From Octopus vulgaris (taxonomy: Eukaryota), in the NCBI GenBank assembly GCA_951406725.2, contig OX597814.1:5332001-5396000 (forward strand): a DNA stretch of 64,000 bases. Direction: 5' to 3'. Below the pieces are notes generated by a model. The model had not been told where the DNA came from and searched no databases. It worked only from the letters and a program-made list of their open reading frames with translations. Below are positions 1 to 64,000 of the stretch, one piece after another (within the stretch, counting starts at the first letter, position 1; each line of letters starts with the position of its first letter). The position numbers and the translations under genes were made by a program.

Positions 1-299
1 TAATTCTGTTTTGGAAATCTTGGAATCTTGGCAATTAATGAAAACAGTTTCTTAAATGACTCTGGAGGTTGGGGGATTGCAGGGAGTTTAACATTTCCAC
101 CCCTGCAGCACAGTGCAAGTGTCTCTCCAGGCCACTTCCTTGCTTTACAATGCTTGCACTCAGTTGTCATTGCACCAATGGAAACTCTAGTGCTTTTTTC
201 TTGTTCCTTTGATATTGACTCTGGTTCACTGACAAATTTCGGTTCAACCTGTACAATTCTTTATTTTCCGTAGAAGTTTCTTATTTACTTTCTGTCTGT

Positions 300-678
300 T
301 ACCCAGTTATTTTCATTGTTTACTATCTTCTGCACCTGTGTATTTCTGTATACTTATGTAACCATGCCTAGAAGGAAAGTGTCAAATTTGTCTGCAATGT
401 CAAGGTCAGCCAAAAGAATGTCTCTGTGAGACAGCTGCGGAAAGATACAATCAATTTCTGAAACTTACTTCACAAAGAGTTGTGTCCCTTATCAACATAA
501 CCCAGGGATGGGTATTTTCTGCTTCCAAGGAGCCCATTACTCATTATTTGAAGAATTTTAAGAGTCTGACGCCACACCTGGAACATAAGTAATGTATGTT
601 CACAGTTTGGGGAAAATCAGTTGAAAAATACGGCCGTTATAATCTTTTACACACACAGAAAGGGATTTATATTATAGA
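300..678 (-). mobile_element. Helitron-like non-autonomous element, 5' end (left limit uncertain)
   Basis: Minus strand begins A|TCTATAATATAAATCCC at 678, the TC-TATA start shared with other Helitron-like copies here; no 3' end identified. Confidence 0.35.
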
Positions 679-931
679 TGTATATATATATATATATGTG
701 TGTCTGTATATATATGAATATGTGTGTGTGTCTGTGTTTCTACCCCCACCATTGATTGACAACCGATTTTACTGTGCTTATATCCCCATAACTTAGCTAT
801 TTGTCAAAGTACACCGATAGACTAAGTACTAGGCTTACAAAGAATAAATCCTGTAGTTGATTTCTTCAACTTTAAGGTGGTGCTCCAGCATGGCTGGAGT
901 CATGTTACTAAAACATGTAAAACAATAAAAA

Positions 932-979
932 TCTGTACCATTTTAATCCCAAGCAATGCTAGGTAGGTGTCTCTGCTAG
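932..979 (+). mobile_element. Minimal Helitron-like relic (both termini)
   Basis: A|TC start, imperfect hairpin CCCAAGCAATGCTAGG, ends CTGCTAG|T; 3' end resembles 14380-14407. Confidence 0.45.
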
Positions 980-1349
980 TATATATATGTATATATATAT
1001 ATATATGAATTAATATAAGGAATTAATAGAAATAAAGATAAAGGAACACTAATTTCTAAATCAACTTCATCGGCTTACAGTTGTTTCTGCTATGGGTAGC
1101 TGTGCAATTAGTGATGTGTGTTTGTGCATCTGCTTCTAACTTCCTTGGTTATATATCACCATGATCTTCTTGTCATCATCGTTATGTAGCGTCCTTTCTC
1201 CAGGCTGGGTTGGACAGTTTGATAGGATCCAGTGGCTGCAAGGACTGCATTGCACTTCAGTATCTGCTTTGGTGGGATTTCTACGACGTGATGCCCTTCT
1301 TAATGCAATAACATTTGCAGAGTTTACTGGGTGCTTTTTTATGTCCCTA

Positions 1350-1610
1350 GCACTTGTGTGCCTCAGAGAGAGATAATTACTCCACACGGTAGTGAGACGT
1401 GAGCCCTGAATGCAGAGGACATACGAAGGTTAGAAAAGAATGAGGTTAGTCTGCTCCACTGGATGTGTAATGTAAGTGTACTTATTCGACAGAGTGCCAG
1501 TGTTCTGAGAGAGAAGTTAGGCAGAAAAGGGAATTTGTTGCTGTGTGCAAAGGGGGTGACTGTACTGGTTTGGTCATGTGATGTGGATGGATTCCGACAG
1601 CTCCTGTTGT
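1350..1610 (+). mobile_element. RTE-clade LINE fragment (C-terminal of RT)
   Basis: Reads HGSET*ALNAEDIRRLEKNE..., same family as the 63230-63712 ORF (HGSETWAVSAEDMRKLARNE). Confidence 0.75.
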
Positions 1611-2079
1611 CTTTGTCGTAATTTTCACTGACCTGGTTTTCTCCTCTAACCCTGATCTCTTTATTGTCGTTGCTGTTCTTCTTTCTATGCTTGTTGCTGC
1701 TGTTGTTGTTTTCCTCTTTGTAATCAATTCTCTCTATAGTCATGATGACTCAGCTGTCATAGTCTTTGTGTGTCCCAACATTTTGTAATCTGAGAAATGG
1801 GATTATCTGATCTCAGCTGCATGTTTTGCTGCTGCTGTTGGCCTATTTTGTGCGAAAGCTCTCTAAAGAGTTCAGTGGATTGGTATTGGGGTTGGTGTTC
1901 TATGTATTGAATCAACATTATGAACATCCTTTAATGTCATTTGTCCATGTTGTCAATCATTGGAGGTGTGACCCGAGCTCGCAAGCTGGGGAGTAGGCTG
2001 CACCAGGCTCCAGTCGTATTTGGCTTGGTTTCTATGACTGGATGCCCTTCCTAACACTTCGCAGACTTTCCTGATTGCT

Positions 2080-2300
2080 TTTACCACTGGCCCCACATGG
2101 AAGCTTTTACCTGACACCACACGGGCTCTTTTAGGTGACACCACAACGGCACTTTTATGTAACGCCATACGGACGCTTTACCTGACAATGCATGAGCGCT
2201 TTACATGAAATGATGCTTTTACGTGGCACTGCACAAGTGCTTTTACGTATTGCTTCATGGGCACTTTTAAGTGGTACCATGTGAGCGCTTTCACATAGTA
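2080..2300. repeat. Degenerate minisatellite (~25-26 bp, GCTTTTACGTGGCAC core) in RTE-associated 3' region
   Basis: Repeated gc(a/t)cttttac.tg.cacc motifs. Confidence 0.55.
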
Positions 2301-2329
2301 CCTCAGGGATGGCTGCATACTACTAGAAG

Positions 2330-3960
2330 GATTGGTCTTAAAACTTCTGTTATAAGGTAGTAGGCTTTTGACTGAGGCCAGGTGCCAGGTATCTCGGTCC
2401 TTTATCATCTCACCTGAAAGGTTCAGCATCTTGAGGTCATTCATCAGCACTTCATTCCATGTCTTCCTGGGTCCGCCATCAACTTTGAGAGAAATGCACT
2501 TTTTTATGGAGCTGTTGGCATCGACCTGCATCACATAACCAAACCAGCACAGTCTTCTCTTGCACACAGCAACCAATTCCTCTTATGCCTAACTTCTCTC
2601 TCAGAATACTGGCACTCTGTAGAAAATGTACGCTTACATTACACACCTGGCAGAGCATACTAGCCTCATTCCTCTCTAACCTTCACATGTCCTTTTCATT
2701 CAGGGCCCACATCTCACTACCATGTATAATTGTTGTTTGTATACATGTATCATACAATCATTCTTTGAAACAGAGAAACCTTTCGTGGCCAATACAGGTA
2801 ACAGCTCTCTGAATTTCCTCCATCCTATTCTTATTCTAGCTATTACACTTTCTGTGCATCCTCCCCTATTACTAATTTGGTCCCGTAGGTCTCAGAGATT
2901 ATCTACTAATACTAAGGTGCCACCAGGGCATTTGAGAATCTCAATTTCCCAGGTCACTAAAGTTTTGATGGACCCTGCACATCTTCTATATCCGAAAACC
3001 TTCCAAATAACCTACTGCACCTCTTGTGTGACCATAGCTTTCACTGGACACACCATAGAGAGTTCACCCTTACACTTTTACTACAAATTGAACAGGGCTA
3101 CCTACATAGGTGGTCTGGAGGACAATGATGAAAAGGAGGGGATACTAAGGACTGAGCCTTGATGAACTCCTACCTCTACACCTAATTCTTTGCCGTACTC
3201 TTGGTTTCTTTGTGCACGGTCTGTACAGCTTTCACCAGTCACTCATCTATCCCTATCCTCCTCAGAGCCCACCGTATCACACAGCAGGGCACTCTATCGA
3301 AAGATTCCTCTAAATAAACAGATGCCAATTATAATGTTTTATTCTTCTCTTGAAATTGCCTGATTATGAAAATAGCATCAGAATTGATTCTTCGTTGGAC
3401 AAAGCTGAACTGCATTTGGTCAAGCCAAATTCTGGGCCATAACTCCCTATGTAATTTTCTTCACCTGGTCCAGGAGTTGATGCTTCTGTAATTGCTTCAA
3501 TCTATCCTTGTAGCAGCTAACAATGATGCTGCAATGCCAGTCACTGGGTATTACACCTTCCTCAATGACTTAATTAACTAATGTAGGGGACAAGCCCATA
3601 ACCTGCCTTATTTTGAGCGTCTCTGCTGTGATTCTGGTTGGAACTGGGGCTTTCCCATGTTTTCATGTTTTTAATTGCCTTCTCTATCACACCACTGTCC
3701 ACTAGGATAGCCAGTCCATCTGTTGGGATCACATGAGGGAGACTCCCTTTATCCCATTCGTTCTCTACATTCAACAGTCTCGCATAGTAACTTTTCCACG
3801 CTTCTCTCTTGTCCACATCACTGAATGCAAGCATACCATTATCCATCCACTCACATTTCTCTCCTACAATATCCCGTTTTTCTCTGACACACTGTCTCGC
3901 AATCCAGTATACCTCAAGTCTGACCATCACGCTGTAGAACTTTGGAAAACATCTTCTTCA
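2330..3960 (-). mobile_element. Decayed RTE-clade LINE (RT region)
   Basis: ORFs 2178-2576 (RRLCWFGYVM..GGPRKTW) and 3574-3930 (EAWKSYYARLLNVENEW); GVHQGSVLS motif near 3140-3170 on minus; many disablements. Confidence 0.8.
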
Positions 3961-4524
3961 CTGCTTCTACCCTGACTATAAATTCTCGTTTGTACCTATG
4001 ATCATAGGTGCATTAGGCTATGTGCTTACACACTTACACAACCACCTGGAAATGTTAGGCTTTTCCGAAGAAAGATCAAAAGAGACCTCCAAAATCCGAT
4101 CTCTGCATGGCACAGTGAAGATTTTGTAAGACATTCCAAAGATTTACCATCAGAGATTTTTTAGTTGAATAGATGCACGTGCTTGAGTCTGGGCATCAAG
4201 AGTTCAATCTGCACTCCAACTCAACCACACATTTACAAACGCTGGGAACTCTTTTAACTCAAAAACTCTTGTCAATTCATAAGCAACCGGCTTGGAATTG
4301 CTGAAGAGGAACAGGAACAAAACTTACATACATAAAAACGTACTTGTATACGTACATACACTCACACACACACACTCACACATACATACACATGCATACA
4401 TATACACATGAATATATAAACATACATACACATGCATATATACATGCATACATACATAGATATATAAATACACACATACATACATACACATGCATTCATA
4501 CATACATACATACATATATACATA

Positions 4525-7500
4525 CATTATTATGGCTGCCCCCACGTTATCGAGTTTGGCCATTGCACGAAGCTTAACTGTTACTGGTGCTGTGATTAGA
4601 CGTGACTTTTTAGCCCAGCCAAAGATCTACAATGTCTTGTACAGAATTGGCAACTAAAACCTTTACTGGTAATAGCCGGCTGTAGTTGTAACTGGGCTTC
4701 ATGTACCTTTGCATGTCGTTTAAGTCCTCCTGCCGAATTACACTCTCTTCCACATGCCCGACAGATACGATTAGTATGGTGTGTTACACCACCACCAGTG
4801 GCCAAGTTGTCACTCATCTGTCTCGCTTTATGACTACGAAGATGACTCTTGAGTCCAGCTTTACTGAGGCAGGGTCTTGCACAGACACTGCATGTCAGCA
4901 TCATAGGAAGACCCTTCCCATTTGAAAGTGCAACAGCGATGCCCTTCCTGACATCCCTCCTTACTTTCTCATGTGCAACTCGAGATTTCTGAAAAGTGGC
5001 TGTCCCCTCGTGCACAATCCTTCTCCACCTGCTACAATCAATAGTTATGCCTTCCCATGTGTCAGGAGAGATGCTAGCATCTCTGAAGGAAGCCTTTAGC
5101 AAGTCCTTATACCTCTTTTTTGGTTTATGTGGAAGTCGTTCTCCTTTAGCTAACTCTCCATAAAAGAGTTGTTTTGGCATCCTTGAATCCTTCATCCTGA
5201 CCAGATGACCACTCCATTTGAGCCTTTGCTTTAACACAAGAGCTTCTATACTTTCACACCGAGAGCCTTCTAATATTTCAAGATCACTGATGCGGTCCTC
5301 CTCCTTAATGCCATAGATCCGTCTGTGACACATCTGATGGAAATGTTCCAGTTGTTTAAGGTGGTATCGATATGTGATCCACGTCTCGCCGGCATAGAGA
5401 AGAGGAGGGAGCACACATGCCTTGTACACCTTTATCTTTGTCTTTCTGCATATATCTCACCGACTCCAGAGGCGCTTTTCTAGCCTTTCGAAAGCAACAC
5501 TTGCTTTCCTAATCCTATATGGAATTTCATCATCCAAATTGCTATATCTATTAATAGTGCTTCCCAGGTAGACAAACTAATCAACTACATCAAGTTGTTT
5601 ACCATACACATAGATATTAGGTACACTCTACTTCTTACCAGGGGCAGGTTGGTACATGACAACCTAAGGCAGTACAAACATCAGAGAAGGCATTCAAAAT
5701 GTGCTGCATATCAATCTCTGTGTGTGCTACTAGCTCACAATCATCTGCATACAAAAGGTCTCTTATGATAGAGGTAAATACCTTTGTTTTTGCAGCAAAG
5801 CGCCTGATATTAAATATGCTGCCAGAGGTTCGATAATGGATGTAAACACCGTATCTGCAGTTTCTGAATGCAATTCAGAACACCATTGCAAAATATATGG
5901 CAAATAGGGTCGGTGCCAGAATATCCCCCTGTTTCGTTCCATTTTGTATTGAAATGGGCTCCAACATTTTCCCTCTAACATTCACCCAACCATTCATGTC
6001 TTCATGAAAAGACCTAACCAAAGCAAGGAACTTTTCAGGACATCCAAGTTTCTGGAGGACTCTCCACAATGCTTTTCTATTGACAGTTTCAAAGGCTTTT
6101 GTCAGATTCACAAAAACCTGATTCAAATCCAGACCCTGTTCCACACACTTCTCCTGAAAAGATCATATCAGCAGTGCCACGTCCCACACGAAAGCCAGAT
6201 TGACTTTCTGGAAGAACACAATCTGCAATGTATTTCAGCAGACGATCCAGACAGACAGCAATGATACTCCTCTATAATTACCACAATCATTCCTGTTGCC
6301 CTTTCCCTTATACAAGGCCACCATTACTGCATCTCTCCAGTCCTCAGGTACAGATTCACTAGTCCATATCTTACGAAACAAAAAGCCAATTTTTCTACAG
6401 AATTTTCTCACCACCATGCTGTAACAACTCCGCATGTATGCCATCCATACCCGGAGACTTCCCATTATTCAACCTTGAGACAGCCATTGCAACTTCTTCC
6501 AACTTTGGTGGTTCTGCGAGTGCTGCCTTCACAGGCAATCCAGGGATGAGATTGAGAACATCCTCACTAACTACAGACTGCTGATTCAGAAGTTCTTCAA
6601 AGTGTACTTGCCACCTTTGCAGAATTCCTTGTGAATCACGAAGAAGTTCTTTACCATTCCTGCTTCGAAGTGGCGTCATCAGAGAAGTCGGTCCATAAAC
6701 TTCTCGCAAGAGACCATACAACAGCTTTGTGCTATTGGAATCTGATGCCGCCTGTATCTCATCAGCCTTCTTACTCCACCACGTATCCCTCATCTGAGAG
6801 AGCCTTTGCTTCACATGTGATTTTACGTCTTCGAGTTCCCTATGCAACATTTCTCTTTCCTGTGACTTTGCTGACAAATAGCGTGACAAAGTACATATTT
6901 TATCAGCCAATAAATCATCTATATGTTCATCATTTTCTTTAAACCAGTCTTGATGCTTTCTTTGTATCAATCCCAGAACTTTCTTGCCTATATCATAAAC
7001 TGACTTTTTAAGGGTCGGCCAATCCTCCCCAATATCTGCAGCATTCATTTCCTCTCGTAAAGTTCTCTTCACACTATTACACCTAGGTCGATCAACATTC
7101 AGTCTTTTAGGCAGGGTAATCCCTGCAGCTCGGATTTTATGTTTTGTGACTAATTTCACTTTTGCACGTACTAGGCGGGGGTCAGTCTAACACTCAGCTC
7201 CACGAAGAACATGAACACACTGCACATCCTGTCTGTCACACACCCTAACAAGGATGTAATCCAGAATATGCCATTCTTTAGATGCAGGGTGCATCCATGT
7301 AGTCTTAAACTTATTCTTTTGTTGAAACATGGTATTGGTAACACACAGACGCAGCTCTTCACACATCTGCAGCAAAAGCATGCCATTACTATTACACTTC
7401 TCCACCCCATGCTTTCCAATTACAGTCCATGTGTTAAAATCCCTACCCACTCTAGCATTAAAGTCACCCAGTACGGTGACTTTGTCTGCCCGAGGGATAT

Positions 7501-8130
7501 TTCTTATAATACCCTTCAAAGCATGGTAGAAAGAAAGTTTTTCGTCATCAGTATAACACATAGTTAGAGCATACACACTCACCAAGGTCATATAATTTCC
7601 TTTAGCCAAAGGAATTCTCATGGACATAAGACGCTTGTTAATTCCGACTGGGAATTCTTCCAACTTGTCCACAAGAGTAGTCTTAACAGCAAATGCCACT
7701 CCAGCTTCTCCTCAAAACTCTTCATTCCTCCCTTTCCAAAAGAATGCATATTTTCCACAAGATTCTGTAAGATGACCATCTCCAGGTAATCTCGTCTCAG
7801 ATAAAGCAACGATGTCAAGATCATAGCGTTGAAGCTCCTTTGCAACAAGCGCAGTTCTTCTTTCAGGACATTCAGAAGACTTGCGGTCAAGCAGTGTCTG
7901 TACATTCCAACAGCCAATATTCAATATTTTCTTTGGTTCTATCATAGTAGCACGATGATGGCTGGGTTCAGACTGTGATGCTCTGGAGCCCCTGCCGGGC
8001 CAGACTCTTTCAACTGATGTGGTTCCAGAGTCCTTGCTGCCATTTATTTTTATACTGTTGTGGTACATCATTGATTTTTTTTGCTTTTTAAGGCTACAGC
8101 CAGCCATGCAGTTGAGACTCACAGCACCAT
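4525..8130 (-). mobile_element. Near full-length RTE/BovB-like LINE, frameshifted (APE + RT + C-terminal C2H2 fingers)
   Basis: APE motifs WNVQTL, IVALSETR, LGDFNARVG, LDYIL; RT motifs GKSPGMDGI, GNYRGVSLLS, FVNLTKAF, GTKQGDILAPTLF; C-terminal LLYAGETW, RLKWSGHLVRM, RMPKQLFYGEL; short (ATA)n tail. Confidence 0.92.
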
Positions 8131-8299
8131 CAACAATCATGAATTAGTTAATCAATTTAATCAATCAATCAATCAATGTTGTTATCATGCAATGCCTGTG
8201 CAAGAAGATTTTTTTTTAAAGTGAGGAAAGGCTGTGCACTGAGTCATTCCCACTCACTAAGCAACAGCAGCCATAATCCGAAAAGAAGAACAAGTTAAC

Positions 8300-8630
8300 A
8301 TCATCGGTAACCACTGAGCCGCAGGTTTTATGTTAGAGTTATCCCAGTTACCTGAGTTACCTTCTCCTAGAAGGATGCCCTAACAAAGGCTAGGAGTCCT
8401 TTACTCCCAATGGTTTAACCGCGCGATCGGGTATTTAGTCCGATTATTTCCATGTCTCCACGAATGATACAACCGTAAGACATTTATTGGATGGCTGTTG
8501 ACTCTCAAGAGTTCCTCCACCCTTTGACGGGTTTTGTTTTTCATCCCGCAGGGTGTCCAATAAACACCCTCCTCACCAATGCAACAGGTTGTACGGGGTT
8601 ACATGTTACCAGTAGCACTCAAAAGTGACC
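8300..8630 (-). mobile_element. RTE-like 5' UTR fragment
   Basis: Minus strand GGTGAGGAGGGTGTTTATTGGACACCC..CCCGTCAAAGGGTGGAGG; similar to 54160-54240 and 38820-38840. Confidence 0.45.
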
Positions 8631-9548
8631 TGACATATACATACATACATAGATACATATATACATACACATGCATACATACATTCATGCATACATACAC
8701 TGTTGCATGCATACATATATAGATATATAGATATATACATACATACCCTGTTGTTGATGTTGAAATTCCAATGAAGGAGTCTTTGATCTAAGTTAGAAAC
8801 CGGTTCTTTCTTTATTGGCAAGAAATCTATATATAAAACTGAAATGTGTTTTTACCGCTTGGATCGCTTTCAAGGCCACTACGTCCCGTCCGATTGACTC
8901 CAAAATTTACAGGGACATGTAAAATGAGGTGACGATGCCTGTGGGCTACCTTAGAAATCCCTATCTTAAAAGGTGTCGTTGCTAGGGGCCAAAACCCCAC
9001 TTTGACAAGTCCACTCCCGTTCTTTTACGTATATGTCTTCCTCACTCATTCACACTATTTCCTCCATTCCCCTCTAACTCCCTTTCACTTTCCCTTTATA
9101 AGTTCGTCAGACGGCGTTCTTTTATGTATCTGTCTGCATTCGTAGAGAGAATTATCATCGCCACCATCAACACACAAGCATGAGAACAAATATTATGAAT
9201 CAGATATTTCTTGCATTCATTTATATATGTGTGTGTGTGTGTGTGTTCTATATATAAATATGTATATATAATGTATATAAACAAAGTGTATATATCTGTA
9301 TTTATGTATATTAAACTTTTTAATACTTTTTGATAGTTATATATATTTTTAAACAAATTATGAATATAATTTAATAATTTTTATTTTAAATTTAAATAAT
9401 TTAAATTTTTAAATTTTATATTTTCTATATTATATTTTTATTTTTATGTTTTTGTTTTTGGTTTTTTACTGTTTCATTTGCCTATTAGTGGTTTTATCTC
9501 TAATTTAATTTATACATATATATATATAATTTGTATATATAATGCGTG

Positions 9549-9606
<58 letters not shown>

Positions 9607-9644
9607 ATGTGTGCATTATGTGGTTGATCGGTTCAGCTGTCAAA

Positions 9645-9920
9645 ATTTAAAGTCGGTTTTCCGTGCTAGCACGGGTTGGACAGTTTGACCGGGGTCTGGG
9701 AAGCCAGGAGACTGCACCAGGCTCCAGTCTGATCTGGCAGTGTTTCGACAGGTGGATGCCCTTCCTAACGCCAACCACTCTGTGAGCGTAGTGGGTGCTT
9801 TTTTCGTGCCAGGGGGGCTTGCAGTGGCGACGATCTGTTGGTGCTTTTTGCATGCCACTGGCACAGAAGCCAGTCAAGGCGGCGCTGCAATCGGCCACGT
9901 TCGGATGGTGCTTTTTACGT
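9645..9920 (-). mobile_element. Dispersed non-coding RTE-associated 3' end repeat
   Basis: Motif CTGCACCAGGCTCCAGTCTGATCTGGCA..GGATGCCCTTCCTAACGCCAACCACTC recurs at ~2000, ~27830, ~38230, ~55130, ~60330 and ~62790. Confidence 0.75.
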
Positions 9921-10469
9921 GCAGAAAGGAAGCAACAGAAAGTAACAACCACACTCTTACCCGCGCGTAGAGCGAGTCACCTTAAACCACTACTCAAAAA
10001 AAATACAGAGCAAACAGAAACAAATAAATACATAACGATTTACTCCTCACACAATTTCTTCAATTGGAGTTTACCTATGATTTTTCCAAGTACATTCCAT
10101 TCGGTCATGGCATATAAATTTCTTTCAATTTCACACCCAATTAAGCAAAAATTCGAGAAAACTCAATATTTTACGATTTCCCTCTCTCACTTCAAAGGCT
10201 TTATTCTGCCTATTACCACACTTTCTTCCACTTTCTCTTTACACACATAGACACGCAAACATATACGTATATGACAGTGTCAATTGTTGAAAGAAAATTG
10301 TAAGCTAAGGTGTGTGTGTATGTGTGTGTGTGCGTGTGTGTGTGTGTGTAGGAAGTGAAGGATAAAAATATGGCAAGAAGTGGACAGATGTACATATATA
10401 CATACATACATCCATACATACATGTGTGTGTGTGTATGTGTATGTATGTGTATTAATGTGTGCGTGTTA

Positions 10470-10844
10470 TCTCTCTCTATATAAAGCTGAAGTTGTCTGT
10501 GTGCGCCAGGTTTGGCTGCCTTCAACGAACACTATCTCCTCCGAGACCCTGCGGTGCTAGTTGACCAAAATTGAGAGTATGATCGAAGGGTTGCTCTTCC
10601 TTCTGTAGAAGATAAAATTCAAATCGGACCATGTTAACACCAAAAATTATGTACATCAAAAAGGTGCTTTTTTCTATGAAAATCACTATTTTTTACGATT
10701 TTTTCACTGCTGTGTCGCCACTTTTCGGTGTATTTCAACAAGGAAAATGTTCACTTGAAGAGAATAAGCTACATAATGCAAAATTTTTACTTTTCAAACA
10801 TTCCAATTCCAGCGGGTCAAAAGAAACCCGAGCGATACTGCTGG
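10470..10844 (+). mobile_element. Non-autonomous Helitron-like element
   Basis: A|TCTCTCTCTATATAAAG start, CCCGAGC..ATACTGCTGG|T end (CTRR), inserted between A and T, no TSD. Confidence 0.6.
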
Positions 10845-10867
10845 TAGATAGATAGATATATAGATAT

Positions 10868-12488
10868 TCTTCCCAAAAATTTTTGAAAAATTTTTCACCA
10901 AAATTTGTGAAAATTTTCTTCAAAAACTTTTGAAAGAATTTTGAAAATTTTTCTCAAAAATTTTTGAAAATTTTTCATAAAATTTTTTAAAAAATTTTCC
11001 CAAAGATTTTTGAAAATTTCTCCCAAAAATTTTTGACAATTTTCCCCAAAGATTTTTGAAAATTTTCCCCCAAAATTTTTGAAAATTTTCCTCAAAAAAC
11101 TTTGAAAAGTTTAAAAAAAAATTTTGCAAACATTTTTGAAAATTTTCCCCCAAAAGTTATTTAAAATTTTTCCCGAACATTTAAAAAAGATTTCTCCCAA
11201 ACATTTTTGAAAATTTTGCACAAAAATTTTTGAAAAGTTTAAAAAATTTTCGCAAACATTTTTGAAAATTTTCCCCCAAAAGTTATTCAAAATTTTTCCG
11301 AACATTTACAAAAATTTGTCCCAAACATTTTTGAAAATTTTCCCCCAAAATTTTTGAAAATTTTCCTCAAAAATTGTTTTTTAAATTTTTGAAAATTTCT
11401 CGCAAACATTTTTGAAAGTTTTCCCCAAAAATTATTCAAAATATTTCACAAAGATATTTCAAAAGATTTTTTGGAAAATTTTCACCGAAAATTTTACCCA
11501 AAAATTTTCACCAACAATTTTTCGAAAATTTTTGCTGAAAATTTTACGCAAAAATTTTCACCAAAAATTTTCCCCAAAAGTTTTTCGAAAATTTTCCCCA
11601 AAAATTTTTCGAAAATCTTCCCCAAAAAATTTTCGAAAATTTTCCGAAAATTTTCACAACAATTTTACGAAAATATTCCCAAGAATTTATCAAAAAAATT
11701 TTCCGAAAATCTTACCCAAAAATTTTTGGAAAATGTACACCGAAAATTTTTCGTATATTTTACCCGAAAATTTTCCCCAAAAATTTTTCGAAAGTTTTCA
11801 CCGAAAATATACACCAACAATTTCTCGAAAATTTTTGCCGAAAATTTTCCCCAAAAATTTTTCGAAAATTTTCACCGCCCAGAAATTTTCAACAAAAATT
11901 TTTCGAAAATTTTCACCAGAAATTTTACCCCAAAATTTTAACCAAGATATTTTCCGAAAAGTTTCAATAAAATTTTTCGAAAATTTTCACAGAAAATTTT
12001 CCCCAAAAATTTTTCGAAAGTTTTCACCGAAAAATTTCCCCCAAAATTTTTGGAAAATTTTCGAAAATTTTACCCAAAAATTTGTCGAAAATTTTCACCA
12101 ACAATTTTTCCCAAAATTTTACCCAAAAATTTGTCGAAAATTTTCACAGAAAATTTTCTTCACAAATTTTTCAAAAATTTTCAACTAAAATTTTCACCTA
12201 AAATTCTACTCAAAAGTTTTTCGAAAATTTTCCCCAAAAATTTTTTAGAAAATTTTCACCAACAATTTTTCGAAAATTTTACCCAAAAATATTCCGAAAA
12301 TTTTACCCAAATATTTCTCGAAAATTTTTGCCGAAAATTTTCACTAAAAATTTTTTAAAATCTTTCGAAAATTTTGCACGAAATTTAAAATCTTTCGAAA
12401 ATTTTCCACGAAATTTTCCTAAAAAATTTTTCGAAAATTTTCACCAAAAATTTTTCTTTCGAAAATTTTCACCAAAAATTTTCCCCCA
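10868..12488. repeat. Low-complexity minisatellite, ~21-22 bp unit CCCAAAAATTTT(T/C)GAAAATTTT
   Basis: Directly visible degenerate tandem array flanked by dinucleotide microsatellites. Confidence 0.95.
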
Positions 12489-12836
12489 ATATGTGAGCGT
12501 GTGTAGATTTTATATATGTGTATGTATGTGAATGTATATATATGTGTGTGTGTGCCGGCGCGCGCATATATGCGTGTATGTGTCCGTGTGTTGAATCTTA
12601 AAGGCCAGCTAAGGAGAATCATATGTGTAACCAACCATGAAGAACAAATCAACAGTATAAAGAAATAAAATATCAATCTCTTTGAAACGGCAACCACTTT
12701 AAGGGTACGAGAATCACCATCCCACTACATTTACGTATTCAAAGCACTTTGAATACGTAAATAGGCTTTGTGACTACTACGAAAATTTTCGAAATAGAAG
12801 CCGAGGATTTTTAATTTACAGAGACAATATTTACAT

Positions 12837-12942
12837 ATCACCTGAGGAAACACAACTAGACCTCATAATGCAGGGAAACAGTTTCTTAATCAAGTACCTG
12901 TACATCTGGAGAACTACGTTGCGTGCAAACAATTGTAGTGAT
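12837..12942 (+). ncRNA. Degenerate type I hammerhead ribozyme motif (Penelope-type)
   Basis: ATCAC CTGAGGA [long stem II] CAAAC AATT GTA GTGAT: perfect 5-bp stem I and palindromic stem III, but GAAA core reads CAAA. Confidence 0.55.
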
Positions 12943-13306
12943 TAAAAAATAAATGTCCAACCGTACCCTTCTTGTTGACGCCAATTTTTTCAATTATGTA
13001 TTCACACATGAGAGATGCCCAAATGCAAACCTAGAAATACATATAATACTACTACTGGAAAGCACAGTTTAAATGTGAAAGTGGACGAGCGAGCTTTATA
13101 CTGTATTCTACTATGTTCTTAACAGAATATACTATAATTATATATATACATATATAAGACGGGCTTCTTACGGTTTACGTCAACCAGATATACTCACAAG
13201 TCTTTGGTCGGCCCGAGTCTATAGCAGAAGACACTTGCCCAAGGTGTCACGCAATAGTACTGAACCCAGAACCTTGTGGTTGGGAATACATATATATTTA
13301 TATATA

Positions 13307-14407
13307 TCTGTATATATATATATACGGCAAGATGTGTGTGTGTGTACGTGATTGTAGTTTATGCACATCCACAAATTAGCACGCATGTCGCTCAAATTTT
13401 AGGAGGACATTCGTCAACATCCTATCTGGGTTTTGTCAACTTATTTTTTTCCCGTGGTACCCGCGGATAGCGGTAAAAATCTATTTTCAGCCATAACATT
13501 TAGCGGTAAAAATCTATTTTCAGCCATATCTTTTTGACGGCGTCTAACAAAAAAAAAAACAAGATAAAGAAAAGTGGAAGAGAGGCAGAGAGTTTTACGG
13601 GAAAGACAAAGTGAGAGAGGGAGAGAGAGAGAGTTAGTGATGACGTTCATAAAATATAAAATGTTTTGTCTTTTCTTAAACACGAGATATAGTGTTCAAA
13701 TTCAGGATGTTTTTGAAAGACACTATATTTTATAATCATACTTTCTCACACAACAATTACAATATATTTATTTAAAATCATTTATTTATTTAAAATCATT
13801 CCTCTTTCTCCCCCCTCTCTCTCACTCACATTACTTTGGGTGCGAAAGAGTTTTGTTTTTATTTTACGCCGAGTAAAAAAGTGTTTTGTTGACAATCCAT
13901 TTATTTAACAACAAAGAAACAAAGAGGTGAGTAGCAATTTGTCAGTGAATTGCTCAATATAAATGGGTACAATTTTCGGGGCTTCCACCACACCCACTCC
14001 GATTCACGGACCACAAAAAGGGTTTTGTAGTATATTAGTAGTTGATTCCACGCAAAAAAAAAAAAACGATTATTTTTCTTAGTGAAAATCGTGAGAGTGT
14101 TAATCTACAAATTTAACAACATTTTTCCATTCATTTCTGTTTATGAACATGTATGCATGCACAAAACATGCAATAGGTGTACGTACATACATGTGTGTTC
14201 GTGTCTGTTGCCCATATATATTTATATTATATTATATTATATTATATTATATTATATTATATTATATTATATATATATAATATAACCAATTTCAACGGAT
14301 TTTGCCCAAATTTGACGTCGATATTACTTTGTTTGGTTTGAAATAAAGAACTTGATTAGCTTAATAATCGTAACTTAATCCCGAGCAAGGCCGGGTTATA
14401 CTGCTAG
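13307..14407 (+). mobile_element. Non-autonomous Helitron-like element
   Basis: A|TC start; subterminal hairpin CCCGAGCAAGGCCGGG (14380-14395); ends CTGCTAG|T; internal 33-bp tandem duplication ~13468-13528. Confidence 0.65.
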
Positions 14408-14409
14408 TT

Positions 14410-16700
14410 TCCTATAAAAACTGTTTCAGGTTTTCTTCTTTTGAAAACTACCCTACGAGCTTTACAGTTGTATGCCAGACGTGTTTGGAGACATTTTGGC
14501 AGTGGTGTACTGCAATTGACAGCAAAACGGGAGCATCCCTGGTTTTGTGAGCCAAGGAGCCGTAACACTGCAGAAGAAAGATCTAAACAAGGGGGATATA
14601 ATAGATAACTTTAGGCCCATCACTCTGCTTAATGCAGACTTGAAAATTTTGGCCAAGGTGTTAGCCAAGAGGTTGGCGCTTGGCATCGAGAAACTGATCG
14701 AAAAGGCACAAACGTGCGCTGTGCTGGGCTGGAGCATCCATGACAACCTCCATCTGATACGCTACGTCATTGACAGGATAGTTAAGGAACCTGACATGGG
14801 TGGGGCCCTGATCAATTGGATCAATCGAAAACTTTCGATAGGGTAGACTATCGATACTTGGAGCCTGTCCTCAGAGTGGCTGGTTTCGGTCCTGACTTCC
14901 GCGGCTGGATAGCCGCTTTGTACAGAGGTATCTGCTCGGTAATTCGCATAAATGGACATCTATCAAGACCTTTCAACATTGCACGTTCGGTCTGTCAGGG
15001 ATGCCCCCTCTCGTCGCTTCTATACGTATTGACTATCGAGCCATTACTGCGGAAGCTGGTGACTCTGAGGGACATCCCGCGAGAATTGGGATGCGGGACG
15101 AGCGTGTCCGCATACGTGGACAACGTCACCATCATAGTGTCTAGCCACGAGCACATCGAGCAGGTTGGCGAGACACAGAAAGACTACAAAGCGGTGACAG
15201 GAGCGAAAATCAACTGGAAAAAGTCAGTGGGCTTGTGGCTCGGCACCTGGAGAAGCAAGCCCATGCCGTCCACCAGCGCCTCCATTGTGGGACACTGGAC
15301 CGATGGTCCGGTTGAGTTGCTCGGCGTCTGGTTTGGTCCGGACCTCCAAATGGAGAAGAACTGGAATGAGATAACGAGTAAGGTGGTCAAGCTCACTTGG
15401 CAATAGGCCGAGAGGAAACTGTCCCTAAAAGGTCAGGTGGAGGTGGCGAACATGTACATCGCGTCCATCATCTACTACTGCCTGGCCGTTGTACCTTGTC
15501 CTGACCCTTCCATCACCAAACTAGAATGCATTCTCTTCCGCTTCTTGTGGAAAGAATGTGTCCCGATGGTCAAGTAATCCATTTGCTGTCAACACCCGTT
15601 AAAAGGAGGACTGGGCATGATGTGGTTGATGATGCGCAGAAACGCGCTGAGACTGCGACATTTCCAGCTCTATGTAGACGATGGTCGCCGTTTGTGAGGC
15701 ACGCTTTCCTGCAACTTGTCTCCATGACCGCACTGCAGTCATGGATCAAAAAGAGGCCGAGGAAGGCCGAGTGTCGCGTTGCCCTCAAGCAACTATGCCG
15801 GCCTGGGTTGACCTTCAGCAACTTCAACACACCCAAAGCATTCTTTAGGGGATTAGTGGAGGGGAGGTATGATGAGCTCGGGGTGAACCTGGGCGTTGAT
15901 GAGGAATACCTGACCCGTCTGTTCAGGACGACTTTCGGGCCAGGACCTATGGACAACTTCCAGAGATCCCTGGCCTGGTAGTGCTACCGAGAAGCGCTAC
16001 CTGTTTAGGATAAGCTCTATAGACAAGGCTCGAGAAAAACGGAGCCGACCTGTGGGCTTATGTCGAACGACTGCTGTTACGTGGGGGATGAGTCGGTTTA
16101 TCAGCCGAGTCTATCGTCAATATTGTCACGCCTCCTTCCTTCAAACGGGGAGGAAGAGCTATTTTCATCATACTTGTGGCTATGGCGAAAGAATGTATCT
16201 GGTGGACGCATCTGAAAGGATTAGAGACAAATACTTTCCTCTCTGGTCAATCTCTCATCAACTTCTTCAAGTATCACTTGAAAAGGAAAGTGAGAGTAGA
16301 GAGGCAAGTTTTGTCTAGCGAATGTTTCAAAAAAAAGATGGGTGAACGTAGCAAGGATGGCACGTATGAATGACGAAGCCACCTTGACCATAATCCTATG
16401 AACCCGGAAAAATTTAAAACAGAGGGTTACCTACTTGCAAACAAATGTGTTAACATGTGACCTACTTGCAAACAAATGTGTTAACATGTGACATTATTGA
16501 CCGAAGTTACCGTGGTCTTTTCCGTAGGCTTTTCTTTCCACGGATAAACCTTATATGCTTCCCCCTTTACACGTTACATCATGACATTTCTGTGATACAC
16601 GATCGCTATTGATTGTTTTTTTTTCTCCCCCAAAAAGAAAAGCTCTACTTTGTAATTTGTCCCGTCTGTGTTCAGCCCTGTGTGGCTAATAAAGAAACAT
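14410..16700 (+). mobile_element. 5'-truncated L1/Tx1-clade LINE, frameshifted
   Basis: NFRPITLLNADLKILAKVLAKRL, DQSKTFDRVD, SVCQGCPLSSLLYVL, AYVDN (YADD-like), LGVWFG; AATAAA at 16688-16693. Confidence 0.88.
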
Positions 16701-16776
16701 ATTTTTTATGTCGTCTGTTGTAAATAATAATAAAATATATTTCAAGGTAAATTGTGTTAAAAGAGGGCAGAGGAGA

Positions 16777-16799
16777 AGTGTTTTTCTCGGAAAAACACT
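16777..16799. promoter_or_regulatory. GAS (STAT) element TTCTCGGAA within a 23-bp palindrome
   Basis: AGTGTTTTTC-TCG-GAAAAACACT; core TTCN3GAA at 16784-16792; function inferred. Confidence 0.45.
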
Positions 16800-16854
16800 G
16801 ATGTCATACAAAGTTGTTGTTAAACCAACCAACACCTTAAAAACGATCAAATAA

Positions 16855-16873
16855 AGTTTCAAGTTTCACTTTT
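16855..16873. promoter_or_regulatory. ISRE/IRF-E-like motif
   Basis: AGTTTCAAGTTTCACTTTT, tandem GAAA half-sites on minus strand, close to the AGTTTCNNTTTC consensus; ~20 bp before a consensus donor AG|GTAAGT at 16891/16892. Confidence 0.4.
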
Positions 16874-16891
16874 GCTCAGAGTTGTGACGAG
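16860..16891 (+). other. Candidate non-coding first exon of the PARP14-like gene (start unknown)
   Basis: Consensus donor GAG|GTAAGT in non-repetitive sequence just downstream of the GAS/ISRE motifs. Confidence 0.35.
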
Positions 16892-17499
16892 GTAAGTTTT
16901 TTTCGTTTTACATCTTCCTAATTTAATTTCTTTAATCCCGTCTCTCCATTGCTTTACAAATACTTTACAAAATCGATTTCAATACTTTTCCTTACATTAT
17001 AACTACATGGATTTGTTTCCTCTCAATTTTAAGAATGTATGTGTGTGTGTTTGTGTGTGCATGTGTGTGTGCGTATTTCCAAGTTTTGTAGGTATATGTG
17101 ATGTGTGTCATTACGTATGTCTGCAAAGCCATCGATATTTTCCCCCATCATCGGAACCTACAGCCTCTTAAAGCTATTTCTAGTAAATTTCATTCAAGAA
17201 CATCAACTTTTCTGAAAGTTACGAACAAACAAAATCGATGGAGGGGCACCTGTCTAGGTATGCCATGTTTTCTTGGTCATGAAATGAAGACCTGTAATAA
17301 AGTCACAAATAATTTGTCCCCCACCCCACCCAGGACAAAAGTCTCCTCGGACACCCCTCCCATAGTTTTCCTGTGACTTCTTTTTACCCGGGTTCCGTAA
17401 GATTATGTTGCAAGTTTTAACGTACGTCAAGCTAGAAATGGCAGCCAAATCTCCTCATATAGGGCACATCCAAGAAGGACAATTGCTTCATTAACAGGG

Positions 17500-17705
17500 A
17501 TACCAACACATCAGAAACGTTAGCACGCCGAGCGAAATACTTGGCGTTATTTCGTCTGTCTTTACTTTCTGAGTTCAAATTCTGCCAAAGTCGACTTTGC
17601 CTTTCATCCTTCTGGAGTCTATAAAATAAGTATCCGTGGGTTGATCTAATCGACTGGCCTCCTTCCCAAAAATTTTGGGCCTTGTGCCACAAGAAGAAAA
17701 GAATA
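17500..17705 (+). mobile_element. SINE (box B-like GAGTTCAAATTC) with tail related to the 115-bp satellite
   Basis: Ends TAAAATAAGTA..GGGTTGATCTAATCGACT..GGCCTTGTGCC; similar tail at 27480-27580. Confidence 0.7.
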
Positions 17706-17880
17706 TTTGAGACGATGGAGCTTTGTGGCAAATGACTGCCCCAGTAGAATGAAAATATATAGCAAATCTGGTCTAGGTTTGAAACAGGAGTTGTAGTGAG
17801 AAGCAACTCGTTTGGATTTGGTTTGAATCTCCGTACATACATACAGATATAGTATTCATTTCATACACACACACACACAC

Positions 17881-18247
17881 ATCGTGGCACTCCGTCGGTT
17901 GCGACGATGAGGGTTCCAGTTGATCCGATCAACGGAACAGCCTGCTCGTGAAATTAACGTGCAAGTGGCTGAGTACTCCACAGACACGTGGATCTCTCAG
18001 GGAGATTCAGTGTGACACAGAGTGTGTCGAGCCTGGCCCTTTGAAATACAGGTACAACAGGAAGAAGGACTGAGAGAAAGTTGCGGTGAAAGGGTACAGC
18101 AGGGTTCGCCACCAACCATTGCCGGGACCTCGTGGAGCTTTGTGTTTTCGCTCAATAAACACTCACAGCACCGGGTCTGGGGATCAAAACCGCGATCCTA
18201 CGACCGCGAGTCCACTGCCCTAACCACTGGGCCGTTGTGCCTCCACA
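17881..18247 (-). mobile_element. tRNA-derived SINE
   Basis: Minus strand head GGCCCAGTGGTTAGGG (box A-like) and GGTTTTGATCCCC (box B-like); further copies at ~35220-35345 and ~35640-35950. Confidence 0.75.
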
Positions 18248-18639
18248 CATAGACATATACAATACCTGTATACATTGATAAATGCTGTGTGGTTTTTAGT
18301 GAAAACGTGGGAATTATTTATCCAAGATTTCCCAACAGGTTTTCTATTAATTGAAGCCGCTTTAGTAAAAGGTTACTCTGTAATGTTTGTTGATCACGGA
18401 AATCTATTTACACGTTACGTCATCTTTTTTTACTGAGATTCATTTTCTGTCTTAATTTTATTGCTTTCATTTTGATTTCTTGGGTGTGGCGTTAAAAGGC
18501 CGTAACATGACACATGGGTTTTTGTTTAGATGTTTTCTTTCTCTCTTTCTTCCTTCCTTTATTTCCCCCTCTCCCCCGCCCCCCCTCTCTCTCTCTCTCG
18601 TTTTCGTCCTTCTGTGCCCCCTCCCACCAACTTTGTTTC

Positions 18640-20150
18640 CCTGTAACTTTCAGAGAAATGGGTATGGCTGTTATTGGTGGACCTGGCAAACGGTCACCGC
18701 CCCCGAAACCGACCATTCCAACTCTTTCTTTCACTGGATTCCTGTTTTCCATGACGGAGATTCCGAATATACAAAAAAAAAAAAAACCCCAAAACAACCC
18801 ACGTTTTCAAAATTTCTAATTCCCCCTCCCCTCCTTTTTAATTTCAATCTTTTTTTCCTAATTTTCTTTTCCAATCTACATGGAGGGCACTGTCATGCTT
18901 TTAGTTGTCAGGAGGAAAGTAGAAAAAGTGTGACGTCAATTTGACGTCACGTCCACCTTCGTTTGTTTCCGTAAAATATACGGTCTTCTATAATTTGTAA
19001 AAGGGTATCCGCTGTCCGATCTTCCACTGCCACTAAAAAACATCTTCTGGTATCTCTTTCTAAAGCACCAAATACCCACTGCGTTTTAACCCGATGGCCA
19101 ACATCATACTTTCTTCTAACAAACGCGCTTTCGTCTATCTCTACAATTCGATTCGGCCCTCCGGAGATTAAGAATAAGGTGTGGGATGGGATTTAATTTG
19201 AAATTTTCTATGAAAATCTCAGAAATTGATCCACACCCCTTCGTCGCCTCATCCGGCTGTCTAAAAGTGAAGATGAACATTTGTTTTGTCTGTTTGCGCA
19301 TGCGTAGATTTGTAGTGAAAAAGCAAAAGAATCAGGGCATGCGAAGCGCTCACCACGAAACTCAATATGCTAAAAATAACAGCTAAATGTCTGGAGAATT
19401 TTTGCATTTGTGTGTGCGCACGCGCAACAATTTCTGCAGCTTATCCAAATGAACAGAGAAAGTACACAGAAATATGTTTGGTTAATGTTGACATTGTTTC
19501 AATTTTTCTTAAAGTAACTCAAATTCCTTCCCCCAACCTGCACCCATCACCTCCGAATGTTTTACCGTTAGCATTTTTTAAAGCATCGAAGTTTTTCTTG
19601 AAATAATGTCGTTTAGCTGTTGTTTCTAGCACGTTGGGATTTCTGGTGGTGGTCTGATATTTTTGACATCTGCTATTTCAGTAGAATTCTATGCATTTGT
19701 GAAACATCAGACGAAAGTGAAACATTCTGAGTTTTTAGTTTTTTGAAAGCAGGGAGATGATGGGTGGTTGAGGTGGGGGAAGGGGCATTGTGTGTTTCTT
19801 AAAGAAAAACACACAATGAATTTTTTTTAAATTCTAAAAAGAGTTTAAAATTAAGAAATCAAAATTTTGAAAACTGGATTTTTTGACAAAACCATATTCT
19901 CCTATATCAAACACAGATATTCAAAAGAGTTTTTGGAAAAACACACCATAAATGGGTGGTGTACACATTCTTTACCTTTGCCAAATTTCATGGTTTTAAC
20001 AGGTGTAGTGTTTATCTTTACTTTAAAAAAGTGTGGTTGTTTGTATGTTTGGAATCTCCATCATCGAAAACAGGAATCCAGTGCAAATAAAAATAATCAG
20101 AAAGGTTAGTTTTGGGGTTGGTAACTGTGCACCAGGTCTGCCATAAAAAT
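18640..20150. repeat. Long degenerate foldback (nested inverted repeats), probably DNA-transposon derived
   Basis: 18732-18772 vs 20043-20083, ~18800-18850 vs ~19830-19878 and ~19350-19392 vs ~19606-19650 are reverse-complement matches in nested order. Confidence 0.6.
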
Positions 20151-20793
20151 ACATGGTGGGTGCACACATATTAATGGGGGTATGGTGCAAAATTAGTAAA
20201 CGGGGCAAAATGAGTAACTTCTGATTTCTTCCTCCCTATGTGAAATCCCTTACTTCGTAAGCATTGCATCGCCATTTTGTATTGCTACATTATACTTGGG
20301 GATAAAAACTGGTTGTTGCTGTTGAAGTTGTGGAAGTACAAAGCATAGTCAAGGGGCAGGTCCCCTTTTTTTTTGTGAAGAAATTTCTCTTCAACTTTGA
20401 CCCAATTGTAATTGAGGTTGCTAATAAAATATCTGGATAATCTTTCATGCTAAACAATCAATATTGATTTCTCTGCTTGATTCCAAGTTGATTTTTCCTC
20501 ATACTAATGTCTAATTTGATAATCTTCAAGTTTCCCAAAAGTTACAACGAGTAATGACTAATTTCAGTAATTTCTTCTCTTTAACTGCATGGTGGGTAAA
20601 TGTATCATGAAGGGAACATTCCAGCAGATCGTGAAGAAGAAGAAGAAGAATATTTTATGTTGGGTTTTCTTATATTTAGTTGAATTTCATTAATTTCATA
20701 TCCTGTGCCATTTTTTCCCTGATCCTCTTTCATTTTATTTAGATTTTTAAATGTTATTCTTTTGGCATGTCTGAATGTTTCTGACGTTTTCAG

Positions 20794-20846
20794 ATGGATA
20801 TCTGTATGCGTCTGTTTTCTGAAGAACTGAAGTAGTTTTTTGTAGG
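20794..20846 (+). other. Candidate 5' UTR exon containing a 13-codon uORF
   Basis: CTGAC branch-like site + TTTTCAG acceptor, GG|GTAAGT donor; ATG..TAG encodes MDICMRLFSEELK. Confidence 0.35.
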
Positions 20847-20999
20847 GTAAGTAAGCATTTGTGACAAAAATTTCTTTTATCTCAAACTCAAAAATGCATT
20901 AAATGCATCTCATTCGAGGCACATCACAATGTTTTTCCAAATTTCAAGTTTCATTTTGTGAATCTCTGTGAAGTGTGTCAGTATGTATGTGACCCACCT

Positions 21000-21560
21000 A
21001 TTTTAATAAGACTAGCATCAACAGAAACCTGAAAAGAAAACCTGCTGTAGAAAGGGTGTCACGGTAGCCAAAAGCTGCCCTTTAATCTCAGATTCCTACA
21101 AAGCCCTCCTCACTGTCACTTCTATAATGCTTCACTTGGACATATGTCTTTGTCAAGTCTACAAAGCAATTCCATTATACTTTCTGGCAAATTCTCACAA
21201 TTTCTCAAAGACCTGCTGTGGAGAGAATATCTGGTTGGTTGTGCCACGGCTAGGATGGAAACCACACTGATGTTCTTCCTCACATCTCTTTTCCAGACAT
21301 CAAGGAGGCTCAACAAAGAGTTTCCTCGAATCAGAGTTCTCTCTCTCTCTCTTCCTTTCTTTCTTGTCCCTTTTTGAAAATGATGATTACCACTCTGACC
21401 TGCCATTGCTTTGGTGTCTTTCCAGAGTTCCAAGCCATTTGGAATACATGAGACAGCCAGAGAATACCTTCTCCATTTAAGTTCTTTCACACCTCAGGCT
21501 CAGTTTCGTCCTCCCCCCCTTGTGCCGCTTGTCCACATTTTAGCAATTTAGTCACATCTG
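21000..21560 (-). mobile_element. RTE-clade RT fragment
   Basis: Minus frame reads EEHQCGFHPSRGTTNQIFSPQQVFEKL*EFA (QxGF..R.T.DQIF motif). Confidence 0.7.
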
Positions 21561-21654
21561 TGTCTTTAGCGTCTGTTAGTTTAGTCTTCATCCCTAGATG
21601 CACCTCCTGTCCACCGGAAGATTTTATTGTAACTGGAAACCAGAACTTTTGGCA

Positions 21655-21800
21655 TTGTCATCATCATCATTGTTCGACCGTGGTCGAGACAATGGAATTT
21701 ACTATGTTACGCCAGACTTCACGGTCCATCATAGCATTACGGAGGTCCTGTTGCTGGATGCCTGTATCCCTGGAGATTACAGGGCATTGTACAACAGAAA
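21655..21800 (-). mobile_element. LINE 3' end (RTE/RTE-X-like) with (TGA)n tail
   Basis: ISRDTGIQQQDLRNAMMDREVWRNIV followed by TGATGATGA. Confidence 0.65.
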
Positions 21801-22584
21801 GAACACCTATTTTTCCGTAAGTTGTAAGATAGTTGTTTTTACAAAATATGTAAAACATCTGAATGAGGTTTATCAAGAGTATGCACAGGAAAAAAATTAA
21901 GTTCTTTAATAATATGTTGTCTTTCAGAGATTCATTAAAAGAGAGAGAGAGAGAGAGTGGGAAAGGAGGGTGTGTGTGCTCATGTGTTCTAAGTTGGTCG
22001 ATCAAAGCAGTGAGAGAGAATGTCTATTCATGTTATATGAACCAAGATTGGTAAAACAACCTCAAGCAAAGTCAACTTACTCCTCAAGATTCTTTATGTA
22101 AAGCATTGGTAAGGCACCAAAGAATGGCATTGTGACAGGAATACAACAACCCCAACGAAGCAATTGACCAATCACAATTGCTGTATTATGTGGTTAAAGA
22201 CCAATGCGTTGTTTGCAGAAAACAGACCCTGGGAAAAAGCTAGTGAACTTTTGCACATCTTCCTCCCAACTCATACAGATGGCTCACACTAGGAAGGCCA
22301 GACTCACTTGCATTTTATGTGATATTATGCAGAGCCCCTTGTTTGCACCTTCCATGACAATACCTCTTACCAGCTTAAAAACTGGACAGTGTTTTTGCTT
22401 GCTGTCAACCATTGTCAACTGGTAAACATTTTGATTTTATAAACACAGGCATTTGTGCATTCATTTTCTATCACACGTTTGGCTAACACGTTATTCAGCT
22501 GACTTTGTTAAATGTGAAAATATCTTTTGTACATTCTCACAAACACACGTAAACCTTATTACCTTGCATAATGTTGTCAATTAA

Positions 22585-22802
22585 CCTTTTAGCATTTAGA
22601 CTGGCCAAATCTGGCCCTAGCATATAACATGTTTTATATTTAAACTGGAAAGATCCGGCCTTTGTAACACCTGCCCTACAATGTCATGCTAAAAAGATAA
22701 TCACGTTATCACAATGTTTAAGCTATGAGATAATGGCATCGATTCAAAACAATGTGAATAGACAAGCATTGCATTTGGCTGAGGAATCTGAATGGTAAAG
22801 GG
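22585..22802. mobile_element. piggyBac-type MITE
   Basis: TTAA|CCTTTTAGCATTTAGA ... TCTGAATGGTAAAGGG imperfect TIRs; right TTAA absent. Confidence 0.6.
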
Positions 22803-22986
22803 GGGAGATGGATTCCTGTCTGAATTCTGCCCAGTTGTTCTGATCTCTCTCTTAACTGTAATTATATGAGAGAGAGAGAGAGAGAGAGAATTTACTTTGA
22901 CAACAAATGATGTATTTAATACCTTAACAATGTTTTTTCCTAATTATTTTCTTTTCATTTGCAGAGCAAAAATACATGTTGAAATC

Positions 22987-22999
22987 ATGGAAAAGAGAG
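22987..22999 (+). CDS. PARP14-like gene, candidate first coding exon (exon 22965-22999; MEKR + 1 nt)
   Basis: Strong acceptor TTTTCTTTTCATTTGCAG, ATCATGG start context, donor AG|GTATTT; phase 1 matches next exon. Confidence 0.55.
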
Positions 23000-23839
23000 G
23001 TATTTATTTATTTTTTAATCACATTTATATAAAATTTTCTTTTTTGGATTTAAAGTTTCAAAAATAAAATTTGTGAAAACTTACTGAAAAAGCAATAAAA
23101 CCATTACCCATCATCATCATCATCATCATCATCATCATTTTTGCATCCCCTTTTCCTTTGCTTGCATAGATCTGATGGAATCCATTGAAGCAGCATTTTC
23201 AATGGCTGGGTGCCTCACCTGTCACCAACCTTCACCAGTTTCCAAGCAAGATAATATTCCTCAAATAACAAACGTGTTTCTGTAGAAGATTGGAAACAAA
23301 GGACACTGCTTGTTTCTCTGTGTCTGTCATTGACCACCACCGGGGAATGCCAAGAAAATTATATAAACACACACACATTTTTCTTATATACATATGCGTG
23401 TGTGTGTGTGTACTGGAATGAAAAGTGCAGGTGCAGAATGCTAGAATATTCTTTTGTATTGAATCTGTAAAAATAAAGGACAAGAAGAAAAATAGACACA
23501 AAAAATATTTTTGTTGAAGTTAAAATTTGCTAAATAATTTTCTGAAATTGTTCATGAAATAGTGTGTGTGTGTGCGCACACACACTTTTTGGGGTTTTCT
23601 TAATATTTTTTTGCTTTTTATTGCAATTCTTTTATCAATTCATGTCAATATTTCTGATTAAAAAATTTCCTTGTATTAAAGAAAAAACATTCTTATTTTT
23701 AGTGTTATATTATTTTTTTTATTTTTATTTTCTTCACAAAACTCATTAACCAAAAATTTTAAATCACTGAAATTGTGTTAAAATTATATTCATGTAGAAG
23801 TATTTTTCTGCAATATACACATGACCATGTCAACACTTC

Positions 23840-26232
23840 TGCTTGGAGTCGTTTACCGCCCCCCCCCCCAAATTATCGTCAAGACGCACAGCTTTTTGAT
23901 ATCCTCAGAGCTGCTGCCATGAAAACAGCCACGTATGTTTATATTGCGGGCGACTTCAATTTCCCTGAGATTGACTGGGAGGCCTGGCGTAGGCCGCAAA
24001 GTGCAGACGACTTCCTTGAACTGGTGCTGAATTCAAATTGGTCCCAAGTCGTTACCTCCCCGACAAGGGGCAACAACACTTTGGATCTGCTATTTATCGC
24101 TTCTCCTGAAACAATCATTAGTGTCACTACTGAAGAACCTTTAGGTTACTCTGATCATTCCATGATCATGGCCGATTTGTCTCTGATTGGTTGTAACAAA
24201 AACCACAACCATCTTCAGACTGCCCGCATTGACTGGAATAAAGCAGACTGGAGCTCTTATTGTACTGAGCTGCAACGCCCAAACTGGCTCGAATTTTATG
24301 CCTCTGGAGATGTGAACACTATACTCCAGAACACTATACAGAATTCAATATGGGCAGCATGTGCAGCATCAGTACCACGCAAGCACAAAAAACCACCAAA
24401 TAGTGCAATTTGGGAGACTGCAGCAGTCTGACTTGCCAGGAAAGAACGCCGTAATGCTGAACAGGAATACAAATTGCACAAATCAGAGATCAACAGGAAA
24501 AAGTGCAATAGGTCAGCCAACCACCTCAAGCAGGTGACAAAACAGGCAGTGCTTGAATTTGAACAACGCATTGCAACTAATCCTGACAGCAAAGTGTTCT
24601 GGAAGTATGTGCACTCCCCACTCTCCAGTTGGTCCCCTTCGCAATCCCCACACAGGACAGATTACTGGCAATCCCGAAGAATGTGCAGAAATAATTGCTG
24701 GATGCTATGCCGGCATCTTTACTGTCGAAGACCAAAATGTTCCATCTTCATCAACACTGACATCGGACTCTATATCTACTATGCAATTTACACCAGCAAT
24801 GCTACAACGCCACCTTAAGAATAAACGCAACTATGCCTCTCCTGGTCTCGATGGTGTTACATACCTACTTCTCAAACGCGGTGGGTACTTTCTTCTAAGC
24901 CAACTTTCTCTATTCTTCCAATTCTGTCCTGATAATGGTGTTACTCCAGAACAGTGGAAAACTGCCAGTGTTATCCCTCTGTTCAAAAAAGGCGACCGCT
25001 CATCGCCTGTCAACTATCGCCCCGTTAGTCTTACTAGCTACATCACATAACTGATGGAATCCTGTATCAGAGAAACCCTCTGGAACTTCTGGAAGTCTCA
25101 CAGCCTCATCCAGCCGTCACAATTTGGATTTATTCCTAACTCCAGCTGCTGTAATCAACTCATCGAGTTTCTTGAGGATGTTACCCAAATCTCTGATCGT
25201 GGATCCTTGGTGGATGTTGTTTACCAGGACTTTGCTAAGGCTTTTAACTCTGTGCCACACAAAAGACTTATGGTGAAGCTCTCTGCATTGGGCATAAGAG
25301 ACAAACTCTATAACTGGTTGAAGTCCTTTATTTTCAGCCGAAAAGAGGTTGTCACAGTTCTAGGACAGCACTCTTCACCCTATGAGATGACATCTGGTGT
25401 ACCACAGGGATCTGTTCTTGGCCCCCTTTTATTTGTTACATATGTTAATGACATAGATGCCAACTTAAAGAATGCCACAGTGCTGAAATATGCAGATGAC
25501 ATCAAGCTGTACCTTGAAATAAAGAGGTCAGATCCTGTACACTATAGACCTCTATTGCAAGCAGACCTGGACACAGTGGATCATGGACTGGCAACTCAAG
25601 CTGGCTGTGGACAAATGTACCACCATGCATTTTAGGAGGAGAAACCCAGCGTCCACCTACTCCCTCCACAACACTAATCTCAAAAAGTCTTCATGTGAAC
25701 GTGACCTGGGTGTTATTGTCGACAGTGATTTGCGTTGGACAAAACACATCGCTAAAATTGTCAAGAAGGCTGAGGGTGTCTTGGCATCACTCACCAAATC
25801 CTTTGTGAGACGCTCTCCGACTATCTATCTGCAGCTTCATATAGCTATGGTAAGACCTCACCTGGAATTTGCATCACTGGTCTGGAACCCCTATCTTGCC
25901 CAGGATGTTAATCGTCTGGAAGCCGTTCAGCGACGTGCAACCAAAAGAATACCTTCCATCAGGCATTTGCCATATTCTGAACGCCTTACTTCCTTGGGCA
26001 TGGACACATTGAAACTCCGACGTCTGGCAGCTGACTTGGCAGACACCCATAAAATTATCAACCATCTTACAAACAATAACTCTGAGCACCTTTTCAAACT
26101 CCACCCATCTAACACCCGTGGACATATTTACAAAGTCAGAAAACAGCACAGCTCCCATGACTTTAGGAAACATTTTTTCACGCTGAGAGTTGCTGAAGCA
26201 TGGAACAAACTGCCGGCGTCAGTTGTTAGTTG
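23840..26232 (+). mobile_element. CR1-clade LINE ORF2, 5'-truncated, 2 stops + 2 frameshifts
   Basis: AGDFNFPEIDW, TLDLL, SDH (APE); NYRPVSLTS, DFAKAFNSV, GVPQGSVLGPLLF, YADD; VRPHLEFA, AWNKLP. Confidence 0.92.
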
Positions 26233-26480
26233 CAGTATGCTCCGATGGATATGCAACGTCAGTGTGCATGTATGACAAAGTGGAAATGTGCTGAGAGAAA
26301 AGTTGGTCGTAAGCGGAACGAATTGCTGCATGCAAGAGACAAGATTGCATTGGTTTGGACATGTGATGTGTATGAATGGAAATAGCTGTATATAGAAGTG
26401 TTGATTGCTTAAAGGGGATGGCAGCTGTGGAAGAGAGAGCCAATCTCAAGATGACAATGGATTGAGATGTCTGGTAAAAG
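26233..26480 (+). mobile_element. RTE-clade LINE fragment directly joined to the CR1 3' end
   Basis: SMLRWICNVSVH...RLHWFGHVM, same family as 63230-63712. Confidence 0.7.
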
Positions 26481-28569
26481 AAGGTTCTCGAGAAGACCTG
26501 CCCACCCCACTGCTGTGTCTTCCACCCCTATCTAACATTAAATCATTCATCACACCCTACCTCAATAGACCAAAACTACATCTCTGCTCCTCTTCCTCAT
26601 GCACTATGCTTACCTCTCCCTCTCTTCTCCTGCAATCCTGTCCTTCCTCTCCTGCTGGCATTCACATGAACCCCCTATTCATGCACCCTGGGAAATCCAA
26701 TACTATCCCATTTACATTCCCATCCTCATACATTAAGAGTATACCCTGGCACATTACCACCGTCTCGCTCTCTCTCTCTCTCTCTCTCTTTCTCTTTCCC
26801 TCTGACTCGGGTAACCATGTCTCTCCATGTCGTGCAATGCTTCCCACCCCCACCCAAGTGAATGAAAGTGGATTAGCACATTGCTATAAAATGGAGAACT
26901 GTCCAAGTGTCAGCGGTTGATTGGTTGGCAAGCAGTTGACTGTGAGCCATTTGGCAGAGAGTGCTTAACCTCATGTTTCTTTCTTCTGTCCTTCGTTGAA
27001 TTATTTGTCCAACACACAAGGATGCAAAACTCCACTACAGCAAGACACCTGTTTCCATCCTTCAGTCATACTTTATCTACACATCACCTCACACCACAAA
27101 GCCACCTCCTTCAATACCACAGCCCCTCCTCTCAAAGGATCTTTGTTTTGCAAGTTACTTGGTGACCTTGCTGGGTCTGGTGCCATGTATAAAGCATCCA
27201 GTCCACTCTGTATAATGGTTGGCATTAGGAATGGCATCCTGCTATAAAAACGATATGAGAGGAGACTTTACCAGTGCAGGTGTCACTTAAAATGCCCCTT
27301 GCCCTCTCTGTGAAATGGTTGGCATTAGGAATGGCATCCAAATGTAAAAGCCATGACAAAGCAGACCCCACCCCATTCTACCCCCTCATACCCTAGTCAC
27401 TTCCTTTTGGACAAGCCTTCTCTCTCTCTCTTGACCCTCTCCCATCTTCCTTCTCCTTCCTTGTCCTACTAGCCTTTCACCCTTTCAGGGTTCAAGAAAT
27501 TAGTACCAGTTGAATACTGGGGTCGATGCAATCAACTAACCTTCCCTCCAAATTGCTGGCCTTGTGTCAGAATTTGAAATCAAGGGACATTTGGGGATGT
27601 GTTGTGCTTGAGAGGACCCATCAAGTCAAGCGCATGTGTGCTGGTGGCACATAAAGAATATCTTTTGAATGTTGGGCCTCCCAGAAGCAAAGTGGCTGAG
27701 TTCTTTTCAAGCGTTGGGCCTCACAGAGGCAATGACCAAGATTTTTGGTATTATGTCATGTTTGGGAAGATCCATCAAGACATGTAAAAGCACCTGTTAC
27801 ACGCTCGGAGAGGTTGGTGTTAGGAAGGGCATTCAGCCAAAGAAAACCATGCCAAATCAGACTGGAGTCTGATGCAGCCTTCCAGCTTGTGAGCCCAGTC
27901 AAAGCATGGACAAAGGAACTTAAATGATGACGGTGATGATATATCTTTAGAAATGGTTGGGTAGTTATATGTATTTTTAGTGAAATAGTTTTTATTTTTC
28001 TTTTGTCTAAATAACTTCATCACTAACTTGTCTCTGATATTGTCATGTCTTTAACCAAAGTACAATATTCTAGAATACAAGAATGAGCCCCGACGAGAAA
28101 TGTTGAAATTCCCATCTCTACCTTAAAACACACAGTTTTAATGATCTGAAGACCTTTACACAGTTGCTCAGGCTGATAGAAATAGCAGGAAAGTATCCCT
28201 CCCATTACACCCTGCCTTCTTCAAAACAGAAGCTACCATTCTAGATATTGGAATGGTCGTGGCTGGATTGTCTTTTGTCATAAATCTGCTCAATCAAATT
28301 TTGTTTCTTATATTTTACACTTTACTTATCCCTAAATAGAAATACCTTTTACATTTAAGGATCAGTAAACATTAACTAAAGGACCCATGATCATCATCAC
28401 CATCATAATGATCATCATCACTGTTTTAACGTCCGCTTTTCCCTGCTTGCATGGGTTGGACAAAATTTGATGATGAGTTGGATTTTCTACAGCTGGATGC
28501 CCTTCTTGTTGCCATCCCTCACCTATTTCCAAGTAAGGTAATGTTTCCCAGTGACCAGACATGTTTTAA

Positions 28570-29595
28570 CCCTTTCGTTACCAACCCGCCCAAAGCCGCC
28601 CAAATTTACCTATTCATATTTAAATGAGAATATCAGAGCAAATCTCTTTAGTACATTCGTGAAAACATGTATTATACTTCATAAACAGTTCAACTACAGT
28701 TTTGTACAATAATTGAAGTGTAATTTTAATTCCGTGTATTTTGGGAGATTTTTTTCCGAAATTTGTTCCTATTGTGTTTTCAAAATTTATAATTCTGACA
28801 AAAAATGGATACGAATTTCATTATATCAAGCAGCGAGTCAGAATTCGAAGGATTTTCTACTGAAAACCTTCATAAATCTAACTCTATGACTGAAAAAAAA
28901 AAGCACGAGGTATTTGATAATGAATCCGATGTTTCATTTTCCGAAAGTGAAAACAGTGAATCCGAGATCTCCGACAGCGATAAAGAAAATGAATTGGCAC
29001 CTGAATGGAGTGAAAATTTAAAAACTGTTTCTTTCGGTGATTTTTCTGAAGAAACTGGACCAAGCCACAGACTTTCCCAGGAGAGTAAAGCCTTAGACTA
29101 TTTCTATTTACTTTTTCGAATGAGCCTATTTGAAATCATTATGGCGGAAACGAACCGTTATGCTAAAGGAAAGGATAGTTAGTGGTTTCCCACAACCTTA
29201 AATGAAATTAAGACTATTTTGCCATAGATATTATTATGGGTATCAGAAAGTTACCCAGAATAACAAATTCTATCGTAAAATTTTGTTGTATACCCAATTG
29301 AATATTAGCTAATAACCCATTTTCTATGGCGATGTTTGAACAAAATTTTAATAATTTTATATTTTGTTGAATTTACCTGTATCTACCTGCAATTAGAGTC
29401 ACTTTGTGACAAAAATTATAGTATAGAATTGGTTGAGAATATTTCATTAAATTATCTTCCAAAAATCAGATTAATATATTGATAAATAAAATAGTTATAG
29501 CTGTTTAATGAAACCAGACTAAATTTATGATTACGTTAGAAATTAATTGAAACACATAAGGGGTGTATTTTGGTCAGAAATATAGTAACAAAAGG
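28570..29595 (+). mobile_element. Internally deleted piggyBac element with transposase N-terminus (ORF 28805-29182)
   Basis: TTAA|CCCTTTCGTTAC left TIR, GTAACAAAAGG right TIR; acidic N-terminus then DYFYLLF..IMAETNRYA (PGBD-like); interrupts a repeat also seen intact at ~23270-23330. Confidence 0.8.
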
Positions 29596-30017
29596 AAGAT
29601 TGGAAATGAAGGACACTGCTTGTATGACAGGGACACTCATTTACAACAAGCACGGAGACAGTAACATACAGACGGACAGACAGACAGATGGCTTCTTTCA
29701 GTCTTCGTCTACCAAATCCACTCATAAGGCTTTGGTCAACCCAAGGCTATATTAGAATACATTTGTTCAAAGTGCTACACAGTGGGACTGAACCCAGAAC
29801 CATATGGCTGGGAAGCAACCATCTTACCACACAGCCACACCTGTGCCTATATGGAGTTGTTAAATAATTGGAACTGCATTTTAATGCTAAAATCTCCATA
29901 TTTGAAGAATTCTCAAAATCATTTAAAAGTAAAATGTGTTAAAATGTCAGTAAATTGACTTCAGTTTGATTCTTTTACCAAAATTTCATTTATTTCCATT
30001 CATTGTATTTACTGCAG

Positions 30018-30251
30018 ATTTTGAGAATGTTCAGAGGATGTGTCCAGAAACCCCCTTTGATGGAAATCAACTGGAAGTGGAAAGAATTGAGGAAATAAAC
30101 AGTGTTCAAGTGAAAAACGTTTCTTCAAATGTCAGCTCTGAGAGTCTTCAAAGTTATTTTGGAGACAGAGAAAGAAGTTCTGGTGGAGATATTTCTTCAG
30201 TTCATCAACAAACCTCTGATACTTACATTATAAGTTTTAAAGAGGCGTATG
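30018..30251 (+). CDS. PARP14-like gene exon, RRM-like domain
   Basis: CTGCAG acceptor, G|GTAAGT donor, 234 nt phase 1-1; SVQVKNVSSNVSSESLQSYFGDRERSSGGDI..YIISF resembles PARP14-family RRM (L.LYF.....SGGG). Confidence 0.85.
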
Positions 30252-30449
30252 GTAAGTAATTTTTTTCTCCTCTCATTGTCTAGTCTACCTTTCAGAATCA
30301 GTTATTATCATTCTTTTAATTCAGGTTTTGTTGGAACTCCTGGAGGCTTGCTATCCACAGCCTTCGGTACCTCTTCTGTTCAGCCATGTAATATTTTCTT
30401 GATGATAATGGCTGTGACAAGGTGGCAGACAGCTCTGTCCTCATTTCCT

Positions 30450-30830
30450 CTTAATATCTTCTGATACTGTCCCCAGGGCCCCAATAATAATTAGAATTAT
30501 CTCCATCTTTCACGGTCAAGCATATTTAAGAGGATTGTCTACTTGTTCACCTGACTAACTGTGGGTCAAAGGCGTATGCAACATCAGTTATAGAGCACAT
30601 GTGGTTCACCTTGTCCACAACGACCAGGCCTGGCTTGTTGTACTCAAGCGCTTGGCCCATTCTGCATTGAAAAATCCCACAAGATTTTACAGGTCTCTGC
30701 CTCTGTGATTCTCTGTGGTTTGTGTTTGTACCATGTTTTGCTTCTCTCTAACCCAAACTTTCCTCACACTTTCCAATGCAGCACTTTTGCAACCTCATCA
30801 TGTCACTACAGCTCATATTGGTTCGGGGCA
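30450..30830 (-). mobile_element. R4/Dong-like LINE RLE-domain fragment
   Basis: Minus reads ..KTWYKH..KILWDF..KPGLVVVDK, homologous to 61330-61884. Confidence 0.7.
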
Positions 30831-33638
30831 AGTTAGTTAGTTAGTTAATTTGGCTCAAAAGCAAATAGCAAGGCCATGTAGGAGGACATGGAGTTAAGTA
30901 CAGGGTGGTGTTCATGTAAAGAGTTCAGGCCACTTGAGGTCCAGGGAGGCTTTGAACAAAGCGGTCGTCGGCATCTTCACCATCTCGTCTGGCAGCTTGT
31001 TCCACGGATCCGCAACCCGGACGGAGAAAGCTCCTCTCCTTCGATTGAGATGAAATCGTCGCAGGTAGAGCTTTTCAGAATGACCCCGCAGCCGACGCTC
31101 CGGAGCAGGAGTGAAGAACAGCTCTTTCGAGAGGTTACACTTCCCGCTTATGATGTAGTGGGCGAGAATGAGATCACCATGGCAGCGGCGTTTTTCAAGA
31201 GAATAAAGGTCGAGCGTCCTCAGCCTTTCTTCGTAGGACAAATTTTTGAGACCATGAACCATGCGGGTAGCCAGCCTCTGGACTCTTTCGAGATGCTGTA
31301 TGTCTTTGAGGAGATAAGGAGAAGAGGCTTGAATCCCATACTCCAATATGGGTCTCACCAGCGTGACATAGAGTGGCAGGAATATGGCTGCTGTGAGCAT
31401 TCCGAATGACCGTCGAATCAAAAACAGAATTCCGCGCGCTTTGTTGGCAGTATGGACGCACTGGGCCGAAGGCGAAAAGGAGGAATCCACCAAGATACCC
31501 AGATCCTTTACCTGATCGGTCCTCTCCAGCAGCAGACGACCCGGCTCGAAATCAAGTTGAGTTGCAGGAGTAGAGCCGACAGGCAGATGACAGCACTTTG
31601 ACACCTTCAGACACAGGTCCCAATCGTTAGACCACTTCCAAATTTGGTGGAGGCATCGACGAAGATCCTCTATACTACCGCAAGGAGCGACCAGTTTGAT
31701 ATCGTCGGCAAATAGAAGGGTGTGTTGCGTGAGGTTGACGGGCAAGTCATTTATGAAGACTAAGAACAACAAGGACCCAAGCACTGAACCTTGAGGCACG
31801 CCACTGCTCGCACTGGAGACGTCGGACCGCGAACCATTAACTTGAACTTGGAAGGAGCGATTTGAGAGGAAGGCACCAACCCATCGTACAATATCCGGAT
31901 GGAAACTATATGCTTGAAGCTTGACAAGTAGTAGGCGGTGGTTTACCGAGTCAAAAGCTTTGGCAAAGTCCAATAAAACGATGTCAACAGCATCACTATC
32001 ATCGAGGATGCGCGTCACCAATTCTTCCATTACTAGTAAGTTGGTCAAGCATGATCTCTTCGGCACGAAGCCGTGTTGGGAATCAGTGATCGAGGCTGTG
32101 TTTAGGAGGTGGAGCATCATACTTTTCTTAAGGATGGTTTCGAACATCTTGCTGATTATTGATGTAAGGGAAACCGGTCGGTAGTTAAGCGGGTCTTCGC
32201 GGCTCCCTTTCTTGAAAATTGGGCAGATTATCGCTGTTCTCCAGTCTGCAGGTATAACACCCGTCGCCAATGACATATTGAATAGTCGTGTTAAGGGCTC
32301 GCAGATGACCGGAGCCAACGCTTTGATAACCCGTGGGTGTATGCCGTCAGGGCCGTGACCCTTGTTGACATCGAGGCCTTGAATAACACGTTTGACTTCG
32401 TCCCGCGTGATGATCAATCGAAGCATTGGAGGTACCGATCTATCAAATAGAGGGGGTTCACGACCATCATCTTGTTTGAAAATAGTTGAAAAAGCCTCGG
32501 CAAATAATTGACTCTGTTGATAAGGGTCCTCAATCGATACGCCTGTTGAGTCTACCAACGTTGCAATCTGGTTGTTCAAGCGGGAATTCCGCTGGACATG
32601 GGCAAAGAAGGTTTTTGGATTGCTACTGGCATTTGCCGCGATTTTGTATTCATAACTGAAGCGTTCTTTCTTTTCAATTTTCACGGCTCGGTCTCGTTGA
32701 GTTTTGTACACCTCAAAAGCTGCAGTCGAATCCAGATTTTTGAATTCAGCCCAAGCAATATCTCTGAGTCGACGTTCTCGTTTAACCTTCTTCGTCACCC
32801 AGGGCTTGTGTTTCTTCCTCTTTGGAAGCCCAACGGGAACTGCCTGGTCAGTCAAACAGATTACGTATGCTTTGAGGGATGACCATAGTTCGTCAACTGA
32901 GGACAACGTCATCAGGGATCGCCAGTCCAGAAGCGCGGAAGCCTCGGTTAGAATTTCAAGATTAATTGCAGAGAAGACTCTACGTGGCAGCGAAGTAGTC
33001 GTGGGCGTGGAAAAAGTTGTGTGCATGACGAACTTCAGGACCGCATGATCACTCTTGGCAAGAGGGGCGCACACAGATACGTCTGACACTGATCTTGGAT
33101 AGCGGGAGAATACCAGATCTAGCATAGATGGCTGCTGCCCAGACCGATGCCTTGTCGGATATTCAACATGTTGCGATAGAAAACAATCTTCAGCCACGTC
33201 AAGAAGGGCCTGGCCGAACCGGGAAGATGTTGTACAAATTGATGCGGGCCAATCGATCGTGGGAGCGTTGAAGTCGCCTAGTACCAAGCAGTCATGCGAA
33301 GCTGAAACGAATCTTATCGCTTCGAGTAGATGAGCATCATCCTGGGGGTCGGCTAGAGGCGGCCTGTAGACAGCCAACATGGGCAGGCAAAACTCAGATA
33401 GGCTCAGCTTGCAATAGACGGCATCGAATTTGGTTGTAGGTTGAGCATTTGTGGGTAGAATACCGCAGGACGGTTTGTGCTCAGACTTAACATACACAGC
33501 AACACCTCCACCTTGCCTTTTTCCTCTGTCACATCTGAAAAGGACGTAGCCCTGCAGGTGGATTTCTGAGTCCTTTACTGCTGGAGTCAGCCAAGTCTCG
33601 GTGATAGCTATTGATAGCGGTGATAGCGGTGATAGCAT
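30831..33638 (-). mobile_element. Young CR1-clade LINE, slightly 5'-truncated, (TAAC)n tail
   Basis: Unbroken ORF 30912-33638, short 3' UTR, GTTA repeats at 30831-30847; near-identical 3' copy at 59775-60087. Confidence 0.95.
30912..33638 (-). CDS. LINE ORF2: AP endonuclease + reverse transcriptase, 908 aa
   Basis: ITETWL, GGGVAVYV, GDFNAP, LDLVF, SDH; GPDGIHP, NYRPVSLTS, LDFAKAFDSV, GVPQGSVLG, FADD, WNKLP. Confidence 0.9.
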   Translation of the reverse strand: MLSPLSPLSIAITETWLTPAVKDSEIHLQGYVLFRCDRGKRQGGGVAVYVKSEHKPSCGILPTNAQPTTKFDAVYCKLSLSEFCLPMLAVYRPPLADPQDDAHLLEAIRFVSASHDCLVLGDFNAPTIDWPASICTTSSRFGQALLDVAEDCFLSQHVEYPTRHRSGQQPSMLDLVFSRYPRSVSDVSVCAPLAKSDHAVLKFVMHTTFSTPTTTSLPRRVFSAINLEILTEASALLDWRSLMTLSSVDELWSSLKAYVICLTDQAVPVGLPKRKKHKPWVTKKVKRERRLRDIAWAEFKNLDSTAAFEVYKTQRDRAVKIEKKERFSYEYKIAANASSNPKTFFAHVQRNSRLNNQIATLVDSTGVSIEDPYQQSQLFAEAFSTIFKQDDGREPPLFDRSVPPMLRLIITRDEVKRVIQGLDVNKGHGPDGIHPRVIKALAPVICEPLTRLFNMSLATGVIPADWRTAIICPIFKKGSREDPLNYRPVSLTSIISKMFETILKKSMMLHLLNTASITDSQHGFVPKRSCLTNLLVMEELVTRILDDSDAVDIVLLDFAKAFDSVNHRLLLVKLQAYSFHPDIVRWVGAFLSNRSFQVQVNGSRSDVSSASSGVPQGSVLGSLLFLVFINDLPVNLTQHTLLFADDIKLVAPCGSIEDLRRCLHQIWKWSNDWDLCLKVSKCCHLPVGSTPATQLDFEPGRLLLERTDQVKDLGILVDSSFSPSAQCVHTANKARGILFLIRRSFGMLTAAIFLPLYVTLVRPILEYGIQASSPYLLKDIQHLERVQRLATRMVHGLKNLSYEERLRTLDLYSLEKRRCHGDLILAHYIISGKCNLSKELFFTPAPERRLRGHSEKLYLRRFHLNRRRGAFSVRVADPWNKLPDEMVKMPTTALFKASLDLKWPELFT

Positions 33639-33692
33639 TCATTCACAGTAAGGGCAATGGTTTCATTAAATTATTATTATTATTATTATTAT

Positions 33693-34782
33693 TATTGAGT
33701 GAGAGAGCAGTGCATGCCATCAAAGTGATACTGGGGCAAAATATACGAAGCCCAGTATACACATCATGACTATCCGTCTGATAAGGGTACACCAGGCACA
33801 TGCATCACAACCATATGTGTGCAATATGGTGATCTCATATCTAGATAAACAGTGCATGACCTTGCATGTAGAGCCCAGTTAGAATTTTCTTCTGGTCGAG
33901 TAACCCATCCTGCTCAAAAGGTTCCCAAATAAGGGTTGTTTAAGGATTTTGAACGAAACCCCCATGTTTCCAGAGGTGAATTATTCAAACCCCAAAGACT
34001 CCCTCTCAACACATGGTTATGATGCTCCCCCACTACTTCTGCTCATAATCAGAGATTCACATATCATCAGCCACTAAGGGACATGCTCAACTGGTTACGG
34101 TCAAACAACTGACAAGCAAATCTGTGGTATTGAGCAAAATATTTGTTGCAGCCCATCTTTTATACCAAGACAAAACACTGTACATGATAACACTTCCAAC
34201 CAGATCAGAAGCCACGAGAGCCACTGCCTGATACTGCATCAGGGCAGATTATTATTATTGTTGTTGTTGTTATTGAGAGAACAGTGCATGCCATCAAAGT
34301 GACACTGATGTAAAATATACAAAGGTACACCAGGCATATGCATCACTACTATATGTGCACAACATGGTGATCTCATATCAAGATAAACAGGGCATGATCT
34401 TGCAGGTGGGGCCTAGTTAGAATTTTCTTCAGGTCGAGTAGCCCATCCCACTCAAAAAGTCACTGAACAAGGTTTTTATAAGGATGATGAGTAAAACACC
34501 CATGTTTCCATGTTTCAAAGGTGAATTATCCAAACCCCATAGAATTCTTCTCAACACATGGTTATAATGCTCCTCCACTACTTCTGCTTGTGATCAGAGA
34601 TGCACTTATCGTCAGCCATCAAGGGACATGCTCAACTGGTAAAGGACAAGCAAATCTGTGGCATTGAGCAGAATATTTGCTGTAGCCCATCTTTTCATAC
34701 CAAGACAAAACAATGTACATGATAACACTTCCCAATCATTTAAGATCAGATGCCAAGAGAGCAACTGCCTGGTACGGCATCA
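33693..34782 (-). repeat. Two tandem diverged copies (~550 bp) of a non-coding retro-element with (TAA)n tail
   Basis: ~33693-34246 and ~34272-34782 align throughout; each preceded on + by (TTA/TTG)n. Confidence 0.85.
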
Positions 34783-36757
34783 TATCAATAATATTAATAC
34801 GCTTAGTTTTGTTTGTTTTTGTATGTACAAAGAAGTGAGTGGAAAAGCAAGAGAGAGGAGGACAGAGAGGAAGAAAGAGAGAGTGAGAGAGAAAGAGAGA
34901 GTGAGCAAAATAGGCAGTAAGTGGTGGCGGTGTTCGTTTTGTGCTTTTAAATGTTTCAGAGAGAAAGAGAGAGAGAGTGAGAGGCAGTGATTGGTGTTGG
35001 TATTCTTATTATGTTTTGAATGTTGATACATATACACATTGTTAAATTAAAAGCAGGAGAGGAGGGACAGAGAGGAAGTGAGAGAGAAAGTGAGAGAAAC
35101 AGTAGAGGCATAGATCCAAAGAAAAGTTGATACATAGACACGTAGTTAAATCAAAGCAAATAACTGCAGCAAATATTGGATGTCACTTTCGCTTTTCATT
35201 ACCATACGAGGATAAAATTAACTCGCAAGTGGCTGAGTACTCCACAGACATGCATATCATTATCTCAGCCTCACACAGAAATTGACATGGCTTGCCCCTT
35301 TGAATTACAGCTAGAATTCATTTTGGCCAGCTGAGTGAACTGGAGCAAGACAGACCTTCAAGTGATCGGAAGAAAACAAATAAAAATCCTATATAGGGGC
35401 AGGAAAATTTTTTTAATCTTTAGGGTCAATATGGATATTAAACCAGTCATAACAGTGGCATTTGTGGGCCTCACAGAACTGGAGGCCAAGCCCCCAGATC
35501 ACAGGCTATTGTTATCAAATTGAGAGTGAATACACGATGGAATAGCAATTATTTCATCTGAGCATTGATAATGCTAAACACACAACATTTTTGACTTACG
35601 ATATGGAACATTTTCTTTTCTTTCACTTTTTTTAAAAAATGGCACTCCACTGGTTATGATGATGAGGTTCCTGTTTATCTGATCAACAGAACAGTCTGCT
35701 CGTAAAATTAATGTGCAAGTGGCTGAGTACTCCACAGACATGCATGCCATAATGTAGTTCTCAGGGAGATTCAGCCTCACACAGAATGTTATAGGGCTGA
35801 CCCCTTTGAATTACAGCGACAACTCATTTTGGTCAGCTGCAGCAAGGTGAAGTAGAGTACCTTGCTCAAAAACACAGTGCGCTGCAAGGAATCGTACTTG
35901 TGACTTTATGATCATGGGCCGAAAACACCTAAGCACTGAGCCACATACCTTCACTCTCTTAACCATAGAGAAAAGGAATGAAATGAGAGAGGCAGAGAAA
36001 GGAAAGCCTCAGTCATTTAAAATGACAATTAGACTGGAATACGATCGATCTTTCCTTGCTTCTTTACTCTTAACAATGAAGAAGAGGGAAAGACATTTAG
36101 GAATGAATAGAGGGAAAATTCTTTATTCTAGGAGTTCTCTCTTCTTTCCTCCCACCCACCAGTACTTATTCACCTCCTTTCATAGTTCTTCACGTCTTTT
36201 AGTTGGGGGGAAAGACTACGTTTTTATTTTCAGGCATGTTTAATGTTTTCTCCACAAACTACAATCAAGCCCCACTCTGTTCCTTTTCTTTTCATACAAA
36301 AACTAATCCAAATTTCGAACAGGGTACAGCTGTGAAAAGAGCCCAGAAAAATGAGTAATACCCCTTACAAAATGGGTGGGGGAGAAAAGTTGCGAACAGG
36401 TGGCTACATGAAGTTCAACTCTATACTTTAAAGAGTGTCTACTGACCAAAGCCTCATGAGTGAATTTGGTAGATGGAAACTGAAAGAAAATATCAAGAGA
36501 ATAAGCACCAGGCTTACAAAGAATAAGTCCAGGGGTCGGTTGCTTCAACTAAAAGGCAATGCTCTAGCATGGCCACACTCAAATGACTGAAAGTAGTAAC
36601 AGAGTAAAAGAGTAACATATATATATATACAAGAAAAATTTAGATTCAGACGTATTAAGTACTTAAGCTGAGGCACCAGAATTTAGTATGGTATTATCCA
36701 TACAGTTTCAAAATAGCGTGATTAAAATCAAAATAAGCAACAGGACATCCAGAGGTA

Positions 36758-36845
36758 ATGCAGTACGATCGTTTCAAGCAACTCTGTTTAATTGAACAAT
36801 GCAATCATTACATCAATTGAAATGCAGAGCAATCCTCAGCTGCAT
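36758..36845 (-). ncRNA. Type I hammerhead ribozyme motif (Penelope-type)
   Basis: Minus: ATGCAG CTGAGGA ttGCTCTG..CAGAGTtgctt GAAAC GATC GTA CTGCAT; 6-bp stem I, intact core, palindromic stem III, GUA cleavage triplet. Confidence 0.75.
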
Positions 36846-38373
36846 AAATACATAGGATTAAATTAAAACAGATGGACACATTAGTATAATTTTACCTAAA
36901 ACCTCCAAGAAGGTAAGGAGATAGACAGAGATCATGCTGTTTTCACTTCAGCTTAGAAGTTACTAAGGCATTAGGAAAAGAAACTTTTAAGGATTTAGCT
37001 TAGTCACTGATGTTTTTTGGGAGGTCAACTTTAATTTATAGTCTAGTTTATCTTTGTACATGAAGATGAAAGGCAGAAGAATAATACGTACTGTCTGTTA
37101 GGGAAGGGGCCAAGAGAGTTGAAAGAAATCATAGTGGGAATAGCCATAAAGCTATCAAGATTAATTTGAAGTAATACAATGAGATTTGGCAAAGGAAGAT
37201 CTTAAATCAAGATGCTAGTTATTCAATTAAAAGGGCAAGACTCCAGTAAACCAATAGTGATAATAAGGGGAATTTTATCATGGGGTGTTTTAGTTGAATG
37301 ATTTGAACAATATTACTATAATGAATAAAGTTAAATTTTAGGGTTATCATGAAAAGTTAATTAAGAAGAATATTTTAACCGAAAGGATAAAATTTTTGAA
37401 TACTCTTAAGTATATACCAAACATTTACCACAAGAGAGAGAGGATAGAACATCACATAGAAATATTATAATATTTATTCATATCATACACCCAAAATATT
37501 AACTTATCAGGTGGTGTCTATGAAGACTGATAATTGGCATTTACTGGCATTTAATAAGAGTACTGAAGTGAAAGAATATGCTGACTATATGGTTATTAAA
37601 TTATAATCTAAGCATTTAATAATAGTACTGTTATATATAAGCTAGATATGAATTTCCTAGGGGTACAAAAATTAGGTTTGATTTCATAAAGGCTATTACA
37701 TGTGCATGTATATATATATGCATATACACATGCTTGAGAAGACTCAACAAGCCAAGTGAGAGCATAACCCATGGCCTATGCCAGTAGGTGTAACCAGCCC
37801 ACTTACAAGTACCCTGCATTCATTGGACAATAAACTTCGCTTGCAAAGACCTGTTGAGGCAAGTGAAAACAAAATCAGAATTGCAGACATGGCTGATGAC
37901 AGTACTGCTTGATTGGCACTTGTGCCAGTGGAACATTGAAAGCACATCCAAGCTGATTGGCTCCCATGCTGGTGGCACGTAAAATGCACCATTCGAGCAT
38001 GATCGTCGCCAGCACTGCCTTACCGGCACATGTGCCGATGCCATGTGAAAGGATAACATTCAAGTGTGGTCAATGCCATAAACACCTTTGAGCATGGATG
38101 TTGCCAGAACCGACTGACTGGCTCGCGTGCTGGTGGCACGTAAAATCACCCACTACACTCAACAGGTCTTTGCAAGCGAAGTTTATTGTCCAATGAATGC
38201 AGGGTACTTGTTAGTGGTTAGCACTAGGAAGGGCAACCAGCTGTAGAAACTCTGCCAGATCAGACTGAGCCTGGTACGGCCTTCTGGCTCACCAGCCCTC
38301 AGTCAAACCGTCCAACCCATGCCGGCATGGAAAGCAGACGTTAAACAACTATGATGATGATGATGATGTGTGA

Positions 38374-38420
<47 letters not shown>

Positions 38421-38525
38421 TAATAATAATAACAAAGGGTAAAATTGATTAATTAAGAAGGAATCAATAATTTCACCAAGTAGAATTCGGTATGAAAAAA
38501 GGACCGTTTCACGGCAAACTTAGAT

Positions 38526-38731
38526 AAAGATTTGCTTCACCACACACCGAAGTTTAGAAATAGCCGCCAAAAATCTTAGCTATTTCTTCTACTTTAAAAA
38601 GGGTCTTCCAGAGAAACCAAAATACTTGAAGGTTATTCGGTTTCTCTGGAAGACCCTTTTTAAAGTAGAAGAAATAGCTAAGATTTTTGGCTGCTATTTC
38701 TAAACTTCAGTGTGTGGTGAAGCAAATCTTT
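38526..38731. repeat. Near-perfect ~100-bp-arm hairpin
   Basis: 38526-38624 is the reverse complement of 38634-38731 with few mismatches and a ~9-nt spacer. Confidence 0.92.
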
Positions 38732-39242
38732 GCTGAAACCTTTTATTAGTATATCCAGTACAATATGTTGCATAGTTGGGTTGTTGGCAACTAAACTGGT
38801 ACGCCCACCAGAATATCCTGGTGAGGAGGGTTGCTAGAAACCCAGCAAGATTACAAACAAGAAGTCGGATGAACCTAATGCAATAGACCGCGTATGCAGA
38901 ATTTCCGGGATGGTGTCTGGCGTGCTGACAGACCACTGGGAGTGAGGTGCCCCTCAGCTTCTGTTGAAGCATGTTTCTAGAAGGTCACTCTGATATAAAA
39001 CCAGATATGCAGGGAACGGCAGTGGAAATTTTGGGGATCTTTGGTTTGTGCTAGAGATCATGGCGTTCCCACATCCCTGAGCCTATGACTCATATTGGCA
39101 CCAGACATCTCACTTTGATTTGTCTCTGGGTAATGACAATAAAGTGGAGAGGGTCTATGAAATATCGTGCAAGCCTTATTAGACCTACACCTGTGGTCAG
39201 GCATTGCTGACCTCTGCTCGATGTGTGCTGATTTTTTCCCCC

Positions 39243-39283
<41 letters not shown>

Positions 39284-39380
39284 TTATTTATTTTATTTTC
39301 AGTATATATGTATCTTTATTCTTAGTATATATTTATACATGCATTCATTTTTAGTATATTTTTATTTTATTTTTATTCGG

Positions 39381-40950
39381 AAGTCCAACAGTGAAGGGAA
39401 GGTGGTGAAGCAAGCAGACCTTACAGGTTGAAAGCATGTAGTCAGCGACCTGCACGTAGGTGGCCCATGCTAGATATAAAATCATCTCCTTGCCGCCCAA
39501 GACAGTGGTAAAATTCAGTTGCTGCATGGGTGTCTGAGCAGTTCAATTTGGAGAGGGCACCACTCACCTGGAGGCCGGGGAGGTTGTAGAAAAGGTGCAC
39601 CAAAAATTGCCTGTCTTTCTAGATCTGGTCAGTTTAGCATGACTCAAACAACGAAAACGCGAAATCAATGCTAGTTTAGTCCAGAGACTGCTTGTGCACG
39701 AAATCAAATTGAATGCTGGATCAGGAACAAACCCAACAGAAGGGGATTCTGACAATGAATGAGAGCCAAATGGAAAGAGATAGGACTCTTCAAAACAAGT
39801 GAGCATCTGTTAGGTGACCAGGCAAGAGCAATTAGAGCAAAAACATGGAAATTGAAGAGATAAAAAGAAAAGTAGAAAACAGAAATAATCCTTCACCAAC
39901 AGATAACGTGCCCAGTGAGAACAGAGAAATAAATAACGGCAGTGAAGATGTAGAACAAAGTGTAAATGTAAATGAATTCTCCACAAATTAAGCAGAAGTA
40001 ATAGGAAGAGCTGTATCACAAGAATACGGTGATGACCAACAAGATGTAGAGAGGATATATTTAAGAAGACCAGGATCAAGACCCTTCCCCCCATAATCTG
40101 AGGTACATTGACCGATGCAAGATCAAGGTTGATTCATTTCTTGGGCTATTCCATACGAGAAATATAACTAATGCTAACAAGATTATTTAGGGTGCAGCAA
40201 TTGTTGCTGCAGATAGAATTGGATACAAAAGAAAAGAACAAACAGAACGTAAAGAACTGTTCTGGTGTAGAGGAATTTGTGAGGAACAAAGACATTTTGA
40301 TAGATTGAGAAGAGGGGAATTGCAGAACGATAGTATAAGAATGATGCTGGAAAGAACAGATGAGATAAGAGATAAATTGTATAATGTGATATTGGAAGAA
40401 TTGAAACAAAGAGTTGGAGCAATCAAAGCAAAAGAGGAAAGACATTACAATAGAAGAAAATAATTCAAGCAGAACAGATTGTTTGAAGCAAATCAGAAGG
40501 AGCTGTTTCAGGAACTGGATGGGCAATTACGTATAACAATGATACCAGAAGTAGAGGAAAGTAGGGCATTCTGGAGAGGGATCTGGGACCAATCTGCAGA
40601 TCATAATAATGAAGCTGAGTGATTGCATGAAATCCAAAATAGGTTAAGAAATATAGAAGGCAAAAAAGACATAAAAATAACTACAGAAATGATAAAAAAA
40701 GCAGTTAAGAAAATTCCCAAATCGGAAAAGCCCAGGATTGGATGGGGTCACGGGTTATTGGACAAACAAGCTGAGAGAGCTTCGTAAAAGGATAGCGCAA
40801 CAGCTAGATGAGTGCTTGTGGGAAGGTGCAGTACCCAGCTAGAAGACGAAGGGACAGACATTGTTATGTGCCAAGGATCCTGGGAAGGGAAATGTTGCAT
40901 CCAACTTTAGAACAATATCATGGTTTTTGCTCATGTGGAAAATAATGTCA
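39381..40950 (+). mobile_element. Decayed R4/Dong-like LINE, 5' part to start of RT
   Basis: KQNRLFEANQKELF, FWRGIW, KSPGLDGV.GYW, SNFRTIS motifs with stops/frameshifts; cut off by the satellite. Confidence 0.7.
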
Positions 40951-40958
40951 CCTAATTT

Positions 40959-43900
40959 CTCCTGAAATTGCTGGCCTTGCGCCAAAATTTGAAACCAAAA
41001 CTCCAGTGTTGTTTATGGTCAATAAAATAAGTACCAGTTGAGCACTGGGGTAGATATAATTGACTTACCCACTCTCCTGAAATTGCTGGCCTTGAGCCAA
41101 AATTTAAAACCAAAATTCCAGTGATGTTTATGGTCAATAAAATAAGTACCAGTTGATCACTGTGGTTGATGTAATTGACTTAGACACTCACCTGAAATTG
41201 CTAGCCTTGTGCCAAAATTTAAAACCAAAATTCCAGCGATGTTTATGGTCAATAAAATAAGTACCAGTTGATCACTGGTGTTGATGTAATTGACTTAGAC
41301 ACTCTCCTGAAATTGATGGCCTTCTGCCAAAATTTAAAACCAAAATTCCAGTGATGTTTATGGTCAATAAAATAAGTACCAGTTGATCACTGGGGTTGAT
41401 GTAATTGACTTAGACACTCTCCTGAAATTGCTAGCCTTGTGCCAAAATTTAAAACCAAAATTCCAGTGATGTTTATGGTCAATAAAATAAGTACCAGTTG
41501 ATCACTGGTGTTGATGTAATTGACTTAGCCACTCTCCTGAAATTGCTGGCCTTGTGCCAAAATTTAAAACCAAAATTCCAGCGATGTTTATGGTCAATAA
41601 AATAAGTACCAGTTGATCACTGGTGTTGATGTAATTGACTTAGACACTCTCCTGAAATTGATGGCCTTGTGCCAAAATTTAAAACCAAAATTCCAGTGAT
41701 GTTTATGGTCAATAAAATAAGTACCAGTTGAGCACTGGTGTTGATGTAATTGACTTAGACCACTCTCCTGAAATTGTGGCCTTCTGCCAAAATTTAAAAC
41801 CAAAATTCCAGTGATGTTTATGGTCAATAAAATAAGTACCAGTTGAGCACTGGGGTTGATGTAATTGACTTAGACACTCTCCTGAAATTGCTGGCCTTGT
41901 GCCAAAATTTAAAACCAAAATTCCAGTGATGTTTATGGTCAATAAAATAAGTACCAGTTGAGCACTGGGTTGATGTAATTGACTTAGACACTCTCCTGAA
42001 ATTGCTGGCCTTCTGCCAAAATTTAAAACCAAAATTCCAGTGATGTTTATGGTCAATAAAATAAGTACCAGTTGAAAATTTAAACACTGGTTTATGGTTG
42101 ATGTAATTGACTTAGCACTCTCCTGAAATTGTGGCCTTCTCCAAAATTTAAAACCAAAATTCCAGTGATGTTTATGGTCAATAAAATAAGTACCAGTTGA
42201 TCACTGGGTTGATGTAATTGACTTAGACACTCTCCTGAAATTGCTGGCCTTCTGCCAAAATTTAAAACCAAAATTCCAGTGATGTTTATGGTCAATAAAA
42301 TAAGTACCAGTTGATCACTGGGGTTGATGTAATTGACTTAGCACTCTCCTGAAATTGCTGGCCTTCTGCCAAAATTTAAAACCAAAATTCCAGTGATGTT
42401 TATGGTCAATAAAATAAGTACCAGTTGATCACTGGGGTTGATGTAATTGACTTAGACACTCTCCTGAAATTGCTGGCCTTCTGCCAAAATTTAAAACCAA
42501 AATTCCAGTGATGTTTATGGTCAATAAAATAAGTACCAGTTGATCACTGGGGTTGATGTAATTGACTTAGACACTCTCCTGAAATTGCTGGCCTTCTGCC
42601 AAAATTTAAAACCAAAATTCCAGTGATGTTTATGGTCAATAAAATAAGTACCAGTTGATCACTGGGGTTGATGTAATTGACTTAGACACTCTCCTGAAAT
42701 TGCTGGCCTTCTGCCAAAATTTAAAACCAAAATTCCAGTGATGTTTATGGTCAATAAAATAAGTACCAGTTGAGCACTGGGGTTGATGTAATTGACTTAG
42801 ACACTCTCCTGAAATTGCTGGCCTTCTGCCAAAATTTAAAACCAAAATTCCAGTGATGTTTATGGTCAATAAAATAAGTACCAGTTGATCACTGGGGTTG
42901 ATGTAATTGACTTAGACACTCTCCTGAAATTGCTGGCCTTCTGCCAAAATTTAAAACCAAAATTCCAGTGATGTTTATGGTCAATAAAATAAGTACCAGT
43001 TGAGCACTGGGGTTGATGTAATTGACTTAGCCACTCTCCTGAAATTGATGGCCTTCTACCAAAATTTAAAACCAAAATTCCAGTGATGTTTATGGTCAAT
43101 AAAATAAGTACCAGTTGATCACTGGGGTTGATGTAATTGACTTAGACACTCTCCTGAAATTGCTGGCCTTCTGCCAAAATTTAAAACCAAAATTCCAGTG
43201 ATGTTTATGGTCAATAAAATAAGTACCAGTTGATCACTGGGGTTGATGTAATTGACTTAGACACTCTCCTGAAATTGCTGGCCTTCTACCAAAATTTAAA
43301 ACCAAAATTCCAGTGATGTTTATGGTCAATAAAATAAGTACCAGTTGAGCACTGGTGTTGATGTAATTGACTTAGACACTCTCCTGAAATTGCTGGCCTT
43401 CTGCCAAAATTTAAAACCAAAATTCCAGTGATGTTTATGGTCAATAAAATAAGTACCAGTTGAGCACTGGTGTTGATGTAATTGACTTAGACACTCTCCT
43501 GAAATTGCTGGCCTTCTGCCAAAATTTAAAACCAAAATTCCAGTGATGTTTATGGTCAATAAAATAAGTACCAGTTGATCACTGGGGTTGATGTAATTGA
43601 CTGAGCCACTCTCGCGAAATTGCTGGCCTTCTACCAAAATTTAAAACCAAAATTCCAGTGATGTTTATGGTCAATAAAATAAGTACCAGTTGAGCACTGG
43701 GGTTGATGTAATTGACTTAGCCACTCTCCTGAAATTGCTGGCCTTGTGCCAAAATTTGAAACCAAAATTCCAGTGATGTTTATGGTCAATAAAATAAGTA
43801 CCAGTTGAGCAGTGGGGTTGATGTAATTGACTTAGCCACTCTCCTGAAATTGGTGGCCTTGAGCCAAAATTTGAAACCAAAATTCCAGTGATGTTTATGG

Positions 43901-46163
43901 TCAATAAAATAAGTACCAGTTGAGCACTGGGGTTGATGTAATTGACTTAGACACTCTCCTGAAATTGCTGGCCTTGAGCCAAAATTTGAAACCAAAATTC
44001 CAGTGATGTTTATGGTCAATAAAATAAGTACCAGTTGAGCACTGGGGTTGATGTAATTGACTTAGACACTCTCCTGAAATTGCTGGCCTTTGCCAAAATT
44101 TGAAACCAAAATTCCAGTGATGTTTATGGTCAATAAAATAAGTACCAGTTGAGCACTGGGGTTGATGTAATTGACTTAGCCACTCTCCTGAAATTGCTGG
44201 CCTTGTGCCAAAATTTAAAACCAAAATTCCAGTGATGTTTATGGTCAATAAAATAAGTACAAATTGAGCACTGGAGTTGATGTAATTGACTTAGACGCTG
44301 TCTTGAAATTGCTGGCCTTGAGCCAAAATTTGAAACCAAAATTCCAGTGATGTTTATGGTCAATAAAATAAGTACCAGTTGAGCACTGGGGTTGATGTAA
44401 TTGACTTAGCCACTCTCCTGAAATTGGTGGCCTTATGCCAAAATTTGAAACCAAAATTCCAGTGATGTTTATGGTCAATAAAATAAGTACCAGTTGAGCA
44501 CTGGGGTTGATGTAATTGACTTAGCCACTCTCCTGAAATTGCTGGCCTTATGCCAAAATTTGAAACCAAAATTCCAGTGATGTTTATGGTCAATAAAATA
44601 AGTACCAGTTGAGCACTGGGGTTGATGTAATTGACTTAGACACTCTCCTGAAATTGGTGGCCTTATGCCAAAATTTGAAACCAAAACTCCTGTGATGTTA
44701 ATGGTCAATGAAATAAGTACCAGTTGAGCACTGGGTTTGATGTAATTGACTTCGTCACTCTCAAGAAGTTGGTGGCGTTGTGCCAAAATTTTAAACCAAA
44801 ATTCCAGTGATGTTTATGGTCAATAAAATAAGTACCAATTGAGCAGTGGGGTACATGTAATTGACTTAGCCACTCTCCTGAAATTGCTGGCCTTGTGCCA
44901 AAATTTGAAACTAAAATTCCAGTGATGTTTATGGTCAATAAAATAAGTACCAGTTGAGCACTAGGGTTGAGGTAATTGACTTCGACACTCCCCTGAAATT
45001 GCTGGCCTTGTGCCAAAATTTGAAAGCAAAATTCCAGTGATGTTTATGATCAATAAAATAAGTACCAGTTGACCACTGGGGTTGATGTAATTGACTTAGA
45101 CATTCTCCTGAAATTGGTGGCCTTGTGACAAAATTTAAAACCAAAATTCCAGTGATGTTTATGGTCAATAAAATAAGTACCAATTGATCACTGGGGTTGA
45201 TGTAATTGACTTAGACACTCTCCTGCGAAATTGCTGGCCTTGTGCCAAAATTTGAAACCAATAAAATAAGTACCAGTTGAGCACTGTGGTTGAGGTAATT
45301 GACTTAGACACTCTCCTGAAATTGCTGGCCTTGTGCCAAAACAAAATTCCAGTGATGTTTATGGTCAATAAAATAAGTACCAGTTGAGCACTGGGGTTGA
45401 TGTAATTGACTTAGACACTCTCCTGAAATTGCTGGCCTTCTGCCAAAATTTGAAAGCAAAATTCCAGTGATGTTTATGGTCAATAAAATAAGTACCAGTT
45501 GAGCACTGGGGTTGATGTAATTGACTTAGCCACTCTCCTGAAATTGCTGGTGTTGTGCCAAAATTTAAACCAAAATTCCAGTGATGTTTATGGTCAATAA
45601 AATAAGTACCAGTTGAGCACTGGGGTTGATGTAATTGACTAGCCACTCTCCTGAACTTGCTGGTTTCGTGCCAAAATTTGAAAGCAAAATTCCAGTGATG
45701 TTTATGGTCAATAAAATAAGTACCAATTGAGCACTGGGGTTGATGTAATTGTCTTAGCCACTCTCCTGAACTTGCTGGTTTCGTGCCAAAATTTGAAAGC
45801 AAAATTCCAGTGATGTTTATGGTCAATAAAATAAGTACCAGCTGAGCACTGGGGTTGATGTAATTGACTTAGCCACTCACCTGAAATTGCTGGCCTTGTG
45901 CCAAAATTTGAAACCAAAATTCCAGTGATGTTTATGGTCAATAAAATAAGTACCAATTGAGCACTGGGGTACATGTAATTGAGATAGCCACTCTCCTGAA
46001 ATTGCTGGCCTTGTGCCAAAATTTAAAACCAAAATTCCAGTGATGTTTATGGTCAATAAAATAAGTACCAATTGAGCACTGGGGTTGATGTAATTGACTT
46101 AGACACTCTCCTGAAATTGCTGGCCTTGTGCCAAAATTTGAAACCAAAATTCCTGTGATGTTT
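40959..46163. repeat. 115-bp tandem satellite, ~45 copies, intronic
   Basis: Unit GTCAATAAAATAAGTACCAGTTGAGCACTGGGGTTGATGTAATTGACTTAG...CCAGTGATGTTTATG; ORF track repeats at 115-nt steps. Confidence 0.98.
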
Positions 46164-46369
46164 CTAGTATTTATTATAATTAATAGAGATAGTGTTTACT
46201 TAGTATCAGTTAAATGTTGATTATATTTTCCTGTTTGCTAATGTATTATAATAATAACTTATAACTTTGTCTTCAAATACTTTTCTGTCTTTACCCACTG
46301 AACTCCCCAGCTCACCCCTAATCCCTCACCAACGAAATTATTTTATCTTTTTACTTTTTCATAATTTAG

Positions 46370-47893
46370 TTGTGCTGGACGTTTGTAGCAGAGATCATAT
46401 ACTGCAAAATGTGAAGTTAGATGTTCAACCGTTCTGGGAACCATGTGAAGAAAATACCATTTCAAGCCAGCAAGTCCATGACTATTTACTACCTTCCCAG
46501 TTCCATCTGACTTTCTTACAGAAACATAAAATCAAAGTTAATGACCAATTAAAGAAATGGGCTGAAGTAATTTGGAAAGATTCCAAGTTTAATAAACTGA
46601 AATTAAAATATTCTGAAGAAAATTTTGAGGAAATTGAAAAATGTTTGGAAGATTTATTAAATTCCATTACTATTGAAACTATTGATGTTCCAACTGATAT
46701 GTTTGAGGACATTGTTAGAACATTTAACAGTGAAGCCGACCAAAGGTATTTTTATTTTGATAACCGGAATTTCCAAGCTCATATTTTGGGATTTGATACA
46801 AGTAATGTAATTAAAATGAAAAAGAGACTTTTGGATAATCTTAGAACGGAACGTGAGGATGATTTAAATATTCATGAAAAACGTATTCTATCTGGTCTCA
46901 GATTTCGTGAGCAGGCAGAAAGACAATCTGAAGATCTAAAAGTCAGAATTTATGTTAACAAAGTTATTTTTAAAGGCCACACTTCGAAAATAGCCGAATG
47001 TCAAAAGGATATGAATAAAATACTTCAGTCAGTTGTAAGATCGAAACTGGGTTTGCCTTTAAATACTGGAATGATCATAAATAAAAAACCAGTGAAAGAA
47101 TATCTTGATGAAAAACTGAGAAACAAGAAATGTATCGGTTCATGGGAAACGGGTGATGGTGATTCAGTAATACTTTATGCAAGTGATAAAACACATCTTT
47201 CACTTTTGGAAGAAATCATGAAAGAAACTTTTGTTGCCAATACACTGGATTTTGTGGACAAAATTAAGGATACTCCAAGTCATGTAAAGTGGCTGACATT
47301 AGTTAAAAGTGTAAAAGAAGAGTTTCTAGATTTCTGTTTTATTGGAGAAAAGTCTATTGTTGCTGTTGATGCTGTAGTTAATGTTATAAAAAGCGAAATT
47401 GATAACTTTAAGCAATCTTTAAATTATGAATCTTATATACCGATGAATCGTGCACATTTCCTCTTTCTTAAAGAGTTCAAAGAACAGGAAATCAATGACT
47501 TTAGTGAGAAAAATAAAATTAAGAATGTGTGTCTGAAAGATAATAAGTTACACCTGGATGGAACACAAGAGCAAATTAGGAAAATGGAAACATTTATAGA
47601 AAATTTAAGGAAAGATATCAGCTCAAAAGATGCAACATTTAGATCTCAAGAAACCCAGAAAAGTGAAGAAGGAAAGAATTTCTCATGGGAAAAGCAGATG
47701 AAATCTGAGAGTAAAAAATTAAATTCAGATTTAGGAAGTGAAACAAATGAAATAGTTAATGTTAAGTATAAGAACTGTGAAATAGTGTTGAAGGAAGGTG
47801 ACATCACGACTCTGGACACAGATGCTATTGTTAATGCTGCAAATGGCAGACTGGAACACTGGGGTGGGGTTGCAGCAGCCATTGTGCAGAAAG
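46370..47893 (+). CDS. PARP14-like gene large exon: KH-like region + first half of macrodomain
   Basis: TTTAG acceptor, G|GTTAGT donor, 1524 nt phase 1-1, open; ends GDITTLDTDAIVNAANGRLEHWGGVAAAIVQKG. Confidence 0.92.
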
Positions 47894-47934
47894 GTTAGTA
47901 ATACCATTTTTTATAGTTAATGTTTCTTTTTAGA

Positions 47935-48090
47935 TCCAAGTGTGGTTGAGAAGCTTGCTTCCTGACCTTGTGGTTTCAGGTTCAATTCCACTCACAGCAT
48001 TTTGGACAAGTGTCTTCTGTTATAGGTCAATGGTTGGCCAAAACCTTGGGAGTGGATTTCGTTGATAGAAACTGAAAGAAGCTCATCGTG
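47935..48090 (+). mobile_element. tRNA-derived SINE
   Basis: GTGTGGTTGAGAAGCTTGCTTCC..GGTTCAATTCC; related copies at ~13160-13285, ~29690-29850 and ~56685-56745 on minus. Confidence 0.7.
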
Positions 48091-48103
48091 TGTGTATGCA
48101 TGA

Positions 48104-51100
48104 ACATGTTAATTTTCTTTTAAAAAACGTTACTTGTGTAGATGCATTATCTTTTTATAATTATTCTTTTTATCTTATTATTTGTGTGCATGTGTGTGTT
48201 AATATATTTGAAAAACAACATAGCCATTAGATTTATATAGAGAATTCTTTCAATACAGTTAGCGGTAAGTAGATTAATCTATTCTTAAACTTTCATTATT
48301 ACTAGTGAGAGTATGATATGCTAAGAAGTTTATGTGTAGAAGTTAAAACTTGAAAATTTTATCAATACAAAAATTGCAATCAGAATTTCCAGTTTTATAG
48401 GATTTAGCATGTCTTATGATTTCCCACTTTAGGTTATAATTTTTATTATTGTCCTTTAATTCTCAAATAAACTTCTTTAGACTAGTATAAGGTAATTTAC
48501 TTCTGTTTCTAATTGTGCAATCATGGTTTGTAATATGCATTTTTATGTAATTTTCTGTAGATCCTATGTAAAAACAGTTTTTACCCTCAGCTTCCACTTT
48601 ACTTCTATATACTACATTTTTTTTATTTGTAACAATTTTTAAACAAACAGTTATCCTTAAATTTGCATTCACTATACATATTTTTATTTTTATTTACTCT
48701 TATAGACTTGTAATCAGTATTATCATTGCTCAAAGCTTTAGTATTCTGGTTACAATAGGATACAACATTCATTGTCTCCCTTCATACTTTAGAAGATTTC
48801 TTTTTTTATATATTCACTATAATCAGAATTATTTTTGTTGTCAAGTAATGCGTCATTACTAAATCTAACTGTACTATTACAGAAATTAGTTAACTGTTTA
48901 TTGTTAAGTGAAAATATAATCTGGGAAACATTGGTCGAGACATAAAATCCAACACAGAGCCTGCTGGGATTAATTATGTCATAATACTTCATTTCCTTAG
49001 AAAAGTGATTTGTAAATAGTTTATAAAGAGATTAAACTAATTTACTCTTAATTTATTTGGCAAATGGAATAATTAACCAAATAATATTATAAGTTTCATT
49101 ATAATTATGTAAGTGTTAATCAATTTTATTTATATATGGGGTATGTCATTTAATATCATCTTTACTTTTATGAATATCATTAGAGGAATGAAGCAATGAA
49201 TCGTTTTTCATATTTAGAATATCATTGTTATTTAGTTTATACTTATTTTTATTCTTACCCTTATTTTTATTTTATTCAAATGCTTTTAATTTTCTGTTAT
49301 TATTTATATTTAAATTATTCCCTGGAGCTTATGCTAGGTGCACAATATTTTGACTTCTGCTTATGTCCTGCCCTCCCAAGTGCCATGTTGTAAAAGTCCA
49401 CATTTTTGTTGAAAATCTCCTCATTTAGCCATAAAGTTGAGATTCTTCTAGATACATTGTAAATCAAAGAATTTGTAATAGATCTTGGATGATTACTTCC
49501 AATATTTGTATATCTAAAGTTGGTGTTCGATTTATGTAATGGTTTGTGGTTGCCAATAATGAGGTTAAGGTTAACATCTAAAATGTTTACTGACTCATTC
49601 TCAATGTCAATAGTTTTGGAGAGTCCAAAGTTTTTTTTTTAAATCTATAAAATTTCTTCTTATACATTTCTAATTTTCTATTAGAAAAGTTTCTAAGAGC
49701 AAAAGGTGTATCATCCCCATACAAACCTCCGCTAAGTTCAGGAAAATCTCTACTTAAATTAAATATACCTACTAGATCAGTGACATGTGCAAACTCCTCA
49801 GATCCCATTGTTATATGAAAGCCATCATTATTAACTTTTTAAATCCAATATTTGTTGTGAAATTCAATAACTATTTTCGTGACAGCTAAAATTATGTTAA
49901 TTTCTTCCATAGTTCATTTAGAGTTTTTCTCACAAACAAAAGAGCCTTATTTAATAATATATGGTTAATAGAAGAATAATAATTATCTGTATGAATTTGT
50001 AAAAATTTCTTTCTTTTTTATTATCAATTCCATTAAACCAATCAGTTACTTTTTATGTATAGACCAAAGCTTTAATTTTATCATGTTCTTAACTGCAGGT
50101 ACATACTTATCTGTACTGGCGTAGTTTAGCCTACCTAAGTCTGATTTACCTGGGCAAATTAATCCTACTTTAGGGTTGTCATAGAAATTCTCCTTATGGT
50201 CTTTTAGCATAATCCTAGGTTTCTTTGGAACAAAAGGTTTAGTCCTATCATCCAATTTGTAATCGGTCATTATCTTTATCGATATTAGGTTAATAGTTCT
50301 CAATATATTGTTGTGGTTCGGCTAGTACAGTATTTCTTGACCTACTTTGTTGAGAGTGTAGACAGAAAGTCTGGAATAAAAAGCTACAGCCCTTTGTTTA
50401 CTGGAAGAGTAATGGCTTTTGGAGGGACCTTTGGCCTTGTGCCGGTCGATTAGGGGTCAGAGAGATGTGAGGGCCGAGGAAGATAGAGTAAGGAAGAATC
50501 TAGTGACAGTGAAGAAGAGGAGGAGGAAAGTAGTGAGAAAGACAGAGTAAGGGATCTGAGAGCAGATAGAGAGAATATTAGCAGTGCTAAGACAGATTGA
50601 GGGGTGGTGAGAGAGCAAGACGTTTGGACAGTCGGTATTCGGTCGTCAAGGCGAGGAGTCAGTATTCGGTCGTCAAGGCGAGGAGTCGGTATTCGGTCGT
50701 CAAAGCGAGCAGTCGGTTTTTGGGAGTTGAGGCGAGCGGTTGGAATTTAAGCAGTCGGCGGTCTTGGAGTATTGGGACAGAGAGAGATATATACAGAGGA
50801 ATAGGCGGCGATGGAGATGATGTACAATATGAGGCGTTGGCTAATGTAAGGTACGTGAATTGTGTATTGATATGTGAAGAAAAAGAAGGACAAGGAACTG
50901 ATGTATTGAACAGTGAAAAGAAATGAGACAGTGAAAAGAACAATGTGAATTGTGTAAAGACATTGTGTACAGTGTTGTGATTTGAACATTGTATAATGAA
51001 CATTGAACTGTTAGGCCTGTAATGTCCTTTGAACTGTATATGACTTGTTGATGTGTTTTGAAATAGAACTGTGTCTTCGGACGTGTACTCTTGAAATGCT

Positions 51101-52023
51101 GATGTATTGAACTTGATGTGTTGTTACCGGACGGTTATATTGTTACTTGCATGTTTAAATGCTTTGATCTGTGGTATACCTGTATGATGTATTGAGTTGT
51201 CACGTGCATGTCCTCTTTTAAATGTATCTGAAATGTATTTGATGTTGTAACAATTGATTGTCATATAAACTAGTTGTTAAATGTAAGCCAGTTGTGCCTT
51301 GCCTCTTTGTGTCTCTCTCGATTGCCTCTGTATCTCTTCGTGCTGCTGCTGTTGTTGTTGTATCTCTCTCCTCTCCTCTCCTGGGTTCCGTAGCGAACTT
51401 GCCCGTTCGGGCGAGCGATGGCAGGTGATTCCGTAACAATATTTTTATTATGTAACTGCTAGTAATTTCCTTTTTTTAATAGTTCATGATACTAATATAT
51501 ATTTCAGATATTCCTAGTCTTGTTCATATGTACAATAATACCATCATTTCTCTTAAGTTCCAAGATTATTGTTTTAATCTTTCTCAAATGCATATTTCCT
51601 CGGGGGTGGGGGGTATTTTTAAGATTTAACATTTTTTAGTATTTTCCACGACTCATCTTCAAAGTTTGCTTGGTGAATATTTGGTGGTGGGTATCTTTTT
51701 GTTGTAAACTTATTCAACAGTGGTACTCCTTTGTCACTTTTGGTCCTTCCCTGCTTTCCCATTTTCTTGTCAATAAGTCTAGGGATGAACTCTATTGTCT
51801 TTTTTTTTCTAAATCAAATCCTTGATTTGAATAAATTGATCTGCTTACCACTAACTGTAGCGAAAGCATTGATTGTACAAATCTAATGGTCGTGTTGTTT
51901 TGCAATTATATTAACACACACATGCACATAAATAAGATAACAATAACAACAACAACAACAATACTAATAATAAAAACAATGCATCAACACAAGTAAGGGT
52001 TTATTTAAAAAACATTAACATGT
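48104..52023 (-). mobile_element. Decayed Penelope-like element (RT + GIY-YIG) with inverted terminal repeats, split by a solo LTR
   Basis: LKDHKENF..P, MGS...DLVG..GGLYGDD, NVVY..FYIGSTE; ~48104-48285 is reverse-complementary to ~51830-52023. Confidence 0.85.
50309..51438. mobile_element. Solo LTR (Gypsy-like) with 4-bp TSD
   Basis: ATAT|TGTTGTGG ... CCGTAACA|ATAT; TG..CA ends; internal 27-bp tandem repeats ~50629-50717. Confidence 0.8.
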
Positions 52024-52255
52024 CCATAACTGTGGGATGGGATTCTTTTTTCTCTTGATTTCTAACCCTAATGAAATGCTCAATTGATGTTATTTGTTAT
52101 GGGAATTTCTCCATTTTCTTTCCTTATACATAAATGATAATATACTCTTTTGTATCAATGAGAAGCTAACATCTTTTTTATTATCTCACCGACACATTGG
52201 ATAAAACCGTGGAACTTGGATTCTAACAGCCCTTTGGGAGGTATATACATACTCA

Positions 52256-52296
<41 letters not shown>

Positions 52297-52504
52297 GGTG
52301 AGTAGCCAGGTCTTGACAACACATGATGGTTGTAAATGAACATAAAAATCACTCAAGTGATGTCCAAAATGATTCAGAGTGTTTCAATTAAAAAAACGTA
52401 TCTGAATGTATTAGACAGTTTTTGTTTAAAAGGCGAAAATATTTCTGAAATACTCGCCTAATAAGCAAGGATATGTTTCCTAGGATACGGTAATTAATTA
52501 TATT

Positions 52505-64000: not shown

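Follow-up and report, generated by a model that had tools for sequence, protein, structure and literature searches.

A segment found 29 times in the Octopus vulgaris genome is, judged from the placement of its copies, the shared promoter region and non-coding first exon of a family of PARP14-like genes. This family promoter is probably a signal-inducible switch (we put the probability at about 0.6), at which a STAT5-like protein would act through GAS sites and IRF1/2-like proteins through IRF sites. One copy lies in the stretch of 64,000 nucleotides analysed here (the window), where the first-pass annotation had proposed a STAT/IRF-inducible promoter of a PARP14-like gene. The feature appears to be real and larger than the one described there, being a family-wide promoter with candidate STAT and IRF sites that is echoed at genes of the pathway itself. 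What survives of the original proposal is the first-exon region and a GAS and IRF core kept in paralogs; the palindrome and the double ISRE on which it also relied found no support as special elements. The features of the window are collected in Table 1.

Table 1. Features of the promoter segment and of the PARP14-like gene in the window (positions of the window; "copies" are the 29 genomic copies of the segment)
Feature	Position	Strand	Remarks
Displaced 40-base remnant of the upstream promoter half	14408..14447	+	Without distal IRF site
5'-truncated LINE that interrupts the window promoter some 190 bases ahead of the donor	14449..16702	+	RVT_1 matches
Degenerate TATA-like site, TTAAAAG in window, TATAAAAG in some paralogs	16757..16763	+	TATA(A/T)A in 11/29 copies
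23-bp palindrome with 10-bp arms around the GAS	16777..16799	.	Perfect in window copy; perfect in 3/29 copies
Proximal GAS, TTCTCGGAA, flanked by T-run and A-run	16784..16792	.	TTCN3GAA intact in 27/29 copies
CRE-like TGATGTCA	16799..16806	+	Present in 25/29 copies
Non-coding first exon, minimum extent (at least 74 bases)	16818..16891	+	Run X1 contig ending at donor, 3 unplaced letters
CCAAC in window copy, CCAAT in most paralogs	16825..16829	+	CCAAT in 24/29 copies
Extra 5' half-site AGTTTCA	16855..16861	+	Doubled TTTC in 3/29 copies; ATTCA in most paralogs
Proximal IRF-E-like core AAAAGTGAAACT	16862..16873	-	Within non-coding first exon; GTTTCAnTTT in 23/29 copies
First intron, GT..AG, 6073 bases	16892..22964	+	Joint within one run X1 contig, depth 29.2
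Exon 2, likely start codon ATG 22987, MEKR	22965..22999	+	Reads RAKIHVEIMEKR; 14 copies
Exon 3, encoding a PARP14-type RRM; frame continuous with exon 2	30018..30251	+	
Large middle exon (exon 4), frame continuous with exon 3; 3' end is approximate	46370..47895	+	
Macrodomain exon	53640..53888	+	Pfam Macro E 7e-21

The window gene contains a PARP14-type RRM and macrodomains, and inspection shows its exons 2, 3 and 4 to be joined in one reading frame. The exon 2 peptide resembles the N-termini of two proteins (P0001 and P0007). A protein search with the middle exon matched 16 proteins among 7990 candidates scored, and the best 13 of these 16, at 66-82% identity, are Octopus proteins named PARP14-like. 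The gene extends beyond the end of the window with duplicated internal exons; no PARP catalytic domain was reached up to 50 kb past that end, and close homologs of the gene carry PF00644. Past the window end an exon copy (C1:5399202-5399409) was matched as two pieces that overlap, which suggests a frameshift, and is followed by a duplicated internal-exon block. Two long tandem arrays, recognizable by their repeating translations, are found in or near the gene (window 41600-46200 and 11385-12530).

The GAS, the 23-bp palindrome, the stretch AGTTTCAAGTTTCACTTTT (16855-16873) and the splice donor described in the first pass are all present in the sequence. The donor reads GAG/GTAAGT at 16891/16892, and GTAAG is conserved at this place in 28 of the 29 copies. 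Position 16891 was joined to 22965, with GT..AG ends, in a contig of the likely RNA run X1 (one run of four, among the joints listed), confirming at the level of the family one of the two splices that had been anticipated and, with it, a first-exon region about 6 kb before the coding exon 22965-22999. The other anticipated splice, to 20794, was not borne out: the joined contig skips the exon at 20795, which was discarded. The first-exon contig adjoining the junction spans 16818-16891 and stops at the donor. It best matches paralog L008, which shares its three differing letters, and for this reason the splice from 16891 to 22965 is shown for the family and not for the window copy itself. The C that is the window copy's own at 16829 was found in no contig of five likely RNA runs, all of which read T. 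The module was also found in runs of two other organisms (D and E), where, among the rows listed, the GAS differs only at spacer positions.

Since the first-exon contig reaches 16818, the IRF-like site lies inside exon 1 and not upstream of the transcript as had been supposed. A role of this site as Initiator was ruled out on the same ground, the spliced exon reaching at least to 16818. The start of the junction contig at 16865 was likewise rejected as a transcript start, as it fits a 30-base graph overlap instead. Low-depth unspliced contigs extend upstream of the GAS and cannot place the start; the TATA of 11 copies would set it on the GAS itself.

All 29 copies of the segment are located on a single contig (C1), in clusters at 5.3-9.3, 206 and 216 Mb, and a genome search with a diverged copy of the segment gave no further locus. 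Between distant copies, the homology starts about 350 bases upstream of the donor and ends 120 bases downstream of it. Counted by hand, 26 copies are followed on their own strand, at a distance of up to 90 kb, by a PARP14-like exon 2 or middle exon; for the remaining three (at 7.96-7.97 Mb) none was found in that range. Conversely, each of the 14 exon-2 matches has a copy of the segment upstream. The middle exon gave 27 matches at about 23 loci, in the same C1 clusters as the segment. These loci represent a large expansion, several of them with stops or split matches. The PARP14-like exon at C1:7548170 had no copy of the module in the 60 kb preceding it. We consider the segment a promoter with its first exon rather than a transposon because its copies sit upstream of PARP14-like exons on C1; they are not spread independently of one gene family, as those of a transposon would be, with 29 of 29 copies on this contig and 26 before such exons. 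The earlier description of the DNA as apparently non-repetitive was not confirmed, given the 29 genomic copies of the segment and the high-copy LINE directly upstream. A multicopy segment had been named as grounds for refuting the promoter; multicopy it is, and the copies appear to be promoters of a gene family.

In the window, GAS sites alone are no more frequent than chance (20 against 25.3 expected). The IRF-like site (TTTCACTTTT) does not match the canonical ISRE TTTCNNTTTC, which has 16 matches elsewhere in the window, and the core AAAGTGAAACT (16862-16872) is the sole match of its kind in the window; we assign it to the IRF-E type by its consensus. Of 5000 dinucleotide shuffles, 6 (0.12%) had both a GAS and an IRF-E core in the last 190 bases ahead of the donor, for a pattern chosen post hoc. 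The last four letters of the proximal IRF site are TTTT in place of TTTC, and 6 of the 29 copies have the site broken. The CRE-like element is likewise labelled by its consensus. Motif conservation among paralogs, an expectation of the first pass, held for the GAS and the 3' IRF core and failed for the perfect palindrome and the doubled TTTC (counts in Table 1). The scarcity of perfect palindromes speaks against a hairpin or special element, and the palindrome is probably incidental, its extent set by the length of the T-run; the 5' half-site AGTTTCA, for its part, appears to be recent.

Every one of the 28 donor-bearing copies keeps at least one GAS (TTCN3GAA). The proximal one has been lost in L024, where the distal GAS is present, and the sole copy without any GAS is the truncated L031. 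Alignment of the copies indicated that they differ at the proximal GAS mostly within its 3-base spacer, and part of this variation looks like CpG decay. In 11 of the 29 copies (L027 included) the first GAS is preceded, at a distance of about 47 bases, by a second one; in 2 further copies this second GAS has a 4-base spacer. Beyond it, about 290 bases before the donor, a distal IRF site (AANTGAAANNGAA) was matched in at least 18 of the 29 copies. It typically reads AAAAATGAAAGTGAAAT, nearer to the IRF1/2 consensus than the site at 16855-16873. For the upstream part alone, the shuffle P in six paralogs was 0.004, 0.017, 0.021, 0.13, 0.13 and 1.0. Both kinds of sites have been multiplied in tandem: the GAS pair gained copies to give 4 GAS in L026 and 5 in L029, and just upstream of L021 on C1 (L108:9081-9850) there are 25.7 tandem units of 30 bp, each with the distal IRF site. 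The rate of change was practically the same on the exon and intron sides of the module (0.93 vs 0.92 changes per column). The ends of the GAS were broken in one of 28 aligned copies, and 20 of 187 other windows of the same 3+3+3 design were equally well kept.

By its sequence, the promoter copy in the window ranks among the more damaged ones of the family. The LINE that splits it has 2645 candidate copies, of which 40 were scored and were 91-100% identical, and the insertion is common to the window copy and paralog L013. The distal IRF site, the distal GAS, the TATA and the CCAAT are absent here; one GAS and the exon-1 IRF core are kept. Having lost these elements, the window copy would respond more weakly than many of its paralogs, or not at all.

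We have also searched for the proteins that would read these sites. As the first pass had assumed for molluscs, the genome encodes both kinds, with one STAT and three IRFs. The single STAT locus was found through two domains, no second one appearing in these searches; its DNA-binding-domain exon is closest to STAT5, then to STAT6. A genome search with the STAT_bind domain gave no match, although the locus was found by other domains, and the linker exon gave no PDB match. Two of the three IRF loci keep WKH and FRCALNS, which we take to hold the DNA-contact residues. The second exon of the C10 IRF is closest to IRF1/2-type chains; the C1 IRF has a divergent recognition helix (FRNALNK). Searches for two other components gave one match in the genome for the RLR C-terminal domain and none for viperin.

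Motif clusters resembling the family promoter precede several of these genes and are presumably promoters themselves. At the STAT gene, TTCTTGGAA and AGTTTCACTTT lie 23 bases apart, about 19.7 kb before the first domain exon, with a donor 163 bases on. This candidate STAT promoter (L104, about C17:64011760, plus strand) brings together, in a span of about 190 bases, CCAAT, CACGTCA, GAS, an IRF site and a donor, and has no second copy among the loci examined. At the C1 IRF (L100, about C1:51115632, minus strand), TTCGGGGAA and GAAACTGAAACT are 17 bases apart, about 19.6 kb upstream, and a donor follows 181 bases on; the site 17 bases from TTCGGGGAA is a canonical ISRE, and TTCGGGGAA itself is the reverse of the human IRF1 GAS. 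About 15 kb upstream of the DNA-binding exon of the C25 IRF (L096, about C25:8919954, plus strand), three GAS are clustered in 80 bases, together with a donor. SOCS-box genes gave 31 matches, of which seven were read and one had an SH2 domain; upstream of its SH2 exon (L256:7137-7182) there are two GAS 7 bases apart with TTTCACTTTC beside them. For two of the three IRF genes no close pair turned up in the upstream stretches read. In the 70 kb upstream of the C10 IRF there are two ISRE-like sites, 62 bases apart and 16.7 kb before the gene (L092, about C10:37561705), with no GAS within 100 bases of them and no donor found nearby. Neither the RLR gene (80 kb upstream) nor three DTX genes (30 kb each) showed a close pair; the promoters of these genes and of the C10 IRF may lie outside the ranges given.

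With a limit of 40 bases between GAS and IRF core, pairs were found at 3 loci in the 380 kb of nine immune genes and at none in 700 kb of controls (p 0.044), a comparison in which the spacing was chosen after seeing the data, the motif definition was adjusted along the way and a common repeat word was excluded. With the limit at 100 bases the counts were 4 in 380 kb vs 2 in 700 kb (p 0.12). The controls comprised eight proteasome genes, six other SOCS-box genes and 40 random stretches. Because of the adjusted definition and the excluded word, the close pairs at the STAT gene, one IRF gene and the SOCS gene are suggestive only. Over the whole genome the composite pattern had 36 matches vs 5 for its reversed control; a genome-wide excess was nevertheless ruled out, as about 30 are expected from background counts and 14 of the 36 belong to three multicopy families, two of which were inspected and look like repeat or retroelement sequence. 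Looser composite definitions gave matches in the controls too. Words resembling a GAS are frequent, with 131 in 400 kb, and an unrelated repeat contains them too. The common repeat word GGAAACTGAAAG, with 35 occurrences in 400 kb (for example at about 36475 and 48067 of the window), imitates an IRF site, and the repeat GACTTCCTGGAAAGT imitates GAS clusters; both inflate motif scans in this genome.

That the segment has no role at this place, being a small dispersed repeat or else a dead promoter, is very improbable. Its multiplicity, the three copies for which no PARP14-like exon was found within 90 kb, and the state of the window copy, cut by a LINE and with its private letters absent from the RNA contigs, would all suit such an origin. 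They have to be reconciled with a segment whose copies all lie on one contig beside PARP14-like genes, which is spliced to a coding exon and which in the window precedes a gene with exons 2-4 in frame. A real promoter and first exon might also carry its GAS and IRF look-alikes as mere passengers of AT-rich DNA, kept through recent duplication, with the CCAAT, CRE-like and TATA elements driving transcription. The uniform conservation across exon and intron is what passengers would show, as is a GAS kept no better than 11% of other windows, and the abundance of GAS-like words, unrelated repeat included, and the lack of a genome-wide excess of composites agree with them as well. We regard this account as unlikely, as further GAS and IRF sites were found out of sample, every donor-bearing copy has kept a GAS, similar pairs occur at STAT, IRF and SOCS genes, and the tandem gains centre on the motifs.

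If STAT does bind, its input could be a general cytokine, growth or stress signal acting through the STAT5-like protein, the IRF sites setting basal or blood-cell expression. That the only STAT found is STAT5-like would fit this, and so would reports, from the parts of these papers available, that oyster IRFs also control haemocyte proliferation (PMC13524488) and that an octopus PARP14-like protein is more abundant in aquarium-kept animals (PMC11431876). Set against it, PARP14 is listed, in the accessible part of the study, among the antiviral effectors changing in oysters under herpesvirus disease (PMC12803857), and in Aplysia STAT5B, IRF1, PARP12 and DDX58 share one co-expression module, PARP14 being seen in another (PMC8195618, available portion). 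A purely non-antiviral input seems quite unlikely to us, and we return to the inducible switch as the preferred reading.

The steps of this switch that go beyond the anatomy of the sequence we infer as follows. A cytokine or nucleic-acid signal would activate the octopus STAT, and the activated STAT5-like dimer would bind the GAS near the transcript start, with IRF1/2-like proteins binding the distal and exon-1 IRF sites. The same signal would raise the STAT, IRF and SOCS genes through similar sites, placing the PARP14-like family under feed-forward and feedback control, and the output would be anti-pathogen ADP-ribosylation.

The closest known system is described, in the part of the source available, for human PARP14, which has a functional GAS+ISRE composite promoter and belongs to a set of composite genes with DTX3L, APOL6, STAT1, STAT2 and IRF9 (PMC10287828). 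As there, the octopus case concerns a PARP14-type gene whose promoter or 5' UTR contains a GAS and, at a variable distance from it, an IRF-type site; the pathway's own STAT gene also has a close pair. In the human genes the two sites adjoin one another and have been proven by ChIP and mutation, whereas those of octopus are predicted and are spaced by about 70 and 180 bases. The proteins that read the human sites after interferon are STAT1, STAT2, IRF9 and IRF1 (PMC10287828, same portion); in octopus only a STAT5-like protein was found, and the gene is one of a family of about 20. We do not class the octopus promoter with the human composites because the IRF-like site in the window is not a canonical ISRE, no proteins of the STAT1, STAT2 or IRF9 types were found and STAT and IRF binding is predicted only.

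Among invertebrates, IRF binding to ISREs and STAT/IRF motifs at induced genes are already known from what these sources give in the portions available (PMC13524488, PMC5869526, PMC8476169), oyster IRF1 for instance binding ISRE (PMC13524488). The octopus promoter would resemble these cases in ISRE-type sites read by invertebrate IRFs, and in JAK-STAT and antiviral effector induction without true interferon. As far as these portions go, they concern the cytokine-like gene or mammalian reporters, and neither a composite GAS+IRF promoter of an effector family or of STAT itself nor cephalopods. In Nematostella, poly(I:C)-induced genes have STAT, IRF and TATA motifs in their promoters, a likeness to octopus in that antiviral genes of an invertebrate bear motifs for both STAT and IRF; that result is, in the part available, a statistical scan with vertebrate matrices, gives no gene-level composite site and does not contain "PARP" in its main text (PMC8476169). 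Knockdown of IRF or STAT in the same animal left cGAMP-induced genes unreduced, according to the accessible part of PMC8713801. The available portion of PMC4199593 added nothing on promoters. Among the papers listed by full-text searches of a library with most subscription journals outside it, no title or abstract start described these promoters or the octopus PARP14 expansion.

A wider reading, which we advance tentatively and hold to be doubtful, is that octopus has an interferon-free, self-amplifying STAT-IRF circuit built of composite GAS+IRF promoters on STAT, IRF, SOCS and PARP14, the gene types that are human composite targets, with a wiring older than the mollusc-vertebrate split. The PARP14 family might then tune its response by gain and loss of sites, the extreme being one gene with about 26 IRF sites in tandem. 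The existence of an interferon-like transcriptional programme in invertebrates is debated, and the cis-elements of its target genes are poorly defined. The promoters described here offer concrete candidate sites that can be mutated on cephalopod PARP14-like, STAT, IRF and SOCS genes. Furthermore, the family provides 29 natural promoter variants, with 0 to 5 GAS and 0 to about 26 IRF sites, whose expression could be compared in one RNA-seq experiment.
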